In this document: piece after piece, positions 1 to 64,000 of the stretch
Layout of the letters: each line of letters opens with the position of its first letter
Position numbering within the stretch: the first letter of the stretch is position 1
Assembly: GCA_043799545.1 (NCBI GenBank)
Contig: JAZDNO010000005.1
Location: forward strand, 32,001 to 96,000
Length of the DNA: 64,000 bases
DNA from: Methanobacteriota archaeon
GTDB lineage: Archaea > Thermoplasmatota > Thermoplasmata > SG8-5 > DAIRED01
Reading direction: 5' to 3'
The notes under the pieces: generated by a model
Database searches by the model: none
Told to the model about the DNA's origin: nothing
What the model saw: the letters and a program-made list of their open reading frames with translations, nothing else
Program-made: the position numbers and the translations under genes

Positions 1-3000
1 CCACATCCTTGAAGCGTGACCACGTCTGCCCGTTGACCGTCGCTGGGTAATTGGACCTGTCGATTTCGGCGCCGGTGCCCGTGGTCAGGCGGACGACGCC
101 TCCCGCGTCTGGAAACCGGTTGTTCTGTGTCATGGTGGCAACTAGGTATTCCGAACCCGAGCCCCAAGCTCCGATGGCGGTTCCCACAGGGAACGTGTAC
201 CTGAGTTGGTTGCCGGAATAGATGCGCCAGCCGCCTATGTTTATCGCAGAGCTTGTGGGGTTGCAGAGTTCGACCCACTCCGGGTTGGGCCTGGCTGCCA
301 GCTCGTTTATTACTATCCTCGATGCGGGCGACGCGACCGTGACGGAAACTTGCGATACTGTGGGCGGCAGCGAGACGCCCGCAGAGTCCTTGAATGCGCA
401 AGTGACGAGGTTTGTCAGAATGGTTCCGGGCGCGACGCCAGCGCCCACCTGTGCAGACAAGGTGACCTGGTAATTCCCCGGCGCGACATTCAGGAAGGAC
501 CAGAAGACGTTTTGGCCCGCGACGGTCGCGGGTGGTGGGGTGGCCGAGACGTACGACATCCCGACAGGCAACGTGTCATTCAGCCAGACGTTCGAGGCCG
601 TGCCGTCGCCGGTATTGTTGTAATATATCGTGAAATCGACGTAATCGCCTGGCGATGGCGTTGACGATAGGGCGACTTTTTTTACGGTTATCGACGGAAG
701 AGGCGCCTGCACGGTCACAGTCCAGCTGTCTGTCGATGTGCCCAGGAACCTCGAGAGCTGGTCGGTGTACTGAAGCTGGACGTTGTTGACGAGGACGGTT
801 CCGCTCGTGACACCAGCATTAACGGTGGCGCTCACGGTGAACGAGTGCGTTCCCGGCACGACATTGTTGAAATACCAGCGGTAAGTCTGACCCGCGAAAG
901 AGGCGTAGGGTACGCTTGAGGCGGAGTAGGTCGTGCCCGCCGGGAGCGTGTCGTTGACCCAAACGTGGCGCGCGTTGCCGTCGCCGGTATTGTTGTAGTA
1001 GATTGTGTAAACAATGGCCCCACCAGGCGGGGCTGTGACCCTGTCGCCCGCCTTGTCCACAGCAATCATCGGCGCGGTCCTGTCGTTGGGCGCCCTGAAG
1101 GTCGGCGAGTCAGATATGTAGTAGTCACCGACGGTGTCGGTGTCCATCGGCATCCCCCAAGTCGCGTTCTTGAAGCGTGCCCAGCTCTGGCCGGCGAGGA
1201 GCGCTCCGTATGTGAAGGAATCGACAGTGGCCCACGTCCCGGCCACTTGAAGGAGTATTGTCGCGCCGCCGTTGGGCAGCTCGTTCCCGTTTCCGTAGAA
1301 CGTGGCGGCATAGTATTCGGTTCCCGAGCCGAACGCCCCCAGGATTGTGTTGGCGGGGAAAACGAACAGGTTCGAGCTCCCCATCCTCAGGCGCCAGCCG
1401 CCTATGTTTATCGGGGATGAAGTCGGGTTGCAGAGCTCTATCCACTCGCCGTTGTTCGGCAAAACCACAATCTCGTTTATCACTACGTTGTCCCCCGCGG
1501 GAGAGCGCGTCTGAGACACGAAGACTGAAGTCGAGAGCGCCCCGTCGCTCACATCCGAGCTTCCGTCTGAATCGCGCATCTCAACCGTCACCGCGGTCTG
1601 CGGTCCCACGAGCCATTGGGGCAACCGCCCCTCGAACCGCCAGAGGTCGTTGCCCACCGGAACATCCGGGTCAGTCTCCCTCCAGGGAATCCGGCCTTGG
1701 CCCGGGTCGTATGCCGCGAGGGAAGTTCCCAGAACAATCCCGCCCCGCCCCGTCACTACCAGGGCGTGGTCGGCTCCCAGCCCGCCTGGTACTCGCGCAC
1801 CGGTCGAAGCGTTTCCGTCTGAGTCAATCCACAGCAGTAGCGAGTCCTCGCCGAGCCTCTCGCGCTCCCTTTCCGTGACTGGTCCGACATAGACGCCGGA
1901 TGATACGTTCGCGAAAGGAGCGGGGAAATCGACTGGCGTGGTTGCGTTCAGCCACAGGTCGGGGCCGTAAGGATATTCGACGAGCCCGTCCCCGTCCTTA
2001 TCGCCGTCCTCCATGGCATCGTTCACGCCGTCGTTGTCGAAATCGAATGGCATGGGGTCCTGTCCGTTGGGCACGCCATCCATGTCGTTGTCGGAAGCGT
2101 TCCAGTCTGGTGCCGGAGCTGGGCTCCCGCCTTCCCTCCTGATGGAGTACCTCGGGAAAGCCGAACCCCCTAGGGCTGTGCCCGAGACCTGCACGAAGAA
2201 CTCGCCGCTGTCCAGCAAGGCTGACGAGACGAGGTCGACGTTCCGGTTCTCCAGCAGCCCGTTACCCAGGGTAGTCGTCACGTCACCAAGCGAATCGGGG
2301 GACTTGGGCACCCCGTTCCAGTCCGCGAAAGCGCCGTCGATGTGCACATCCGTCCAAAGACCGAGGGAAATCGTCGATGGGGCGAGTTTCGAGATGTGCA
2401 CGTCGCCCGCCTCCGCGCGCACGATGCGGCTCAGGGTCAGGCCAGTTGTGTTCGGCAAAACAGCGCCCTGGCCCGCACTGCCAGCAATGGTAATATTTAC
2501 GACTTCGTCTTCCGCTAGGGCCAATGGCAGAGCGAACGTGATACCTAGGATGGCGTTGCTCTGGGACTGCGTGAATGCGAGGGGCTCGATCGCCCCGCCA
2601 GCGCGAATTGCCGCTATCGAAGAGACGGAAGTGGCGTCGGGGGCGTTGCCAATGCGCGTCAGCTCCAATCCCATGATGGAGGAAGCACCGCCAGAAGAAT
2701 GCACCGTCACACGCTGCACCTCGAGCACTCCAGGTTCGGACAAAGACTCCGATTCCGGGCCGCGCTCGAAGGCTTTTGCCACCGCCAGGCCAGGGGACAC
2801 CGGGGACTCGGCCATGTCCTGATAGCCGGAGCCGTCGCTCGTGCAGACCAGCACCAGCGGCGAGGTGGCATTCGAGGGCAGAAACGCCTCGACCTCGACT
2901 TCAGAGTTCGAGACTGCAACGTTCGCCGCCGCGCCCGAGTCGAACCCGAGCCAGTTGGTCCTGTTCTTCGATCGGTCGAAAGCCCTCAGGACGGCGCCCC

Positions 3001-5956
3001 CGTCCCCGCGCCACCCGGAAACGTCAAGCAGATAGTCGGCACCAATAGAACCGATAGAATAACCCGTTAAAGCGTTCCTGTCCGCGTCGATGAATGCATA
3101 CATGGACGCAGTGGAGTTCAGCTCGGGAGTATGCTGGCCGGCAAGGGCGCTCCCTCTCACCGAAGCATAAACGAAGAGCTTCTGGTTTTCATAACCAAGT
3201 TTAATCTGGTCGATTACAACATCGGCGTTCGCAGATGCGGGCGTGAGCGCATTGCGGTACCCGGCGACGTTCTCCCAGTCACCGAAGTATCCGTCCACGG
3301 AAAGCGTCGTGGCCCTGGGCTTTCCGAGGTCCAGCATGGGGGAGAACATCATGAGAGCCACCGCAAGGGCCATGAGCCCGGCCATCCAGTGCCACTGGTT
3401 CCGCTGCTCATCCCTTCTCCGGTAAGGTGCAGGAGCGGTTCCGTTGATGAATCCCGTGCCGTTTATCAGGCCGATGCCGTTGACGAGCCCGGCGCCGTTC
3501 ACAAGGCCCTGGCCGTTCGTGAGGCCGCCCGAATATCCGAGGCCATTGACCAGCCCGTTGACCTTGCCCCGTCCGTTGACAAGACCGTTGATGCGGCCGT
3601 TGGTCCTGCCACGGCCATTGACCAGCCCGTTAATCCTGCCGTTGGTCTTGCCGCGCCCGTTGACCATGCCATTGACTCGGCCATTGGTTCTGCCTCGTGC
3701 CAAACCGTTAACCATTCCGCCCACGGGCTTTCCCCTCTGACCCTGGGGCGTGCTGGAAACGCGAGATTTCGGTTGCTGCCCCGGCATGACTGCGGCCGTG
3801 GCCGGCTCCGTAAGCTCGCTGATTCGCTCGTACGACAGCCTTATCGCTTCATGGAACGACCTGGTGGCTTCGGCGCTCTGACCCCGCTTCTGCAACAGTT
3901 CCCCCCTCTCTTGCCAGAGTCTGTCGTTTTTCGGGTCGTTTTTAAGGGATTCCTCTATGAACCAAAAGCGCGCGTCGAGATTCTCCAGGTCTCTGGACAT
4001 CTCCTCCTCGTCGACCGCCCCCCCGGCGTCGCGCATCTTGGCAATCAATTCCAGAGCTCTGGCCCGGTAATCTGTTTCGCGCTCCGGAGACAGTTCCGCG
4101 GCCTTGTCGAAGCAATGCATGGCTTCGTCCAGTTGCTCCGACGCCATCATGGATACGCCGCGCTGGAACCAGTCGTCGGACGTCTTCGGCTCTTCGCTAT
4201 TGGGCTCGGGCTTCGCTTCGCCGGGCAGTGTCTCTTTCTCTACTTTTTTCGTTACTGGCTTTGTTGTGGCGGTCACTTCGGCTTCCGGGGCGCCCATGCC
4301 GGACCAGCGCTGTATGAAATCCTTTGAAATGCCTCGCCTCTTGGATGACGTATCTTGCCTCGACGTGTCTGGAACCTTCCCGTCCAGCTTCGCCGTGAGC
4401 TTGCTGATGCGGCAATCCAGGCACAGGCTCTCGCCCTCCTTGACACGTTTGCCGCAGACCTCGCAACCGCGCTCTAGCTCATTCTTTGCCAGCACTTCAA
4501 CCAGTCGGCTACTTTCCCGTGTGCGCTCCCTGGCGGCGGGGGCGGTCTTCCCGCCCATGCCGATGGCATATTCCAGGGCTCCGCAGACGTTGCAGTATTC
4601 GCCCTCCCCCTCGTAGCCGTCCCCGCAAGTCTTACAGGTCTTCCCCGCCGGATGGCAAGCCGGGCATGCTGCACCGGCTGCTGTGATGGGCTTACCGCAG
4701 TCTGGACACAATGGTGGGGACGGTTCAGGGATGTTTATTTCCGGGGCGGGTCGGGCTATCTCTGTCTGGCTGAAATCCGCGCCGCAAGCCTGGCACCGGC
4801 TGGCCTTTTCCGAAAGGAAGGCTCCGCAGTCCGGGCAGAGGTATAACTCGACCGGCTCCTCTTCCTTCTCTGCGGGAGCCTTCTCGACGAGCGGCATCTC
4901 GACGCCGTCGTCGGGCTCGAAGACTGCTCCGCAGCTAGGGCATTTGTCCGCGCCTTCCGCAGCCAGCGAGCCGCAACCTGGGCAAATGAAGAGCGACTTT
5001 TTGTCCTTGTACCAGAACCCGTCCACATCCTTGCCAGCATCAGCCCCGGGTTCGGTTTTCTCGATTAGCGGCAGTTCGACCTGCTCATCATCGACGAATT
5101 CAACCCCGCACTTGGGGCACAGCTTCGAGCCGGCGGCGGCAAGCGAGCCGCAACCCGGGCACAGGAACAAGCTCGCACCAGCCTTGTACCAGTGACCGTC
5201 GACGTCCCCTTTGTCCTTGACCTCTGGACCGCTGGTAGTTTGCTGGGTCTCCATCTCCAAAGGCATCTCCACGGCTTCTTCTTCGACGAAATGGGCGCCG
5301 CAGCGCGGGCATCCCTTCGAGCCAGCAGCTGCCAGAGAGCCGCACGACGGGCATAGGAAAAGTTTCGCCTCATCCTTGTACCAGAATCCGTCTTCCGCAT
5401 CCTCTTTCTTGGTTTCCAAAGGAACCAATGGAATGTCCACCGTTTTTTCGTCCGGTTCGAAAACCGCTCCGCACGACGGACATTTTTGCGCATCCGCAGC
5501 CGCAAGAGATCCGCATGATGGACAAAGGAAGAGCTTTGCCTCGTCCTTGTACCAGAATCCGTCATGCGCTTTTTCTTCAATCTTGTCGGGCTCGGTTTCA
5601 AGCGGAAGCTCGACCTCGTCCCCTTCCTCGAAGTGCACGCCGCACTTGGGGCAGCTCGCCGCCCCAGACGATGCCAGGGAACCGCAGGCCGGGCATATGA
5701 AAAGGCTGGATTTTCCACTCGACCACCAGCTATCTGCTTCTTCTTTGGGCTTCTCTGCGCCGATGGCCTCCTTGGCCGCCTTGATGACGTTGTCCGCAAG
5801 CGCCAGGCCCATGCCGCCCACTTGTGCCAGGTCTTCGCGGTTGGCTGCGGCGATGTCGTCCAGAGTCTTGAACCCGGCGCCCTCCAACGCCTTGGCCCTC
5901 GATTTGCCCACGCCGGGCAGGGTTGTGAGCTTCCTTGTGGATTTGTCTTTCGACAT
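1..5956 (-). CDS. Giant multidomain single-pass membrane protein, 3' end beyond the window (HhH, 9 double zinc ribbons, TPR, Asn-Gly repeats, TM helix, Ca-binding DxDxDG, lamin-tail x2, DUF11 x2)
   Basis: Manual translation from ATG 5956 (MSKDKSTRKLTTLPGVGKSRAKALE...) stays open in one frame to base 1. Motifs include CPxCG..CPxCG repeats, VINE..EWIELCNPT (LTD) and YTIYYNNTGDG..VNDTLP (DUF11). Missing from the ORF track because no stop falls in the window. Confidence 0.9.
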   Translation of the reverse strand, partial: MSKDKSTRKLTTLPGVGKSRAKALEGAGFKTLDDIAAANREDLAQVGGMGLALADNVIKAAKEAIGAEKPKEEADSWWSSGKSSLFICPACGSLASSGAASCPKCGVHFEEGDEVELPLETEPDKIEEKAHDGFWYKDEAKLFLCPSCGSLAAADAQKCPSCGAVFEPDEKTVDIPLVPLETKKEDAEDGFWYKDEAKLFLCPSCGSLAAAGSKGCPRCGAHFVEEEAVEMPLEMETQQTTSGPEVKDKGDVDGHWYKAGASLFLCPGCGSLAAAGSKLCPKCGVEFVDDEQVELPLIEKTEPGADAGKDVDGFWYKDKKSLFICPGCGSLAAEGADKCPSCGAVFEPDDGVEMPLVEKAPAEKEEEPVELYLCPDCGAFLSEKASRCQACGADFSQTEIARPAPEINIPEPSPPLCPDCGKPITAAGAACPACHPAGKTCKTCGDGYEGEGEYCNVCGALEYAIGMGGKTAPAARERTRESSRLVEVLAKNELERGCEVCGKRVKEGESLCLDCRISKLTAKLDGKVPDTSRQDTSSKRRGISKDFIQRWSGMGAPEAEVTATTKPVTKKVEKETLPGEAKPEPNSEEPKTSDDWFQRGVSMMASEQLDEAMHCFDKAAELSPERETDYRARALELIAKMRDAGGAVDEEEMSRDLENLDARFWFIEESLKNDPKNDRLWQERGELLQKRGQSAEATRSFHEAIRLSYERISELTEPATAAVMPGQQPKSRVSSTPQGQRGKPVGGMVNGLARGRTNGRVNGMVNGRGKTNGRINGLVNGRGRTNGRINGLVNGRGKVNGLVNGLGYSGGLTNGQGLVNGAGLVNGIGLINGTGFINGTAPAPYRRRDEQRNQWHWMAGLMALAVALMMFSPMLDLGKPRATTLSVDGYFGDWENVAGYRNALTPASANADVVIDQIKLGYENQKLFVYASVRGSALAGQHTPELNSTASMYAFIDADRNALTGYSIGSIGADYLLDVSGWRGDGGAVLRAFDRSKNRTNWLGFDSGAAANVAVSNSEVEVEAFLPSNATSPLVLVCTSDGSGYQDMAESPVSPGLAVAKAFERGPESESLSEPGVLEVQRVTVHSSGGASSIMGLELTRIGNAPDATSVSSIAAIRAGGAIEPLAFTQSQSNAILGITFALPLALAEDEVVNITIAGSAGQGAVLPNTTGLTLSRIVRAEAGDVHISKLAPSTISLGLWTDVHIDGAFADWNGVPKSPDSLGDVTTTLGNGLLENRNVDLVSSALLDSGEFFVQVSGTALGGSAFPRYSIRREGGSPAPAPDWNASDNDMDGVPNGQDPMPFDFDNDGVNDAMEDGDKDGDGLVEYPYGPDLWLNATTPVDFPAPFANVSSGVYVGPVTERERERLGEDSLLLWIDSDGNASTGARVPGGLGADHALVVTGRGGIVLGTSLAAYDPGQGRIPWRETDPDVPVGNDLWRFEGRLPQWLVGPQTAVTVEMRDSDGSSDVSDGALSTSVFVSQTRSPAGDNVVINEIVVLPNNGEWIELCNPTSSPINIGGWRLRMGSSNLFVFPANTILGAFGSGTEYYAATFYGNGNELPNGGATILLQVAGTWATVDSFTYGALLAGQSWARFKNATWGMPMDTDTVGDYYISDSPTFRAPNDRTAPMIAVDKAGDRVTAPPGGAIVYTIYYNNTGDGNARHVWVNDTLPAGTTYSASSVPYASFAGQTYRWYFNNVVPGTHSFTVSATVNAGVTSGTVLVNNVQLQYTDQLSRFLGTSTDSWTVTVQAPLPSITVKKVALSSTPSPGDYVDFTIYYNNTGDGTASNVWLNDTLPVGMSYVSATPPPATVAGQNVFWSFLNVAPGNYQVTLSAQVGAGVAPGTILTNLVTCAFKDSAGVSLPPTVSQVSVTVASPASRIVINELAARPNPEWVELCNPTSSAINIGGWRIYSGNQLRYTFPVGTAIGAWGSGSEYLVATMTQNNRFPDAGGVVRLTTGTGAEIDRSNYPATVNGQTWSRFKDV

Positions 5957-5977
5957 CACCCATTCTATATTGGTCTC

Positions 5978-5985
5978 TATATAAA
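5978..5985 (-). promoter_or_regulatory. Archaeal TATA box of the giant ORF
   Basis: TTTATATA on the minus strand about 22 nt upstream of ATG 5956, in an AT-rich intergenic gap. Confidence 0.6.
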
Positions 5986-6050
5986 CCAATTATAATGGGA
6001 GAAAAGAGATATGACGACATAAAATGGTCATAATGATTACAATATTTTGT

Positions 6051-6680
6051 TCATTGCCAAAAAAGTGTAACGTACGGGTTCAAGCCGAACCGCAACGTCG
6101 TCTGCCTGCCCTTCCCCCCGATTATCACGTAGACCTCCGCGGGATCGCTCTTAATCACCTTTGGCTGGAGACCCAGGACGGAAAGCTTCGAAAGGGTCCC
6201 GTCCAGCAGGCCCTTTCTGCGGTCAAGGTAGGCCTCTCCGGAATTGGACAGCAGCTCGGAAGGGTAGTACCTCACGCTCCGCCCGTCGCGCGAAGTTAGG
6301 GCCAGCCCAAGCTTTCCGAGGTCCCGCAGAACCCTCGAGACCGATTGCCTCGAAGAGCCGAGCTTCAGGGCAAGTCCGTCTTGGGCGAGCCCGGGATTGG
6401 TAATCACCTCTCTCAGCGCGGCCCTCCTATCCTCATTGGCGAGGAAGGCGAAAATCTCGAATTCCTCATCCCTCAGCATCCCGACCGGATAATACGCGGC
6501 GTGGCCCTTGAAATTGCGCGCCGCCAGCAGTTCGGCCTTGGCGAGCTTCCTCAGGTGCCATTTAATCGATGCTGGGGACAGCGACATGGCGCTTGCGATT
6601 TGAGACCTGATGGAGCATGGCCTGTGCGAAAGGAACGAAAGGACTTCCGCGTCGTTCTCCGACATGGCAAGCCCGCGCAT
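6051..6680 (-). CDS. Tandem winged-helix (ArsR/MarR-like) transcriptional regulator; start uncertain
   Basis: Two wHTH-like segments: SQIASAMSLSPASIKWHLRKL and QDGLALKLGSSRQSVSRVLRDL..VRYYP. Confidence 0.75.
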   Translation of the reverse strand: MRGLAMSENDAEVLSFLSHRPCSIRSQIASAMSLSPASIKWHLRKLAKAELLAARNFKGHAAYYPVGMLRDEEFEIFAFLANEDRRAALREVITNPGLAQDGLALKLGSSRQSVSRVLRDLGKLGLALTSRDGRSVRYYPSELLSNSGEAYLDRRKGLLDGTLSKLSVLGLQPKVIKSDPAEVYVIIGGKGRQTTLRFGLNPYVTLFWQ

Positions 6681-6753
6681 CTGGCTCGGACCGCGCGCTC
6701 CGCCCTCTTTCTTCAGCGCTTCAAGCAGGGCCGCCCCGACGCGCTTCGTGCGC

Positions 6754-7629
6754 TCACCCCGCCTTGTACTCAGCCGCTATGTCTTCCAACAAATCCTCCG
6801 GGTCAACGCTCTTAAGGTCCGAATCCCGAACCTCCGCCAGAGCCTTCTCAATCCTGTCCCGGACCTCCTTGGGAAGCAACGGCGAAATCCTTCCGAGCCC
6901 TTCCATGAGCTGGGTGGAAACCCGGTGCTCGTCCCTGACGGGCTCGCCTCCCCGGGCGACCACGATGCCGAGCCCCTTAATTATGCTGTACGGATGCGAC
7001 CGCTCGCTGTGCCTGCTGTTCCTGCACTTGACTATCTTGAACCTGCGCTCGGCGCCTTCGTCCAGCGCCCTGTACCTCAGGTGGATGACGCAATCGGCCA
7101 GATACATCGGGATGACCGTCTCGTTTCCGGTCAGGTCGCTCGCCGACCCGTGCTCCTCCAAGGTCGCCAGTACCGTTCCCACCTTTCGGGTCTCTTTGAG
7201 CATGAAACCGATGAGGTCCCGCTGCTCGTATCGGTCTGCGTTCGCCCAAAGCACGGGCGTGAGCGGGTCGACGACGATTCGGGCGTTCGCCCCCTTCCAA
7301 TCCTCGACGAAGGAGGGCAGCTCCTTCTTGATGAACGTCGCAAAGTCTCGCCCAGAGGCGTCTATGAAAACGAGCTGCTCGCGCTCGATGTATTCGAGGA
7401 TTTCGCCCCACCCCATCTCGATGGCCTCTTTGATTATCTGCTCCTTGTTCTCGTCGAGGCTCACGAAGATGCCTTCCTGTCCCTCCTCCAGTCCCCTGCG
7501 GATGAATTGCGTTGCGAGGGTTGTCTTGCCCGCGCCGGAGGCCCCGATGACGACTGTGGTGGAACTCTCGTTGATGCCGCCGTCGATGAGCGCGTTCAGG
7601 CCGTAGACTCCGCTTCTTATTTTGCGCAT
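6754..7629 (-). CDS. KaiC/RAD55-like single-domain ATPase
   Basis: SGVYGLNALIDGG, Walker A GASGAGKT, Walker B IVVDP, R-finger region VKCRNS. Confidence 0.9.
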   Translation of the reverse strand: MRKIRSGVYGLNALIDGGINESSTTVVIGASGAGKTTLATQFIRRGLEEGQEGIFVSLDENKEQIIKEAIEMGWGEILEYIEREQLVFIDASGRDFATFIKKELPSFVEDWKGANARIVVDPLTPVLWANADRYEQRDLIGFMLKETRKVGTVLATLEEHGSASDLTGNETVIPMYLADCVIHLRYRALDEGAERRFKIVKCRNSRHSERSHPYSIIKGLGIVVARGGEPVRDEHRVSTQLMEGLGRISPLLPKEVRDRIEKALAEVRDSDLKSVDPEDLLEDIAAEYKAG

Positions 7630-7686
7630 CCGCTTTACCAACGCCTAGAGCGTATAATAGGCTTTCGACTGGGGGTGCTAGAAACC

Positions 7687-8595
7687 TTAGTGGCCCCTCT
7701 CCTGCAAACGCTGCCCAGGCAGCAACTGCTCGACTGCGATGCCTTTCATGGCCTCCCCGAGCCCCACGGAGACTTTGACCAGGACCTTCGGGTCGTCGTA
7801 GTGCGTGACAGCCTCGACGATAGCTTTCGCCCGTTTCTTCGGGTCGTTGGACTTGAAGATGCCCGAACCGACAAAGACTCCGTCGCTCCCGAGCTGCATC
7901 ATCAACGCGGCATCGGCGGGGGTCGCAATGCCGCCGGCCGCGAAGTTCACAACTGGCAGCCTCTGAAGTTTAGCGATTTCCTTCACAAGGTCAGCAGGAG
8001 CTTCAATCTTCCGAGCGAAGAGCTCAAGCTCCTTCCCATCCTTGCCTTTCAGCTCCCTGATTGCGCCCATTATCGCGTGCTGGTGCCTGACGGCCTCGAC
8101 CACGTCGCCTGTTCCAGCCTCGCCCTTCGTGCGAATCATGGCGGCGCCTTCGGCTATCCTACGGAGCGCCTCGCCTAGGTCTCGCGCCCCGCAAACGAAC
8201 GGGACTGTGAACTTGGACTTGTCAACATGATGGAACGGATCCGCAATAGTCAAGACTTCCGACTCGTCTATCATGTCAACGCCCATCGATTCCAGAATCT
8301 GGGCCTCGGCGAAGTGGCCGATGCGGACTTTCGCCATCACGGGAATGGTCACGGTGTCCATTATCTCCTGGATTTTCCTCGGGTCCGCCATTCTGGCGAC
8401 TCCGCCAGCTGCGCGAATGTCCGCCGGAACGCGCTCCAGGGCCATGACCGCCACCGCTCCAGCCTTCTCAGCAATCTCCGCCTGCTTTGCGTCGGTGACG
8501 TCCATAATTACGCCCCCCTTCTGCATCTTGGCGAAGCCACGCTTGAGCAGCTCTGTCCCGTGGCGCATCTTCCTTAGGTCCAACTTGACTGGCAT
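7687..8595 (-). CDS. pdxS: Pyridoxal 5'-phosphate synthase lyase subunit
   Basis: [51 protein letters not shown]; start placed at ATG 8595 after GGGTGA. Confidence 0.97.
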
Positions 8596-8724
8596 TGCAT
8601 CACCCGCCTGACCCATCGGCGCCAGGTTATTTAACCTTTCCGCGAGGCCTGGAGATGGCATCCATGGGCATTATGGGTGGTGTACGAGCTAAGGGCCGGC
8701 GACCATGTGGCAATCGCTCACATT

Positions 8725-10224
8725 TCAGAAGCCGTATATCTCTCCATACTTCTTCTTGAGGTATTTGGCGAAAGGCTCGACTTCGATTGCCTTGATGTTA
8801 TTGCGCTTGAGCAGCTCCTCTGTCGTGAATTTTGAACCGTGGCGGTAGATGCCCTCATTCAGCCAGCCGTGGAGCGTCTTGAACTTGCCGCGCTCTATCT
8901 CCTTTGGTATCGACGGCTTCGCCTTGACCGCCTTGTCGTAGAACTGAGCGCTCATGATTGTTCCCAGCGTGTAACCCTGGAAATACCCGACCAGCGTATG
9001 GTACCAGTGGACGTCCTGCATCACGCCTGCGCTGTAATCTGGAGGGGTCATCCCCAGGTCCGATTCGTATCTGCCGTTCCAAGCTCCAGGGAGCTCCTTT
9101 ACCGTCAGCGTTTCCTCCATCAGGGCCGTCTCGAGGTCGAACCTTATCATCGGGTGGATGTTGTACGTAACCTCGTCAGCCTCCGTCCTGATCAGGGAGG
9201 GGGTGACTTTGTTGATGGCCTTGTAGAATTCGTCGAGCGAAACGCCCTTGAATTGGGAGGGGAAGGTCTTCCTGAGCTCCGGGTAGAAGTGATTCCAGAA
9301 TCCCCGGCTTCTGCCAACGATGTTCTCCCAAAGGCGTGATTGGCTCTCGTGGATGCCGGTGGCAGCCCCGCCAGACAAAAGCCCTTCCAGTTTCGGGTCG
9401 GAGCCCTGCTCGTAAAGGGCGTGCCCCGTCTCGTGAATCGTGCTGAACAAAGATTCTGCCAGAAGCTTCTCGTTGTACCGGGTTGTGATGCGCACATCAC
9501 CTATCGAGAACGAGGTCGTGAAGGGATGCGGCGTCTTGTCGAGCCTCCCGCGCTTGAAATCGTAGCCGAGCTTCGCGGCGACGGCTTCGCCGAAGGTTTT
9601 CTGCAGCCCCTCAGGAAACTTGCCAGATATGCACGAATCGTCAACCTGCTCACAATCCGCAATCTTCTTTATCAACGGAACGAGCTCAGACCTGAGTTCC
9701 TTGAAAATCCCCTTCACTTTCTTGGTCTTCAAACCGTAGTCGTACATGTTTACGAGCGGGTCCATGACGTGGTCGTATCCAGGATAGAAATCAGAATACT
9801 GGCGCATGTAGTCGAAGGTCTTCTCCAGGTATGGCGCCACGGCCTTGAAATCGTTCTTTGGCCTCGCCTTGACCCAAGCCTCGTAGGATTCCGCGCCGTG
9901 CTTGAAGAGCTTCTCTGCGAACTCCGTGGGTATCTTCGTGACGAGGTCGTACTGAATTTTCGTCCTTCGAATCAGCGAAGCGTCGTCTGATTCGTAGTCC
10001 AGTTTCTTCTCCAGGAGGCGCAGCGATTTTAAAAGTTTTCCAAGGCCCGGATCCACCATCCGCTCGAAAGCCATCTTCTGCAGCCTCGTCATCTGGCGCG
10101 CCCTGGCGGCAGCTCCCCCGGGGGGCATGTAGGTCATCTGGTCCCAGCTAAGCACGCTGGCAGCCCCGCCAAGGTCAGACATTTCCATGAGCCTCTCCTT
10201 CAATTCCGCCAATCCCTTGTCCAT
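8725..10224 (-). CDS. M32 family carboxypeptidase (Taq-type)
   Basis: WDQMTYMPPGG, HPFT, HETGH zinc motif, GIHESQS, IRTEADE, QDVHW; start moved to ATG 10224 because an AT-rich TATA-like site lies near 10260. Confidence 0.95.
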   Translation of the reverse strand: MDKGLAELKERLMEMSDLGGAASVLSWDQMTYMPPGGAAARARQMTRLQKMAFERMVDPGLGKLLKSLRLLEKKLDYESDDASLIRRTKIQYDLVTKIPTEFAEKLFKHGAESYEAWVKARPKNDFKAVAPYLEKTFDYMRQYSDFYPGYDHVMDPLVNMYDYGLKTKKVKGIFKELRSELVPLIKKIADCEQVDDSCISGKFPEGLQKTFGEAVAAKLGYDFKRGRLDKTPHPFTTSFSIGDVRITTRYNEKLLAESLFSTIHETGHALYEQGSDPKLEGLLSGGAATGIHESQSRLWENIVGRSRGFWNHFYPELRKTFPSQFKGVSLDEFYKAINKVTPSLIRTEADEVTYNIHPMIRFDLETALMEETLTVKELPGAWNGRYESDLGMTPPDYSAGVMQDVHWYHTLVGYFQGYTLGTIMSAQFYDKAVKAKPSIPKEIERGKFKTLHGWLNEGIYRHGSKFTTEELLKRNNIKAIEVEPFAKYLKKKYGEIYGF

Positions 10225-10286
10225 TGCAACGACCCGTCCATCAATCGACATCGGTGGTAATAAAGGTTGTATTGGTGGCAGACCGC

Positions 10287-10961
10287 TCACGGAACGATTT
10301 CGTAGACCAAGGCGTTCACGCGCTTTCCAGCAACACGGATGACGCCTGCCCTTCTCAAGGCGTATGCGGCCTTTCCCGCGACCGCAACCGGACATTTGGC
10401 TGCATCAGCCAACTCCCGAACGGTGAAGCTCTCATGAAGCCCGCGCGGCAGCAAGCGGCGATAGTCAGCCAAAGATGCCAGCACGATGCTCCCTTCCACT
10501 CCGAGCAGCTTCCGATCGGCAACGCTCACGCCCCTCCTGCGCCAGCTTCCGAGCCCGTCGTCGACTGTGGCAAGCTCTTCCCGGACGAGGACGATTTCGA
10601 CGGTAAGGTTCGGATCCATCAACAGCGGCGATATGGGCGCGAGCTCGCCGAGCCCATCCAGAACGCCCCTGCGCTTCGGGGACCTCCTCCGTCCGGCCAC
10701 GCTTCCGTCGGCGCGCAAGCGCACGCACTCCCGTTTCGCGACAACTGGGTAAATGATGTGGACGGGATGCCGCGGCAGCAGGTTTGCGAGCTTCGCCTTA
10801 AATCCAGAGAAACCCCCTGTCTGTATCTCGATGAGGCGCCCGTCGCGGACAATGTCCACAACGTAACCGTCGACCTTATCCTCCAGCAGATCGCCTGGTC
10901 TTGCGAAACGCTCCTTCAAAGCAGCGTGGAGGGACTTCTCGGAAAGGGTTCCGATGCCCAT
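10287..10961 (-). CDS. Conserved hypothetical protein, PD-(D/E)xK nuclease-like with C-terminal HTH
   Basis: EKSLHAALK..YVVDI..IEIQT pattern; C-terminal FTVRELADAAK..A helix-turn-helix. Confidence 0.6.
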   Translation of the reverse strand: MGIGTLSEKSLHAALKERFARPGDLLEDKVDGYVVDIVRDGRLIEIQTGGFSGFKAKLANLLPRHPVHIIYPVVAKRECVRLRADGSVAGRRRSPKRRGVLDGLGELAPISPLLMDPNLTVEIVLVREELATVDDGLGSWRRRGVSVADRKLLGVEGSIVLASLADYRRLLPRGLHESFTVRELADAAKCPVAVAGKAAYALRRAGVIRVAGKRVNALVYEIVP

Positions 10962-10962
10962 C

Positions 10963-11436
10963 CTACACCCCGATGTTGAAACACATCCAGCGAATCATGT
11001 AGCCTATCGAGAGTTCGAGAACCAAAGGATCGAGCTTTTCGTCATCCGAATTGACCAGGAGCGTGTAGTCCTTGAGGGATTTCTCCCCCTCCGCAGATAT
11101 CACGATTTTGCCTCCGTCGACCAGAGGCCATATGATGAAACCAGTCACCTTCTCCTTCATGTAATACCGGCCCGAGCCAGTTTCGAATATCGGGAGCTTT
11201 AGCTCCCTGTCTCCTACCGGTCTTTTCACAAGTATTGAGCCGTGCACGAAGTCATAGTGTATCTGGCAGACTTCCAAACCTTCCCGGTCATAGACGCGGT
11301 ATTTCAGCGAAAAAGCTCTCTTCACCGCTTCCCAGAAGCCTGGCCTTTCCCAACCCTCCGGTTTTGCGACGTACGCCCTCCCGTCGGCGATAGCCTCCAC
11401 ATTCATTCCGTCGCGCCAAGCCTTTACCAGCTTCAT
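10963..11436 (-). CDS. Hypothetical protein
   Basis: Coding-like ORF whose stop abuts the next gene's start; no recognisable motif; start uncertain. Confidence 0.6.
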   Translation of the reverse strand: MKLVKAWRDGMNVEAIADGRAYVAKPEGWERPGFWEAVKRAFSLKYRVYDREGLEVCQIHYDFVHGSILVKRPVGDRELKLPIFETGSGRYYMKEKVTGFIIWPLVDGGKIVISAEGEKSLKDYTLLVNSDDEKLDPLVLELSIGYMIRWMCFNIGV

Positions 11437-11558
11437 CGGGCATCGTATTTCGAAGGGATTTAAGTCACTTTTGATAGGGCCGATGCTGACGAATCCCGAT
11501 TCCGATGCGCCGAGCCAAACCATTTCAACCCCCTTGCATATACGGAAACGGCGATTGA

Positions 11559-13274
11559 ATGGACCTCAAGAAGAAATATCCGAGGAAGTTCCTGAAGAAG
11601 GGAGAGAACATGGGCAACCCCAAGGCAATCCGGGCGGCCTATTCGCGCCTCGACAAGATGCCCATGGGGGACAAAATGGAGACCGCCAGGTTTTGCGAGG
11701 CCTGGGGCGAGGCGGTCTCGGGGATTTTCGAGGTCTTTGCCCGTTCTTACTGGGCGGTCACGACGGACACTAGGGACAAGAAGGCGGAGAAGGAATATTC
11801 GCGGCTTGCCGAGGAGGTCATCCCCCTGCAGGAGGAGCTGGACGACAAAGTCAAACGCCGGCTCTTAAAGGCAAAGAAGGAATGGGTCCCGAAGGATCTG
11901 GCCGTTTTCAGGACGAAGGCTGAATGGGCGGTGAAACTCTACAGGGAGGAGAACCTTCCCAGAGTTGGGGAGAACATAAAGCTGGCGAACGAGTACCAGA
12001 GGCTGGTATCGGAATGGCAGACGGAGTTCGACGGGAAAAGGCGCACGGCTTCGCAGCTCAGGCCATATCTTGAGAAGCCGGACCGCAAGTTGCGCGAGAA
12101 GGCCTGGCGCGCGAGGATGAAGATGCAGGCCGACGATTGTGCAAAGCTGGACGCGCTCTTCGACCGCATGCTCGTGGTTAGAAACCAGATGGCCAAGGCG
12201 GCGGGCCTGCCCGATTACGTCGAATACCAGTACAGGCGATACTCCCGGCTCAGCTACGACCGCAAGGACGCGGAGAAGTTCAGGGCCGCCATCCACAAGT
12301 ACGTCGTTCCAGCGGCCTCCATGATATTCGAGCGGAGGAGGAAGATGCTCCGGCTCCCTACAATACGGCCTTGGGACCTGGCCGCCAATCCCGACGGAGC
12401 GGACCCTCCGAAGGTGTACAGGGACATACCCGACTTAAAAGCGAAGGCGGTCAAGGTTCTCGGGGCTGTCGACCCCGAGTTCGCCGAGGCGTTCACGCTT
12501 TTGGACAAAAAAGGGTATCTGGACCTGGAAAACAGGCCGGGCAAGGCTCCAGGGGCTTACTGCAACGACTATGCCGAGGAGCGCATGACCGTGATATTCT
12601 GCAACTCCGTCGGAACGAGCGGCGATTTCGACACGCTGATGCACGAGGGGGGGCACGCGATTCACGGGTTGATGTGCCGGGACAAGAACGCCATGGCAAG
12701 GGACGTGCCCCTCGAGTTCGCGGAGCTGGCATCGATGGCGATGGAGAAGCTCTCGCGGCCGCACTGGAACATGGTTTACAACAAGAAGGACGAGGTGCGA
12801 ATCAAGAGGCAGCAGCTCGAAACGGCGATGACGTTCCTTCCGTTCATGGCCATGCTGGACGAGTTCCAGGCCTGGGTGTATTCGGACCCAAAAGGGGCCA
12901 GGGCTGCGGAGAGGTCCAAATTCTGGGCCGGTCTCGAGAAGAAATACCGCCCCCACATCGACTGGTCCGGACTCGAGCAAGAGGAGGGGATGGGATGGCA
13001 GTACAACCACGTGTACACGGTTCCGCTGTACTACATCGAATACGGCATCGCCCAGGTCGGAGCTCTGCAGGTCTTCCTGCGGTCCAAGCGCGATTATGAG
13101 AAAGCTGTGAAAGACTACAAAAAAGGCCTGTCGCTCGGTTGCACGGTGGGGTTGCCAGAGCTATACAAGGCTGCGGGAATCAAGCTCGTGATGAAGGAGC
13201 CCGATATCCTCGGCAAAGTTGTTGGCGGGATAATGGGGGAAGTGGGGCTAGCCCGATATCCAGGAGGGCTGTGA
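11559..13274 (+). CDS. M3 family oligoendopeptidase
   Basis: RPGKAPGAYC, HEGGH zinc motif, EFAELASMAME, HVYTVPLYYIEYGIAQ. Confidence 0.95.
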   Translation: MDLKKKYPRKFLKKGENMGNPKAIRAAYSRLDKMPMGDKMETARFCEAWGEAVSGIFEVFARSYWAVTTDTRDKKAEKEYSRLAEEVIPLQEELDDKVKRRLLKAKKEWVPKDLAVFRTKAEWAVKLYREENLPRVGENIKLANEYQRLVSEWQTEFDGKRRTASQLRPYLEKPDRKLREKAWRARMKMQADDCAKLDALFDRMLVVRNQMAKAAGLPDYVEYQYRRYSRLSYDRKDAEKFRAAIHKYVVPAASMIFERRRKMLRLPTIRPWDLAANPDGADPPKVYRDIPDLKAKAVKVLGAVDPEFAEAFTLLDKKGYLDLENRPGKAPGAYCNDYAEERMTVIFCNSVGTSGDFDTLMHEGGHAIHGLMCRDKNAMARDVPLEFAELASMAMEKLSRPHWNMVYNKKDEVRIKRQQLETAMTFLPFMAMLDEFQAWVYSDPKGARAAERSKFWAGLEKKYRPHIDWSGLEQEEGMGWQYNHVYTVPLYYIEYGIAQVGALQVFLRSKRDYEKAVKDYKKGLSLGCTVGLPELYKAAGIKLVMKEPDILGKVVGGIMGEVGLARYPGGL

Positions 13275-13311
13275 AGGGATTAAATATCCAGAAACCCTTA
13301 TTGTCCAATCG

Positions 13312-14562
13312 ATGGAGTCTGAAATCTCAAGGAAGGTCGCGCAGATCATGGAGCGCGAGATGGGCTCCGCCGGCGCCTCAATCATCGAGCGCCAGTGCGA
13401 GCAGTTAGGCCTGGACAAGGAGAACCTCCGCCCCAACGACCTGCCGCGGCTCGCTGGACGCCTCTCGGAGCTTATGCGCGTGATGGGGGGCCACCAGAAG
13501 GCTAACCGCATCTATCAGGAGATACAGAAGCTCGCCGACCTCGAAAGGATCGCCGAGCTTGCGCCAACCGACGATTCCAGGCTCGCGCTTTTCGAGGACC
13601 TCGCGAAGGGGAGCATGTTTTCGGGGGACTGGCAAAAGGCGATATTCTATTTCAAGAAGCTCCTCCATAACGCCGAGGTGGGGAAGAATCGCTCAGGCAT
13701 GGCGAAGTATCTGATATGGATAGGTTTCGTCCACAAGGAGAAGAGCTCGCTTGACCAGGCAATGACGTTCTATGAGCGGGCGATGCGCTTCGCGGAGTCG
13801 GTCGGAGACGACGACCAGCTCTCGCACTGCCACTACCAGATGGGGGACGTCCTGTGGTACACGGGAGAACTGGACAGGGCACTGGAATCGTACCAAAAGG
13901 CGCTGAACCTCGCCACGAGCATCAAGTTCAAAGGGGCGGCGCACGTGGGCATCGGGAACATGCTGATGAACAAGCACGATTTTCCGGCGGCGACCGGCCA
14001 CTACCGCGAAGCGCTCAAGCTCCTCGAAGGGACGGACGACTACCTCGACCAGGCGCGGGCATACAACAACATCGGCGACGTCCACCTCCAGCTCAAGGAA
14101 TGGGACTCGGCCGTCGAGTGCTTCGACGAGAGCGCCGAGCTGGCGGAGAAGGGCGGGTGGCTGAACGTGCGCGCTTTCACCCAGTTCAATACGGCGGATG
14201 CGCTCGTCCACAAGGGCGACTACGGCAAGGCCAAGGAAATGCTTGAAAAAAGCATGGAGATATTGCTGCTGATAGACAGCAAAAGCGGGTTGGCCGGGGC
14301 GCACCACGTATACGCGAAGCTGTTCATGGCTTTGAAGGACTACCCGAAAGTGGTCGAACACTACAAGGCGGCAATCGAAATTTACGAGCTGGCAAAAATC
14401 CCGTTCTACAGGGCTCAGTGCAATTACGAACTGGGCAAAGCCTACATCGAGATGGGCGACAGGGAGAGGGCCCAGGGGCACTTCCACGAAGCCACCAGGA
14501 TTTACGGGGAACTCAATCTTGACACGATGGTAAAAAAGGCGATGGATGCGGCGGGGCGCTAG
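13312..14562 (+). CDS. TPR protein with small N-terminal helical domain
   Basis: Repeated TPR consensus (ARAYNNIGDVHL..WDSAVECF); N-terminal EMG..G..I.ERQC.QLGL domain. Confidence 0.9.
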   Translation: MESEISRKVAQIMEREMGSAGASIIERQCEQLGLDKENLRPNDLPRLAGRLSELMRVMGGHQKANRIYQEIQKLADLERIAELAPTDDSRLALFEDLAKGSMFSGDWQKAIFYFKKLLHNAEVGKNRSGMAKYLIWIGFVHKEKSSLDQAMTFYERAMRFAESVGDDDQLSHCHYQMGDVLWYTGELDRALESYQKALNLATSIKFKGAAHVGIGNMLMNKHDFPAATGHYREALKLLEGTDDYLDQARAYNNIGDVHLQLKEWDSAVECFDESAELAEKGGWLNVRAFTQFNTADALVHKGDYGKAKEMLEKSMEILLLIDSKSGLAGAHHVYAKLFMALKDYPKVVEHYKAAIEIYELAKIPFYRAQCNYELGKAYIEMGDRERAQGHFHEATRIYGELNLDTMVKKAMDAAGR

Positions 14563-15857
14563 GCAACGGCGCTCAGGGTTCGCTCGGCTTTCTCCAGGTA
14601 TTTCTTAGCCCCTATGGTCTTGAACGTTTCCACCGCGCGTCCCAATAACTCCCTCCCCCTCTTCTTCTCTCCCTTGTTGAGGAGCATCTCGCCCCATTCC
14701 ATGGCGAGGTGGGCGTTGTTGAACGGCGAGTTGATTTTTTTCAGGACATCCTCGGATTGCCTGAAGCACTTCTCTGAGTTCTCCCAGTCCTTCTTCAGCC
14801 TGTGGGCGAGGCCGAGGTCCCTGTATGCCGCCGACATTCCCACCAAATCGTTCAACTGAAGGAGGATTTCGAGAGACTCGGTGCAGCGCTTAATCGTCTC
14901 GTCCGGCTTGCCCAGGCGAGCGTACGCTTCGCCGGAGTTGAACAGGCTCCACGCAATCATCATCCTATGGTTGATGGTCCCGGCGGCCTTCTTGCACTGG
15001 TCGAAGCACGTTATGGCGCTCTTCCAGTCATCCTTCTGAAGGTAGATGTCCCCGAGGTTGTTGAACGCCCTCGAAAGCTGCTGCTGGTCCTTGACGGCCT
15101 CCAGAAGCTCGATGGCGCTCCTGTAATGCTCAATCGCCTTGTCCAGGTTGCCAGTGTCGCTATATACGAGCCCGAATTCTATGTGGATGACCCCGATGGT
15201 CGCCTTGTCCCGCGACTCCTCGGCAACCTTCAGCGCCATCCCCAGATGGCTCTCGGCCTCCGAATACTCGCCCCTGCGCCAATAGACGTAGCCAAGCCCG
15301 GCCAGCGCGTCCGCGATTCCGATGGGGTGCCCGACCTTTCTCGAGAGCGCTATCCCGTGGTTGAAGTGGTCTATCGCCTCGTCCCAGTTGCTCCTGCGCT
15401 TGCAGATGTGCCCGATGTTGCGGTGCGCCTCGGCTACTTTCAGGAGGTCGCCGTGCGCCTTCCCGAGCTTGATGACCTTGGAATAATATTCTAGCGAATC
15501 GTCCCAGTCGCCGATGGTGTAGCAGATGGTCCCCAGCTTCGCATATGCGTCCAGCTCCTTTCGCTCGCGCAGGGGATCTCCGGGCTTCGAACTCAACGCC
15601 TCCAGCTCGGCCAGTATTTTGAACTTCAGAATCTCCTTGCCGATTTTGCTCGCCCTGTCGTCTCCCATCGTCGGCCTGAGCGCCCTTATCATCCGCTGGG
15701 AAAGGACAACCAGGTCTCCGGGCTTCACATCCTCCGGCTTGATGTTCAGCTCGGCGCATTGTTTTTTGTACACCGACATCCCGAGCTCCCCCATTTCCTG
15801 GTTGAGCATGCGCTGGATGGAAAGCCCGATGTGTTTACCGAGCAACTTGTCGACCAT
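14559..15857 (-). CDS. TPR protein, paralog of 13312..14562
   Basis: SRAFNNLGDIYLQKDDWKSAITCF and other TPRs; same N-terminal domain (QEMGELGMSVYKKQCAELNI). Confidence 0.9.
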   Translation of the reverse strand: MVDKLLGKHIGLSIQRMLNQEMGELGMSVYKKQCAELNIKPEDVKPGDLVVLSQRMIRALRPTMGDDRASKIGKEILKFKILAELEALSSKPGDPLRERKELDAYAKLGTICYTIGDWDDSLEYYSKVIKLGKAHGDLLKVAEAHRNIGHICKRRSNWDEAIDHFNHGIALSRKVGHPIGIADALAGLGYVYWRRGEYSEAESHLGMALKVAEESRDKATIGVIHIEFGLVYSDTGNLDKAIEHYRSAIELLEAVKDQQQLSRAFNNLGDIYLQKDDWKSAITCFDQCKKAAGTINHRMMIAWSLFNSGEAYARLGKPDETIKRCTESLEILLQLNDLVGMSAAYRDLGLAHRLKKDWENSEKCFRQSEDVLKKINSPFNNAHLAMEWGEMLLNKGEKKRGRELLGRAVETFKTIGAKKYLEKAERTLSAVA

Positions 15858-15952
15858 ATTGCCCCTCTCCACTATCATCATATTATATGGTCAAAACTAA
15901 TAAGCTTTTCTCACGGGGATGGCGTGCACCGTACAATATGGATGGCAAAACG

Positions 15953-16483
15953 TTAAAATTCCACGCCCTCTCTTCCAAGGATCCCTTTCTTGTATGGGTG
16001 CTTTATTTCGCGCATCTCCGTCACAAGATCCGCCATCTCGATTATCTCCTTTGCGGCGTAACGCCCGGTGACGACAACCTCGACATCATCTCTCCTGGCG
16101 CACAGCATATCGACGACCTCGGAGAGCGAGACCAGCCCCCAGTCTATTGCTGTGTTAAGCTCGTCGAGTATGAGCATATCCGCAGAGCCACCCGCGAGGG
16201 CGCTCTTGGCAAATTCTAGACCCTCTCTTGCTAGGTCCACGTCGACCTGGGCTGGGTTCTTGCGGTCCACGAACTCCGCCCTGCCGAACTGGCGTATTTC
16301 GAAGCCGGGGATGCGCTTCGCGCTTTCCAGCTCACCGTAGTTTATCCGTCCCTTCATGAATTGTACCATCAAAACCTTCAGGCCGTGACCCGCCGCGCGC
16401 ATGCCCAATCCAAGCGCGGCCGTGGTCTTCCCCTTTCCGTCGCCCGTATAGACGTGCAGATAACCGAGCACTTTCTTTGCCAT
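15953..16483 (-). CDS. cobO: Cob(I)yrinic acid a,c-diamide adenosyltransferase (CobO/BtuR type)
   Basis: VYTGDGKGKTTAALG, VQFMKG, ILDE, VVVTGR, EMREIKHPY. Confidence 0.95.
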   Translation of the reverse strand: MAKKVLGYLHVYTGDGKGKTTAALGLGMRAAGHGLKVLMVQFMKGRINYGELESAKRIPGFEIRQFGRAEFVDRKNPAQVDVDLAREGLEFAKSALAGGSADMLILDELNTAIDWGLVSLSEVVDMLCARRDDVEVVVTGRYAAKEIIEMADLVTEMREIKHPYKKGILGREGVEF

Positions 16484-16542
16484 CGCAATCGGAAGGGGTT
16501 GTCTTTATATTATCTTATCCCAATACGGGCCCAGTGAGATAA

Positions 16543-16836
16543 ATGCCATACGCGGTCTTCGCATTCAAGAAGGAACTGGGCTCGAAGGTGGACATGGTCC
16601 TGAAGGACGACCTAATCATGAGGCAGAGCATCACGCACAGGACGGGCGATGCGATGGGTGTGGGCGCGGAATTCAAAGTCGTTTTCGTCGAGGGCTCGGG
16701 CGAGGCTGTTGCCAGGGTTGTGGAGCTCATGAAGCCCCTGGAAATTGCCAACCACAAAGACCACGAGGCACTGCTGAAGAAGCTGAAGGACGAAGAGAAC
16801 GCGGCGTCGGAAGGCTTTGGAGCTATCTTTGGCTAA
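16543..16836 (+). CDS. Conserved archaeal hypothetical protein
   Basis: Coding-like composition, C-terminal AASEGFGAIFG; upstream AT-rich promoter-like gap. Confidence 0.7.
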   Translation: MPYAVFAFKKELGSKVDMVLKDDLIMRQSITHRTGDAMGVGAEFKVVFVEGSGEAVARVVELMKPLEIANHKDHEALLKKLKDEENAASEGFGAIFG

Positions 16837-16971
16837 TTTTGTTCGCAACCGATAGCTCTTGCAGAATCATCGAATACGCTGGGTAAACGAAGCGATTCTG
16901 CGGAGCCTTTCCATAATGCGAGAGCATCCAATACGAATTTTCGATGCAACATAATGCTTTCAAAATGGCTT

Positions 16972-17436
16972 TCACTCTACGCGCTGGCACTCCCTCTCTA
17001 GGAGACCGAGCTCCTTTGGTTCCAGCGCGGAGGGGTTGACGGGTATCAGCAGCCTCGCCCTGGTCAGAGCGATGTGCTCGTTTATCAGCGACAGGAGCTT
17101 CAGGACTGAGGTGAAATCGTTGCTCGTGACCAGGTATTCCAGCCCGTCCAGGATTATGACCGATTCCCCCTCTATTCTGAGAAAGACCGTGACGATGGTG
17201 TGTATCTTTAGAATGTGTTCGGGGTGGACGTTCTGGTAATTGTCCGACGACCTGTCGGTCCGCGCCAGCCAGATGACGGGGCACTTGAGGCCGTAGCGCT
17301 CCTTTATCATGTCCGGGTTGTGCCTTGAGAGGCACAGCCCCCTCGCCCCTCCGGCCAGCAATTCGTTGAAGGCTGCGTAGCTGGTGTCCGCCGAAGGCCC
17401 GACGAACAGATACGAGAGGCCCCGCAGCAATTCCAT
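16972..17436 (-). CDS. DUF835 domain protein
   Basis: GLCLSRHNP..VIWL..VHPE..VIILDGLEYLVTSNDF..LLIPVNPSAL. Confidence 0.9.
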   Translation of the reverse strand: MELLRGLSYLFVGPSADTSYAAFNELLAGGARGLCLSRHNPDMIKERYGLKCPVIWLARTDRSSDNYQNVHPEHILKIHTIVTVFLRIEGESVIILDGLEYLVTSNDFTSVLKLLSLINEHIALTRARLLIPVNPSALEPKELGLLERECQRVE

Positions 17437-17440
17437 CCGG

Positions 17441-18133
17441 TTACCTCAGGCCAGGCTGGACCGCGAAGCCCTCCGGCCCTATCTCGACGAGCTGCCTGCC
17501 GGTCACGTGCCTGGTTCCGCGCATCTTCAGGACTTCCAGGAATTTCCGCCTGACCTTGTCCTCCTCCGGATACGACAGCATGAGGACCCCGTCGACCATG
17601 TACGCTTCCATCTTCTTCGATATGTCCTCGTAGTTCATCTCGGCAGTGATGAGCGTGATGCAGTCGTAAGCCTTGAGCTTCGCGAAGAGCTCGTGCATGA
17701 ACTCGCGGGTCTCGCCGCGCCAGTGGAGCATATCTGTTATCGGAGTTATCGGGTCTATGACGAGCCTGTCCGGCATGTGCCTCTCCACCAGCTCCGTGAT
17801 TTTCCCCAATATGGCGCTCGGGTTGGATATGAGCTCCTTTCCCAGGTCCACGAAGATGACCTTCTCGCTCTCCACGAGCGCCTGATCGTAGAACACGAAT
17901 CCCGAGAGGAACTTCTGCACGACCCACTGCGGCTCGGATATCGCGGTGATGTAGAGCGCCTTCTCCCCGTTCTTCGCGGCCGAGAACATGCTCTGGACGC
18001 AGAGGGTGGTCTTCCCGGTGCCCGGCTCTCCCGCGACCAGCAGCGCGCAGGGGCTCGGCACGCCCCCGACTATCATGTCGTCCAGCCCAGGCACGCCGAG
18101 GGACTTCCTTTTAATGGTCCGCTCCGAGCTCAT
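17441..18133 (-). CDS. KaiC/RAD55-like ATPase
   Basis: GVPGLDDMIVGG, Walker A GEPGTGKT, LVIDP, LKMRGT. Confidence 0.9.
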   Translation of the reverse strand: MSSERTIKRKSLGVPGLDDMIVGGVPSPCALLVAGEPGTGKTTLCVQSMFSAAKNGEKALYITAISEPQWVVQKFLSGFVFYDQALVESEKVIFVDLGKELISNPSAILGKITELVERHMPDRLVIDPITPITDMLHWRGETREFMHELFAKLKAYDCITLITAEMNYEDISKKMEAYMVDGVLMLSYPEEDKVRRKFLEVLKMRGTRHVTGRQLVEIGPEGFAVQPGLR

Positions 18134-18549
18134 TTCGCGTCACCGCCGTCAATCTTGAAAAGGCACCTGGGCGCACCGGAGCTCTCGCACTCCACCTCGG
18201 CGCAGCTCACGCTCGCCCCGGTCTTCTCCTCGTACAGGCAGGTGATTACCCCGCGAAGCAGGTGGCAGCTCGGTGCCGCGCCGTTCCTGCTTTCAATGGA
18301 GCCCTTCACGACGACTTCGGCGCCATCGAACTCGACGACCTCGGCCCATCCCTCTTCCTTCAGGGCGCTGGCCGCGCTCCCGAAATAGTCCTTCGCGTGT
18401 TTCGACTCGCCGGCAATCCTTTTTCCCATTATCTTGCCAGTCCTGAAAAACATTCCGTGCGCCGCGAAGCTCATGACGGACTCGTACAACTTTTTTATGT
18501 CCCCGAGCTCCCCCTTGCTGTACCTCAGATATCTCTCCCGACCCGGCAT
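18130..18549 (-). CDS. V4R domain protein
   Basis: GSIES..PSCHLLRG..EVECESSGAPRCLF (V4R Cys pattern); overlaps the KaiC-like gene start by 4 nt. Confidence 0.85.
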   Translation of the reverse strand: MPGRERYLRYSKGELGDIKKLYESVMSFAAHGMFFRTGKIMGKRIAGESKHAKDYFGSAASALKEEGWAEVVEFDGAEVVVKGSIESRNGAAPSCHLLRGVITCLYEEKTGASVSCAEVECESSGAPRCLFKIDGGDAK

Positions 18550-18712
18550 GTGTAATCCCCCGCAAACATCCACTTTGGGGGTTAAATCACTTTCGATGCG
18601 CGCATGGAGAAACGTATATGCCCCGCCAGCTCTATCCAGGTGGCGGAAGGCTCAGGGATGGGTCGTATGTTGCGCAAACAGCTGGCAGGCCTGACCGGCA
18701 GGCGGCGGTAAA

Positions 18713-20401
18713 TTGGAGCCGCTGCTGCTCCAGATGGGTTTCGTCATACTCCTGGCATTCGGCGGGGCCGCCATCGCCCACAGGTTCGGGCAGTCGATGA
18801 TGCTCGCCTACATCATAGTGGGCGTGCTCATCGGCCCGTTCGGGCCGCTGCCGTGGAAGCTCGTCAGCGCCAGCGAACTCGACGGAGGTTTCATCTCCGT
18901 CATCGGGCAGATGGGCCTTGTGATGCTGATGTTCTTCGTGGGGTTGGAGTTCTATCCGTCGAAGATTAAGGAGATAGGCCACCAGGCCGCGCTTCTGGCC
19001 GCGGCGGACATCGGGGCGACGATGATGGTGGGGCTGTCCGTGTGCGCATGGTTCGGCATGACGCTGATGGACAGCGTTTTCATTTCGAGCATAGTTGCGA
19101 TGAGTAGCGTGGCCGTGACGATGAAGGTCCTCGACGAGCTGGGGTGGCAGGGTTCGAAGGCCTCCCAAGCCCTTATCGGAATGATGGTCATCGAGGACTT
19201 CGCGTTCATAATCCTCATCACCGCGGGAAAAGGCATCATCATGGGCCCCGCTGCGGGGGACGCGGACCTCGTATGGACTTTCGGGGGAATCGCAGTCTTC
19301 CTGACATTCTTTTTGGTGCTGATTTTAGTGTTCGTGCCCAGCGTGCTTTCGCACATAGAGCGGGTGAAACACGAGGAGGCTTTCGTGCTCCTGGCCCTGT
19401 CGACGATATTCCTGTCCGGTGCTCTCGCCGAGGCGTTCGGCCTATCGGCCTTCGTGGGAGCGTTCTTCATGGGGGTGGCCTTTGCAGAAACGAATCTGGC
19501 CCGGCGGCTAAAGGAGAAAACGGTCTCCTTCCGCGACGCGTTCGCGGCGATATTCTTCGTCACATTCGGGATGATGATCGACCCTGGCGGAATAATCGAG
19601 GCCGTGCCCCTGCTTCTGGCGATAATACCCGCGATAATACTGGCCGAGGTCGGCATAGTGGCCGCCACCGCATACCTGGCCGGCCACACTCCGGAGGATT
19701 CCATGACGATAGCGGGCGGCACCACGGCCAGGAGCGAGGAGGCGGTTATCTTCGCCAGCATGGGGGGCAAGCTCGAGACCCCGACGGGCGAATACGTTCT
19801 CAGCCCGAAGGTGCAGCCAGTCATCTACCCGTTCACGGGGGCGTTCTGCTTCATCATGAGCGCCACGACGCCGTTGCTGATAAAGAACTCGAAATCGATC
19901 GCAGCCGTGCTGAAAAACGCGATGCCATGCTGGCTTGGGAGATCCGGCACAGTTCTCCAGGGGGCTGTCAGCGCACTGACTGGCGCCGGGGGCGGGGAGA
20001 GGCGGGCGGCCTCTTGGGCGTTTCGTTTTTGGCTCGCCGTGACGATGCTCTCGCTGGCCCTGGCCCCCACATTGTCCATGGCAACGTCCGGCTCTGAACC
20101 GGAGTACGCATATCTCTGGGTCGCACTTCTTGCACTGGCTGCGGCAGCAACAACAGCGCTCTGGTGGGCGATGAAAATGGCGCTGGCGGGGGCTCTACCG
20201 CGGCGCGACGCATCGTTCTCGGCGGGAGCGCTGGCAATCATCCTGTCTGTCGTGCCTGCCGTCGCGCTCGCATGGCCTTCCTCATACGTTTTGGCCTTGT
20301 CGGCCACGGGAGTGGCGTTCGCCGTTTTGATGGTCGGTTGCGCCGCGTTCGGGAGAGGGACGGGGGCGGATTTCGGGTCGTCCCAGTGCCAGGAGACATA
20401 G
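18713..20401 (+). CDS. Cation:proton antiporter (CPA2 family)
   Basis: Multiple TM segments; GLVMLMFFVGLEF, MSSVAVTMKVL, VIEDF, FRDAFAAIFFVTFGM; TTG start. Confidence 0.9.
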   Translation: MEPLLLQMGFVILLAFGGAAIAHRFGQSMMLAYIIVGVLIGPFGPLPWKLVSASELDGGFISVIGQMGLVMLMFFVGLEFYPSKIKEIGHQAALLAAADIGATMMVGLSVCAWFGMTLMDSVFISSIVAMSSVAVTMKVLDELGWQGSKASQALIGMMVIEDFAFIILITAGKGIIMGPAAGDADLVWTFGGIAVFLTFFLVLILVFVPSVLSHIERVKHEEAFVLLALSTIFLSGALAEAFGLSAFVGAFFMGVAFAETNLARRLKEKTVSFRDAFAAIFFVTFGMMIDPGGIIEAVPLLLAIIPAIILAEVGIVAATAYLAGHTPEDSMTIAGGTTARSEEAVIFASMGGKLETPTGEYVLSPKVQPVIYPFTGAFCFIMSATTPLLIKNSKSIAAVLKNAMPCWLGRSGTVLQGAVSALTGAGGGERRAASWAFRFWLAVTMLSLALAPTLSMATSGSEPEYAYLWVALLALAAAATTALWWAMKMALAGALPRRDASFSAGALAIILSVVPAVALAWPSSYVLALSATGVAFAVLMVGCAAFGRGTGADFGSSQCQET

Positions 20402-20432
20402 TTTTTTATCGCCCGTTCTGGATTGGGGGGCG

Positions 20433-20669
20433 ATGTTCGACAAGAAGAACGACCCGTCGAAGGCTGCCGTGAACGACGCCAAGCGCGCTGCCAAAGAGGC
20501 CTCCAACCAGGTAAAGGTGGCAAAGAGGCACGCAAAGGCGGAGAAGCTGAGGGCCCAGGCGACGAGCTACGATTTGAAAATCAAGAAGCTCGAGATTGAA
20601 ATCGCCGAGCTGACTGCCAAGGCCCAGGAACTGCGGAGCAAGGCCGACCGGGTCGAACGCGAACGATGA
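20433..20669 (+). CDS. Small basic coiled-coil protein
   Basis: Lys/Ala/Glu-rich heptad pattern; SD-like GGGGG upstream. Confidence 0.65.
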   Translation: MFDKKNDPSKAAVNDAKRAAKEASNQVKVAKRHAKAEKLRAQATSYDLKIKKLEIEIAELTAKAQELRSKADRVERER

Positions 20670-20678
20670 GGTCTGCCA

Positions 20679-21758
20679 ATGGCGGCCATGCGTCCGATAT
20701 TGTATTACAGCCCCGCCATGGGGCGCGTCGACTTCGGCGCGGGCCATCCGTTCAGGGGCTCCCGTTTCGACCAATTCGTCAAGCTGCTTCAGGCCAACGG
20801 GCTCGAAAAGGACCTTGACGTTCGCCAGCCATTGACAGCGACGGATGCGGACCTTGCCCTTGTGCACACCCCGGAGTACGTCGCGCACGTCCGAGAGGTC
20901 GAGGGTTACGAGGGCGCGCTGTCCATCGACACCCCAGTCCCCAGAGGGATGACGGACGCTGTCAAGTTCATCGTCGGCGGTGCGCTGGCGGGGGCTGGCT
21001 CCCTCGCCAAGGGCGAGTCCGAGCTGGCGATGACGTTCGGCGGTTTCCATCACGCCGGCGTTTCGAACGGGGAGGGCTTTTGCGTCTTCAACGATGTGGC
21101 GATAGCGGCCCGCGCCCTCATCCAGCGCCATGAGATGAAGCGCGTTCTCGTAATCGACACGGACGCGCATCAGGGCAACGGCACCATGGATATTTTCTGG
21201 GAGGACCCGCGCGTTCTTTTCATATCTATACACCAGGACCCGCGAACTGTTTATCCCGGTCGGGGCTTCGCGAGCGAAATCGGCGCAGGCGAGGGCAGGG
21301 GATTCACAATAAACATCCCCATGCCGCGGTTCTCGGGCAACGCCCAGTGGGCGCATGCTCTGGACGAAATCTTCGTGCCGGTGTGCGCCGAGTTCAAGCC
21401 CGAGGCCATAATCCGAAACGGCGGCTCGGACCCGTTCTACGCGGACGAGCTGACGGAGCTCGGGCTCGATTTCGACGGTTTGGCGGAGGTCGGGCGAATA
21501 GTGCGCTCCGCCTCCGACAACGGTCCCCGGAGGCTCCTGGACCTGATGGTCAGCGGCTACGGCGATTTCGTGCCGTACGGTTGGCTGGCGTTGTTCGCGG
21601 GAGTCACGGGCATGCAGGTTGATTACAGCAAATACGCTCGATTGGTTTACCCGATGCCGAGCCGCGTCCCAGAGGCGACGCTGGAGAGGCAGACGGACGC
21701 GGTGGTTGCAGAGGTTAGGCGCAACCTTGCGGAATTCTGGCCGTGCCTGCGCAAGTGA
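20679..21758 (+). CDS. Histone deacetylase/AcuC family Zn-dependent deacylase
   Basis: HPF, GGFHHA, GFCVFND, DTDAHQGNG. Confidence 0.93.
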   Translation: MAAMRPILYYSPAMGRVDFGAGHPFRGSRFDQFVKLLQANGLEKDLDVRQPLTATDADLALVHTPEYVAHVREVEGYEGALSIDTPVPRGMTDAVKFIVGGALAGAGSLAKGESELAMTFGGFHHAGVSNGEGFCVFNDVAIAARALIQRHEMKRVLVIDTDAHQGNGTMDIFWEDPRVLFISIHQDPRTVYPGRGFASEIGAGEGRGFTINIPMPRFSGNAQWAHALDEIFVPVCAEFKPEAIIRNGGSDPFYADELTELGLDFDGLAEVGRIVRSASDNGPRRLLDLMVSGYGDFVPYGWLALFAGVTGMQVDYSKYARLVYPMPSRVPEATLERQTDAVVAEVRRNLAEFWPCLRK

Positions 21759-21797
21759 GCCTAAAACTATTTATCCCGAGCCCCCATTTTAAAGCCC

Positions 21798-22025
21798 ATG
21801 TGCTTGGCCATCCCGGGCAGGGTCCTGGAAATCGACGGAAACGACGCGCTCATAGACTTCGGCGGCGTGCGCCGCAAGGCCAACGTCAGCCTCGTCGACG
21901 CCAAGCCAGGCACGTACGTTATTGTGCACGCAGGCTTCGCGATACAGACACTCGACCCGCGCGAGGCCAAGGAGTCGCTCAAGCTTTGGAAAGAGGTTCT
22001 CGAGGGGAGCGCTCCGGATGCATGA
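21798..22025 (+). CDS. hypC: [NiFe]-hydrogenase maturation chaperone HypC
   Basis: MCLAIPG..YVIVHAGFAI. Confidence 0.97.
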   Translation: MCLAIPGRVLEIDGNDALIDFGGVRRKANVSLVDAKPGTYVIVHAGFAIQTLDPREAKESLKLWKEVLEGSAPDA

Positions 22026-22395
22026 GTTCTCCATCGCCCAGCAGGTCGTAGAGGTGGTGCAGGACGCCGCTGCGAAGGCCGGAGGGTCGAAGGTTTCAGA
22101 AATCCACTTGCGAATCGGCGAACTGAGCTTCATAGCCGAGGAACAGCTTCGCTTCGCCATCGGCGAGATGTCCCGGGGAACGGTCCTAGAGGGGGCGGAG
22201 CTGACAATATTCAGCGAGCCTGGGGTGGCCCGGTGCAGGTCCTGCGGGACCGAGGAAACCGTAAGCTACGAGCGGTTGCGCGCCGCTGTTGCGACGCTGG
22301 CAATCTGCGCCAGATGCGGTGGCGCGGCTGAGCTATCTGGCGGTTCAGGCTGCACGGTCGAAAACATCATCGTCGAGGTTCCGGAGGAAGCCTGA
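22018..22395 (+). CDS. hypA: Hydrogenase nickel metallochaperone HypA
   Basis: MHEFSIA, IGELS, CxxC..CxxC; true start ATG 22018. Confidence 0.95.
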   Translation: MHEFSIAQQVVEVVQDAAAKAGGSKVSEIHLRIGELSFIAEEQLRFAIGEMSRGTVLEGAELTIFSEPGVARCRSCGTEETVSYERLRAAVATLAICARCGGAAELSGGSGCTVENIIVEVPEEA

Positions 22396-23450
22396 TGGTG
22401 CATCCGCTCCTGAAGGAAGTGCCCAATCTTGGCCGCACGGTCAGTTTCATGCACGTGTGCGGCACGCACCAGGACACCCTCGTGAAGCACGGGCTCGAGC
22501 CTTTGCTCGCCGAGGCAGGTGTTCGCATCGTCCAGGGGCCTGGATGCCCCGTCTGCGTCACGACCCCTGCGGAAATTGAGATGGCGAGGGCGCTCGCTCT
22601 CTCGGGAAAGGCGGTCACCGCTTTCGGGGACATGATGAACGTTCCAGGCCCGTCGGGTTCGCTGGTCTCTGCGCGAAGCGAGGGTGCGGACGTCCGCATC
22701 GTGTACTCTGTAACGGACGCGCTGGCGATGGCACGCGCAGAGCCCGGCAAAGAGTTCGTCTTCATGGGCATCGGCTTCGAGACAACGGCGCCTTCGACGG
22801 CCTTCGCCTTGCTGTCCGACCCGCCGGAGAATTTCTCGATACTATCCTGCCACCGGCTCGTCCCGCCGGCGCTGGAGGCGCTCCTCCAGATGGGTGAAGT
22901 CAAGCTCGACGGGCTGATAGAGCCAGGGCACGTCAGCGCTATCATCGGCACTTTGCCTTACGAGCCAATCAGCGAAAGGTGGAAGGTCCCACAGGTCGTT
23001 GCTGGTTTCGAGCCCGAAGACTTGTTGATGGCAGTAGCGATGCTGGCGAAACAAATTTACAAGGGGCGAGCCGAGGTCGAGAACGAATACTCGCGCGTGG
23101 TTAAACCCGAGGGGAATAGAAAGGCGATTCGAATCATGGAGGAGGCCATGGCCCCGAGGGATGTGAAATGGCGCGGGTTCCCGTCGATACCCGGAAGCGG
23201 TCTGGGAATACGCAAGCGTTTCGAAGAATGGGACGCCGCGAGCAAGTACCAAGGCATCCTCGCTCCCTACGCCGACAGGGAGTATCCCGAGCCGGAAGGC
23301 TGCCTCTGCGGCGAGGTGCTCCGCGGCTTGGTGGACGCGCGCGAATGCCCGCAGTTCGGGAAGGGGTGCGCCCCCGAAAACCCCGTGGGGCCGTGCATGG
23401 TGAGCGCGGAGGGGAGCTGCAACATCGCTTATAGGTACAGAACGGAATAA
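22395..23450 (+). CDS. hypD: Hydrogenase maturation protein HypD
   Basis: MHVCGTH, GPGCPVC, GIGFETT, PGHVS, C-terminal CLCG..CP.FG.GC.P..PVGPCMVS.EG.C. Confidence 0.97.
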   Translation: MVHPLLKEVPNLGRTVSFMHVCGTHQDTLVKHGLEPLLAEAGVRIVQGPGCPVCVTTPAEIEMARALALSGKAVTAFGDMMNVPGPSGSLVSARSEGADVRIVYSVTDALAMARAEPGKEFVFMGIGFETTAPSTAFALLSDPPENFSILSCHRLVPPALEALLQMGEVKLDGLIEPGHVSAIIGTLPYEPISERWKVPQVVAGFEPEDLLMAVAMLAKQIYKGRAEVENEYSRVVKPEGNRKAIRIMEEAMAPRDVKWRGFPSIPGSGLGIRKRFEEWDAASKYQGILAPYADREYPEPEGCLCGEVLRGLVDARECPQFGKGCAPENPVGPCMVSAEGSCNIAYRYRTE

Positions 23451-23528
23451 TACCATTGTATTTATTGGACACGATCATTATAACAAGGTATAGAAAGCTA
23501 GATTATCACGCGCCTTTTCCCCCTCATC

Positions 23529-24389
23529 ATGGACACCAGGGACCGCGCAGTGGCGGCAACTGTGGTTTCGAGCTTCCTATGGGGGTCGTCTTTCGTCGTG
23601 GCGGGATACGGCGTGGGCATCGCGGACCCCATGCTCTTCCTCCTTCTGAGGTTCCTCATCGCGACGCCAATCGTAATGGCCGTCTGGCCTTACCGGCGCG
23701 CCCTGCGCAGCAGAATCATCTGGACTCTTGCGGCGTTCAACGCCGCCGCCTTCGTGATGCAATACGTCGCGCTCGGCTGGACGACCGCGACGAACGTTGC
23801 GCTGCTCATAAGCATGGACCTGGTGTTCGTCAGCGCGGCGTCCGTATATTTCCTCTCCGAGAAGGCGACGTGGCGGCTGGGCGTTTCGCTCTCCCTCGGG
23901 CTGGCGGGAGTCTTCCTCGTCGAATACGGTGCGGGTACAATCAGCGTCTCCTCGGAGGCTCTTTGGGGCGACCTGCTCTCCCTCGGGGCGGCCCTATCCT
24001 GGACGGTCTACATCATCCTCTCGAAGAAGGCCCTATCTGGAGAGAACGACATGAGCGCTGAAGAGCTCACCGCGGGCGTGTGCATCGCCACCACCGTCCC
24101 CCTTCTGTTCGTGCTGCCTTTCGTCAGCGTCTCGGGCAGCGTCGACTGGGCTTGCCTGCTGCTCCTCTCTGCTTATCTGGCGGTCTTCACAACTATTCTG
24201 GCATACGTTCTGTGGTACAAGGGGCTGAAGCACTTGCCAGCATCCACAACATCCATCATACTGCTGCTGGAAATCGCTTTCGCAGCAGTTCTGGCCTACA
24301 TCGTCCTCGGGGAGCGCGTGGGACCGTTCACGGTCGTGGGCGGGGTATTGATTTGCGCGGCGGCCCTTTTGACCGTGACGGGAAAGTAA
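23529..24389 (+). CDS. DMT/EamA family transporter
   Basis: LWGSSF, two EamA repeats, about 10 TM segments, LLLEIAFA. Confidence 0.9.
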   Translation: MDTRDRAVAATVVSSFLWGSSFVVAGYGVGIADPMLFLLLRFLIATPIVMAVWPYRRALRSRIIWTLAAFNAAAFVMQYVALGWTTATNVALLISMDLVFVSAASVYFLSEKATWRLGVSLSLGLAGVFLVEYGAGTISVSSEALWGDLLSLGAALSWTVYIILSKKALSGENDMSAEELTAGVCIATTVPLLFVLPFVSVSGSVDWACLLLLSAYLAVFTTILAYVLWYKGLKHLPASTTSIILLLEIAFAAVLAYIVLGERVGPFTVVGGVLICAAALLTVTGK

Positions 24390-24417
24390 GATATATCACT
24401 CAGGGGATTGGCGAGAC

Positions 24418-25047
24418 ATGAAGCTCAAGACGATTGCAGGCGCGATACAGGAAGACCTCGACGAGAAGGAGGCTGTGCGGGAGGTTGCGCTGAAATCCTC
24501 GCGTGCCATTGTGAGGCTCTGCGGCTCCGCCATCCAGGCAATCCACAAAGGGGAGAATCCGGCAAAGGCGATGTCCGGTCTCAAAAGGGACGTGGAGCGG
24601 CTGAAAGGGGTCATATCGGAACATCCGGAGATGGAGCACGCGGGCTTCGTGGAGGCCGCGTTCCAGGAATTTGCGGAGGCGTCGATAATTTTCGCCATCG
24701 CGAACGGCGCGGACATCCCGGGCCACCGGGAGCTCGGAATCACTCCGCAGGCCTACCTCGAGGGAATCGGGGACGTGGTTGGGGAGCTGAGGCGGCTGGC
24801 CCTGTCGTCGATGATGGTCGGCAATGTGGGAGAAGCCCAGGAAATGCTCTGCTTGATGGACGAGATATACGGCTTCCTCATGAGGTTCGACTACCCCGCC
24901 GCGCTGGCCGGGGTCAGGCGCAAGCAGGACGTTGCCAGGTCTCTCGTCGAAAAGACCCGGGGAGAGGTGGCGGTTGCGGCCAGGATGCACTCCCTGGAGA
25001 AGCGCCTGGAGAATTTGGACAAGGGGGCGGGGAAGAAAAAGATATAG
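24418..25047 (+). CDS. Translin/TRAX family protein
   Basis: REVALKSSR, QEFAEA, YLEGIGDVVGELRR, RRKQDVARSLVEKT. Confidence 0.9.
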   Translation: MKLKTIAGAIQEDLDEKEAVREVALKSSRAIVRLCGSAIQAIHKGENPAKAMSGLKRDVERLKGVISEHPEMEHAGFVEAAFQEFAEASIIFAIANGADIPGHRELGITPQAYLEGIGDVVGELRRLALSSMMVGNVGEAQEMLCLMDEIYGFLMRFDYPAALAGVRRKQDVARSLVEKTRGEVAVAARMHSLEKRLENLDKGAGKKKI

Positions 25048-25070
25048 CCCACGAAGCGCATGTGGGTCGG

Positions 25071-26153
25071 ATGGCATCCTCCGCGACGAGGCGCGTCGCT
25101 CTAGTTCACAATCTCAACCACGTTCTGCATCGTTCGGAGAGCAGCAGCCCCGAGAATCCGGAGCGCGTCACGAGGATTATCCAGTACCTGAAGGCGAGGA
25201 CGCCATTGCTCACCGACGGGCCGTGCAGCCTGATTGTCGATTTCCCGCCCGCCTCCGAGGAGGACCTCCTGCGCGTCCACGACAAAAGCTATCTCGATTT
25301 CCTCCGGCGCACCGCCCAGCGCGGCAGCACCTTCCTCGGGGACAGCACTTACATCTCTCCGCAGACGTTCAACGTGTCGGCCTCGGCCGCAGGGGGCGCG
25401 ATGGAGGCGCTGCGCGTGGTCGCGACTGCGGAGTATGATGCCAGCTTTGCGATAATCAGGCCGCCCGGCCACCATGCATCGATGGACCGCTTCAGCGGGT
25501 ACTGCCTAATCAACAACGCGGCGGTGGCCATACGGTATGTCCAGGCCATGCTGGGAGTGCAGAAAGTCATGGTCGTGGACTGGGACGCGCACGCGGGCAA
25601 CGGAACCATGCGGGTCTTTTACGAAGACCCGTCGGTTCTTCTGGTCTCACTGCACAGGGACCCCAACGAGCATTACCCTCACGACGGTTTCGGTCACCAG
25701 ATAGGGAGGGGGCCTGGTCGCGGCTACAACGTGAACGTCGAGATGCCGGAGGCCGCGGGCGACGCGGAATACGAGCTGGTGTACGACGAGCTGGTGTCCC
25801 CGCTGGCCAAGTCATACCTCCCCGATTTGGTAGTAGGCTTGGTGGGCTTCGACGCTCATTACAAGGACGGGCAATCGGGGCTGAACATGACCAGCCAAGG
25901 TTATTTCAACATGGTTGAGCACCTCATAGGCATCAACGGAAGGCTGGCGCTCATCCTGGAGGGTGGATACTCGACGGCTAACCCGACAATAGCGCACGCC
26001 GTCATCTCGGCGCTGGCCGGATTGCCGGCTCCGTACGAGGAAAACATCGATGTGCTGGCCGCCGCCGTCACCCGGAGGAAGAAGACCAGGGCCATACTCG
26101 AAGACAACATCGCGGATCTGAAGGAGCTTCTTTCCGAGTTCCACAGCATGTGA
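25071..26153 (+). CDS. Histone deacetylase family protein (second copy)
   Basis: PENPER, RPPGHHA, GYCLINN, DWDAHAGNG, GFDAH, LEGGY; start at ATG 25071, not 24408. Confidence 0.93.
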   Translation: MASSATRRVALVHNLNHVLHRSESSSPENPERVTRIIQYLKARTPLLTDGPCSLIVDFPPASEEDLLRVHDKSYLDFLRRTAQRGSTFLGDSTYISPQTFNVSASAAGGAMEALRVVATAEYDASFAIIRPPGHHASMDRFSGYCLINNAAVAIRYVQAMLGVQKVMVVDWDAHAGNGTMRVFYEDPSVLLVSLHRDPNEHYPHDGFGHQIGRGPGRGYNVNVEMPEAAGDAEYELVYDELVSPLAKSYLPDLVVGLVGFDAHYKDGQSGLNMTSQGYFNMVEHLIGINGRLALILEGGYSTANPTIAHAVISALAGLPAPYEENIDVLAAAVTRRKKTRAILEDNIADLKELLSEFHSM

Positions 26154-26187
26154 ATAAGTTTATTTACGCATACCGGGATTCGGAACC

Positions 26188-26499
26188 GTGGTTCAGGCTA
26201 CTTCGGTGAGCATACAGAAGATTTTCGTCCACAGGGACGAGCATCTGGTGGGCATAGAGGTAAACGAAGGCCAGCGAGTCAAGTTCTACAGTTACACCTA
26301 CTACGTCAACATGAGGGATTCCTGGCAACCGTGCGTGCGGTGGGACAACGCCGAGCAGCAGCCTCACGTGGACAGATACGATGAGAACGGCACTCTCATC
26401 GAGCAGCAGCACTGCCGGGAGAAGAATTTCAAAGAGGTGCTGAAGCTCGTGAAGATATTCCGGCGGAACCTGGCGGCCATGAATTTGGCGGAGTTGTGA
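26188..26499 (+). CDS. Putative TumE/DUF6516-like toxin
   Basis: YSYTY..VRWDNA..PHVD motif resembling the RYDNAH..H pattern of DUF6516; directly upstream of an HTH gene. Confidence 0.5.
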   Translation: MVQATSVSIQKIFVHRDEHLVGIEVNEGQRVKFYSYTYYVNMRDSWQPCVRWDNAEQQPHVDRYDENGTLIEQQHCREKNFKEVLKLVKIFRRNLAAMNLAEL

Positions 26500-26532
26500 G
26501 ATGCGCGCCATTTTCGAAGGGGGGGCGTCCTG

Positions 26533-26976
26533 ATGCGCGTGGAACTGATAAAACACTATACGACGGAAGACGTGGAATCTGAGCTGAGGCGGCTCGCCGA
26601 CTCCTACGTCACCCTCGATTCGCTTTCCCAGAAGGTGTCTGTAACCAAATGTAACAACCCGAAGCTTCAGGACGAACTGATGCTGTGGCGCGCTCTCCAA
26701 ATACCTCATGTCGAGGTGCGAACGTCGGTCGCGTTCGAGGGTTCGGAAAAGGTTGCGAACATCACGCCTGCCAGGATAGACCTTCTCGAGGCCATCCGGC
26801 GCACGAGGCCCCATTCCGTCAGGGAGCTGGCATTATCTGTAAAAAGGAATTACAAAAACGTCTACGACGACATCCAGGCTCTAAGCGATGTCGGTCTGGT
26901 CGAATTGGTGGTCAAAGGCCGAAAAAGCCGTCCCGTCTGCACGGCGGACGAGATAAAATTCAGTTTGGAAAGCTAA
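26533..26976 (+). CDS. HVO_A0114/COG4190-like wHTH protein, putative antitoxin
   Basis: RIDLLEAIR..PHSVRELALSVKRNYKNVYDDIQAL..GLVEL..RP. Confidence 0.75.
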   Translation: MRVELIKHYTTEDVESELRRLADSYVTLDSLSQKVSVTKCNNPKLQDELMLWRALQIPHVEVRTSVAFEGSEKVANITPARIDLLEAIRRTRPHSVRELALSVKRNYKNVYDDIQALSDVGLVELVVKGRKSRPVCTADEIKFSLES

Positions 26977-27044
26977 TTTACTTTCCACACCATAACTTTC
27001 TCATTTACGCATCTGGATTGATATGTTTACTTTCCACACCATAA
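26977..27044. repeat. Perfect 19-bp direct repeat TTTACTTTCCACACCATAA x2
   Basis: Copies at 26977-26995 and 27026-27044 (period 49 bp). Confidence 0.95.
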
Positions 27045-27058
27045 TTAAAATCTCAGAA

Positions 27059-27069
27059 ATATATTTAAA
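27059..27069 (+). promoter_or_regulatory. BRE/TATA of the 27094-34411 operon
   Basis: CAGAAATATATTTAAAC about 25-35 nt upstream of ATG 27094. Confidence 0.55.
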
Positions 27070-27093
27070 CAAGTACAACTATTAACCCATGCT

Positions 27094-27618
27094 ATGAAAG
27101 CGCAAAAATATGAAGATGTGCAATTCATAATAAGTCAAGATGGGGACGGAGAGCCCAACCTCAACTTGGTTTGGAAAGAAGGCGGGCTGTTCCTCTCTTT
27201 GTCTGGACTATTCATTTCTGACGGAGACACCTGGTACGAGCTGCCAGTGAAGGACTTGGTCAATGTGAACATCATCAACGAGGAGCCTTTGCAGCTCAGA
27301 TTTAAAATCCCCGCGCTGGACGTCGTGGTTACGGGGAAGCGGGCCGAGAGGCTGCTGGCACTGCGGCATTTCCTGCTTCCATACATCAAGCGCGAGAAAG
27401 ACGGCAGCGGGATGAAGGGGCTAATCAAATTTTGGGCGGTCGGAATCTACGATTTGGACATACTCAGCAGGCTGATGTCTGAGGAAGAGTCCGTCGTCAT
27501 CAACATGATAAACAAGGCCAAAAAAGACGGCCTGGTGTCGGAAGATGGGAGGGTGACCGAGAAGGGCCTCTCCCTTCTGAGTGCGAGCGAGCGCAAAATC
27601 CTGAAGGGGTCGCTGTAA
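27094..27618 (+). CDS. Hypothetical protein (PH-like beta domain plus C-terminal wHTH)
   Basis: Alternating beta strands followed by a helical LDILSRL..INKAKKDGLVSEDGRVTEKG segment; fold is inferred. Confidence 0.7.
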   Translation: MKAQKYEDVQFIISQDGDGEPNLNLVWKEGGLFLSLSGLFISDGDTWYELPVKDLVNVNIINEEPLQLRFKIPALDVVVTGKRAERLLALRHFLLPYIKREKDGSGMKGLIKFWAVGIYDLDILSRLMSEEESVVINMINKAKKDGLVSEDGRVTEKGLSLLSASERKILKGSL

Positions 27619-27620
27619 CA

Positions 27621-28505
27621 ATGCAGAACGGACCAAACTTCGGAAGCTTCGCCGAAGCCGTCACGACGCTCGGCAAGCTCACGAAGATGGAGAGCGCCAT
27701 CCAGGCCGCGATAAAAAATTCCCAGGTCCCTCCGAGGGAGACGAGGAAGCTCCTCAAGTGCTCGAAGCCGGCCGAAGCAGGCAACACTCCGATTTTCCAG
27801 TTCATGCGGGAGCTGTTCCGGAGGATGGATCTGGGGGAGTTGGAGATAGCATCGCTGGACATTTTCAAGATGAGCTTCCGCGTAAGGGACTGCCCCGTCT
27901 GCAGGCTCTACCCCAACGTCAAAGACAAGCACACTTGCTACGTGACCACGGACGCCCTTGCGCAGTTCTTCAACAAGGACCTCTCGATACCCTCGACCTC
28001 AGAGGAGGTATTGTGCAAGAACAACGGCGACGACGTCTGCGAATTCATAGTGTCGATGCAGCCCCTCGCCGTTTACCAGCTCGCGCTCGATGCCTGCGAC
28101 AGGGACATCATCGGCCACCTGCCGTCCATGAAAGAAACCGCCGCACTATCAAAGGCCGTGGACATATCGGAGGACGAGGCCACGTACCGCCTCGATGCCC
28201 TGAGGCGCTACCACATCCTCGACGCTGGGAACCACCTCACAGAGATAGGCGAAACCTACCAGAAGTTCGGCCAGAGCTTCAAACTCCCCGACGAGGACTT
28301 TCCGCCGCCGTGGAAGGACATGTCCGAGATATCCGAATCGATATCCGCGTCCGTGTCGTTCGCCGAGGCCTTCACCGAGGCCGCGGAGACCGAGCCGATA
28401 TTCGACGTGAAGCGCGAGGACATCGTCAACCTCGCCGAAAAGGCCAAGAGCTCGAAGAGCTTCGCGGAGTTGATTTCCAAGAACATCTCGAAGGAGGAAG
28501 AATAA
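27621..28505 (+). CDS. V4R domain protein with C-terminal wHTH
   Basis: VRDCPVC..CYVT..EEVLCKNNGDDVCEF. Confidence 0.85.
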   Translation: MQNGPNFGSFAEAVTTLGKLTKMESAIQAAIKNSQVPPRETRKLLKCSKPAEAGNTPIFQFMRELFRRMDLGELEIASLDIFKMSFRVRDCPVCRLYPNVKDKHTCYVTTDALAQFFNKDLSIPSTSEEVLCKNNGDDVCEFIVSMQPLAVYQLALDACDRDIIGHLPSMKETAALSKAVDISEDEATYRLDALRRYHILDAGNHLTEIGETYQKFGQSFKLPDEDFPPPWKDMSEISESISASVSFAEAFTEAAETEPIFDVKREDIVNLAEKAKSSKSFAELISKNISKEEE

Positions 28506-28518
28506 CGGAGGGAATGGC

Positions 28519-29400
28519 ATGGCCACGGAGAGGATAAAGACGGGAATATTCGGCCTCGACCAGCTGATCGAGGGCGGCGTGAGGGACAATACCGCTGTAG
28601 TCATCGTAGGCTCGAGCGGTACGGGAAAGACCACATTCGCGATGCAGTTCCTGATGCATGGAATTGACAACGGCGAGCAGGGGCTCTACGTGACGATGGA
28701 AGAGTCGCCCGAGCAGATAATGAAAGAGGCGGAGATGATGGGCTGGGACATGAAGAAGCACTACGAGAAGAGCCTTTTCTTCATCCACCTCAAGGGGAAG
28801 AACTTCAAGAAGATGATCGAGGAGCAGCTCCCCAACCTGGTCAAGGCGCGTAGCGACTACGACATCAGGACGCGCGTCGTCATCGACCCGATGACCCCCG
28901 TAATCTGGGCATCGGAGGACAAGCTCGAGCAGCGCGAGCTCATAGGCAAGCTGTTCTACACCCTGAAGGAACTGGGTGTCGTGATGGCCACGGTCGAGGA
29001 GCACTCGAAGCCAGGCGAGATAATAGGCGAGGACGTCCTGCTGCCAATATACCTCTCGGACGGCGTCATCGACCTCGAATACTACCCAATCGGCGGCGCG
29101 TTCAACCGCACTCTTAAGATAATCAAGATGAGGGGAACGAAACACGGCGAGGGAGTTTATCCGTACATCTTCGCCAGGGGCGCGGGAGTCATAGTCCGCT
29201 CGTCTCCGAGCGAGGCCGGAACGACCGCTCCGGGGAAGAGCTTCGACCAGGTCTTCGACGAGGCGATAAAGACTGCTGAATTCATCAAGGCTCCGCCGCA
29301 CGTCATCGACCGGCTGCAGAAGATGAAGAAGGGCTGGAACTACGACTACTCGCCGGAGGAAGCGCTCCAGATAATCTTCGACTCGTACGGGCTGAAGTGA
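28519..29400 (+). CDS. KaiC/RAD55-like ATPase
   Basis: IKTGIFGLDQLIEGG, GSSGTGKT, TMEES, VVIDP, IKMRGT. Confidence 0.92.
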   Translation: MATERIKTGIFGLDQLIEGGVRDNTAVVIVGSSGTGKTTFAMQFLMHGIDNGEQGLYVTMEESPEQIMKEAEMMGWDMKKHYEKSLFFIHLKGKNFKKMIEEQLPNLVKARSDYDIRTRVVIDPMTPVIWASEDKLEQRELIGKLFYTLKELGVVMATVEEHSKPGEIIGEDVLLPIYLSDGVIDLEYYPIGGAFNRTLKIIKMRGTKHGEGVYPYIFARGAGVIVRSSPSEAGTTAPGKSFDQVFDEAIKTAEFIKAPPHVIDRLQKMKKGWNYDYSPEEALQIIFDSYGLK

Positions 29401-29411
29401 GGAGGTAGGAG

Positions 29412-30203
29412 ATGGAGACGAGGAAAAAGATAGACAAGACCCTCGACGCCGAGAACGCGATGCTCCTGAAGCACCTGCTGGACATGGAGCTACGCAGGCT
29501 CAGGGAGGACAATGGGATTGACATAGTCCTCTTCATAGGCGTCGACGGCCGAACCTTCGCCTCAAACATACCGAACGTCTTGTCCGCGCCCCAGTTTCGC
29601 CTGCTCAACCTCATCAAGGGGAACCTGCCGTACATCTGCGGCCAACTGTACGCGGAGAACTTGAAGTTCAGCATCCAGCAATACAAGCACAGCACCGTGA
29701 TAATCACCGGCGTCGGGGACAACGCCTTCCTCGCGTCCTTAATCGCGAAGGAGATAGACCTCACGAACGTCCAGGGGCTCGTCAAGAACCTGCTCCGCAG
29801 CAGCACGGTCCTGAGGCACGTATTCGAGCTGAGGCCGTTGACGGCCGTGGCGATGCAGGGTTACGACCCGGAGGTCGTAGACGAGCTGAACAAGCTCAGC
29901 CGCCTGCTGTTCGTGGAGAAGTTCGAGGACACCCGTGGCTTCAAGCGCAACCAGGAGCTCCTGGCCGACTTCAAGAAGAAGATTGGAAGCGTCGTGGGCG
30001 TGGGGAACGTCGAGGAGGTCGTGACGCTGACCTTCAACGAGCTCGGGACGAACTTCGCCTACATGACCAACGAGCAATGGATGGCGTTCCTGAAGATGGC
30101 GATAGACCAGCACATCCGCAAGTTGAGGGGGGACCTGGTAGCGGACGAGTGCGCGAATACATGGATACCAGAGCTGGAGCGCAAGCTTAAATCGTTCGTG
30201 TGA
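29412..30203 (+). CDS. Roadblock/LC7 (MglB-like) domain protein with C-terminal helical domain
   Basis: GIDIVLFIGVDGRTFAS..LKFSIQQYKHSTVIITGVGDNAFLASL fits the roadblock topology. Confidence 0.7.
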   Translation: METRKKIDKTLDAENAMLLKHLLDMELRRLREDNGIDIVLFIGVDGRTFASNIPNVLSAPQFRLLNLIKGNLPYICGQLYAENLKFSIQQYKHSTVIITGVGDNAFLASLIAKEIDLTNVQGLVKNLLRSSTVLRHVFELRPLTAVAMQGYDPEVVDELNKLSRLLFVEKFEDTRGFKRNQELLADFKKKIGSVVGVGNVEEVVTLTFNELGTNFAYMTNEQWMAFLKMAIDQHIRKLRGDLVADECANTWIPELERKLKSFV

Positions 30204-30210
30204 GGTCCAG

Positions 30211-32535
30211 ATGAGCAAGAAGAAGCCCAATCGAGGCGCGAAGCGGAAGGCCAAGGCGGAAGTGGTGCAAAGAACAGCGGTCGAGCCATCAGCGACGCCG
30301 AAGCCCAAGGCGGCCATGCGTTTGGCCTGCTCCAACTGCGGCAAGACGGTCAAGGACCAGCGCACCCTCAAGATACACCAAAGCAATTGCAAGGCGGTCC
30401 GGCAAAAAGGGGAAGCGGAACGCACCAAGCCGGACCCCATGCTCGCCGCGCTCATAGACCTGAAGGACGCGATGGCTTCCGAGCGCACGGAGATGCTCAA
30501 GCTGGTCGCCGAGAGGGACGCGATTTTCAAGGAGCAGATGTCGGCGAAGGCGCCGGCGGCGGTGGAAGACGAAAAGCCCGCGCCTCCAAGGGTGGAGCCC
30601 GCGATGGCAGCACCACAGAGACAGTCTTCCCCCCACGGAATGGACATGGGCTCCTATTACGAGAGGCCCGAGCCGTGGATGGAGCAGGCTGGAGCTAGGC
30701 AATATTACAGGCAGTATCCGCCGCCGCCATCGCCGGAACCGCCGCCCCTTTCGCAGGAAGACATCAGGGCGCTCGTGAAAGGCGAGGTTCAGGCGGCTGT
30801 CGAAGGGATTGCGGGCTCGGCGGGGAAAAACCTCTCGGAGGACGAGGTGGCCGCGATTGCTCGAAAAGTGACGGAGGCGGCACTGGCCGGTGTTCCGGAA
30901 TCCGGCGCCAGCACCGAGGAGGTGGGCTCTCTGGCGAAATCCCTCGACGCGAAGCTTGCGGCAGTCGAGCGGCGCATTTCGGAGATGGACCAGCGCATGA
31001 CCCAGCTCGCGGTGGAGCGGCTGGACCCGTCCAAGTTCCTGAGGTTCGGGAAGGACATCGAGCGCCTGGACTGGAAGGTCGAGGCGCTGATGGACGAGGT
31101 CGGGTTCGGCGACAGCCTCGACGTTTCCAAGATACCGTCGAACATCCTCGAGATTGTCTACCAGGCCACCCTGGAAGACGTGGTGCGCGAGCTCGGCAAG
31201 ACTCGCAGCGCCCAGGAGGTCGGCACGATAATCGAGGACACGCTGGAGGAGGTCAGGAAGAACACCAGCGGGAGCGAGCTCTTCAGGTACAACGGCAGGA
31301 GGATACTGACGGAGAATTTGGCCAGGTCAATCGACCACGGGTTGATTTCCGCGAAGCAGATACAGACGACCTACGCCGAACTTCTCAACACGCTGCTCGC
31401 GAGCGTGCCAGCATACAAGCCCAAGAACTTCAGGGCGATGATAAAGATAAAGAGCCAGGAATACGCAGTCGACAGGGTCACCCACCTTCTGGGCCGCGCC
31501 GAGAATTCAGACAAGATAATCGACAACATGGGACAGATGATAGCCGCATTCTCGGCCCAGAGCAACGCCCGCTTCAACCAGTTCTCGGCCAGGCTGGACG
31601 AGGTCGCGGGGCCGATGCTGGAGCGCAAGGTCGACGCGTCGCAGTTCGAGGAGGCGCGCCTGGCGATAAACGAGGTCAGGCTCTCCGTGGCGGAGCTGGC
31701 AAGGGAGAGCAGCCGCCTTCTGGCAAAGCTCGAGCTGGGCTCTGTGGAAGTGCAGCACGACGCGCCTGCCGAGCCCCGTGCAGAGGCCGACGGCGCCGGG
31801 CCGTCCCCGGCAATCGAGGTAACCGAAGGGGAGAAGCTCGTGATGAGCATGCTCGCCGATGGCGACCTAAGCGTGAGCGCGTTGAGGAAGCGCGCCGAAT
31901 CATTCCTGTCGCCCGAGGACGTCAAGGCCGCGCTGGAAGGCCTGCACACAAAAGGTCTAGTCGAATCGAAGAAATGGAAGAAAGGCAAGAGGCTTTCCCT
32001 GGTCAGCCCTGCCCAGGAGCGGGAGGGAGACGGACCTTCGGGCGTGCAGGAGCCAGCCTCCTCCGAAGGAGCGCCTGACGAGGTCGTCTACGCGCCCGAG
32101 GCAGACCAGGGGCGTACGTCAGAGCCCGCCGAAGCTGGAGCGGAGGGGCCCGACCCTTCCGGGCCCGAGTCTCGGGGCCAGGAACCTGTGGCGGCGCCCG
32201 AAGCGGCGGAAGCGGATGCTGCGAACGAGGGTGCCGCGGGAGCAGGCCTTTCGGAACAGCCGGAGGAAACCGGGCCCGAGGAGGAGAAACCAGAGCCGCC
32301 CGCCAAGCCCGTGGAGCTGACGCAGGTGCAGAAGCGCGTCCTGGAGGCGATAGGCGAGGGGGCGACGATGCCGTCGCTCCGGAGCGCGCTGGACGACTTG
32401 AAGTACACGGAGATACTGGTATCCGTGCGCGTGCTCATAGACTGCGGCCTAGTCACCGCAGAGAGCCACGGGCGCGGCACAACGTACATGAGGGTCAAAG
32501 GAGCCAATAGAGAGGAGGTGAAAAACGATGCTTGA
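30211..32535 (+). CDS. Large protein: C2HC Zn finger, coiled coil, acidic linkers, two wHTH-like modules
   Basis: CSNC..KIHQSNC; heptads LDAKLAAVERRISEMDQRM; LSVSALRK..LEGLHTKGLV; C-terminal ATMPSLRS..LIDCGLV..GTTY. Confidence 0.8.
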   Translation: MSKKKPNRGAKRKAKAEVVQRTAVEPSATPKPKAAMRLACSNCGKTVKDQRTLKIHQSNCKAVRQKGEAERTKPDPMLAALIDLKDAMASERTEMLKLVAERDAIFKEQMSAKAPAAVEDEKPAPPRVEPAMAAPQRQSSPHGMDMGSYYERPEPWMEQAGARQYYRQYPPPPSPEPPPLSQEDIRALVKGEVQAAVEGIAGSAGKNLSEDEVAAIARKVTEAALAGVPESGASTEEVGSLAKSLDAKLAAVERRISEMDQRMTQLAVERLDPSKFLRFGKDIERLDWKVEALMDEVGFGDSLDVSKIPSNILEIVYQATLEDVVRELGKTRSAQEVGTIIEDTLEEVRKNTSGSELFRYNGRRILTENLARSIDHGLISAKQIQTTYAELLNTLLASVPAYKPKNFRAMIKIKSQEYAVDRVTHLLGRAENSDKIIDNMGQMIAAFSAQSNARFNQFSARLDEVAGPMLERKVDASQFEEARLAINEVRLSVAELARESSRLLAKLELGSVEVQHDAPAEPRAEADGAGPSPAIEVTEGEKLVMSMLADGDLSVSALRKRAESFLSPEDVKAALEGLHTKGLVESKKWKKGKRLSLVSPAQEREGDGPSGVQEPASSEGAPDEVVYAPEADQGRTSEPAEAGAEGPDPSGPESRGQEPVAAPEAAEADAANEGAAGAGLSEQPEETGPEEEKPEPPAKPVELTQVQKRVLEAIGEGATMPSLRSALDDLKYTEILVSVRVLIDCGLVTAESHGRGTTYMRVKGANREEVKNDA

Positions 32536-33154
32536 CGTATCGCTGGTATCGCTCATCCAGGACATGAGCGAAAAGGCCGGCGTAGAGGGAACAATACAGT
32601 ATTGGGCCAGGGTAGGTGAAAGCCTCGCGAAAAGGATGGGAAAGGAAGCGTACATGGGATGGCCGTCTTTCAACGTCGCGCTGAGGGAAGGGCGAACTGC
32701 GTTCTCCATAGAGGGGGACGTCAGCGCGCTCACGGACTTGGCGATAACGGACGTTGACGGCGACGTCGTCGGGTACATATACGCACTCAAAGTGTGCGTG
32801 TTCAACCCCACGATAGACCGGATACGCTACTCCGTCGGGACGCTCCCGCGGGCGGACAGGGCGGTTGCAGAGGAGTACAACAACAGCGTGCGCGACACGG
32901 CTGTGTGCAACTTCTGCGTCATCCACCAGCGCTTCCGCGAGGAGGTCGCCAAGAGCATAGTGATAGCCGACCAGCCGCTGGACTGCCTGCAGCTAGCGAA
33001 CAGGGGCTACTCGGGCGACACCAAGATAGCGGAGGACAGCCTGCGCAAGATCGGGATAGACCCGGAGTACGTGCGCAGCCTGCTGCGCAACTACGCGTGC
33101 GTGTACGCTATACTAATGAAAGGTGCCAGGCTGAAGGGCGAGGAGGCTGATTAA
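32528..33154 (+). CDS. V4R/MetOD1-like Cys/His protein
   Basis: VGESLAKRMG, KVCVFNP, CNFCVIHQ; overlaps the upstream gene by 8 nt; family is inferred. Confidence 0.7.
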   Translation: MLDVSLVSLIQDMSEKAGVEGTIQYWARVGESLAKRMGKEAYMGWPSFNVALREGRTAFSIEGDVSALTDLAITDVDGDVVGYIYALKVCVFNPTIDRIRYSVGTLPRADRAVAEEYNNSVRDTAVCNFCVIHQRFREEVAKSIVIADQPLDCLQLANRGYSGDTKIAEDSLRKIGIDPEYVRSLLRNYACVYAILMKGARLKGEEAD

Positions 33155-33155
33155 G

Positions 33156-33770
33156 ATGTTGAAATCCGAGCGCAAGATGTTGATAGACGACAACCCGTTC
33201 GTGGACGTGGCGGCGTACCTGTTCCTCGAGGACATAGCTGACAAGCAGGGCGCCAGCGGGATGAACAACTACCTGGTCAGCCTGGCGACGTCTCTCGCCA
33301 AGTCGATGCCCGAGGAAGAGTACGAGACCTGGGAGGAATTCGTCGAGTCGCTTCAGAAGGGCGAGTCCATCATCTCGGCCTTCGAGAACGTGGTGATGGC
33401 GACGCCGCACTGCCTGGTCACGACCGAGTGCCCGTTCCAGAAGGGATGGGAAGAGTACACCCGAAGGATAGGGTCCTTCTCCAAGATACACTACGACGTG
33501 GCTGAGTACTACAACTCAACTGTCAAGCCCGGCGCGGTCGACTCGCAGTGCATCATCCACCAGACATTCAGGTCGGCGGCCTCCGAGCGCATACGCGTCG
33601 CTGGAAAGCCCGTGAAGTACGCCCAGGTCGCGGCCATATCCCCAGGTGGCAACAAGAAGGTCGCCCCCGAGGAATGGCTGCCCATACTGCTCGAGAAATC
33701 CGGGATTTCCCACACGATGCTGAACATGATAATGAGGAACAACGCCTGCCTCTGGATACTGTACCAGTAG
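33156..33770 (+). CDS. V4R/MetOD1-like Cys/His protein, related to the previous gene
   Basis: LATSLAKSM, TECPF, QCIIHQ, terminal CLWILY (previous gene: CVYAIL). Confidence 0.7.
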   Translation: MLKSERKMLIDDNPFVDVAAYLFLEDIADKQGASGMNNYLVSLATSLAKSMPEEEYETWEEFVESLQKGESIISAFENVVMATPHCLVTTECPFQKGWEEYTRRIGSFSKIHYDVAEYYNSTVKPGAVDSQCIIHQTFRSAASERIRVAGKPVKYAQVAAISPGGNKKVAPEEWLPILLEKSGISHTMLNMIMRNNACLWILYQ

Positions 33771-33826
33771 GCGCAACGGCGGATCGGAGACGAAGGAGGC
33801 GGAGCGCCGCCCCATGAGGGGTACAT

Positions 33827-34411
33827 TTGAAGGTGCTGAGGAGATGCGGCCCCCAGACATACGTCAAGCTGGAGGAAGCGTCGGAAGTGTCGAGTTACAA
33901 GGTCGTCGGCGAGGACGCGGATACGAGATTCGCTGGCGGCGGCTTCGACTTCTTCCGGGGGCTCGGCATCATCGGCTACGAGAAAACGTTCAAGATATGG
34001 CTCAGGAAGTTCCCCCGGCCAATCTTCATCATAGCCGTTGAAGGCACCAGCATAGTCTCGTGGGTGTTCATCGAGGAATGGCCCGAGACCGCGAGCGACG
34101 GCTCGCCGGTCTACGTCCTGCGGGCCATCGAAACCATACCCGCGATGAGGAAGCGCCGCATCGGGCTCCGCCTCCTGATGCTCGGCCTCCAGCAGACGGT
34201 CGGCTACATGGTCACCAAGCCCCTCACCCACGATGCAGAGCGATTTTTCATGAGATCTGGCTTCATGAACGAGAAGGAGCTGAAGAAGCCGGCGATAGAC
34301 CTGAGCAAGCACCCCGGATACCTGGTCATGCCCCCGTTCAAGAAGACGGTGTTGCTGGAAGATTTCGAAAAATACTTCGAAGCCGAGAGGCACGGAGATA
34401 TCCTTACGTGA
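33827..34411 (+). CDS. GNAT family acetyltransferase-like protein
   Basis: Motif A-like YVLRAIETIPAMRKRRIGLRLL; AERFFMRSGF motif B; TTG start. Confidence 0.7.
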   Translation: MKVLRRCGPQTYVKLEEASEVSSYKVVGEDADTRFAGGGFDFFRGLGIIGYEKTFKIWLRKFPRPIFIIAVEGTSIVSWVFIEEWPETASDGSPVYVLRAIETIPAMRKRRIGLRLLMLGLQQTVGYMVTKPLTHDAERFFMRSGFMNEKELKKPAIDLSKHPGYLVMPPFKKTVLLEDFEKYFEAERHGDILT

Positions 34412-34581
34412 AAGCGGTTGGGTCGAAGACTCTGGCCGGGGGGCTTTCGCGGCTGTGTCAGCGCCCGCAGGCGCCATAAAGCTCGCGCCGTGATGCAACG
34501 CATCGAGCCGCTTTACCAGGCGAGCATAATGCACGGGCAAAGGTTTATGACCGCTCCCCCTTTTCCCATACCGGTGCTGCC

Positions 34582-35811
34582 ATGGACGCTGCCCGCGTTC
34601 TGAAGTCTGTCGAGGGGATGAAGGGGGACATTGTCGACGCCCTCACCGAGCTATGCAAAATACCCGCGCTGTGCCCAGAGCACGGGGGCCAGGGAGAGGC
34701 GGAGAAATTCGCGCTGCTCGCGGACATGCTGAACGACCTCGGTTTTCCCAAGGGGCGGGATTACCCGTCAAAGGACAAGCGCGTGCCAGGCGGGAAGAGG
34801 CACAACATCGTTGTCAGAATCAAGGGCGATTCGGGGGCCAAGGAGCGCATCTGGATTGTGTCGCACGTCGACGTTGTTCCGCCGGGCGAACCCTCGCTTT
34901 GGAAGACCGACCCATATATGCCGGTCGTCAGGGGCGGAAGGCTGTACGGGCGCGGGACGGAGGACAACGGGCAGGCGATAGTGACCTCCATTTTTGCGGC
35001 AAAGGCGCTCATCGATGGCGATGCCCGCCCGCGGAAGGACGTCATGCTGGCATTCGTTTCGGACGAGGAGGTCGGCAGCAGGCACGGAATCCAGCACATC
35101 ATCGGCGAGGATTTGGTGCGGTGCGAGGACTTGGTCGTCGTTCCAGATGCGGGCTCCGAAGACGGCCGTTACATAGAGGTCGTGGAGAAATCCCACCTCC
35201 AGCTCAAGCTCACGGTCACGGGCAAGCAATGCCACGCATCGAGGCCTCACAAGGGAATCAACGCATATCGGGCGGCGTCGCAATACGTCGTGGAGGCGAC
35301 GGACACGCTATACTCGAAATACGGCGGGCGGGACGAACTGTACGAGCCCCCCTACTCCACCTTCGAGCCGACGAAGAAGCAGGCCAACGTTCCGAACGTC
35401 AACACCATACCGGGGGAGGACGTTTCCTTCTTCGATTACCGCATCCTTCCAGGGCAGGACATGGAATGCATAATGCAGGACCTAAAAAAGCTGGGAGCAC
35501 GCCTTTCAGAGAAGTCCGGGGCGCGCTTCGATATCGAAACCGTCAGCATGTCCGAGGCCGCGCCCGCGACACCAGCCGACAGTCCCGTCGTCAAAGCCTT
35601 GGCGGCGTCCATCAAATCCGTCAGGGGCGTATCGGCGAGGCCCCAGGGGATAGGCGGCGGCACATGCGCGGCGCACTTCAGGCAGGCAGGCATTCCGGCG
35701 GCGGTCTGGGCGACCATAGACGAAACCGCCCATGAGCCGAACGAGTATGCCACAATCAAGAACATGGTCTCGGACGCAAAGGTCTACGCGCACCTTTTCA
35801 TGACCGCCTGA
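34582..35811 (+). CDS. M20 family metallopeptidase (ArgE/DapE-like)
   Basis: SHVDVVP, LYGRGTEDNG, DEEVGS, GHASRP-like QCHASRP, GGGT, AHEPNE. Confidence 0.93.
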   Translation: MDAARVLKSVEGMKGDIVDALTELCKIPALCPEHGGQGEAEKFALLADMLNDLGFPKGRDYPSKDKRVPGGKRHNIVVRIKGDSGAKERIWIVSHVDVVPPGEPSLWKTDPYMPVVRGGRLYGRGTEDNGQAIVTSIFAAKALIDGDARPRKDVMLAFVSDEEVGSRHGIQHIIGEDLVRCEDLVVVPDAGSEDGRYIEVVEKSHLQLKLTVTGKQCHASRPHKGINAYRAASQYVVEATDTLYSKYGGRDELYEPPYSTFEPTKKQANVPNVNTIPGEDVSFFDYRILPGQDMECIMQDLKKLGARLSEKSGARFDIETVSMSEAAPATPADSPVVKALAASIKSVRGVSARPQGIGGGTCAAHFRQAGIPAAVWATIDETAHEPNEYATIKNMVSDAKVYAHLFMTA

Positions 35812-35818
35812 TGGCGGA

Positions 35819-36718
35819 TTAGGAGATAATGCGGCCAAGCCAGTAGACGACATTCCCCACGACCGCGGCGAGCACGAGCCCGGCGGTGATCGGGATGATG
35901 AAAGGGATTTTGTGCGTAACCCAAACATCCTGTATGCCCGCGGATTTCAGGGCTTCGTACTCCTTGCTGAGATACCGCCCCCTCTTCGGGAAAAGCGCCC
36001 GCTGCATTTTGCCGTCCACGAGCCTTTCCATGGGCCAGACGAGCGCCTTTTCCGCCTCCGCGACCTTGACGCGCCTCCCGAAAAAAGCCAAGGGCCAGAC
36101 GAAGTCACCGCGCTTGACGTTTGCCGCGAGATTGTAGAATGGGAGGAACATCACGCTCAGGCTGCCCATCATCAGGACGAGCATCATGAACGGAAACGAG
36201 ATGTCCACTACGTCCGCAATTCCGGCGGGAGTTGCGATTAGCGGGAGGCCCGGAAGGTCGGGGTACCAGGGCAGGACGAGTGCGATGGACATGAGCGCCT
36301 TGGCGTCGGCGCCGCCATGAATGATGTTTGTGAAATACAACGCGTAGACCAGGAGGAACATCGACGGGATAATCAATATGGGCGTCAGGCCCCCGAAATA
36401 CAGGGCGCAGCCAGAGGCCGCACCGGCGGCGGCGAAGGCCGCTACCGCGGGCCAGCAGAACTTGCCCTTTTCGTAGATTGGCTCCCTGTCGATGTACGGG
36501 TCGTAGAAAAGCAAGCCTATCGGAACCAGGAGGAGGTAGTGGGCGGCGTTTGCGCCGTCATTGAGCATCTCGCCGGCCAGCAGGCAAAGCCCCACGGCGC
36601 CGAGAATGTGCCAGTAACGGTCGTCCACCGTTCTGGTCTTCAAATCCTCGCGCGAGGCTGCGAGGAGGAATGCAAGGGTCACGGAGAAGCGCGCCAGGGA
36701 GAGAAAGTCCAAAGCCAT
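35819..36718 (-). CDS. A24 family prepilin/prearchaellin peptidase (FlaK/PibD-like)
   Basis: ASREDLKTR, HGGADAKAL, C-terminal VWVTHKIPFIIPIT. Confidence 0.9.
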   Translation of the reverse strand: MALDFLSLARFSVTLAFLLAASREDLKTRTVDDRYWHILGAVGLCLLAGEMLNDGANAAHYLLLVPIGLLFYDPYIDREPIYEKGKFCWPAVAAFAAAGAASGCALYFGGLTPILIIPSMFLLVYALYFTNIIHGGADAKALMSIALVLPWYPDLPGLPLIATPAGIADVVDISFPFMMLVLMMGSLSVMFLPFYNLAANVKRGDFVWPLAFFGRRVKVAEAEKALVWPMERLVDGKMQRALFPKRGRYLSKEYEALKSAGIQDVWVTHKIPFIIPITAGLVLAAVVGNVVYWLGRIIS

Positions 36719-36796
36719 GCAGGGCTTTAATGTCGGGCTTTGTATATATCCTTTCGCCCGTCAAATATATATATCACCGGGGGTTTACTTCAGGCG

Positions 36797-38320
36797 ATGA
36801 ATAAAAACTTAGCTAGGCTTGCGATGCTTCTCCTGGCGTCAATCGTGGTCGGCGCTTGCGCCGTTCCAGGCACAGTCAACGCGGCCCCGGCCGACGTGGT
36901 CGTTCTCAGGTTTGACAATTATTCAGAGGAGGTGGAGATGGGTGCGACGGCCCATTACCACCTTTCCTTTTACAACAACGGGACGACGTCGGTCTTTGTC
37001 CACGCCACGGTACAGAACGGTGAGGCGCATTGGGAGGTGAACGCCACCCCCGAGTTTGTAACGGTATACTCCGGCGGATACCTGGACGTGGCCGTGGAAA
37101 TCACGGCGCCGATGACCAGAGACTACCCGACCGAGACTGCGACCCTGACGGTAAACTTCACCGACCTCGAGACAGGCGAGGAATGGAGTGCGACCCAGTC
37201 GATGACGACGGAGCTGAGGGGCGGGGGAATAATACCCGAGCGCAAGATATTGGGGATTTTCGAAAACCCATTCCATTCGTCGTGGATGAACGGTCATTGG
37301 GGCGTATTCGTGTTGAACGTCATATCCACGGCCATAATCGCGCTGTTCTTGGTATTGATATTCCCGCCGATCGCCCGAAAGCTAACGGCCAAAACGGAGA
37401 CGAAACTCGACGACATGCTCATTGAAATTGTGAGAGGGCCAACGACTTTGATATTCATCCTGCTCATGTGTGTGGAATCGATGCGCTCGCTCCCCATCAC
37501 ATATAAAACGCTGCACTCGATAGAGGTCGGGTTCGACATCATTTTTGTCTTTGCTGGAGCATGGATGATTTATAAGATTTTCAAGGATGTGGTGATTTAC
37601 TACGCCAAGAAGATGTCGCAGGAGACGGAAACCGAGCTTGACGACGTGCTCATTCCGATAGCCGAGAAACTGGGGGCCATACTTATCGCCGTGGGGGCCA
37701 CGGCATTCATCATGAGGGATTTCGGAATCGACATCACAGTTCTTGTGGCGGGAATGGGCGTGCTGGGAGTCGTCATAGGTTTCGCCATGCAGGAGAGCCT
37801 TGGCAACTTTATCGGTGGCATATTCCTGCTGACGGACAGGCCGTTCAAGACCGGCGACGACATCCAGCTGCCGGACGGGACATACTGCAAGGTCATCCAT
37901 GTCGGCATGCGCACAACCAAGCTATACAGGAGCGTCTCGAAGGACATCATCATCCTCCCGAACAGCGACATCGCAAACAAGCCTATAATCAACCTGACCC
38001 AGCCAGACCGTTTGATAGGCGCCAACGTCAAGGTCGGCGTGGCCTACGACTCGGACATGGAGAAAGTGAAGAAAATCATGTTTGAGATTGTCAACGCTCA
38101 CCCGGACATCTCGCACGCGGAAGAGTTCGCCCCCCTGTTCAGACTCTCTGAGTTCGCCGACTCGTCTGTGAACGTCACGATGTTCTTCTCAGTCAAGGAC
38201 CTGAGCAACATGTGGCGCGTCCAGAGCGAAGTGCGCGAGGAGATATTCAAACGCTTCGCGGCCGAGGGCGTGGAGATACCGTTCCCGCAGCGCGTCGTCC
38301 ACCTCAAGAAGGACGCCTAG
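36797..38320 (+). CDS. MscS family mechanosensitive channel with N-terminal signal peptide and Ig-like domain
   Basis: GMGVLGVVIGFAMQESLGNFIGG, RPFKTGD, GMRTTKL, IEIPFPQ-type VEIPFPQR. Confidence 0.92.
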   Translation: MNKNLARLAMLLLASIVVGACAVPGTVNAAPADVVVLRFDNYSEEVEMGATAHYHLSFYNNGTTSVFVHATVQNGEAHWEVNATPEFVTVYSGGYLDVAVEITAPMTRDYPTETATLTVNFTDLETGEEWSATQSMTTELRGGGIIPERKILGIFENPFHSSWMNGHWGVFVLNVISTAIIALFLVLIFPPIARKLTAKTETKLDDMLIEIVRGPTTLIFILLMCVESMRSLPITYKTLHSIEVGFDIIFVFAGAWMIYKIFKDVVIYYAKKMSQETETELDDVLIPIAEKLGAILIAVGATAFIMRDFGIDITVLVAGMGVLGVVIGFAMQESLGNFIGGIFLLTDRPFKTGDDIQLPDGTYCKVIHVGMRTTKLYRSVSKDIIILPNSDIANKPIINLTQPDRLIGANVKVGVAYDSDMEKVKKIMFEIVNAHPDISHAEEFAPLFRLSEFADSSVNVTMFFSVKDLSNMWRVQSEVREEIFKRFAAEGVEIPFPQRVVHLKKDA

Positions 38321-38357
38321 CCAACCTTTTTAACGCGGCAAGCGCTTTTCGGCGGCA

Positions 38358-39260
38358 ATGAAAGTCGTCGTCCTGGGCGCGGGAGCGCTCGGCAGCCTTT
38401 TCGGCGGAAAGCTGGCACTATCGCATGATGTCGTTCTCGTCGGTCGAGAGGCCCATGTCGCGGCAATCGGGCGGAAAGGGCTCAGAATCGCCGGGGCGAA
38501 GCGAACCCCGGCGAGGATAAAAGCCGTGACGAACGCATCGGGTTTGGAACGTCCAGACCTGCTCCTGGTGACTGTGAAATCGTACGACACGGCGGCTGCC
38601 ATGCGGGGCGCCCGCGGCCTCATAGGCCCCCCCACGACCGTATTATCGCTGCAGAACGGGATAACGACCCTGGACATACTGGACAAGTGCGTGCCAAAAG
38701 GGCGGCTCATCGGCGGGTGGACGAGCCACGGGGCGACCGTGCTGGAGCCGGGCGCAATCCGGCACGCCGGTGCGGGCGACACCGTGATAGGGGAGCTGGA
38801 CGGTCGCCGCAGCGCGCGCACCGAGGAGATTGCCCGAGCGTTCTCCGAATCGGGCATTAAAACGATTCTGAGCCGCGACATCAGACGCGAGATTTGGCTC
38901 AAGGGGCTCGTGAATTCAGCAATCAACCCGCTGACCGGAATCGTCCGATGCGAGAACGGCGAAATCGCGTCGAACAGCGAGCTTTCGTGCGTTGCCAAGA
39001 TGATTTGCGAGGAAGGCTCCGAAGTGGCCAGAGCGTCTGGATTCGACATCGGCGCTGGCGAGGCGTTCCGTCGCACAATGCGCGTCGCCGTGCAGACCGC
39101 CCGCAACCGCTCCAGCATGCTCCAGGACATCGAACTGGGGCGCCGGACGGAGGTTGACTTCCTAAACGGCGCAATTACCGAACTGGCATACAGGTACAAG
39201 ATCGAAGCGCCAGTGAACGGCGCGTTGACTTCGATAATAAAGGCGATATCGAAATCTTGA
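38358..39260 (+). CDS. panE: 2-dehydropantoate 2-reductase
   Basis: VLGAGALG, TVKSYD, LQNG, WLKGLVNSAINP, SSMLQD..RRTEVDFLNG. Confidence 0.93.
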   Translation: MKVVVLGAGALGSLFGGKLALSHDVVLVGREAHVAAIGRKGLRIAGAKRTPARIKAVTNASGLERPDLLLVTVKSYDTAAAMRGARGLIGPPTTVLSLQNGITTLDILDKCVPKGRLIGGWTSHGATVLEPGAIRHAGAGDTVIGELDGRRSARTEEIARAFSESGIKTILSRDIRREIWLKGLVNSAINPLTGIVRCENGEIASNSELSCVAKMICEEGSEVARASGFDIGAGEAFRRTMRVAVQTARNRSSMLQDIELGRRTEVDFLNGAITELAYRYKIEAPVNGALTSIIKAISKS

Positions 39261-39337
39261 GATGTGCGGTCCTTCGTCGGGGCGGTTTGGCCGGTGAAGG
39301 TTTATATAGCCCGATACCCATACCAGACAACGAGACC

Positions 39338-39586
39338 ATGAAGACGTACATGAAGGTCATGTTCAACAGCGAGGGGGCGCGCCCATCCGAAATAGTCTCC
39401 AGGCTGCACATGTTGGGCTTCAGGCCGACCCATGGCAACTACGACTTCATATACGACTGGGACCACAATGCGACCGTGGAGGACGCCTTTTTCCTGGCGG
39501 ACAAGGTGCATGAGGTCCTGAGGGGCATGAACGTCATCTTCAAGCTGGAGACAGAATCCATCCAGGGCTCCAGCGACATGGATTGA
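39338..39586 (+). CDS. Small conserved hypothetical protein
   Basis: TATA TTTATATA at 39301-39308; FNSEGARPSE..G.YDF.YDW; start at ATG 39338. Confidence 0.75.
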   Translation: MKTYMKVMFNSEGARPSEIVSRLHMLGFRPTHGNYDFIYDWDHNATVEDAFFLADKVHEVLRGMNVIFKLETESIQGSSDMD

Positions 39587-39648
39587 GACGTTATTCGGGT
39601 TTTAAAAAAAAATGGTAGGGCGAGCTTGCGCCCTACCGGCCATCCGGA

Positions 39649-39867
39649 CTACTGGTCCGTGAGCTGGCACACGGACGTCACTGCACGGTCGCCCGAAATG
39701 ACTTCCTGGGCTTTCGCCAGGTTCACTATCAGGTTCACGTACTCCTTGCCGTCCTTCGACGAGTACTTCTGCGCCGCCGCGAACGCTTCGGACGAGATGC
39801 TCATCTTGAGCGCCCCGCCGTTCGTGGACTTCCGCATGTACCCGACCAGGGTAGAGTTTTTCTGCAC
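39649..39867 (-). CDS. Small conserved hypothetical protein (LVGYMRKS..GGALKMSI)
   Basis: SD GGAGGTG then GTG 39867; only this 3' part of the 39649..40506 track ORF looks coding. Confidence 0.75.
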   Translation of the reverse strand: MQKNSTLVGYMRKSTNGGALKMSISSEAFAAAQKYSSKDGKEYVNLIVNLAKAQEVISGDRAVTSVCQLTDQ

Positions 39868-40059
39868 TTTTTTCACCTCCGTTGGTTTCTGTGGCCGCAG
39901 GCAACGGTTGCCTTGCAGTGATTTCCGACAAACACCACCCCGTGAAAATACCTGTCCGTACATGTACTGGGAACTTGGCGGGTGCCCGCGTGGGCGCAAC
40001 CAAAAGCTTATAAATGGGGCAAAAGCAACTTTATATTCATTCAAAGCAATTACCGGAGC

Positions 40060-40581
40060 ATGGTTGAGAGGAAGGTCCGTGGAAGCGTCATCAACGGATA
40101 CATGAAGTTCATAGAGAAGAACTGGGGGAAGGACGGGGCCGAGCGGTGCAGGAAGGAGACGAACCTGGCGGACATCGAAATAAAGGACGGAATTCACTAT
40201 CCGAATGCGATGCTTCTCGCGGTCATCAAATGGATATCGAAGAATTATGGCATCGCTCACATGCGCAGGGCCGGGAACCACGCGGTAAAGAATCTCGGAT
40301 TGCTGGCATACATAGTGCGCTTCTCGTCGATAGAGCACATGCTGAAGAAGTCCAACGACGCCTACCGCGAGGCATACGGCTTCGGCGAGGTGGATTTGAT
40401 TTTCAAACCGCATCACGCGACCGCGCGCATGAAGGATGTCAGCGAAATACCAGAGAACTGCGAGGGCTGGATAGGGGCGCTGGAGGCCCTGCTCGAACTG
40501 ACGCACACAAAGGGCAAAGTAATAAAGACTAAGTGCCAGCTCAAAGGCGACGAACGGTGCGAGTACGAGATTGAATGGTGA
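40060..40581 (+). CDS. DUF2378/V4R-like protein
   Basis: VRGSVING, NCEGWIGALE, KCQLKGDERCEYEIEW. Confidence 0.75.
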   Translation: MVERKVRGSVINGYMKFIEKNWGKDGAERCRKETNLADIEIKDGIHYPNAMLLAVIKWISKNYGIAHMRRAGNHAVKNLGLLAYIVRFSSIEHMLKKSNDAYREAYGFGEVDLIFKPHHATARMKDVSEIPENCEGWIGALEALLELTHTKGKVIKTKCQLKGDERCEYEIEW

Positions 40582-40593
40582 GCGCCAGCGGCA

Positions 40594-41139
40594 TCAGGCA
40601 GGCTTGCATATTATCTCGTTGACCCTGAGGTCGAGGAATCTGTTGGCATGCGCCGGCGTCAGGACGGCGGCGGTGTCCGCTCCGGACCCGGTGCCTCCGA
40701 TCGCAATCACCGGACCGCCCGAGAGCTCCCCCGCGTCCGCAGCCATGACGGAGATTTCGACGCACACCTTGACCCCCTGGCCGAACAAGCGGAGGGTTTC
40801 AGCCACGATTTGCGTTGGATAGATGCCCTGGAACTTCGAGTTGAACGAGCGCTCGATCCCGCTTAGGGCGTGCGTCCCGGTTACTATGATAGCGCCGTGG
40901 TCCGCGAGCCCGTCCATGACGCTCTCCTTCATCTCCTGCTGCCACGGCTTGGCGAATCCGGCGTGGTGCGTGACTACAACAACCTTGGAGCCCTTGAAAG
41001 CCTTCATCGCCATCACGGCGGTCTTTCCGGTTGCGCTCGCGACGACTATTTCCTTTATCCCAAGTTCCGCCGCCCGCTCGACCGCGGCTTCGACGGTCTT
41101 CTCGCTGTTCTCCGGACCCGGCTTTTCCCAGACCTTCAT
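40594..41139 (-). CDS. Pyruvate kinase C-terminal (alpha/beta) domain protein
   Basis: KPGPENS, IVVASATGKTA, GTHALSG, FGQGVKVCVEI.VMAADAG, GADTA. Confidence 0.9.
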   Translation of the reverse strand: MKVWEKPGPENSEKTVEAAVERAAELGIKEIVVASATGKTAVMAMKAFKGSKVVVVTHHAGFAKPWQQEMKESVMDGLADHGAIIVTGTHALSGIERSFNSKFQGIYPTQIVAETLRLFGQGVKVCVEISVMAADAGELSGGPVIAIGGTGSGADTAAVLTPAHANRFLDLRVNEIICKPA

Positions 41140-41147
41140 CCCTCACC

Positions 41148-42500
41148 TCAGATGTTTATCATCCTGTCCGTCTCCCAAGCAGTAACCTGGGAGCGGTACT
41201 CGTTCCACTCCTTTGACTTGACGGTTATGAAGTGGTCGAAGAGGTGCTTCCCCAGTACGTCCTGGACCAGCTTGCTACCCTCCATGCACGCGATGGCGTG
41301 GCCGAGACTCTCTGGCAGGTTGTCTATGCCCATCTTCTCCCTCTCCTTCGGGGGTATGCGGAAGATGTCCTTTTCCACAGGCTCCGGAGGCGCCATCTTC
41401 TTCTCGATTCCCTTCAGACCTGAGGCTATCATGACCGCGAACTGGAGGTACGGATTTCCCGCCGGATCGGGGTTGCGCATCTCCATCCTCGTGCTCTTCC
41501 CCCTTCCGGCGGGCACGCGAACTAGAGAGCTGCGGTTCTTGTTGGCCCAGCAGATATATACCGGAGCCTCGTAACCGGGCACAAGCCTTTTGTACGAATT
41601 CACCCGCGAGGCCAGGACCGCGCAGGTTTCCTTGGCATGCGCGAGCAGGCCAGCCATGTAACTGCATGACAAGTCGCTGAGCTCGTACTTCCCGGCTGGG
41701 TCGTAGAATAGGTTCTTGCCCGCAGGGTCCGCGAGCGACTGGTGCACGTGCATCCCGCTGCCGTTCCGGCCGAAGAACGGCTTGGGCATGAATGTGGCGT
41801 GTAGTCCGTGGGACTTGGCGGCGGTCTTTATGGCGTCCTTGAGCAGGAAGACCCTGTCGGCGCAGGAGAGCGCGTCCCCGTAGCGCAGGTCTATCTCGTG
41901 CTGCCCGGACGAGACTTCATGATGGGTCGCCTCGACGTCGGCGCCCGACTCTATCAGGAAGTTGACCGTGTCCTTGCGCACCAGCTCCCCGCTGTCCATC
42001 GCCATCATGTCGAAGTAGCCGCCCCTGTCGTTCGGAACGAGCTTCGGGGCGCCGTTTTCCTCGGTTTCCAATAGGAAGAACTCGTATTCAGGGCCGACGT
42101 TGCACTGGTAGCCAAGCTCCCTGGCCGCGTTCAGCACGCGCTCGAGCGCCCAGCGCGGGTCCCCCTCGAACCTCTTGCCAGAGGTGTCGTGGATGTCGCA
42201 GATGAACCTTCCAGTCTTGCGCATCCCGTTCTCCCAGGGCAGCACGACGAACGTAGACAAATCCGGTATGGCCCGCCTGTCGCTCTCGTCTATCGTCGCG
42301 TAGCCCATCACCGACGAGCCGTCGAACGCCACCCCTTCGTCTATGACGCTCTCGAGCCTCTTCGTCGGAACCGAGACCATCTTCGGAACGCCCACTATGT
42401 CCATGAATGCGAACTGGATGAAGCGGACGTTCTCCCGCTTGACCTTGGTCAGAATCTCCTCGCGCGCCTCCGCCCCGTTCTTTCTCCTCTCTGCGCTCAT
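41148..42500 (-). CDS. glnA: Glutamine synthetase type I
   Basis: FDGSS, GPEYEFF, HHEV..GQHEI, FMPKP..NGSGMH.H, KRLVPGYEAP, R.EMRNPD. Confidence 0.97.
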   Translation of the reverse strand: MSAERRKNGAEAREEILTKVKRENVRFIQFAFMDIVGVPKMVSVPTKRLESVIDEGVAFDGSSVMGYATIDESDRRAIPDLSTFVVLPWENGMRKTGRFICDIHDTSGKRFEGDPRWALERVLNAARELGYQCNVGPEYEFFLLETEENGAPKLVPNDRGGYFDMMAMDSGELVRKDTVNFLIESGADVEATHHEVSSGQHEIDLRYGDALSCADRVFLLKDAIKTAAKSHGLHATFMPKPFFGRNGSGMHVHQSLADPAGKNLFYDPAGKYELSDLSCSYMAGLLAHAKETCAVLASRVNSYKRLVPGYEAPVYICWANKNRSSLVRVPAGRGKSTRMEMRNPDPAGNPYLQFAVMIASGLKGIEKKMAPPEPVEKDIFRIPPKEREKMGIDNLPESLGHAIACMEGSKLVQDVLGKHLFDHFITVKSKEWNEYRSQVTAWETDRMINI

Positions 42501-42542
42501 GATGGGACGGATGCCCATTAATCGTTTAAAATTACCGATTCC

Positions 42543-42698
42543 TCACTTTAAAACGAAATAGACCATCATCGCGTAGCCTGCCAGCGCCATCCCGAACGAT
42601 ATCGCCGCAGAGAGCCAGAGAACCCGGCGCCTCCGGTTGAAATCCTTCTCCGTGGGCGGAGGCGTGTAATCCAGAACGTTGTTTATGGGTGGTTCCAT
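42543..42698 (-). CDS. Small single-TM protein (51 aa) directly downstream of atpD; below the ORF-track cutoff
   Basis: MEPPINNVLDYTPPPTEKDFNRRRRVLWLSAAISFGMALAGYAMMVYFVLK; ATG 2 nt after the atpD stop. Confidence 0.6.
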   Translation of the reverse strand: MEPPINNVLDYTPPPTEKDFNRRRRVLWLSAAISFGMALAGYAMMVYFVLK

Positions 42699-42700
42699 TG

Positions 42701-43330
42701 TCACGCCTTGGCCTTGTTCTTTATCCGCTTCAGCCTGAAGGTGTTCTCCCGCTCCATCTCCTCGAGCCTCATCTCGATGAACTTCTCGCCCGCTTCCAGC
42801 CCGGGGATTATCTTGTATTCGAGCGCGTTCACGCGGCGCTTCGTGCGCTCGATCTCCGTCACCAGTTTCTTCATCGTCGTCTCCAATTCCGCAGCCTTTA
42901 TGACGTCCTCGACCAGGTCCTCGAACGATTTTGCAGCGTCGTTGACGTAAGCCGAGGTTCCGACCAGACCGTATCCGCGCTCCTCTATGCGGTTGCGCAC
43001 CCTGTCCGCTGTGACCACGGGCACGACCACGCCCATCACGTTCCGCGAGCTCAAACCGATTTCCGGATGCCTGTTCAGGGCGAAAGCCGCGGACTTGACA
43101 GCGAGAGAGCCCTCGACAGCCGCCGCGACGGCGATGTCCTGCCTGGCGCTCTCGTATTTCGCGGAGAGCTTTGACCTCATCTCCTTGGCGCTCTCCATTA
43201 TCTCGAAGAAGTTCAGTATCAGACCCTCCATCTTCATCTTGAGTATCTTGTGACCCTTTCGGGACACGACAATCTTCCTCTTTATCGCGAGCAATTCGGA
43301 ACGGGTGGGCTTGACGTCTGTCTGTGCCAT
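42701..43330 (-). CDS. atpD: A/V-type ATP synthase subunit D
   Basis: KPTRSEL, GHKILKMK, TKRRVNALE. Confidence 0.97.
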   Translation of the reverse strand: MAQTDVKPTRSELLAIKRKIVVSRKGHKILKMKMEGLILNFFEIMESAKEMRSKLSAKYESARQDIAVAAAVEGSLAVKSAAFALNRHPEIGLSSRNVMGVVVPVVTADRVRNRIEERGYGLVGTSAYVNDAAKSFEDLVEDVIKAAELETTMKKLVTEIERTKRRVNALEYKIIPGLEAGEKFIEMRLEEMERENTFRLKRIKNKAKA

Positions 43331-43337
43331 CTTTACC

Positions 43338-44738
43338 TCACTTCGCCGGCGCCGCCACCGCGGCAGCGGCTTTGTTTTTCGGGTGGTACTTCTTCACGTA
43401 CTTCTCGTCAATCCTCACAAGGTCCTCGACGGGCAGGGTCGACAGCAGTTCCCAGGAAAGATCAAGGTCCTCTTTTATGGTCCTATCCTCGCCAAGGCCT
43501 TGCCTCACGAACCTGTCCTCGAAAAGCTCGGCGAAATCGAGGAACTTCCTGTCGCGCTCGGAAAGCGCGTCCTTGCCTATGATGGCGACGATGCCCCGTA
43601 TGTCCTTCCCCTCCGCGTAGGCCGCGTACAGCTGGTCCGAAACGACCTTGTGGTCCTCCCGGGTCCTGCCGGGGCCGATGCCGGCGTTCATCAGCCTCGA
43701 CAGAGACGACGATACGTCTATCGGGGGGTAAATCCCCTTCCTATGCAGGTCCCTCGATGCGACTATCTGACCCTCGGTGATGTATCCCGTGAGGTCGGGT
43801 ATGGGATGGGTGATGTCGTCACCAGGCATCGTGAGGATGGGTATCTGGGTGATCGAACCGGATTTGCCCTTAATCCTCCCGGCCCTCTCGTACAGCGAAG
43901 CCAGGTCCGTCTACATGTAACCGGGATAGCCGCGCCTGCCCGGCACCTCTTCGCGCGCGGCCCCTATCTGCCGCAGCGCCTCGCAGTAGTTGGTCAGGTC
44001 TGTCAGGATGACGAGCACGTGCATCCCCAGCTCGAAAGCCAGGTACTCGGCCGTTGTCAGGGCCAGCCTGGGGGTGATTATTCGCTCGATTGCCGGGTCG
44101 TCCGCCAGGTTCAGGAAGACCACCGCCCTCGCGAGCGCACCCGTCCTCTCGAAACTGTCCATGAAGTGCCCGGCCTCCTCATGGGTGATTCCCATTGCAG
44201 CAAAGACGACTGCGAAGTCCTCTCCCTTGCCCAGAACCTTTGCCTGCCGCGCAATCTGGAGGGCAATCTCGTTGTGAGGCAGTCCCGAGCCGGAGAAGAT
44301 TGGCAACTTCTGTCCACGGACCAAAGTGTTCATGCAGTCCAAGGATGAGATTCCCGTCTGTATGAACTCCTTGGGCGAGTCGCGGGCGTACGGGTTGATG
44401 GCTGCGCCGACAATGTCCAGCTTCTTGTCGGGAATGACCGGCGGCCCACCGTCGAGGGGGACGCCCGAGCCGGAGAGTATCCTGCCGAGCACCTCCTTCG
44501 AGACAGGCATCTTGAGGGTCTCGCCGAGGAACCTGACGCCGCAGCTGCGGTCTATCCCGGTCGTGCCCTCGAATATCTGCACGACGACGAGGTCTTTGGA
44601 TGTGTCCAGCACCTGGCCGCGCTTGGTCGAGCCGTCGCCGAGCTGCACGCTGACGAGCTCGCCGTACATCACCGGGTCTGTCTTCTCCACGAAAACCAGC
44701 GGCCCCGCAATCTGCGCGATGGTCCTGTAGTCCTTCAT
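43338..44738 (-). CDS. atpB: A/V-type ATP synthase subunit B, interrupted by one in-frame TAG at 43911-43913
   Basis: Both track fragments lie in one frame; read-through gives [20 protein letters not shown], with the stop at the conserved Tyr of GYMYTDL. Confidence 0.95.
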
Positions 44739-46474
44739 ATCGCTCCCCCCTTCAGCTTGGCCATCTCCGGAGCCAGGGCGCCCGTCACCCTCTCCAAGAT
44801 GGCGTCGACGTCCTTTTCGAACTTGGCCTTCGCCAGCTCGACCTTGAGCGGGTGGGAGACCAGGTCCTGCAGCGGCACGCCGCGCTGGAGCGCCTCCGAC
44901 GCGGTGTCTGAGAAGGTCTTGATGGCTCTCATCATGTTGAACTGCCTCTTCAACGGGCTGTAGGTGTCAACGTCGTGGTACGCGTTCTGCTGGAGGAACA
45001 TCTCCCTTATCATCCTCGCAATCTCCAGCGTCAGGCGCTGGTCCTCCGGGAGCGCGTCGGAGCCGACTATCTGGACAATCTCCTGGAGTTCCGACTCCCT
45101 CTGCAACGTCGCCATCGCCCAGCCCCTCTGCGCGCTCCACTCAGGAGCGACGTTGTTCTCGTACCAGCCGTCCAGTAGGCCCGTGTAGAGCGAATAGGAC
45201 GTGAGCCAGTTGATGGCCGGGAAATGCCTCCTCTCCCTGAGCTTCGTGTCAAGGGCCCAGAAGCACTTGACGATTCTCCAGGTGCTCTGGGTGACTGGCT
45301 CGCTGAAATCCCCACCCGCGGGCGAGACCGCGCCTATGACGGAGATAGATCCGGTGCCGCTGCCGAGGGTGGTCGCCCTGCCCGCCCTCTCGTAGAACTC
45401 GGCCAGCTTCGCCGACAGGTAGGCCGGATAGCCCTCTTCGCCGGGCATCTCCTCGAGTCTTGACGAAATCTCCCTCATCGCCTCCGCCCATCTGGAGGTG
45501 GAGTCTGCCATGAGCGACACGTCGAAGCCCATGTCCCTGTAATACTCGGCGATGGTCATGCCAGTGTAAACAGAGACCTCCCTCGCGGCGACCGGCATGT
45601 TGGACGTGTTGGCGATGAGCACTGTCCTGTTGATGAGGGGCTTGCCATTTTTCGGGTCGGTCAGGCGGGGGAATTCCGTCAGCACTTCGGTCATCTCGTT
45701 CCCGCGCTCCCCGCATCCCACGTAGACGACGATGTCGGCGTCGCTCCATTTTGCGAACTGATGCTGGGTGACCGTCTTGCCGGTTCCGAAGCCGCCCGGT
45801 ATGGCCGCGGTTCCGCCCTTGGCTATCGGAAACAACGTGTCGAGGACGCGCTGCCCCGTGATGAGCGGCAGGTCTGGCCGCATCCTTTCTGTAACCGGTC
45901 GTGGTTTCCTTGCGGGCCAGCGGTGCATCGCCGCGATGGTCGTCCCGTTGTCGAGTTTGAGTATCGGCTCCTCGACCGTGCGCTCCCCCGGATTAACCTC
46001 GGAGACTGTCCCCGAGACCTTGGGCGGCGCCAGTATCCTGTGCGGCAGCCCGTTCTCCACGGTCGTCGCCACGACCTGTCCGCCTGCAACCTTGGCTCCT
46101 GGCGCCACCGTGACTTTGATCGGCCATCTTTTCGAGCGGTCGAGGCCGTTGGCCGTGATACCTCTCTCTATGAAATTGCCCTTCTTCTCCATGAGCACCT
46201 GGAGCGGGCGCTGTATCCCGTCGTAGATGCTGCTGAGCAGCCCGGGGCCTAGCTCGACGGAAAGTGGCTCCCCAGTATTGAAGGCCGGCTCCCCCGGCTT
46301 GATTCCGGTCGTGTCCTCGTAGACCTGGACGATGGAGCGGTCGCCGCGAATCTGAATCACCTCGCCCATCAGGCGCTCGCTCCCCGCGAACACCACGTCG
46401 TACATCCTGGGCATTATGCCCTTTATCGTCACGACCGGTCCCGCAATCCTGTATATCTCCCCTTGCTGGTTCAT
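44735..46474 (-). CDS. atpA: A/V-type ATP synthase subunit A
   Basis: [34 protein letters not shown]; no intein seen. Confidence 0.98.
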
Positions 46475-46478
46475 CCGC

Positions 46479-46784
46479 TCATCCCTCCGTTCTGTAAAGG
46501 TCTATTCCTATTGCCCTCTTCACCTTCTCCCTGAGGTCGTCGTCCTTCCCCCCTATGGCGATGAAGACTGGGTGGATGCTGTCCAGCATCCTCGCCCTGA
46601 TGGACGACGGCAGGGCGGAGACCTCGTCCGCGTGGACGACGACGATGCCGAGCTTGGCGCTCCTCATCGCTTTGTGTATCTCGTCCTCTATTTCGCCCTT
46701 TTCGACCTGAATTATGTTTCGTATTCCAGCGAGCCTGAATCCTAGGACGAACTGCTCGCTCCCCAGCGCGGCGATGTCCGTCAT
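46479..46784 (-). CDS. atpF: ATP synthase subunit F
   Basis: LGFRLAG, LREKVKRAIGIDL. Confidence 0.93.
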   Translation of the reverse strand: MTDIAALGSEQFVLGFRLAGIRNIIQVEKGEIEDEIHKAMRSAKLGIVVVHADEVSALPSSIRARMLDSIHPVFIAIGGKDDDLREKVKRAIGIDLYRTEG

Positions 46785-47824
46785 GTCAAAATCATCTCCT
46801 GTATCTTCTCGTCGGGGATGCCCCCGCTTTTCCCGCGGACGATCAGCCGAACGAAGTCGACCTCGTCCTTCTTTTGTATGATGAAGTTCAGAACAGGGAG
46901 TATCGAGAGCGGATAGATGTGCGACTGGTGCTCCGCTATTCTGAGCAGGTACCTGTCCAGTTCGAGAGCTATGGCGCTCGCCCTGTCCGTCGCCTTCACC
47001 CCCCCCAGGTCGTCGTCCAGCGCCTTCTTGATTTCCTCCAGCGCCTCCTCAGCGGTCCCCGTCGCGAGCGTCTCGAGCTTCTCCGTGTGGACCGCCCTGC
47101 CGCCCGGTATCATGGATGCGGTAATCCTGGCTGGCGCCACCCCCTCCAGCTTGAGCTTCATCAGATTCTTCGAGTTCGTGATGCCTATCTCGGTCCTGAC
47201 AAACCATCTGTAAATCTTTATTGGTTTTGAATTGCCTTGGATAGACTCGAGCAGGCGCGCGTAATACTTCGTGTCGTAGAAATCCTCGACGGGGCCCAGG
47301 TTCCCGTCCTTGGCGAACTGTTCCAATGTCGCCGCCGGAGGAGAATCCAGCCCCCATTGGCGCACGTGCTCGATTATGTCCAGCGCGCTCTCCATTTTCA
47401 GCAGGGTCGCGAAATCGTCCCGCGAAAGGGAGCCGCCGGCGATGACGCCTTCGAGGACCTCGTCCGCTGGTATCCCGTGGTGCACGCCGCGGATGACGGT
47501 CTTGAGGTTCCAGACGTTCCACCGGTCCAGGTAAGCCTTCACAAGGCCGTGCAGTTCGCCCTTGCAGAATCCCAGAACGTCGCGATAAGTTCTGGATAGA
47601 TTCGCATTCAGCGCCATCTCCAGCAACTCGTCCCCCTCGTAGCTCGAGGCCAGCCTCAGCATCTCCTCTCTGTAAGCCGTCTCGCCAAGAAGGCGCGCTA
47701 TCTGCCCCGGCCCCATCTTCATCAGCTTGGGATAGGCGTCGCCTGTCAGCAGGTTGCGCCGGCGGGCCTTCACCCTGGCGTTCACATAGGCGTAGTTGCC
47801 GCTGGGCGGGAGCAGGCGCGGCAT
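46781..47824 (-). CDS. atpC: ATP synthase subunit C
   Basis: NYAYVNARVKAR, WNLKTVIR; operon position. Confidence 0.92.
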   Translation of the reverse strand: MPRLLPPSGNYAYVNARVKARRRNLLTGDAYPKLMKMGPGQIARLLGETAYREEMLRLASSYEGDELLEMALNANLSRTYRDVLGFCKGELHGLVKAYLDRWNVWNLKTVIRGVHHGIPADEVLEGVIAGGSLSRDDFATLLKMESALDIIEHVRQWGLDSPPAATLEQFAKDGNLGPVEDFYDTKYYARLLESIQGNSKPIKIYRWFVRTEIGITNSKNLMKLKLEGVAPARITASMIPGGRAVHTEKLETLATGTAEEALEEIKKALDDDLGGVKATDRASAIALELDRYLLRIAEHQSHIYPLSILPVLNFIIQKKDEVDFVRLIVRGKSGGIPDEKIQEMILT

Positions 47825-47846
47825 CTTCGGGAGTCCGATTATTTGC

Positions 47847-48410
47847 TCACCCCTTGCCGAAGAGCGTGCCGTACGCTTCCGCAATCCGCCGCTCCCATGC
47901 CGTTGCCAGCAGTGACTCGAACCTCATGTCTGCCGCAAGTGCTCCGTCGTGGCTCTCCGCCACGAAGCCGCCAGCGGCAATGAGGTCGCCCTTCACGGAC
48001 ATGCCCTTGGCGCCGGTGAAATTTCCCTCTTCGCCTTTTCTGCAGTGGATTACCCCGCCGGAGAACTCCGGCCCGAGCCTTGCGAGCAGCGAGGCGGCGT
48101 ATCGCCTCGTTTCTGCGGCGGGCAGGCGCCTCATCGATTCCAGCACGGCCTCGAAAGCCTCGTCCAGAACTGCCTTTCTGCAAGCCAATAACGCCTTCTT
48201 CGCCTCGACCTCGGTCCTCGCGGCCTCCCTCGCCCGGAGCAACCTGACCTCCTCATCTGCCTTGGCCCTGTAGCCAGCGAGAGTCACCTCCCTCTTCGCC
48301 CGGGCTTCAGCCAGGTACGCCTCCGCGTCCTCGCGCGCCTTGGCCTGCAGCTGTCCGTCAACTACCAGGCTGTCCGCCTCTATCCTCTCCAGGACCTTCT
48401 CCAGACCCAT
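47847..48410 (-). CDS. atpE: ATP synthase subunit E
   Basis: MGLEKVLERI, GGFVAES..DMRFE; operon position. Confidence 0.9.
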   Translation of the reverse strand: MGLEKVLERIEADSLVVDGQLQAKAREDAEAYLAEARAKREVTLAGYRAKADEEVRLLRAREAARTEVEAKKALLACRKAVLDEAFEAVLESMRRLPAAETRRYAASLLARLGPEFSGGVIHCRKGEEGNFTGAKGMSVKGDLIAAGGFVAESHDGALAADMRFESLLATAWERRIAEAYGTLFGKG

Positions 48411-48420
48411 TGTGTTCACT

Positions 48421-48651
48421 TCAGCCCATCTTTCCGGTTAGAAGGAACGCGATCAGGAAACCGAATATGATGATAGTTTCAGGGATGACGACCATAATCA
48501 GCGCCTTCCCGAATATCTTATCATTCTCGGCCATGGCTCCTATCGCCGCTGACCCGATTTCCTTTTCCGCCCACGCAGTCGCCAGCGCGGCCAGGCCTAT
48601 TGCCAGTCCTGCGGCGATTGCGATCGCTCCCGTGTCGTCAAACAATACCAT
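48421..48651 (-). CDS. atpK: ATP synthase proteolipid subunit c/K (single hairpin)
   Basis: Two TM helices, IPETIIIFG. Confidence 0.95.
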   Translation of the reverse strand: MVLFDDTGAIAIAAGLAIGLAALATAWAEKEIGSAAIGAMAENDKIFGKALIMVVIPETIIIFGFLIAFLLTGKMG

Positions 48652-48654
48652 TTT

Positions 48655-50589
48655 TCACACCTCCTTCGTGTACTTTCTCCTAACGCTCAAAGGATTGAAC
48701 CTGACCCCTCCGCCTTTGTAGAACTTCGTGAAGAATTCCACGTAGTGCAGCCTCAGTGACTGGATGAGCGGCCCAATGATGCCCAGCGCGATGTTGAGGC
48801 CGTGCCCCATGACGAGGATGAGAATCCCAAGTATTATTCCGATTCCTCCACCCTCTATCGCCGGCATCGCCATTTCCTCGTTGAATGCAAGGGCTATCCC
48901 TATGGATGAGAGGCCTATGGCGAATATCCTCGTGTAAGAGAGCAGGTTGCTCGCCAGTCCGGGGAGTTCCAGTATGCCGTTTATCTTCTCGACCACGGCT
49001 GTCATGACGATTCCAACGGCCATTAACACAATTCCAGAAAGAAACGCGACATTGTCCATCGGAAGGCCGCCTCCCGACAGGAGCCCGGGCAGGGCGGTGA
49101 CAGCGAACATCACAAGCCCGACGAGCGTGAATATCCAGCCTCCCTTCTCCAGTATCGCGGTCCTGAGCCCATGCTCCGCCCTGACGTTGTATATCCCTAT
49201 GGCGTATCCCATTAGCAGGTGCACGACGCCGACGTACACGCAGAACATCAGCATCGTGCCGACCATCTCCGGTTCCGCCCGGTGGACCGGCAGGGCGATG
49301 CCCAGAAGCTGCGCTCCGATGTCCCAGTGCGCGAACGGCTCGAAGCCGAAGAACTCGTCGTAGACAAGGCCGAAGACGATTGAGCTGATGCCGCAGTAAA
49401 GCAGAATCTTGCTCAACCCTGGAGCCCCGCCGGACATGCCCAGCTTGTCCATCAGCTTTTTGAATGCGCCGGAGAGCGAAAGCACCACAAGCACGATGCC
49501 GTAACCCCAGTCGCCGAGCATCAGGCCGTAGAAAATCGGGAAGGTCGCCAGCATCAGCACAGTAGGGTCTATCTCTCCGTACTTGGGGAGGGAAAACATC
49601 TCGATGAGCATCTCCATCGGCTTGGCCGTTTTGGGGTTGTCGAGCCTTATGGGCGGTTCGTCGCTTCCCTCAATCCATGACACCTCTATGAGCTCGACGG
49701 CCCCATCGCCAACGTCCGCGAGCCCGCTTCTAACGCGGTCCAGCTCCTTTTCCGGGAACCAGCCGTCTATGAGAAACGCATGCTTCCCGGCGCCAAACCT
49801 CAGCGGAGTCTCTGCCGTGTTTGCCTGGATCGAGAGCTCCTCAATTGATGCCAGTATGAACAGCTCGTTCTTCTCGCGCAGCCTGGCTATCCTTCCATCC
49901 ACCTCGCGGAGCCTGCGTTCCAGCTCGGATATCTCGCCCTCCAGGCGATGGGCCTCGTCGAGAGGTTTACCGGAGCTGGATGGCAGCGGCACCTCAACAA
50001 AGCCGCACCGGGCGAGCAGCTCCGAAACCTCGCGCTCCAAGGCCTTGTCCACGATTATTATGCTGCTGTCCCCGCGCAAGATTTCGTAGGCGCTGGTCAG
50101 GGTCGCCAGCTCTTTCTCCGGGTCCGTCCGCAAGCGCCCGCAGAAGACCGCGAGCGCCCTCTGGCGCCTGAGGAGCGACAGCGGAAAATCGACATGCGCG
50201 TATGAAGCCAACGCGGCCAACTCCGACCTTTTTTCCGACAGGAGCGACTCCGTTTCCTTTCTTGCGTGGACCTCCGCGCCAAGTTCCAGTTCGAGATGCG
50301 ATATCGCGGCGTCAAGCTCGCGTTTAAGCTTGTCCGTCGGGAGCCTGCCAGACACCCGGTTTCCCGCGTCGGCAAGTCCGAGGTTCTGGGATATGGACAT
50401 CATCTTAAGGAGCTTTCCCGAGGCTTTCTCGGACCCCGGCAACGACGTTCCTATGTCCAGCGTGCCGTCCGTCTCCTTGAAATCGACGACATGGAAGTGA
50501 CCGAGCCTGTAGAGGTAGTCGACTGTGCCGGGGAGCGCTTCCTGCGTGCCCACGACCAGGGCGCGCCGCATCCTCTCAGCTTTTAGCAT
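48655..50589 (-). CDS. atpI: ATP synthase subunit a/I
   Basis: P..LDNP, IDPT..GLMLGD.GYG, LSYTRIFA, LRLHYVEFF.KFY.GGG. Confidence 0.96.
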   Translation of the reverse strand: MLKAERMRRALVVGTQEALPGTVDYLYRLGHFHVVDFKETDGTLDIGTSLPGSEKASGKLLKMMSISQNLGLADAGNRVSGRLPTDKLKRELDAAISHLELELGAEVHARKETESLLSEKRSELAALASYAHVDFPLSLLRRQRALAVFCGRLRTDPEKELATLTSAYEILRGDSSIIIVDKALEREVSELLARCGFVEVPLPSSSGKPLDEAHRLEGEISELERRLREVDGRIARLREKNELFILASIEELSIQANTAETPLRFGAGKHAFLIDGWFPEKELDRVRSGLADVGDGAVELIEVSWIEGSDEPPIRLDNPKTAKPMEMLIEMFSLPKYGEIDPTVLMLATFPIFYGLMLGDWGYGIVLVVLSLSGAFKKLMDKLGMSGGAPGLSKILLYCGISSIVFGLVYDEFFGFEPFAHWDIGAQLLGIALPVHRAEPEMVGTMLMFCVYVGVVHLLMGYAIGIYNVRAEHGLRTAILEKGGWIFTLVGLVMFAVTALPGLLSGGGLPMDNVAFLSGIVLMAVGIVMTAVVEKINGILELPGLASNLLSYTRIFAIGLSSIGIALAFNEEMAMPAIEGGGIGIILGILILVMGHGLNIALGIIGPLIQSLRLHYVEFFTKFYKGGGVRFNPLSVRRKYTKEV

Positions 50590-51022
50590 CGTCCCCCCTC
50601 TCAAGACCCTGGAGGATTTTCTTGGCGAGTTCTGGGAACTTGATTCTCGAGGATTCGGCGATGGCGGCCGCCTGGGCATGCGCCTTTGCGAGCCTATCCT
50701 TTCTGGCGTGCTCGCATTCCATGGCCGCCTTCTCCAATGCCTGTCTCAGCAAGCCGCGGCCCTCCGCTTCGGCTTGCTCTGCCAGCCTGATAGCGGCCTT
50801 GCGTCCCTCCGCCCTCGCCGCCTCTGCCCGTTTCTCCGCCTCTTCTTTTTTCTTCGCAGCGCTGACCTCGGCCTGCCTGATTGCGATTAGAAGGTTGGAC
50901 CTGTCCGCACCCGGGTGCGTCACAGTATGATGGGCTTGTCCGCTACCCGGTTTAATATTGGCCGGGGCGGGGTCGGGCTTGTCGGTGGATGATGCCATCT
51001 TCGGTCCTTTCTCTACCAGCAT
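50576..51022 (-). CDS. atpH: ATP synthase peripheral stalk subunit H/G; start uncertain (51022 or 50998)
   Basis: Charged coiled coil, first gene of the operon. Confidence 0.7.
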   Translation of the reverse strand: MLVEKGPKMASSTDKPDPAPANIKPGSGQAHHTVTHPGADRSNLLIAIRQAEVSAAKKKEEAEKRAEAARAEGRKAAIRLAEQAEAEGRGLLRQALEKAAMECEHARKDRLAKAHAQAAAIAESSRIKFPELAKKILQGLERGDDAKS

Positions 51023-51161
51023 AGCCGGCCATTCTCCAATGTGAAGGAGGTTGATATACTTTTATCACGCGCATCTAAGACGCGCCCGCCCGTCCACGCA
51101 TAATTTTGTCACAGATGCGAAATCGGATTGCTTATTTACCACCAACGCAGATGAGGGTCCG

Positions 51162-51989
51162 ATGGATGCGGGCGGAGTGCGCGAGGCGCTGGAGGCCATG
51201 GGGATGCGCCCTTCCAAGGGGTTGGGCCAGCATTTCCTCGTCGACGGTCGAATGGCGGACAGGCACGTTGCCGTGGCGGGAGTCGCCGGAGACCACTCGG
51301 TCCTTGAGATTGGCCCGGGGCTCGGGGTGCTGACGGAGCGGCTGCTTCCCGTTGCCAAGAGGGTCATCGCCGTAGAAACGGACCGCAGGATGTGCGCGCG
51401 CCTGGAGGAGCGCTTCGGAACCGCTGCGAACTTCGAGCTGATAAACGCAGACGCGCTGGACATCGAGCTGCCCAAATTCGACCTTTGCGTCTCGAACCTT
51501 CCGTACCAGATATCGTCGCCGATTACATTCAAGCTCCTGGAACAAAGCTTCGGACGCGCGACGCTGATGTATCAGATGGAGTTCGCCCAAAGGATGGTCG
51601 CCAGGCCAGGAACCGAGGATTACTCCCGCCTGAGCGTGGGGGCGCAGCACCGCGCCGCCTGCAAGATAGAGTTCAAGGTGCCCAGAAGCGCTTTCTGGCC
51701 GCAGCCCCGGGTCGATTCAGCAGTCGTGAGCATAGCGCCCCGCCTGCCGGCCTACCATGTTGCCGACGAGCGCCTGTTCCACGATGTGGTCAGGGTTCTA
51801 TTTTCGCATCGCCGGAAGAAGATACGGACGACGCTGGGGGACAACGCCACATCAATCGGGATGGAGCGCGGCGGCGTGCTCGCCGCCTTGGAGGGCACGC
51901 GCTTCGGCGACGAGCGGGTGGAGAGACTGGCACCGGCCGAGATAGCGGAGCTGGCGAACCTGCTAAATTCGTTGAAACGGACGGTTTGA
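51162..51989 (+). CDS. rsmA: 16S rRNA adenine dimethyltransferase
   Basis: LGQHFL, VLEIGPGLG, VSNLPYQIS, YSRLSV, FWPQP.VDSA, F.HRRK. Confidence 0.96.
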   Translation: MDAGGVREALEAMGMRPSKGLGQHFLVDGRMADRHVAVAGVAGDHSVLEIGPGLGVLTERLLPVAKRVIAVETDRRMCARLEERFGTAANFELINADALDIELPKFDLCVSNLPYQISSPITFKLLEQSFGRATLMYQMEFAQRMVARPGTEDYSRLSVGAQHRAACKIEFKVPRSAFWPQPRVDSAVVSIAPRLPAYHVADERLFHDVVRVLFSHRRKKIRTTLGDNATSIGMERGGVLAALEGTRFGDERVERLAPAEIAELANLLNSLKRTV

Positions 51990-51998
51990 AATTATTGC

Positions 51999-52280
51999 CT
52001 AAGCTTTTGTGGAAGCGAAGGTCTCAACTGCGTTTGAGGCGGCCCATATTGCGAAGATGACTCCGGTTATGGCAAAGCCAAGTGCGATGTCCAGCGCCCA
52101 GTTCTCGCCCCAGCCCCAAAGCTCTCCGTTCCATGCGTGGTCCACAACGCCGAACGTCGCCCCTCCGGCCAGCATAAAACCGAGCCTTGAGTGCTGTCGG
52201 CTGTCTTTCCAGCCGTGAACCTTTCTCCTCAGACCCGTGTGCGCCGCCCAGAAGATGAGCGGTATCGTGTAGCAACCCAT
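51999..52280 (-). CDS. Small membrane protein of unknown function, divergent from nikR
   Basis: MGCYTIP, three hydrophobic segments, GVVDHAWNGE; SD-like GGTGA upstream. Confidence 0.7.
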   Translation of the reverse strand: MGCYTIPLIFWAAHTGLRRKVHGWKDSRQHSRLGFMLAGGATFGVVDHAWNGELWGWGENWALDIALGFAITGVIFAIWAASNAVETFASTKA

Positions 52281-52348
52281 TGCCAATCACCTGTGGCCCT
52301 CGACCCAGTTGCGATATAAATATCTGCCGTAGCAACCATTTAATAATC

Positions 52349-52377
52349 GTAGCACTTTCAAATGCTGGAAGTGCTAC
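52349..52377. promoter_or_regulatory. Putative NikR operator: GTAGCACTT-N11-AAGTGCTAC
   Basis: Perfect 9-bp inverted repeat between a TATA-like TTTAATAA (52339-52346) and the nikR start codon. Confidence 0.75.
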
Positions 52378-52378
52378 C

Positions 52379-52786
52379 TTGGCCGTAGAGCGCGTTGGAG
52401 TTTCGTTCGAGCCGGAGCTGCTGTCGAGGTTCGACGCTCTAATCCGGGAAAAGGGATACGCGAGCAGGTCGGAGGCGCTCCGAGACCTCGCGAGGGAATC
52501 GATAGCCAAAGCCGAGATGGATTCGGGAAGCGGGACCGTCATGGGGACGCTGACGATACTTTACGACCACGACGCGAGCGGCCTGTCTCACAGGCTCGTC
52601 CACGTCCAGCACGAACACCATGCGGATGTGATGTCCACATTGCACGTCCACGTCGACGAGAGAAACTGCCTCGAGGTGCTGCTGATAAAGGGTGAGCGCT
52701 CTGATGTGAAATTGCTGGCAGACAGGATAAGAGCGTTGAAAGGCGTGGCCCTGGGCGAGCTTGCCCTAGTCAAGGCGGACGCCTAG
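52379..52786 (+). CDS. nikR: Nickel-responsive regulator NikR
   Basis: RVGVSFE..FD..I..KGY.SRSEA.RDL (RHH); YDH, QH.HH, LHVHVD..NCLE; TTG start. Confidence 0.95.
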   Translation: MAVERVGVSFEPELLSRFDALIREKGYASRSEALRDLARESIAKAEMDSGSGTVMGTLTILYDHDASGLSHRLVHVQHEHHADVMSTLHVHVDERNCLEVLLIKGERSDVKLLADRIRALKGVALGELALVKADA

Positions 52787-53097
52787 TCCTTGAACTCGAG
52801 GAATTTCCTTCCCTTTTCGGTCATCATGTCTGGGTGCCAGGGGGTTTCCCTGTCCACGACTATCTCGACGCCAGTGACCCCGTTGATGCCGCAGACCGCC
52901 TTGTGTATTCTCTGCGCCACTATCGTGTGGAACGGGCAGCACTTGGTGCCGAATATCATGTGGAGCCGGACCTCGCTTCCCCTGACCTCCACTTCCCTCA
53001 CGAAGCCGAGGTCGACGACGCTTACGCCCAGTTCCGGGTCGCAGCAGCCCTCAAGGGCCTTCTTTACGGTTTCACCGGTGATTTTACTGGAAGACAT
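52783..53097 (-). CDS. DUF59/SufT-like metal-sulfur cluster assembly factor
   Basis: DPELGVSVVDLG, CP, PWHPDMM. Confidence 0.9.
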   Translation of the reverse strand: MSSSKITGETVKKALEGCCDPELGVSVVDLGFVREVEVRGSEVRLHMIFGTKCCPFHTIVAQRIHKAVCGINGVTGVEIVVDRETPWHPDMMTEKGRKFLEFKD

Positions 53098-53148
53098 GAG
53101 AGCATCCACCCCGGATTTCGATGATATGGCTTGTCCCTAACATGTTCG

Positions 53149-53790
53149 TCACTTCCTCGATTGCTGCCTGAAGTAGTCCTCGATGATCTTTCTCTGGCCG
53201 CGCCTGAGTATCTCGGAGAGGGTCGCGGTCGATATGCTGAACATCTCCGAAAGCTCCTTGATTCCGATGCGTTTGGGGAAGTCGTAGTAGCCGCGCTCGA
53301 ACGCCACCTGGATAATCTTCTCCTGCTTCTCCGTCAGCATCTCGTCCTCGTTGATGTTGGAAATCTTGAGGAGCTGGACCTCTGCCTCGGCGTTCTGAAA
53401 ATCCCATATGAGCTGCTGGAGCACTTTACGGTCTGAGAAGATTATCTTGTAGTTCACGTGGCCCTTCTGGGTCGATACTGCCGATAGGACGAAGCAGTCC
53501 TTGTCCGCGAAGAGCTTGCAGCCTATGCAGTCCTTGGTCGAGACTATGGCGTAGAATTTTTCCCGCTCGACGGCGCTAATCTCCACGCCCTCCACGCACG
53601 AACAGGTCTTGATGGCTTTGACTATCTCCTCGACTGTGGCGTCCCTGAATTTAATCTCCACAAGGTCGTTGACGATATTGTTCTGCAGGGGCGTGCAATC
53701 CAGCATCTTGACCTCCACGTTGTACCTTTCGGAGAGCTGGCTCGCCCAGGAGAAGGGCGACTTGATGGATAAGATGGCCTCCATTATCAT
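53149..53790 (-). CDS. Bat/HTH-10 family transcriptional regulator
   Basis: LTEKQ..IIQVAFERGYYDFPKRIGIKEL..IS.ATLSEILRRG. Confidence 0.9.
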   Translation of the reverse strand: MIMEAILSIKSPFSWASQLSERYNVEVKMLDCTPLQNNIVNDLVEIKFRDATVEEIVKAIKTCSCVEGVEISAVEREKFYAIVSTKDCIGCKLFADKDCFVLSAVSTQKGHVNYKIIFSDRKVLQQLIWDFQNAEAEVQLLKISNINEDEMLTEKQEKIIQVAFERGYYDFPKRIGIKELSEMFSISTATLSEILRRGQRKIIEDYFRQQSRK

Positions 53791-53926
53791 GCTCGCACCG
53801 TATGAGCATCTCGGTACGGGTATATAACGCTTTTTCGCAGCGGGGCCAGCAGGCGGGGGCGCCACCCGAAAGGGTTATCTACACCCCCCATCTATACCTC
53901 GGACGGTCTTTTGTCAGGGTGCTAGA

Positions 53927-54790
53927 ATGCAGAAAAAGAAGCTGACGGAAACAGAGAGCGCGGAGTTGAAGCTAAAGGCTCTGTTCGACAAGAGGAACGA
54001 GTACAACGCCCAGGCCATCGCCTTCAGGGAGCAGAGGAACCTCCTCAACGCCGAGAAGGGAAAGAAGATAGACGAGATGGTGGAGCTTCGCAACGTAAGG
54101 GCTGATAACGTGCGCCTGATGAGGGAGCACAAGCGGCTGCGGAACGAGTACCAGGACAAGGCGAAATCGCTCCTCGACGTCAAGATGAAGCGCAGGAAGG
54201 ACATCCACACCGATCTGCCTGGCGAGCTCGCGGCGAAGAAGACCAACGTCAGGAAGATGGACCTCAAGCAGCAGACCCAGGTGATGACGATTGCGGAAGA
54301 GAACGACCTCATTGACGAGATAAAGGTCGAGATGAAGGAGATAAACCGCCTTGAGAAAATCAAGGCGCAGCAGGACTCGGTCAAGGGCGAGGTCAAGAAG
54401 GTCAGCGAGGATATCTCCGAGCTTTTCCAGATGGCTGATGACGAGCACAAGCTCGTGGTGGAATTCGCCAACAAGGCGAACGAAGCCCATGAGAAGATAA
54501 CGATGATGATGGAAGAAGTCACGAACATGATACGCGAGGCCAACAAGCAGCACGCCGCCTACGTCGCATGCAGGGAGAAGGCGGACGAGTTCCACCAGAA
54601 AGGGCAGGAGATGCGCGAGAAGGTCATGGCCAGCAAGCGTGAGAAGTACGACGAGCAGCGCGCCGCCCGCCAGGACATAGTGAGCCAGAACAAGTCCGCC
54701 CGGGCCGCGCTTCTTGACAAGGACAAGCTCGACAGGGCCGCCGAGGACGCGCTCCAGACCCTGCTGAAGAAGGGGAAGGTCGAAATCTGA
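53927..54790 (+). CDS. Archaeal coiled-coil protein (COG1340-like)
   Basis: Long charged heptads, KRNEYN, ADEFH, C-terminal KGKVEI. Confidence 0.85.
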   Translation: MQKKKLTETESAELKLKALFDKRNEYNAQAIAFREQRNLLNAEKGKKIDEMVELRNVRADNVRLMREHKRLRNEYQDKAKSLLDVKMKRRKDIHTDLPGELAAKKTNVRKMDLKQQTQVMTIAEENDLIDEIKVEMKEINRLEKIKAQQDSVKGEVKKVSEDISELFQMADDEHKLVVEFANKANEAHEKITMMMEEVTNMIREANKQHAAYVACREKADEFHQKGQEMREKVMASKREKYDEQRAARQDIVSQNKSARAALLDKDKLDRAAEDALQTLLKKGKVEI

Positions 54791-55887
54791 TGATGGAGGC
54801 TGTCATACTAGCCGGCGGTGCGGGGAAGCGCCTCCAGCCGCTGACGGAGCACAGGCCGAAACCGCTCATCCCAGTCGCCGGCAAGCCGTGCATCGACTAC
54901 GTCATCAAATCCCTGGTCTCCGCCGATTTCAAGAAGATAATCATCACCACGGGCCATCTTTCGGACAAGGTCATAAAAGGGATTGCCGACGGCGGCCAGT
55001 TCGGCGCGCACATCCTATACTCCTTCGAGGAGGTGCCGGTCGGCACCGCCGGTGCTGTCAAGAGGGCGGAAGGCTTCCTGACTGGCACGTTCGTCGTCGC
55101 GAGCGGCGACGTTCTGGCAGACGTGAACATCAAGGAGCTCCTCGACTTCCACAGAAAGTCCGGGGCGCTCGCGACGATGGCCCTGACAGAGGTGAAGGAC
55201 CCTACCGATTTTGGAATCGTCGGAATGGACAAGGGCGGCAGGATAAACCGGTTCCTCGAGAAGCCCAAGAAGGAAGAGGCCTTCTCAAACCTCATCAACG
55301 CGGGCATCTACGTACTGGAACCGGAGGTTCTGTCGTACATTCCGGCGGACACTCTGTTCGACTTCGCGAAGAACCTTTTCCCCATCCTCCTCGAGAAAGG
55401 GCTCCCTCTGTACGGGAAAACCATTCACGGGATATGGAGGGACATTGGGCGTCCGAGCGACTTGCTCAGGGCGAGCCTGGACGTCATAGAGCGCAGCGGC
55501 TCTGCAATATCCCTGCCAGGAGTCAAGACGAGCGGTCCCATAATACTCGGAAAGAACGCCGTCATCGAGAAGGGCGTGAGGATTGTGGGTCCTGCGTACA
55601 TAGGCGACGATGCGTTCCTGTCGAGGGGATGCGTCATTGAGCGCTCGTGCATCTACAAGAAGGTGTTCGTCGACAAGGGTACGGTCATCAGGGACAGCAT
55701 AGTCTTGGACGGAAGCCATATCTCCTGGCAGAGCGAGGTGGACAGCAGCGTCGTCTCCCAGGGCTGCAACATAGAAGAGGACGTCAGAATAGTGCGCTCC
55801 GTCATCGGGGACAACATGGCGGTCAAGATTCACTCCAGGCTCGAGGACGCGAACATCAGCCCGCCGAACGGCGAGCCCCAGAAATAG
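54790..55887 (+). CDS. NDP-sugar synthase / sugar-phosphate nucleotidyltransferase
   Basis: ILAGGAGKRLQPLT..PKPL, GTAGAV, INAGIY, WRDIG; C-terminal hexapeptide repeats. Confidence 0.93.
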   Translation: MMEAVILAGGAGKRLQPLTEHRPKPLIPVAGKPCIDYVIKSLVSADFKKIIITTGHLSDKVIKGIADGGQFGAHILYSFEEVPVGTAGAVKRAEGFLTGTFVVASGDVLADVNIKELLDFHRKSGALATMALTEVKDPTDFGIVGMDKGGRINRFLEKPKKEEAFSNLINAGIYVLEPEVLSYIPADTLFDFAKNLFPILLEKGLPLYGKTIHGIWRDIGRPSDLLRASLDVIERSGSAISLPGVKTSGPIILGKNAVIEKGVRIVGPAYIGDDAFLSRGCVIERSCIYKKVFVDKGTVIRDSIVLDGSHISWQSEVDSSVVSQGCNIEEDVRIVRSVIGDNMAVKIHSRLEDANISPPNGEPQK

Positions 55888-55897
55888 CCTGCGCCGG

Positions 55898-56254
55898 TCA
55901 CATCATCAGATTGAGAAATTCGCGCCCGGTCATGCCCTCTTTCGCGCCGAGTTCCGCGGCTTTTGTTGAGACTTCTACGACCTTTGCTGCCAGGACGTCT
56001 TCGACCGTCCGCACGCCAAAAACCTTCGCCGCAACGTCCCCCATCTTATTGGCCGCCGCCATATTGAGGTACCCGCACATGGCATACCCCTTCTTCGCCC
56101 TGACGATGACGAGCGGGAAATTTGGCATTTCAACAACGATTCCGACTGCCGTCCCGCGCTCCAAATCTACGTGCTTGGTGTGCATGAACGAGTAATCGCC
56201 AACGGAGGTAAATACCTTCTCTCGACGGACCTCCGCATCCGAATGCGCCGTCAT
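55898..56254 (-). CDS. YunC/DUF1805 family protein
   Basis: PLVIVRAKKGYAMCGYLN..AAKVFGV..V..AAELG.KEGMTG; ATGA overlap with fhs. Confidence 0.88.
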   Translation of the reverse strand: MTAHSDAEVRREKVFTSVGDYSFMHTKHVDLERGTAVGIVVEMPNFPLVIVRAKKGYAMCGYLNMAAANKMGDVAAKVFGVRTVEDVLAAKVVEVSTKAAELGAKEGMTGREFLNLMM

Positions 56255-57909
56255 GATAAACCTACGATATTCCCCTTCTCGTCGAAGTCTATCAACTCGG
56301 CGGCAGGACGCTTCGGCAGGCCCGGCATCCGGGTTATCTCCCCGGCTATGGGTATGAGGAATCCAGCGCCTGTGGATATCTTGACCTCGCTGACGTGGAC
56401 CTCGAACCCCTTCGGGGCGCCCAGGAGCTTGGGGTCGTCGGAGAAGGAATATTGGGTCTTTGCAACGCACAGCGGCAAGCCCCCGCAGCCCAGCTCCTCC
56501 CAGGTCTCAATGTCCTTCTTGGCTTCCGGCGAATAGACCACCCTGCCCGCATGGTATATTTTCGATGCCAGCGCGTCCATCTTATCCGCGATGCCATCGT
56601 CCAGGGGATAGGCGAACCTTGGCTCCAGTTCGTTCACCGACGACATCACGGCTCGGGCCAGGTCGAGGGAGCCTTCGGAGCCCCTTGCATGGGCCTCGGT
56701 CGCGACGCATTCAGCATCGAACGACCGGCACAGCTCGCTCACCAGCTTAATTTCGTTCGGCGTGTCGTTCCTGTTTACGTTTAAGGCTATCACGGGCTTC
56801 CAGCCGAACGCCCGTACGTTCTCGATGTGGCGCTGGAGGTTCACGAATCCCGATTCGAGCGCTTTCAGATTCTCAGTGCCCAGGGCATTCTTGCCGACGC
56901 CCCCGTGATACTTGAGTGCCTTCACTGTGGCGACAATGACGACGGCGGCAACCGGCAGACCTGACTTCCTGCAGAAGATGTCGAAGAACTTCTCCCCTCC
57001 CAGGTCGGAGCCGAATCCCGCTTCGGTGACATAGTAATCAGCGAAGCTCAGGCCCAGTCTGGCGCCAATCAGGGACGACGTGCCGTGCGCGATGTTTGCG
57101 AACGGGCCCCCGTGGATAATCGCCGGCGTCCCCTCAATGGTCTGGACCAGGTTCGGTTTTATGGCGTCCTTGAGCAGGACGGCCATCGCCCCAGAGGCCT
57201 TCAGATCCCGGCAGAAGACTGGCTTATCGTCGGTTGTGAAACCCACGAGGGCGTTGCCGAGCATCTCCTTGAGCTCAGCAGGGTTCCTGCACAGGCAAAG
57301 TATGGCCATGACCTCGGACGCGGCGGTGATGTCGAACTGGGTCTCGTCCACCATGCCGCCCTCCTTCCCGCCCAGGCCGACGACAATCCTGCGCAGCGAG
57401 CGGTCGTTCACGTCCATGACTCTCGGCCATTCGATTCTCCGCGAGTCCAGATTCAGCTTGTTGGAGAAATGCAGGCTGTTGTTTACCAGGGCGGAGAGCA
57501 GGTTGTGGGCCGATGTAATCGCGTGAAGGTCCCCCGTGAAATGCAGATTGATGTCTTCCATGGGGAGCACTTGGGAATACCCGCCGCCGGCCGCGCCGCC
57601 CTTCATCCCGAACACGGGGCCGAGGGACGGCTCTCTCAGTCCGACCACGGCATTCTTCCCCAGCTTGCAGAGCGCCATAGCCAGGCCGATGGCCATAGTT
57701 GTCTTCCCCTCCCCCGCGGGGGTGGGGCTCATGGCCGTCACGAGGATAATCTTCCCTTTCTTCCGGGAAAGGTCGATTCCATCCACGGCGACCTTGGCCT
57801 TGTCGCATCCAAAGGGCAACAGAAGTTCGGGGTCTAGACCCAACCTCCCCGCGATGGCGTGCATGGGCTCCGGGGGCCTCCCTCGCGCAATCTCGATGTC
57901 TGCGAGCAA
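56251..57909 (-). CDS. fhs: Formate--tetrahydrofolate ligase
   Basis: PTPAGEGKTT, KGGAAGGGY, NLHFTGD, HGGPFANIAHG, TEAGFG.DLG, MPGLPK.PAA. Confidence 0.97.
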   Translation of the reverse strand: MLADIEIARGRPPEPMHAIAGRLGLDPELLLPFGCDKAKVAVDGIDLSRKKGKIILVTAMSPTPAGEGKTTMAIGLAMALCKLGKNAVVGLREPSLGPVFGMKGGAAGGGYSQVLPMEDINLHFTGDLHAITSAHNLLSALVNNSLHFSNKLNLDSRRIEWPRVMDVNDRSLRRIVVGLGGKEGGMVDETQFDITAASEVMAILCLCRNPAELKEMLGNALVGFTTDDKPVFCRDLKASGAMAVLLKDAIKPNLVQTIEGTPAIIHGGPFANIAHGTSSLIGARLGLSFADYYVTEAGFGSDLGGEKFFDIFCRKSGLPVAAVVIVATVKALKYHGGVGKNALGTENLKALESGFVNLQRHIENVRAFGWKPVIALNVNRNDTPNEIKLVSELCRSFDAECVATEAHARGSEGSLDLARAVMSSVNELEPRFAYPLDDGIADKMDALASKIYHAGRVVYSPEAKKDIETWEELGCGGLPLCVAKTQYSFSDDPKLLGAPKGFEVHVSEVKISTGAGFLIPIAGEITRMPGLPKRPAAELIDFDEKGNIVGLS

Positions 57910-57913
57910 TGGC

Positions 57914-59584
57914 TCACCCTGCCAGGCTCGCGTCCATAGTTGCCATCACAGAGTCGCGGACGCCCGCGGCGTCTTTCTTCAGCTTGTTAACTGCCGATAT
58001 CATTGCGTTCTTGTAGGTCTCGTCCTTGACCTCTTTCAAATTGATGAGCACGTTCATGAGCGCACCCTCCACCCCGGTCCAGGCCGCCAGCGCAGCCACT
58101 CCAGCATCGGAGGCCGAGTTTTTATTGCCTTTTTCTGCCACTTCCTTCGCGAGCTCAAGGGCGCGCAAGCACAGCTTCGCCGTTCCCAGCGGCACGCCTA
58201 TCGCTTTTTTATAACCATCCTGGATAGCCGCGTCCCGAGCCGAGATTTGCTCCGGCGTCTTTTTTGGCAGGCGCATCGCCTCCATCAAGGAGTTGAAGGC
58301 GCTGGTGTCGTCGTCCACGCACCTGCATAATCTGTCCTTCACAGATTGCGCCTCGCGCGATAGCTCGTCCATCCTCGCGAAGTCTTGCTCGTACCCTTTC
58401 TTGCCCACTGTGAGGTTCGCCACCATCGCGGCCAGGGCGGCCCCGAGCGCTCCAGACAGGGCGGCAACGCTGCCGCCTCCGGGCGCTGGGGAATCTGAAG
58501 AGACTTCGTCGACGAAACGCTTCGCGGTCATGGACATGAGCGGAGCATGGGGCGAGAACTGGTATTCGATTACCTTCTTCGAAGGGTCGAACTCGGAGAG
58601 CTGGTCTAGGCCGAGCGATTTCACGGCCATGGCTATGAGCTCGTAGTCTGGAACCCCCGTCGATTTGCCCTGCCTTTTGAAATAGTATCTCCCAGCCTCC
58701 AGAAGGGGCTCGAGGGGGATGAGCCCGACCAGCTCGCTGCCCGTTACCCGCAGGCCAAGTTTGTGGGCTCCCTCGCAGGCAGCCTCGAAGACGGCGTGGG
58801 GCGGGGTCATTTTCCAATTGGTCAGGTTGATGGAAATCTGTGCCTGGCCGTACTGCTCGATGTACCATCCTACGGCCTTGACCGCTTTGAACTTCCCCGG
58901 AATTTTGACAGTGTTGCCGTCGGCGTCCTTCAGGGTCTTCCCGTCAGGACCCTTCTTGGGTCTTCCAGCCTCGCGGATGTCCAGCGCGATTTCGTGCGCC
59001 AGCTTCTTGTCCTTTGTGTTCAGGTTGACGTTGTACGCTATGAGAAAATCGCGCGCCCCGATTATAACCGCCCCGGTCTTAGGCTTGAATTCCGAGGGGC
59101 CGAAATCTGGCTTCCATTCGGATTTCTTCAGCTTCTCCAGGAGACCCTCGTACTCACCCGCTCGTACTTCAGCTAGGTTGCGGCGCTCCGGTTTTGTAGC
59201 CGCATGCTCGTAGAGATATACGGGTATCTCCAGCTCCCTGCCTACGCGTTCCCCGACCTCCCGCGCGAGCGCCACGCAGTCATCCATGGTCACCCCGGAG
59301 ACTGGAATGAACGGGCAGACGTCGGTGGCGCCCATGCGCGCGTGCGCGCCGTGGTGCTTGCCCATGTCAATGACCTCGGAGGCTTTTCTAATCGCCTGGA
59401 AGGCAGCTTCCTTGACCCCCTCGGGCGAACCGACAAAGGTCACTACTGTGCGGTTCGTATCGGCTCCGGGGTCGACGTCCAGAAGCTTCACGTCCGGCAC
59501 CTCCTTGATGGCATCGGTTATGGCTTCTATCTTCTTCAGGTCCCGCCCCTCGCTGAAGTTCGGAACGCACTCGACGATTCTCAT
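57914..59584 (-). CDS. ftcD: Glutamate formiminotransferase-cyclodeaminase fusion
   Basis: VECVPNFSEGR, H.G.H.RMGATDVCPF; C-terminal PAPGGGSVAA cyclodeaminase domain. Confidence 0.95.
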   Translation of the reverse strand: MRIVECVPNFSEGRDLKKIEAITDAIKEVPDVKLLDVDPGADTNRTVVTFVGSPEGVKEAAFQAIRKASEVIDMGKHHGAHARMGATDVCPFIPVSGVTMDDCVALAREVGERVGRELEIPVYLYEHAATKPERRNLAEVRAGEYEGLLEKLKKSEWKPDFGPSEFKPKTGAVIIGARDFLIAYNVNLNTKDKKLAHEIALDIREAGRPKKGPDGKTLKDADGNTVKIPGKFKAVKAVGWYIEQYGQAQISINLTNWKMTPPHAVFEAACEGAHKLGLRVTGSELVGLIPLEPLLEAGRYYFKRQGKSTGVPDYELIAMAVKSLGLDQLSEFDPSKKVIEYQFSPHAPLMSMTAKRFVDEVSSDSPAPGGGSVAALSGALGAALAAMVANLTVGKKGYEQDFARMDELSREAQSVKDRLCRCVDDDTSAFNSLMEAMRLPKKTPEQISARDAAIQDGYKKAIGVPLGTAKLCLRALELAKEVAEKGNKNSASDAGVAALAAWTGVEGALMNVLINLKEVKDETYKNAMISAVNKLKKDAAGVRDSVMATMDASLAG

Positions 59585-59708
59585 GGCGACCACTGCCCCT
59601 AAATTGAACTAATACTATAAGTGTTTGACCCGCCGCGCTCATGTTTTGGCTTTCTGGGCATGCAAAACCCTTATAAACGGGCTCCGTTTCACCAACCCTG
59701 CGATTTAC

Positions 59709-59876
59709 ATGAACGACGAAGTGGCATGCAACTCCTGTGGCATCAGGCTGATAGGAAACAAGGACACCAAGTTCAACTGTCCAGACTGCGGCGCGGTCAT
59801 AATGGGCCGATGCGAGCAGTGCAGGGACCAGAGCATAGTATACAAGTGCCCCAAGTGCGGGTTTGCGGGACCGTGA
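59709..59876 (+). CDS. Small Zn-ribbon protein (HVO_2753/DUF1610-like)
   Basis: [26 protein letters not shown]; directly upstream of aEF-1beta. Confidence 0.9.
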
Positions 59877-59880
59877 GCCA

Positions 59881-60150
59881 ATGGGCGACGTGTTGATATT
59901 CTTCCAGGCGGCGCCAGAGGGACTGGAGACTGACCTGGGCAAGATGCGCGCCGGCCTCGAAGCCGTTGCCAAAAAGCACGGCAGGCTCCCAGGTCCAATC
60001 GAGCAGAAGCCGCTGGCATTCGGCCTCGAGGCGCTGATAGTCAAGGTCATCATCCCCGACAAGGCGGGCCTCATGGACAAGCTGGAGGCGGAGCTGAGGG
60101 CGGTCGAGGGCGTCAGCAACGTAGAGACGCTGGATATGAGCCTGATTTGA
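59881..60150 (+). CDS. ef1b: Elongation factor aEF-1beta
   Basis: PLAFGL.AL..IPD..G..D.LE..L..VEGV. Confidence 0.9.
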   Translation: MGDVLIFFQAAPEGLETDLGKMRAGLEAVAKKHGRLPGPIEQKPLAFGLEALIVKVIIPDKAGLMDKLEAELRAVEGVSNVETLDMSLI

Positions 60151-60282
60151 GGCTATTCAAAGAGTCACGTTAATTATAAAATAGGTATCCGTCAGACAAG
60201 AAATATTGGACGATTTTGATAGCTAACTGGTTGGACGCGTCTCTCGGCGTTTGTTAATTGTTAGTTCTGTCAGATTGGCTCG

Positions 60283-60630
60283 CTATTTTGAATTCATTCT
60301 CTCAATTAAATCCGTTTTTGTATATTTAGTGGTTATATTATTATATGAACGTTTTCGTACTTCTGCAGCATGTACAAATACTGCGCGCTGAAGCAATTCG
60401 ACGTAGGCACTTCTTTTCAATCGATATAGCTTTATTCTTCCTTTCCCAACAGGCCTAGATTCAACGATTATTGCAACTCGCTCTAGATATAAAAGAGAAT
60501 CTCTAATGGCTGGAAGTGATCGATCCAATGCTTCAGCAATTTCACTCACGACGTAATCGAATCTAGGATGCGCCAAAAGAAAATCAAATACTTCTATATC
60601 GAGTTTGGATCGAAACATATCTTCAATCAT
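60283..60630 (-). CDS. wHTH protein (AT-rich)
   Basis: YVVSEIAEALDRS..IRDSL..LE..RPVGKGRIKLYRL; SD GGAGGAG; ATGATTGA overlap with the upstream gene. Confidence 0.75.
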   Translation of the reverse strand: MIEDMFRSKLDIEVFDFLLAHPRFDYVVSEIAEALDRSLPAIRDSLLYLERVAIIVESRPVGKGRIKLYRLKRSAYVELLQRAVFVHAAEVRKRSYNNITTKYTKTDLIERMNSK

Positions 60631-61897
60631 GTTTCTCTCCTCCAATTAAATTGTATGTTTTGCATATAATAATACAAATTTTTCTATGCCCTGATATAAT
60701 AAATGTTAGTGATATGAGTAACGCATAATTGTTTAATTTATTATATAAAGAATCTAACTTATTTGTATTATAAAAAATAGATAAATTTCTATCGACACTT
60801 TTATAAAAATAACAATAAAACTCATTTTCCACATCGCATTTTACAATGAAGCCCAACCTTGAAATCTTATTATTATCATTAAGTTGTAAAAGGCAAAGTA
60901 ATAAGATTGCCAGTTGTAAATACTGGTGAAGATCATTTTTGTTATTTATTGCGATGGTAAGATTCGTTGATGCACTCATTCTATTGAAGACATCAAGTGC
61001 GTTCGTGTTCTTAGAGGCATCAACTTCGAAAGGGAGTATTAAGATTCCAATTGTTGAAATTCCCATTGATTTTGCAACTTCAGTTACATATGGGGCGGCA
61101 CCAGAGCCAACTCCTCTGCTGAGATCTGCGAGGACGATGGTTTTGTCGGCGCCTTCTAGCACGTCATGGATCTCTTTATCACACCTGGCAGAGCACGCCT
61201 CTCCAATCTCGGGGTAGGTATCGGACTTACCAAACGTCGGGTCCATATCCTTGCAGAAACCCAGTCCCTTGGCCCGGTGGAGGTTCTCGTTGTCCATGGC
61301 GATGGTCAGGTTAGTCGAGCCCTTCATTCTTTTGAGATACTCCATGGCGGCCGCGCGCCTCGGCGCCTCGGCCGCGAACGGCAGGACGACTATGTCGAAG
61401 GTGAAAATCCCCATGGACTTCGCCACGTCCGCAACGTAAGGCGCGGCGCCGGAGCCGACACCTCCTCCGAGGCCGGCCACGACAATGGCCATGTCCGCCC
61501 CGTTGAGGGCCTTGCGGATTTCCGCGTCGCATCTGGCCGTGCACGCCTCCCCCACCCCGGGATAGACCGCCGATTTGCCGAAGGTGCGGTCTCTGCCGAC
61601 CTGCACGACTTTGCCCGATTTGGCTTTCGTCAGGCTTGCCCAATCCGAGTTGAGGTAAGTTGCGGTGATGTTTGGCAGAGCGCTGGTGATATGTTTGTCA
61701 GGTTTGTAGCCTGCGTCGCAGCAGGCGATTATTCGCAAGCCGTGGTTCCAGGTCAGCTCTCGTTTACACTCATCGCGCTCTCTGGACATCACGTCTGATT
61801 CGCAGATTATGGCTGGTGTCATCTTCTTTCCTCCACTTTCGCTAGCTCTTTGCGACGTGCTGTCGTCGTGCATCCCATCCTTCCGCCCGGCTGGCAT
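60623..61897 (-). CDS. Degenerate FtsZ-like protein: N-terminal GTPase domain, partial tandem duplicate and AT-rich tail
   Basis: GADMAIVVAGLGGGVGSGAAPYVADVAK..VVLPF..E..DNENL; second copy ADLSRGVGSGAAPYVTEVAK; no C-terminal FtsZ domain. Confidence 0.75.
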   Translation of the reverse strand: MPAGRKDGMHDDSTSQRASESGGKKMTPAIICESDVMSRERDECKRELTWNHGLRIIACCDAGYKPDKHITSALPNITATYLNSDWASLTKAKSGKVVQVGRDRTFGKSAVYPGVGEACTARCDAEIRKALNGADMAIVVAGLGGGVGSGAAPYVADVAKSMGIFTFDIVVLPFAAEAPRRAAAMEYLKRMKGSTNLTIAMDNENLHRAKGLGFCKDMDPTFGKSDTYPEIGEACSARCDKEIHDVLEGADKTIVLADLSRGVGSGAAPYVTEVAKSMGISTIGILILPFEVDASKNTNALDVFNRMSASTNLTIAINNKNDLHQYLQLAILLLCLLQLNDNNKISRLGFIVKCDVENEFYCYFYKSVDRNLSIFYNTNKLDSLYNKLNNYALLISLTFIISGHRKICIIICKTYNLIGGEKHD

Positions 61898-61956
61898 GGC
61901 TTACCCCGCCTGCTCGCGAGAGCCGGGCGACCGAGAGTCTAAACATCGTTGAGGTC

Positions 61957-62349
61957 TCATCTAGAGGCTATCAACTGCTTGTTCTCGGTTACACTGAGGG
62001 CTACTTCCTGTCCCGAGGACCGCGCCATGACCCTGAACCGCTCCTCTAGCCGCTTGACCTGGTCGGCCTCGAAGAAGATGTCAATCATTCGCCTGAGAGC
62101 CTTCTCCCTGCCCGAAAACCATCCGTTCTTCACGATGCTATCGAGGTAGTTTATCTCGGCCGGAGACAACTCAACGCAGATTGGCACGTCCTGACCCGGC
62201 GACGGTTCCTCCATCGCTTGGTCCAGGGCGATTCTGACCAGCTCGGACCTCGTGAGCCCGAGCCTCTTGGCCCTCTCCGTCACGCTGTTCACGTACTCGG
62301 GAGAGAGTCGTATGGTCATTCGCTCGTTTACTTTTTCCGCCTGATCCAT
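61957..62349 (-). CDS. Tandem ribbon-helix-helix (CopG/CdrS-like) regulator
   Basis: ERMTIRLS..LTRSELVRIAL and ICVELS..LDSIVKNG.F..REKALR. Confidence 0.85.
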   Translation of the reverse strand: MDQAEKVNERMTIRLSPEYVNSVTERAKRLGLTRSELVRIALDQAMEEPSPGQDVPICVELSPAEINYLDSIVKNGWFSGREKALRRMIDIFFEADQVKRLEERFRVMARSSGQEVALSVTENKQLIASR

Positions 62350-62377
62350 TGTTCACCCTTTGCGTCGGTTATTCATC

Positions 62378-62471
62378 ATAGGACGCTGTAGGACATATAT
62401 ATCCTTCTTAATATAATATGTTTTCGCTTAAATTTATATATTTACCACTTTCAATTTTTAGGTGTAGGACA
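62378..62471. promoter_or_regulatory. Repeated TGTAGGACA motif upstream of the RHH gene
   Basis: TGTAGGACA at 62387-62395 and 62463-62471; partial ATAGGAC at 62378-62384; flanks are very AT-rich. Confidence 0.45.
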
Positions 62472-62670
62472 GAAATAATTACTAATATTATATAATATTT
62501 TAGAAAATTATATATATGAATTTACAGAAGATAACTTTATATAGCGATATAATCATAATAGTCACAATGAAAAATAGGCTTGTTGTTAGAGTGCATCCCA
62601 TCCTTTGTGCTGGGGCAAAGAATCCTCTCATCATGTTACTTACATTCACCATCTCCTGGGGAGGGTTATT

Positions 62671-62994
62671 ATGAAGAAAAAAGGGGCGATTTTGACCGAT
62701 TTTGATTTAATGTGTGCAATTATATACCTATTATGTATGTATAACACCCCTACAAGTGAAACCGAGATTCTCATGGGATCTCCACTTTCAATAAGGCTGC
62801 GTGTAAAAAAGCTTCTGTGTCTCCATTCGCAGGGCAATATTCCAATATTTCGCAAGGAACGCCGAAATGGTGTTTGGTATTATTGGATAAATCCAGAGGT
62901 TTATTCCGCTTGTATAGATTTACTGGCAGAAGAGAACTTTATTAAATTTGAGGATGCGTGTAAAATATTACAAAGGAAGAAGCCAGTAAAATAA
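62671..62994 (+). CDS. Hypothetical AT-rich wHTH-like protein
   Basis: SD GGGAGGG; TSETEI..VKKLL..RKERRNGVWYYWIN wing-like segment. Confidence 0.55.
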   Translation: MKKKGAILTDFDLMCAIIYLLCMYNTPTSETEILMGSPLSIRLRVKKLLCLHSQGNIPIFRKERRNGVWYYWINPEVYSACIDLLAEENFIKFEDACKILQRKKPVK

Positions 62995-63022
62995 ATCTAT
63001 GATTATTTAATACACAAACCTA

Positions 63023-63200
63023 GCCCTAATTCCCCGACCTTCAGGTTGGGGATGTAGGGCGGGTAAGCATCGGCTAACCCGGAGCATCTTTTTAGCCATA
63101 CAAGGGTGTACCGCTTTACCAAACACGGGAGGAAACCATGTTCGAAACCTCCGTGTTTCTCATTCCTCACGGACGGGGGTACCCCTCTCGGGCGACCATG
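63023..63200. mobile_element. Possible non-autonomous IS200/IS605-like remnant (hairpin ends, no transposase)
   Basis: Hairpin GCCCTA..TCCCCGACCT-TC-AGGTTGGGGA..TAGGGC at 63023-63060; degenerate TTCCTCACGGACGGGGGTA near 63172-63190; internal hairpin at about 63121-63158. Confidence 0.4.
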
Positions 63201-63246
63201 GCGCGTTTTTCGATAGTTTAATTACCCCCAATGGGTTGAGCAAATC

Positions 63247-63573
63247 ATGGCCAAGAGCCACAAGTTCGACCGCATGAAGCGCCAGCGCCAAGAAATCGCC
63301 GCCTCGCGCATCGAAACCCTGATGTCCCTGGCCGACGACCGGGGAAAGTCGCACGACCTCAAGTACGCTTCAAGGTACGTCACGCTCGCAAGGTCGATAG
63401 GGATGCGCTACAACGTGCGGCTTCGGTCTGCCGAGAAGCTGAAGGTCTGCAAGGGCTGCGGGGCATATCTGCTGCCGGGGATAACCCTGAGGGTTCGCAC
63501 GGGCAGGAAAACCTTAGTGAGGACTTGCCTCGAATGCGGCCTCGTCAGAAGGATGCCGCTGGAGAAAAGGTGA
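63247..63573 (+). CDS. rnp4: RNase P protein component 4 (Rpp21/Rpr2)
   Basis: IA..RIETL..YV.LAR.I.M..CKGC..L.PG..R.R..CLECG..RR.P. Confidence 0.93.
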   Translation: MAKSHKFDRMKRQRQEIAASRIETLMSLADDRGKSHDLKYASRYVTLARSIGMRYNVRLRSAEKLKVCKGCGAYLLPGITLRVRTGRKTLVRTCLECGLVRRMPLEKR

Positions 63574-63577
63574 AACC

Positions 63578-63826
63578 ATGGATTCGAAAACCCGCGCCAT
63601 GTTCAAGGGAAAGGCTCAGTCGCTGAAGGTCACGCTCCGCGCCGGAAAGGCAGGATTGACGGAGACGCTGGCAAAGGAGCTGGACTACCAGCTAAAGGAG
63701 AACAAGCTCGTGAAAGCTAGGATACTGAAAGGCGATGTCGAGGACATAGCCCGAAAGCTCGCGGAGGCCGCGAGGGCTGAGCTGGTCGAGGTCCGCGGAA
63801 AGACCGCGGTTTTCTGGAGAAAGTAG
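63578..63826 (+). CDS. YhbY/CRM-domain RNA-binding protein
   Basis: L..T..GK.GLT..L..QL....LVK.RIL..ELVEVRGKT.VF. Confidence 0.9.
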   Translation: MDSKTRAMFKGKAQSLKVTLRAGKAGLTETLAKELDYQLKENKLVKARILKGDVEDIARKLAEAARAELVEVRGKTAVFWRK

Positions 63827-63919
63827 CCCTCGATTGCGCAAAGGTTAAGTCCGCGGTCGCGCATACGAGCGCCGGGATTGCACTCGCTTAGAAGCGGCGC
63901 TTTCATTCGGGGGTAGCTG

Positions 63920-64000
63920 ATGGGTTCGGGGGACGCCTCTCTCGCGATTCGCTCTTATTTCGAGGGCATCGAGAGTGAGCTGGACCGGGCATACGCGGCA
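63920..64000 (+). CDS. polC: Probable DNA polymerase D large subunit (DP2) N-terminus, partial
   Basis: SYFEGIESELDRAYA resembles the DP2 N-terminal YF..LE..L..AY motif; only 27 codons are visible. Confidence 0.6.
   Translation, partial: MGSGDASLAIRSYFEGIESELDRAYAA

Follow-up and report, generated by a model that had tools for sequence, protein, structure and literature searches.

At one end of the window, the 64,000-nt stretch of DNA analysed here, the minus strand carries a single unbroken reading frame that starts at position 5956 and, with open ends allowed in the ORF listing, runs past the window edge. The open frame spans 2..5989(-), or 1,996 codons; its first ATG lies at 5956, and the product begins with MSKDKS. 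When the whole contig (C2) was read, the stop was found at C2:29491, which places the gene at C2:29491-37956 and gives a protein of 2,821 aa, encoded by a frame with neither internal stop nor N bases. The original prediction of an open frame of >1,985 aa, hidden from an ORF track that displays nothing but antisense shadow ORFs, was therefore correct, and the extension of the contig that it called for supplied the end of the gene. The default ORF list omits this gene solely because it runs off the window, and the plus-strand ORFs on that list, for example 3131..4327, are shadow frames within a gene of 60% GC. The TATA-like element upstream of the ATG (Table 1) suggests that the giant gene is read from a promoter of its own into a near-leaderless transcript, and because of this element the gene may be transcribed apart from the two genes that precede it, encoding a KaiC-like ATPase and a winged-helix (wHTH) regulator.

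Table 1. Features of the locus. Coordinates are window positions unless prefixed with C2; residues are those of the giant protein.
Feature	Coordinates	Strand	Basis or remark
KaiC-like ATPase, 291 aa, two genes upstream of giant	6754..7629	-	PF06745, 132.8 bits vs 26.6
Double winged-helix regulator, 209 aa, directly upstream of giant	6051..6680	-	Pfam HTH_24, MarR, others
TTTATATA, archaeal TATA-box-like element	5978..5985	-	~25 nt 5' of ATG, read from sequence
Giant gene, residues 1-1985 of 2,821	2..5956	-	ORF listing and translation
Giant gene, other 836 codons	C2:29491-32000		ahead of window
(HhH)2 domain, residues 19-74	5735..5902	-	Pfam HHH_5 (PF14520), 51.2 bits vs cut-off 27
Nine Cys4 zinc ribbons, residues 87-516	4409..5698	-	DZR and zinc-ribbon matches
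RGISKDFIQRWSGM, residues 541-554, predicted KaiC-like docking helix	4295..4336	-	consensus KDFLxRW
TPR-like helical domain, residues 593-720	3797..4180	-	TPR_2, 36.4 bits; pLDDT 80-94
Asn-Gly tract, residues about 745-845, predicted disordered	3422..3724	-	pLDDT 27-39
Signal-anchor TM helix, residues 857-875	3332..3388	-	N-terminus inside
D1, residues 883-1057, CBM9-like beta-sandwich	2786..3310	-	opens with DGxFxDW; model pLDDT 79
D2, residues 1055-1201, Ig-like, CnaA/CLIPPER/cohesin-like	2354..2794	-	7wrk Z 10.0; 9ifr Z 9.6
D3, residues 1201-1480, DOMON/CBM-like sandwich	1517..2356	-	2ivf_C Z 10.2; 7uwu Z 10.2
First lamin-tail domain (LTD), residues 1496-1595	1172..1471	-	Pfam LTD
CLIPPER (DUF11) domains 1 and 2, residues about 1630-1870	347..1069	-	Lys/Asp/Asn isopeptide triad
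Second LTD, cut by window edge	2..304	-	

The part of the giant assigned to the inside of the cell comprises, in this order, an (HhH)2 domain, nine Cys4 zinc ribbons, a helix with the consensus KDFLxRW, a TPR-like domain and an Asn-Gly tract. The (HhH)2 domain is modelled with a pLDDT of about 90, and its orthologs keep both G-hydrophobic-G hairpins, with P14 and G17 invariant; among NCBIfam models it scores 36.1 bits against L32e, which is under the cut-off, and less (32.8 bits, far under the cut-off) against RadA. The ribbons had been described as nine double zinc ribbons, of which the number nine is right but the doubling is not, since they are nine single Cys4 ribbons with 36 Cys. Four of them are preceded by a DG(F/H)WYK motif, and their copy number in orthologs varies from 2 to 15. 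Within the KDFLxRW helix, K545, F547, R550 and W551 are invariant across 17 orthologs, and the motif was found in 39 of the 50 orthologous giants, a strict match being missing in 11. The Asn-Gly tract, which had no Pfam match in a search of residues 700-900, has 17 Asn-Gly dipeptides within residues 749-838, a 14-aa super-repeat and, in its DNA, a 42-nt tandem repeat (x3.3) at 3565-3702; it is present in all 50 orthologs and also in all 74 homologs.

The sequence RRRDEQR stands directly ahead of the TM helix, and orthologs (n=17) carry 9-10 Arg/Lys immediately N-terminal to it. Sequons number 27 on the outer side of the helix and 2 on the inner side, whereas Cys residues are distributed in the opposite way (37 inside, 8 outside). 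The Arg/Lys-rich stretch and the Cys/sequon asymmetry support the predicted N-in topology, in which a cytoplasmic HhH/Zn-ribbon/TPR part is joined to a large extracellular part by one TM helix in one gene; the HhH, TPR and Asn-Gly elements and the helix with its preceding RRRDEQR, all read in the original prediction, are every one present. The claim of a single TM helix holds for residues 857-875 but not for the entire protein, whose C-terminal tail, beyond the window, has a second hydrophobic segment. Likewise, the postulated >1,100 aa of sequon-rich ectodomain does consist of beta domains with sequons, and its full length is about 1,915 aa.

Outside the cell, CBM9-like, Ig-like and DOMON-like domains (D1-D3) are followed by LTD and seven CLIPPER (DUF11) domains, and some of these LTD and CLIPPER units, like the C-terminal tail, lie outside the window. 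D1 is without a Pfam match and aligns with 1i82 (Z 11.1, 148 aligned residues, rmsd 3.8); for residues 860-1500 as a whole, Pfam likewise returned nothing. When the 616-aa model of the ectodomain was compared as a whole with the PDB by Foldseek, the only matches were generic ones of the Ig, integrin and adhesin kinds with low TM; the fold matches of D1-D3 are taken from a VIA wide structure search. The Asp-rich loop of D3 (residues 1288-1325), with its invariant Asp columns, is probably Ca-binding. The LTD model (PF00932) reaches 133.3 bits against a gathering score of 34.3, in 3 copies, and DUF11 (PF01345) reaches 246.3 bits against 24.6, in 7 stretches over the whole ectodomain; the TIGR01451 match scores 267.9 bits. 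The isopeptide triad (K, NDTLP, N) is intact in 7/7 CLIPPER repeats, K1760 and N1849 aligning with K715 and N806 of PDB 9IFR, and the bond itself is putative. Tandem CLIPPER domains with this triad, a long, repetitive, sequon-rich ectodomain and a terminal sorting signal are shared with fibrillar adhesins that have CLIPPER stalks (bioRxiv 10.1101/2025.04.25.650565; PDB 9IFR). However, in the known CLIPPER adhesins the signal peptide is cleaved off and a cytoplasmic part is absent, whereas the giant keeps a scaffold of 855 aa in the cytoplasm, its signal anchor looks uncleaved, and its lamin-tail domains alternate with CLIPPER pairs.

The giant ends in VVVPEF-GDFAVPTLTILASLMVLI-RIRRKIQF, that is, PEF, a TM helix and a basic cluster, in the tripartite layout of PEF-CTERM. 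The PEF-CTERM model TIGR03024 gives this tail 12.4 bits (E 0.15), below its cut-off of 23; a tail of the type PE[FY], TM helix and basic cluster occurs in 7 proteins of the same genome and in nearly all of the 74 homologs. Both ArtC-like and ArtA genes are encoded in the genome, and C7:20693-21385 carries the exosortase/archaeosortase signature (50.5 vs a cut-off of 23) and has ArtC as its best match (59.8 bits, under the cut-off of 100). We regard the PEF-CTERM-like tail as probably processed by the ArtC-like archaeosortase of the genome. Substrates of the PEF-CTERM/ArtC type, as described by Haft et al. 2012 (cited through PMC9723798), share the P-E-F, the hydrophobic helix and the basic cluster, and the ArtC-like gene extends the parallel, although the scores of both tail and ArtC stay below the cut-offs. 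Unlike PEF-CTERM proper, the relatives of the giant often read IPEM or IPEL, and the substrates here also keep an N-terminal TM anchor, so that after maturation each end of the protein would be fixed to the membrane.

The giant is the third member of a gene triad, in the order KaiC-like ATPase, double winged-helix regulator and giant, which is near-invariant: the neighbours were found in 57 and 56 of the 59 testable species-level loci (regulator orthologs in 57/59), and the same order was seen on all five homolog contigs looked up. As the housekeeping neighbours PdxS, DUF7121 and SHMT are also kept in the block, the order of the triad may partly represent inherited synteny. The ATPase has an intact Walker A motif (GASGAGKT), matches KaiC CI with E 7.7e-34 and is 65-94% identical among orthologs. 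The genome contains three such modules, the third of which, on contig C5, has a 54%-identical KaiC paralog, a giant with EDFVAKW and, between them, an ORF that had no match in Pfam and is a wHTH homolog according to hhalign (E 2e-12). In addition, relatives carry an inactivated KaiC domain fused N-terminal to the Asn-Gly tract, as in a Rosetta stone arrangement. An inactivated KaiC domain is also present in a 1,640-aa downstream paralog (E 5e-11, via the iKaiC domain of P0066), the N-terminus of which had no significant BLASTP match to the neighbouring KaiC-like protein.

More than 50 fused homologs were identified in the survey of Thermoplasmata MAGs proposed earlier, and 101 of the 201 genomes sampled from the class have the core, which consists of the Asn-Gly tract, the TM helix and the CBM9-like domain. 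An apparent break in the ORF at four related loci was an artefact of the alignment start. That two genes were fused at the TM junction by misassembly or sequencing error has in its favour only the 31 contigs in which this MAG is assembled, and it is exceedingly improbable given the same fused layout in >50 independent assemblies and a frame without N bases or stops; one ORF spans both halves in 54/54 related loci, so that homologs always split into two genes, the refutation once envisaged, are not what is found. As the original prediction supposed, no characterised protein of this architecture was found in the literature, though the layout is common in Thermoplasmata MAGs; searches combining archaeosortase with Thermoplasmata, and Thermoplasmatota with lamin tail domain, returned nothing on this family.

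Paralogs with short N-termini (on C12 and C29) have the same Asn-Gly/TM/PEF design, and no adjoining KaiC-like gene was detected for them, while other paralogs exchange LTD for FG-GAP and other ectodomains and keep the module. This exchange is hard to reconcile with a DNA-handling device, in which the external LTD array, the internal HhH and a RecA-superfamily ATPase would capture DNA and transfer it across the envelope. LTD is found in some extracellular nucleases, an HhH domain is present, and the ATPase belongs to the RadA/KaiC superfamily, all of which would suit such a role; even so, one TM helix and a tail anchor include no channel-forming part, neither Pfam nor NCBIfam found a nuclease or ComEC-like domain in the giant, and we hold this explanation to be very unlikely.

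Complex prediction places the KDFLxRW motif on the KaiC-like ATPase, with an ipSAE of 0.65 (two runs) or 0.58 (a third run), compared with 0.01 for the best control; the ipSAE mark applied is reached by 58/80 solved complexes versus 2/110 mismatched pairs. The docking comes from one structure-prediction job with three chains and custom alignments; its runs share at least 27% of contacts, with a modest partner pLDDT (55-58), and the winged-helix regulator, included in the job, lies outside the confident interface. The confident predicted contacts are exactly the invariant KDFLxRW residues, whereas conservation of the KaiC-like interface is not discriminating, because that protein is 80% invariant overall. 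The contacted residues 84-116 of the KaiC-like protein align with the B-loop region of KaiC CI, and in KaiC the B-loop (116-123) is the KaiB site (PMC12084410). Thus, the KDFLxRW helix is predicted to dock the ATPase at the equivalent of the KaiB site, although, where cyanobacterial KaiC contacts KaiB, the ATPase here would contact a short helix that belongs to a giant membrane protein, and clock components are absent. These results do not support the earlier suggestion of a one-component receptor: Pfam and NCBIfam identified no HTH or other sequence-specific output domain in the giant, nearly every relative has a separate wHTH regulator and KaiC-like ATPase directly upstream, and the sole predicted cytoplasmic contact of the giant is that ATPase.

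With the frame, domains, topology indicators, family and operon conservation of the giant established, our preferred reading, to which we assign a probability of about 0.5, is that a KaiC-like/wHTH regulatory module is coupled to a giant surface stalk with two anchors. Outside, the membrane-proximal CBM9-like/Ig-like/DOMON-like module would bear a long stalk of LTD and isopeptide-type CLIPPER domains, which would end in the PEF-CTERM-like signal, so that both ends of the giant would be held at the membrane. Inside, the flexible Asn-Gly tether would hold a beads-on-a-string scaffold of (HhH)2, nine ribbons, KDFLxRW and TPR, and the KDFLxRW helix would dock its dedicated KaiC-like ATPase on the surface matching the KaiB-binding loop of cyanobacterial KaiC. 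The three proteins would form a conserved module that links surface events (attachment, glycan binding, stalk strain) to an ATPase switch and transcription, this being the direction and purpose of signalling that we infer. It is possible, and we suggest it tentatively, that the triad constitutes a previously undescribed archaeal transmembrane signalling system, in which attachment or strain of the stalk would act through helix and tether on the KaiC-like ATPase and, in turn, on wHTH activity; if true, the proposed archaeal KaiC-like signalling hubs would thereby have a defined receptor input for the first time. Integrin-type and anti-sigma-type single-pass receptors also combine a large ectodomain, one TM helix and an effector-recruiting cytoplasmic tail, but this is analogy only, as homology is absent, the role of effector would fall here to a KaiC-like ATPase, and the C-terminus has an anchor of its own.

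Alternatively, the giant may be a purely structural envelope protein (glycocalyx, S-layer-like scaffold or adhesin), with (HhH)2 and ribbons tying the nucleoid or some other cytoplasmic structure to the envelope, much as the original prediction proposed with its nucleic-acid tether, and with the KaiC-like ATPase and wHTH merely controlling its expression. The conserved hairpins belong to a class known for non-specific dsDNA binding, the multivalent zinc ribbons vary in number as noted above, and several paralogs per genome, together with the spread over half of the genomes sampled, fit a structural family; moreover, a stalk of CLIPPER domains is typical of fibrillar adhesins (bioRxiv 10.1101/2025.04.25.650565). 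We nevertheless find this explanation rather doubtful, because it accounts neither for the invariant KDFLxRW and its predicted fit to the ATPase nor for the inactivated KaiC domains that have repeatedly become fused to this Asn-Gly/TM core. The predicted docking would also suit an assembly or quality-control machine, in which the KaiC-like ATPase, bound to the nascent or mature giant, drives or checks its membrane insertion, archaeosortase processing, clustering or turnover. KaiC-like ArlH, which works with the archaellum motor, offers an analogy, identity among orthologs is much higher for the ATPase (65-70%) than for the giant (30-35%), and the export of some 1,900 aa that follow a cytoplasmic domain of 855 aa would be demanding. 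However, the invariant third member of the module is a transcription factor, and the short-N-terminus paralogs have the same design with no adjoining ATPase gene detected, which makes such a machine unlikely.

KaiC-like ATPases are greatly expanded in archaea (the 2.06-Mb genome studied here has 36 matches to the KaiC family model), and we know of very few archaeal ones with a defined partner. Their proposed role as archaeal signalling hubs (Makarova, Galperin and Koonin 2017, cited through PMC5847659 and PMC6393860) is compatible with our preferred reading of a stalk coupled to a regulatory module, as the locus shares with such hubs a single-domain KaiC-family ATPase with intact Walker A, an adjoining regulator and, in relatives, inactivated KaiC fusions. 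Since one locus encodes a regulator, an ATPase of high conservation and, for their predicted docking partner, a conserved motif that is short and mutable (KDFLxRW), recombinant proteins offer a direct test of the hub idea, even for organisms that are uncultured. A further question posed by the module is how a protein stays anchored at both ends on the archaeal membrane. Finally, the Asn-Gly tether, signal anchor, CBM9-like base and PEF-type tail constitute a class-wide design of Thermoplasmata surface proteins, which should make many large proteins now labelled 'hypothetical' or 'DUF11' easier to annotate; at the source, some of the homologs bear the generic names 'DUF11 domain-containing' or 'lamin tail domain-containing', and most are nameless.

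The original prediction of a large hidden frame was borne out by an ORF listing with open ends, which gave 1,996 codons at window positions 2..5989 (minus strand) leaving the window edge; the plus-strand ORFs overlying it are shadow frames, and the GC content of the gene is 60%. Its first ATG lies at window position 5956 and translation begins MSKDKS, while extension along the whole contig (C2 of the source assembly, G000, of which the window covers G000:C2:32001-96000) located the stop at C2:29491, yielding a product of 2,821 aa, here called the giant, with neither an internal stop nor an N. The preferred reading is of a surface stalk, anchored at both ends, that brings in a dedicated KaiC-like ATPase through its cytoplasmic scaffold; the giant, this ATPase and a winged-helix regulator (wHTH) would act as a three-part module.

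Features of the giant and its gene neighbourhood (L004 in the table denotes a region of the source genome; residue numbers refer to the full protein)
Feature	Position	Strand	Remarks
PdxS (SOR_SNZ) gene	window 7687-8661	minus	directly upstream of KaiC-like gene
KaiC-like ATPase	window 6754-7629	minus	first in order; Walker A intact
Double winged-helix protein	window 6051-6680	minus	second in order
TTTATATA element	~25 nt 5′ of giant's ATG	minus	read from sequence
Giant, in-window part	window 2..5956	minus	third in order; open frame, continues to C2:29491 outside window
HTH_20 protein (184 aa), second KaiC-like protein (233 aa), 1,640-aa paralog	G000:C2:23210-29390 = L004:3213-9390	minus	next in order, outside window; directly 3′ of giant
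HHH_5	residues 19-74	minus	Pfam/NCBIfam
Zinc-ribbon families	residues 87-516		Pfam/NCBIfam
TPR	residues ~600-720		Pfam/NCBIfam
Lamin-tail domains (LTD), three	giant ectodomain		Pfam/NCBIfam
CLIPPER (DUF11) domains, seven	giant ectodomain		Pfam/NCBIfam

Domains of the giant were called with Pfam and NCBIfam. Its nine CxxC...CxxC units contain 36 Cys in total and are therefore nine single ribbons, not the nine double ones proposed earlier. Residues 749-838 hold 17 Asn-Gly dipeptides, partly encoded by a 42-nt tandem repeat; along this tract (window 3422-3724, minus strand), Arg-rich NGR units that recur every 14 aa give way to hydrophobic NGxGL[VI] hexapeptides towards the membrane. The Asn-Gly tract is common to the whole family, predicted to be disordered and always placed beside the membrane. 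The hydrophobic helix at 857-875 is preceded by RRRDEQR (RRLRHRRRERxxWRYR in 17 orthologs), and the cytoplasmic part carries 37 Cys and 2 sequons, vs 8 and 27 in the ectodomain. The basic stretch and this asymmetry fit an N-in, C-out topology, in agreement with the N-in orientation suggested previously. In an AlphaFold model of residues 1-880, which resembles beads on a string (pTM 0.24), the HhH, ribbons and TPR are confident, a short helix occupies 543-552, the Asn-Gly tract has a pLDDT of 27-39, and the TM helix spans 843-874.

Pfam returned no match in the 616 residues following the TM helix. A model of this segment built with 25 homologs (pLDDT 79, pTM 0.72) consists of three sandwiches, which structure comparison relates to CBM9 (D1; 1i82, Z 11.1), Ig/CLIPPER (D2; 7wrk, Z 10.0; 9ifr, Z 9.6) and DOMON/CBM folds (D3, with an Asp-rich loop; 2ivf_C and 7uwu, Z 10.2). 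The CLIPPER repeats of the giant can be aligned to the solved CLIPPER domain 9IFR, and 7/7 keep the Lys/Asp/Asn triad, for which the 9IFR study demonstrated a stabilising isopeptide linkage (bioRxiv 10.1101/2025.04.25.650565). The final 30 residues (VVVPEF, a hydrophobic helix and RIRRK) look like a PEF-CTERM signal, with a model score of 12.4 falling below the cut-off of 23. The genome encodes ArtA and a second archaeosortase-family protein, nearest to ArtC but under the ArtC cut-off. About 15 kb from this ArtC-like gene (C7:20693-21385), a plus-strand ORF of 6,093 codons starting at C7:36441 ends in IPEY, a TM helix and basic residues; it carried no Asn-Gly tract flag.

The order KaiC, wHTH, giant recurs in 5/5 homolog contigs examined. 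In the source genome and all five contigs, the KaiC-like gene has PdxS as its immediate upstream neighbour; in the source genome and 4/5 contigs, DUF7121 and SHMT are also found 3′ of the giant (L019, the fifth, stops short of this region). The triad is thus part of a stable syntenic block. The six-gene layout is intact in one of the five contigs, whose giant is only 35% identical; GCA_016214785.1 retains this layout, whereas the closest relative (L015) has lost it. In the source genome, the three genes 3′ of the giant make up a second module, in which the KaiC-like protein has the Walker A GPAGSAKS and the 1,640-aa paralog combines an inactivated KaiC domain, five ribbons, an Asn-Gly tract, a TM helix, an LTD, two CLIPPER domains and an IPEY tail.

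Scanning species-representative genomes with a KaiC ortholog gave 118 relatives, all uncultured Thermoplasmata-type MAGs, of which 80 were kept and 59 loci had sufficient downstream DNA for counting the triad. The wHTH gene adjoins the KaiC ortholog in 57/59 loci, and in 56/59 the N-part of a giant is encoded, in the same orientation, ~780-1,200 nt downstream. A split into two genes had been named as evidence against a single giant protein; one continuous ORF covers the cytoplasmic and extracellular parts in 54/54 loci, so that one gene joins both halves. Identity among orthologs is 65-94% for the ATPase, ~30% for the giant and about 28-30% for wHTH. The wHTH protein ends in an invariant motif, G-[LI]-N-P-Y-x-T, and the KaiC-like protein in a conserved extension with a final E-Y; both C-termini might be bound as peptides, the TPR domain being one candidate receptor.

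The giant is no orphan but belongs to a family. A protein search with residues 1-900 retrieved 74 proteins, and the proposed survey of Thermoplasmata MAGs for the same architecture was thereby answered with ~50 homologs of full HHH_5, ribbon, TPR, LTD and CLIPPER layout (1,550-2,550 aa), from Thermoplasmata or Thermoplasmatota MAGs and at most generically named. The Asn-Gly tract precedes the TM helix in 74/74, and an IPE[F/M/Y] tail is present in nearly all. In more distant relatives, the HhH/ribbon part is swapped for a KaiC domain with a degenerate Walker A, a type also found in the adjacent 1,640-aa paralog (E 5e-11). The core (residues 730-1200) occurs, mostly in multiple copies, in 101/201 sampled genomes of the class and 24/30 families. 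Within the source genome, six proteins share the plan of a variable cytoplasmic part, Asn-Gly tract, TM helix and large ectodomain, five with a PE[F/Y] tail. A third module, on contig C5, comprises a paralog of KaiC with 54% identity, a homolog of wHTH (hhalign E 2e-12) and a giant of 3,086 aa whose building blocks are shared but reordered and whose ectodomain is of FG-GAP type. At C9:18693-21302, an 869-aa Asn-Gly/TM protein without a PEF tail is overlapped from ~C9:21144 by a 475-aa ORF in another frame ending in TPEF, a TM helix and basic residues; a frameshift or assembly error has probably divided a single gene here.

Ortholog alignment revealed an invariant short motif, GVSKDFLDRWKK (K545, F547, R550, W551), present as KDFLxRW in 39/50 orthologous giants; only four ORFs of the source genome match the pattern, two being the giant and the C5 giant (EDFVAKW at residue 18). 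Complex prediction with the KaiC-like ATPase, wHTH and giant residues 525-738 (the partner) gave ipSAE values of 0.58, 0.65 and 0.65, against 0.01 for the best control, these being measures of model confidence to which likeness to solved KaiC complexes could add. The ipSAE mark is attained by 58/80 solved complexes and 2/110 mismatched pairs, and replacing the ATPase abolished the score. The runs share at least 27% of contacts, with a partner pLDDT of at least 55, and the confident interface sets giant 541-554 against KaiC-like 52-54, 84-116 and 150. The KDFLxRW segment is thus predicted to dock on the ATPase. By profile alignment, 84-116 corresponds to the CI strand, B-loop and next helix of cyanobacterial KaiC, in which KaiB binds at the B-loop (116-123; PMC12084410).

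Each domain of the giant and the general ideas are already known; in the literature searched, we found no description of the domain combination, the near-invariant triad, the KDFLxRW motif or the class-wide Asn-Gly/TM/CBM9-like/PEF design. KaiC-like ATPases have been proposed as archaeal signalling hubs (as cited in PMC5847659), a proposal that the module fits and to which it adds a tangible partner in the membrane. The module may serve, in decreasing order of preference, outside-in signalling, assembly control, or a mainly structural tether with DNA contact via HhH.

The KaiC family is greatly expanded in this 2.06-Mb genome, with 36 family-model matches, all over the Pfam cut-off. One of them, C18:59577-60233, holds an in-frame TAG, making it either a pseudogene or possibly a read-through gene.

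Follow-up and report, generated by a model that had tools for sequence, protein, structure and literature searches.

A putatively hybrid, internally duplicated half-length FtsZ gene beside an intact tandem ribbon-helix-helix gene on an inserted AT-rich island of a Thermoplasmata genome

The TubR/TubZ system of type III plasmid partition pairs a winged-helix protein, TubR, with TubZ, a complete polymerising GTPase that has two domains and a T7 loop. The archaeal protein CdrS has a single ribbon-helix-helix (RHH). The cdrS-ftsZ2 operon is found in Halobacteria and other Euryarchaeota (Darnell et al. 2020, PMC7439475; Liao et al. 2021, PMC8406309), and the second of these papers describes CdrS as a small protein. 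Among the caps and inhibitors of FtsZ filaments are MciZ-bound FtsZ, a 'bottom capper', and SulA (bioRxiv 10.1101/2020.02.25.965095), while plant ARC3, which has an FtsZ-like domain, directly inhibits Z-ring assembly (bioRxiv 10.1101/2024.01.08.574726; PMC12232670).

We analysed a window of 64,000 nucleotides (the whole stretch of DNA under study) from a Thermoplasmata archaeon; the features discussed are collected in Table 1. As in the cdrS-ftsZ2 operon, an RHH gene lies immediately upstream of a co-oriented FtsZ-family gene. This arrangement, recorded in the first-pass annotation of the window, is real and is conserved here. The match to cdrS-ftsZ2 proposed there holds for the RHH-first order but not for the downstream gene, which is a half-length paralogue and not a full-length FtsZ2. 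The window RHH protein also differs from CdrS in being a 130-aa tandem RHH.

The locus resembles TubR/TubZ in that a small DNA-binding gene stands beside a tubulin-superfamily gene on a putative mobile island. We rejected a partition cassette of this type because the tubulin-like protein of the window is without the T7 loop and second domain of TubZ, and because the half-FtsZ module is chromosomal and lineage-wide. FtsZ caps allow another comparison: a half-FtsZ offers only the nucleotide-binding face and no T7-bearing face, and by analogy an intact copy could cap a filament end and block its growth, which would be the most economical mechanism. However, none of MciZ, SulA and ARC3 shares a homologous architecture with a half-FtsZ that stands alone, and the window copy has also lost the T1 residues needed for nucleotide binding.

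Table 1. Coordinates of the features discussed (window positions unless a contig is given)
Feature	Position	Strand	Remarks
EF-1beta gene	59863-60150		Left neighbour of insertion
Insertion, 3.05 kb	60153..63202	.	Between EF-1beta and RNase P Rpr2 genes
Small winged-helix DNA-binding protein	60283..60630	-	115 aa from ATG; AT-rich
Half-FtsZ ORF, internally duplicated, putatively hybrid	60623..61897	-	424 codons; likely start M26 at 61822
Stop-free tail	60626..60922	-	99 codons; AT-rich, 23.6% GC
Repeat unit 2 (D219-H325)	60923..61243	-	T4 degraded to D-L-S-R-G-V-G-S-G
Putative recombination junction (ATG GAC CCG ACG)	61237..61244	-	Within microhomology
GC-rich island core (promoter, RHH, FtsZ-like codons 1-219)	61237..62430	-	Homologous to native locus
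Repeat unit 1 (D103-M218), T3 to H6 end	61244..61591	-	GC-rich; T4 GGGVGSG intact
Mutated T1 (phosphate-binding) loop	61703..61723	-	C-C-D-A-G-Y-K vs family C-G-G-A-G-x-N
Tandem double RHH protein	61957..62349	-	130 aa, intact; PF01402 at 30.8 bits
Two TAGGAC repeats (GTCCTA on gene strand), 10 bp apart	62379..62394	-	Between TATA-like box and RHH start
Third TAGGAC copy	62465-62470		
Small winged-helix-like protein	62605..62994	+	AT-rich; 129-aa ORF; 107 aa from ATG at 62671
GC-rich hairpin-bearing element, 85 nt	63018..63102	+	Right edge of AT-rich DNA
RNase P Rpr2 gene	63247-63573		Right neighbour of insertion
Native intact pair	C31:12982-14265		RHH 127 aa + half-FtsZ 275 aa

The tandem-RHH and half-FtsZ family

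A tandem-RHH gene is found directly upstream of a half-FtsZ of 230–311 aa in approximately 50 Thermoplasmata genomes, mostly Methanomassiliicoccales. The half-FtsZ proteins have intact T1 and T4 loops and lack T7. Among the best 80 loci in GTDB species genomes, 51 consist of an FtsZ-like gene of 230–353 aa with an RHH homologue immediately upstream; 50 of these 51 are without NxDxxD, and 26 of the 27 NxDxxD-bearing genes within the same 80 loci are without the RHH gene. A collection of 5.8 billion proteins holds more than 100 clusters of 256–288 aa. The standard pair comprises a tandem-RHH protein, presumably autoregulatory, followed by a half-FtsZ made up of the GTP-binding domain, H7 and one more helix. 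No description of the family was found in the literature searched. In some Methanomassiliicoccales (L017, L020) and in a Poseidoniia genome (L107), it is a full-length, T7-bearing FtsZ that follows this tandem-RHH protein, which suggests that the half-FtsZ module descends from an RHH/full-length FtsZ operon of this kind.

The variant T3 and the absence of T7 and of the C-terminal domain had been reported as features of the window gene. They are present in its sequence, but they are not its own peculiarity: together with the truncation they are family-wide traits and not damage, and since the whole family shares them they give no sign that the window gene is broken.

The genome carries its own intact pair on contig C31, syntenic over 9 kb (77% identity) with contig C8 of a same-genus genome, G001. 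The AlphaFold2 model of the C31 half-FtsZ has a pLDDT of 86.9, and in Foldseek searches it matches only the N-domain and H7 of solved FtsZ structures (186–193 columns, rmsd 1.5–1.8 Å), covering approximately 190 of about 305 FtsZ residues. The check for canonical ftsZ genes that the first-pass annotation had called for finds full-length copies on contigs C6 and C1, the C6 pair being without an RHH gene upstream.

The RHH protein of the window matches the RHH family HMM with 182.6 bits (E 7.5e-56), and hhalign of its N-terminal against its C-terminal half gives 96.6% probability (E 5e-10). The second repeat is seen only by this profile–profile comparison, the C-terminal half giving nothing meaningful in Pfam. 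There is also a weak match to aCcr1_fam (E 0.0084, below the cut-off). The protein is 87% identical to the C31 copy with dN/dS of 0.13–0.15 and is, on this codon comparison, under purifying selection. The arrangement GTCCTAC-N3-GTCCTA keeps its place in the window, in C31, in G001 and at the P0242 locus, and in the wider family TATGACA, TGTGACA or TAGGACA repeats surround the TATA box. We presume the TAGGAC repeats to be the RHH operator, and the window RHH probably still binds these shared sites.

Architecture of the window half-FtsZ

The window ORF matches Pfam PF00091 (Tubulin) with 133 bits, in two stretches, and TIGR00065 (FtsZ) with 156.9 bits, which is below the curated cut-off of 295.2 bits set for whole proteins of this equivalog. 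The true start is probably M26, giving 399 aa, because six relatives begin at the equivalent MT.. and the upstream frame varies among relatives. Like other members of the family module, the ORF is directly preceded by a co-oriented tandem-RHH gene and has operator-like repeats around a TATA box, it consists of an FtsZ N-domain followed by H7 with a variant T3 (TFGKSA), and its N part is 65–73% identical to genus-level members (72% to the C31 paralogue over residues 33–219). The T7 synergy loop NxDxx(D/E) and the C-terminal domain are absent, and no residues align beyond H7. Unlike the other members, it runs to 424 codons with T3–H6 duplicated (the module norm being 230–311 aa), it has lost the invariant T1 glycines and E106, its C-terminal region has drifted to 24% GC, and it lies in an inserted AT-rich island and not at the native site.

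The mutated T1 loop is confirmed: the window reads ACCDAGYK where all seven closest relatives read ACGGAGCN. All 59 family members share G52 and G53, and 55 of the 59 have N57; the window ORF has C, D and K at these positions, and is without the glycine-rich T1 loop GGGxxN of canonical FtsZ. The in-frame duplication of about 115 residues also holds, with a period of 116 codons (348 nt). D103–R208 and D219–H325 align without internal gaps at 57.5% amino acid and 61% nucleotide identity, and copy 2 has lost the T4 signature as described (SRGVGSG against GGGVGSG in copy 1). In copy 1 the invariant E106 is replaced by G.

The AT-rich tail is stop-free, as the first-pass annotation had it, and the stop codon of the ORF shares bases with the start ATG of the winged-helix gene downstream (ATGATTGA, with GGAGGAG ahead of it). 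In shuffled sequences the chance of such an open stretch is 5e-5 to 1.5e-4, and the other five frames carry 5–14 stops. The tail is no novel addition to the protein. It shows a weak alignment with H7 and the next helix of relatives (P0242 residues 191–234), broken by a 21-residue hydrophobic insertion, and is a diverged remnant of that region. By itself the tail gives nothing meaningful in Pfam. The membrane anchor that had been proposed finds no support, as the best 19-residue segment has a Kyte–Doolittle value of 1.78 and includes H, R and K; the hydrophobic stretches are weak transmembrane candidates. A stop-free frame of 99 codons at 24% GC and an in-frame junction would likewise agree with continued production and use of the protein.

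AlphaFold2 models residues 35–210 with a pLDDT of approximately 90. Beyond residue 210 the values are 32–66 per 10-residue block (32–45 in the tail), and there the alignment over copy 2 and the tail is shallow, which by itself lowers confidence.

The inserted island and the origin of the repeat

In G001 (L021) the EF-1beta and Rpr2 genes are 62 bp apart, and the same adjacency is found in G004. Between them the window carries an additional 3,050 bases, and its homology with G001 breaks off at 60152 and starts again at 63203. An intact ftsZ at this site in relatives had been named as evidence for a pseudogene, but since the site is empty in the same-genus relative and the 3-kb block is an insertion, that comparison does not apply; the intact pair is on C31. 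The GC profile of the insertion shows AT-rich outer parts (25–39% GC) and a GC-rich core, the core being 76% identical in nucleotides to G000:C31:13173-14346 and 73% to G001:C8.

The two small genes on the island have no Pfam or PHROG match. The 115-aa protein has MarR/ArsR/IclR-type winged-helix (wHTH) proteins as structural neighbours in the Atlas (TM 0.63–0.79), and no relatives were found in its own genome or in viral contigs. The Atlas neighbours of the 129-aa ORF are likewise wHTH proteins, and no relatives of this gene were found among viral contigs. Its nearest feature clusters, as a lead only, are mostly viral hypothetical proteins (score 0.91–0.92). With tblastn against their own genome, the proteins of the island found nothing; in the rest of the genome the island is matched only by C31 (76%), by an 85-nt stretch and by a 33-nt stretch. 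The 85-nt element is 90.6% identical to C12:59048-59132, which lies approximately 60 nt upstream of a Y1-transposase-like ORF (58482-58985) of IS200/IS605 type. The island has no integrase or replication gene, and as there is no Rfam match over 59500-63700 and no tRNA within the window, no RNA-gene integration site was identified. The island is most likely made up for the greater part of AT-rich foreign DNA, which encodes two small winged-helix proteins. The EF-1beta/Rpr2 gap, which is 2.4 kb in G002 and G005, was considered as a hot spot of similar insertions and rejected; in G002 it holds a native GC-rich gene for a 771-aa regulator.

The blastn homology of the window with C31 stops exactly at 61237, in an 8-nt in-frame microhomology, GGACC(T/C)GA. 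In C31-type genes the 8-mer GGACCTGA is present at both the T3 site and the H6-end site. GC3 is 0.8–0.87 in copy 1, falls from 0.63 to 0.27 along copy 2, and is 0.10–0.33 in the tail. Copy 2 is equidistant from copy 1, C31 and G001 (61–64% nucleotide identity), is without the derived residues of copy 1, and is placed inside the same genus-level clade as copy 1. The earlier view of copy 2 as compositionally foreign is upheld, and the junction is best read as recombination with a diverged homologue, which would give the ORF two sources. A GC-rich segment comprising the promoter, the RHH gene and codons 1–219 would have been joined, in frame but out of register, to the AT-rich 3′ two-thirds of the homologue (T3 to stop), with the 8-nt microhomology as the point of contact. 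Such a join would account for the 116-codon repeat and, as residues T3–H6 are then present twice, for a length of 424 (or 399) aa against the usual 230–311.

Searches of the protein collection and of viral and metagenome contigs yielded no AT-rich full-length homologue that could be the unrecombined donor. Residues 215–424 returned only the window ORF itself and the C31 paralogue from the protein collection; copy 2 plus tail found no relatives in viral contigs, and in metagenome contigs only ordinary relatives, 33–44% identical. Deamination or a RIP-like process as the origin of the AT-rich half was rejected, because the codon alignment of copy 2 with GC-rich relatives mixes transitions and transversions.

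Decay and its alternatives

Sixteen residues are invariant in the family, including G52 and G53 in T1 and G134, G136, G137, G138 and G142 in T4. The N part with copy 1 keeps 13 of the 16 (the losses being G52C, G53D and E106G), and copy 2 keeps 7 of 11 and has lost four, whereas the closest relatives retain all. The same picture is given by the conserved columns, of which 35 of 40 are kept by the N part with copy 1 and 20 of 32 by copy 2, against 41–42 of 42 in the seven closest relatives. Over 194 codons the window has 37 lineage-specific amino acid changes, C31 has 7 and G001 has 12. The dN/dS of the N part, which the first-pass annotation had proposed as a test for a pseudogene with a value near 1, is approximately 0.17–0.23 in pairwise comparisons and about 0.25 on the window branch. 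It is relaxed yet far below 1, so this part has been under constraint for most of its history. With the T1 glycines and other invariants lost, and only about the first 210 residues predicted to fold, we infer that the window copy no longer works as a nucleotide-binding half-FtsZ. Of the three options originally offered (a cap or inhibitor, a membrane-anchored variant, or a decaying gene), decay fits best, and we regard a degenerating hybrid paralogue beside a still-constrained RHH gene as the probable reading, if by no wide measure. The open tail would then most likely persist either because the fusion is recent or because ribosomes have to read through to the overlapping start of the winged-helix gene.

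It is unlikely, though worth weighing, that the hybrid is a functional new form, translated and used either as a nucleotide-free cap or inhibitor of FtsZ ends or in a form that its hydrophobic tail tethers, and carried with the RHH gene by a mobile element that interferes with host division or with the host's half-FtsZ operon. The frame, which stays open over 99 AT-rich codons (P ~1e-4) and is coupled to the gene after it, would agree with this, as would the confidently predicted fold of residues 35–210, the intact promoter, operators and RHH gene with purifying selection on the last, the window-branch dN/dS of about 0.25 and not 1, and island neighbours that are small DNA-binding proteins, some with virus-like neighbours. 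There is also a precedent, in that Sulfolobales viruses have homologues of the RHH cell-cycle regulator aCcr1 (PMC9976878, PMC9976892). Yet the architecture is a singleton, with no second example among 5.8 billion proteins or in the contig collections; both repeat units have lost invariants, the prediction leaves copy 2 and the tail unfolded, a clean transmembrane segment is absent, and the island is without an integrase or replication gene. The viral aCcr1 homologues are equally a parallel for the island as a mobile-element remnant with its own RHH/half-FtsZ module, whose intact RHH would recognise the chromosomal TAGGAC operators, with or without the nucleotide-dead hybrid, and so re-set host half-FtsZ expression or division. 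We give this only a slim chance.

The two-source origin of the degenerating hybrid could be dispensed with if unequal exchange at GGACCTGA had duplicated part of one gene, with no second, foreign homologue, and decay and AT drift had followed in place. Such an old tandem duplication draws on the presence of the 8-nt microhomology within a single C31-type gene, on the position of copy 2 in the genus-level clade of copy 1 and on the AT-rich donor missing from the protein collection and the viral and metagenome contigs. We think it quite improbable, because copy 2 stands as far from copy 1 as from C31 or G001 and copy 1's derived residues are missing from it, and because a fall of GC3 from 0.85 to 0.1–0.3 in one half of a gene, with the frame kept open, would not easily come about through local neutral decay; moreover, the winged-helix genes on either side are just as AT-rich and still intact, which points to imported AT-rich DNA. 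Least probable of all, and very much so, is an assembly chimera in which the host genome was fused to a co-occurring AT-rich element or organism and to the half-FtsZ locus of a close strain. The genome is a metagenome-type assembly of 31 contigs, and composition changes sharply four times within 3 kb; but four independent chimeric joins would be required, both island ends return to syntenic host genes, there is no long exact repeat between the island and the rest of the genome on which an assembler could go astray, and the in-frame microhomology at the junction, at 8 nt, is far shorter than assembly k-mers.

Read as a degenerating hybrid, the window gene is most likely a one-off evolutionary accident, and it would show how microhomology-mediated, out-of-register recombination between diverged homologues can yield an in-frame internal duplication. 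It indicates too that the half-FtsZ/RHH module can sit on imported DNA. The genome provides a natural contrast between the intact C31 copy and the T1-dead, rearranged copy of the window. The wider interest lies in the family: a half-FtsZ with a nucleotide-binding face, paired with a tandem RHH, is conserved across Thermoplasmata, is apparently undescribed in the literature searched, and is a natural candidate, by analogy, for an inbuilt protein that caps or regulates FtsZ filaments.

The RHH–FtsZ-like locus of the window and its setting

The window comes from an archaeal genome of 2.06 Mb in 31 contigs (G000), whose relatives are Thermoplasmata, mostly Methanomassiliicoccales. Its FtsZ-like ORF scores 133 bits against PF00091 and 157 bits against TIGR00065, below the TIGR00065 cut-off of 295 bits. 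Self-alignment revealed an in-frame repeat with a period of 116 codons, D103–R208 against D219–H325; these units 1 and 2 are 57.5% identical in amino acids and 61% in nucleotides. The sequences of the T1 and T3 loops are ACCDAGYK and TFGKSA, and T4 is GGGVGSG in the first unit and SRGVGSG in the second; the ORF lacks both a T7 motif and a C-terminal domain. GC3 is about 0.85 in unit 1, drops from 0.63 to 0.27 across unit 2 and is 0.10–0.33 in the last 99 codons. This tail is 23.6% GC and stop-free (shuffle probability 5e-5 to 1.5e-4), with 5–14 stops in the remaining five frames, and its stop codon overlaps the ATG of the downstream gene. The duplication, loops and AT-rich open tail described in the first-pass annotation are thus confirmed by the Pfam and TIGR matches, self-alignment, GC3 and shuffles.

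Coordinates of the features discussed (unprefixed positions are in the window)
Feature	Position	Strand	Remarks
RHH gene	61957-62349	-	130 aa, PF01402
FtsZ-like ORF	60623-61897	-	424 codons, two separate Tubulin/FtsZ GTPase domain matches
Insertion	60153-63202		3,050 extra bases
Core resembling native locus	61237-62430		76% nt identity to C31, 73% to G001
GC-rich end of insertion	63018-63202		last 185 bp
Counterpart of 85-nt element with the neighbouring Y1-transposase-like gene	G000:C12:58482-59132		inside 20-kb low-GC region
HVO_2753-like zinc-finger gene and EF-1beta	59625-60150		small gene overlaps EF-1beta start
Second RHH + short FtsZ-like pair	C31:12982-14265		127 and 275 aa
Tandem RHH + full-length FtsZ with T7	L017:994-2755
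Tandem RHH + full-length FtsZ with T7	L020:761-2530
Tandem RHH + full-length FtsZ with T7	L107:1104-2547		Poseidoniia
GGATGGGATGCA sites	61868-61882; 62591-62605; C31:13802; C2:23022; C18, C24, C29

The genes for EF-1beta and RNase P Rpr2 are adjacent in the relatives G001 (same genus; spacer 62 bp) and G004, and are separated in the window by an insertion that resembles the native locus in its core only. Its outer parts are 25–39% GC, against roughly 60% for the genome, and code for two small proteins predicted to have winged-helix-like structures; no relatives of these were detected in G000 or among viral contigs. The insertion contains no integrase. Its GC-rich end includes an 85-nt GC-rich element with a hairpin (CCCCGACC..GGTTGGGG) that borders the AT-rich DNA on the right. 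A sequence on C12, some 60 nt upstream of a Y1-transposase-like gene of the IS200/IS605 type, is 90.6% identical to this element, which could be the end of an IS or a miniature derivative of one. The overlap of the zinc-finger gene with EF-1beta is kept in G001, G002, G004 and G005.

A half-FtsZ family paired with tandem RHH proteins

Three full-length ftsZ genes are present in the genome, two of them adjacent on C6 and the third on C1. A second pair of RHH and short FtsZ-like genes lies on C31; this locus is collinear with the G001 locus on contig C8 over 9 kb at 77% identity and is therefore the native locus. When one genome was scanned for each GTDB species, an RHH homologue (111–172 aa) lay immediately upstream of the FtsZ-like gene in 51 of the best 80 loci, all from Thermoplasmatota except one contig labelled Dialister. 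Fifty of these 51 FtsZ-like genes encode 230–311 aa, keep T1 as G[CVIL]GGAG, usually have T4 as GGGTGTG and lack NxDxxD; 26 of the 27 NxDxxD-bearing genes among the 80 loci have no such RHH. A collection of 5.8 billion proteins contains well over 100 clusters of 256–288 aa that match PF00091 only, labelled ‘cell division protein FtsZ’ or ‘hypothetical’. Truncation is a trait of the family and not damage, and in this respect the first-pass interpretation does not hold. We found no published description of the family in the literature searched.

The AlphaFold model of the C31 protein is confident (pLDDT 86.9; 59-sequence alignment) and consists of an N-terminal helix, the six-stranded FtsZ nucleotide-binding domain, H7 and one further helix. 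It superposes solely on the N-domain and H7 of solved FtsZ structures (Foldseek; 186–193 columns, rmsd 1.5–1.8 Å, 32–34% identity). The RHH protein has two RHH motifs in tandem (N-half against C-half profile, 96.6% probability, E 5e-10).

We note that the Dialister-labelled contig (L100, CAVICI010000022.1, Dialister hominis), with its archaeal tandem-RHH and half-FtsZ pair, probably comes from a gut member of the Methanomassiliicoccales and was misbinned. A short conserved peptide is found at the end of many half-FtsZ proteins (consensus ..ADLDPMF.GFGP.MFG in the family alignment, ..TPLAPGSR in the genus-level clade), which resembles the partner-binding C-terminal peptide of FtsZ and is lost in the window copy. 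Four proteins of 731–840 aa (P0005, P0007, P0009 and P0017) in a library of 1.84 billion each have two half-FtsZ-profile stretches, and naturally doubled or fused forms may exist elsewhere.

Two GTCCTA repeats 10 bp apart lie between a TATA-like box and the RHH start in the window, C31, G001 and one further relative, and in more distant members the TATA box is flanked by TATGACA, TGTGACA or TAGGACA repeats; this conservation suggests autoregulation of the RHH gene. Full-length, T7-bearing FtsZ genes are also preceded by a tandem RHH in two Methanomassiliicoccales genomes, both of which carry a half-FtsZ pair too, and in one Poseidoniia genome. The half-FtsZ module consequently looks like a derivative of an RHH–ftsZ operon of the cdrS–ftsZ2 kind (PMC7439475), with pairing to full-length FtsZ a likely ancestral state.

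The genome holds seven occurrences of the 12-mer GGATGGGATGCA, where chance alone predicts 0.25. In both the window and C31 it falls within the spacer between the RHH and half-FtsZ genes, with a near-identical motif at the same place in G001 (product MDGMQ), and it is also found at the starts of an ScpA-like gene and one other gene; several distant family loci have a related sequence upstream of the RHH gene. The copies at 62577-62609 and C2:22996-23028 have 33 nt in common.

Probable hybrid origin and decay of the window copy

Homology to C31 stops at 61237, the exact boundary between units 1 and 2. C31-type genes carry the 8-mer GGACCTGA at the T3 site (..RDLTF..) and again at the H6 end (..MDLIN..), and the window junction reads ATG GAC CCG ACG; an exchange at this microhomology that was out of register but kept the reading frame accounts for the repeat. 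Unit 2 is equidistant (61–64% nt) from unit 1, C31 and G001, forms a long branch (0.58) within the genus-level clade, and does not have the derived residues E106G, S157F, G160D and I193M of unit 1. The tail retains a weak alignment to the H7 region of a close relative, broken by a hydrophobic insertion of 21 residues. Unit 2 and the tail together thus appear to make up the entire 3′ two-thirds of a homologue whose composition was strongly different.

A simple tandem duplication with subsequent decay in place would agree with our finding no intact AT-rich homologue in the protein collection, viral contigs or metagenome contigs. It fits less well with the composition of unit 2 and the tail, and with neighbouring genes that are equally AT-rich yet intact. 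For these reasons we favour recombination between a GC-rich copy and one resident on AT-rich DNA, as the first-pass annotation suggested alongside decay. The GC-rich part is itself a mosaic in age, dS from C31 and from the locus of P0242 (a close relative's half-FtsZ) being about 0.5 for the RHH gene and 1.0–1.2 for the FtsZ-like part.

The FtsZ-like part shows marks of decay. Across the 194 codons aligned, 37 amino acid changes are unique to the window lineage, compared with 12 for G001 and 7 for C31; pairwise dN/dS is 0.17–0.23 against 0.14, and when the distances are divided among the three taxa the window branch comes to about 0.25 and C31 to about 0.09. Of 42 columns conserved in 90% or more of the 59 family members, the seven nearest relatives keep 41–42, whereas the N part with unit 1 keeps 35 of 40, losing the invariant G52 and G53 (T1) and E106, and unit 2 keeps 20 of 32, losing G134, G136, G137 and E169. 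AlphaFold gives a pLDDT of about 90 for residues 35–210 and 32–66 (per 10-residue block) for residues 211–424, where the alignment is shallow. The hydrophobic stretches of the tail contain no convincing membrane helix. The RHH copy is intact (dN/dS 0.13–0.15). The window copy is a rearranged, island-borne extra copy of the module that is probably decaying.

Possible function of the family

The most economical reading is that intact half-FtsZ proteins would act as a filament-end cap or sequestering partner. A half-FtsZ would offer its nucleotide-binding face to the T7 loop of canonical FtsZ and, having no T7-bearing face, would not let the filament continue; tight RHH autoregulation would suit such a dose-sensitive inhibitor. 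The effect would be comparable to that of MciZ-bound FtsZ, a ‘bottom capper’ (bioRxiv 10.1101/2020.02.25.965095), and the role analogous to that of ARC3, whose FtsZ-like domain belongs to a direct inhibitor of plastid Z-ring assembly (bioRxiv 10.1101/2024.01.08.574726; domain scheme PMC12232670).

Given the lost T1 glycines and the unfoldable second half, the window copy has most likely lost any such activity, although it could possibly be a still-used new form. Its open tail may mean that the fusion is recent, or that translation is under selection to continue as far as the overlapping start of the winged-helix gene downstream. The features specific to the window copy are a singleton, and the more interesting object is the conserved, unpublished half-FtsZ/tandem-RHH module.
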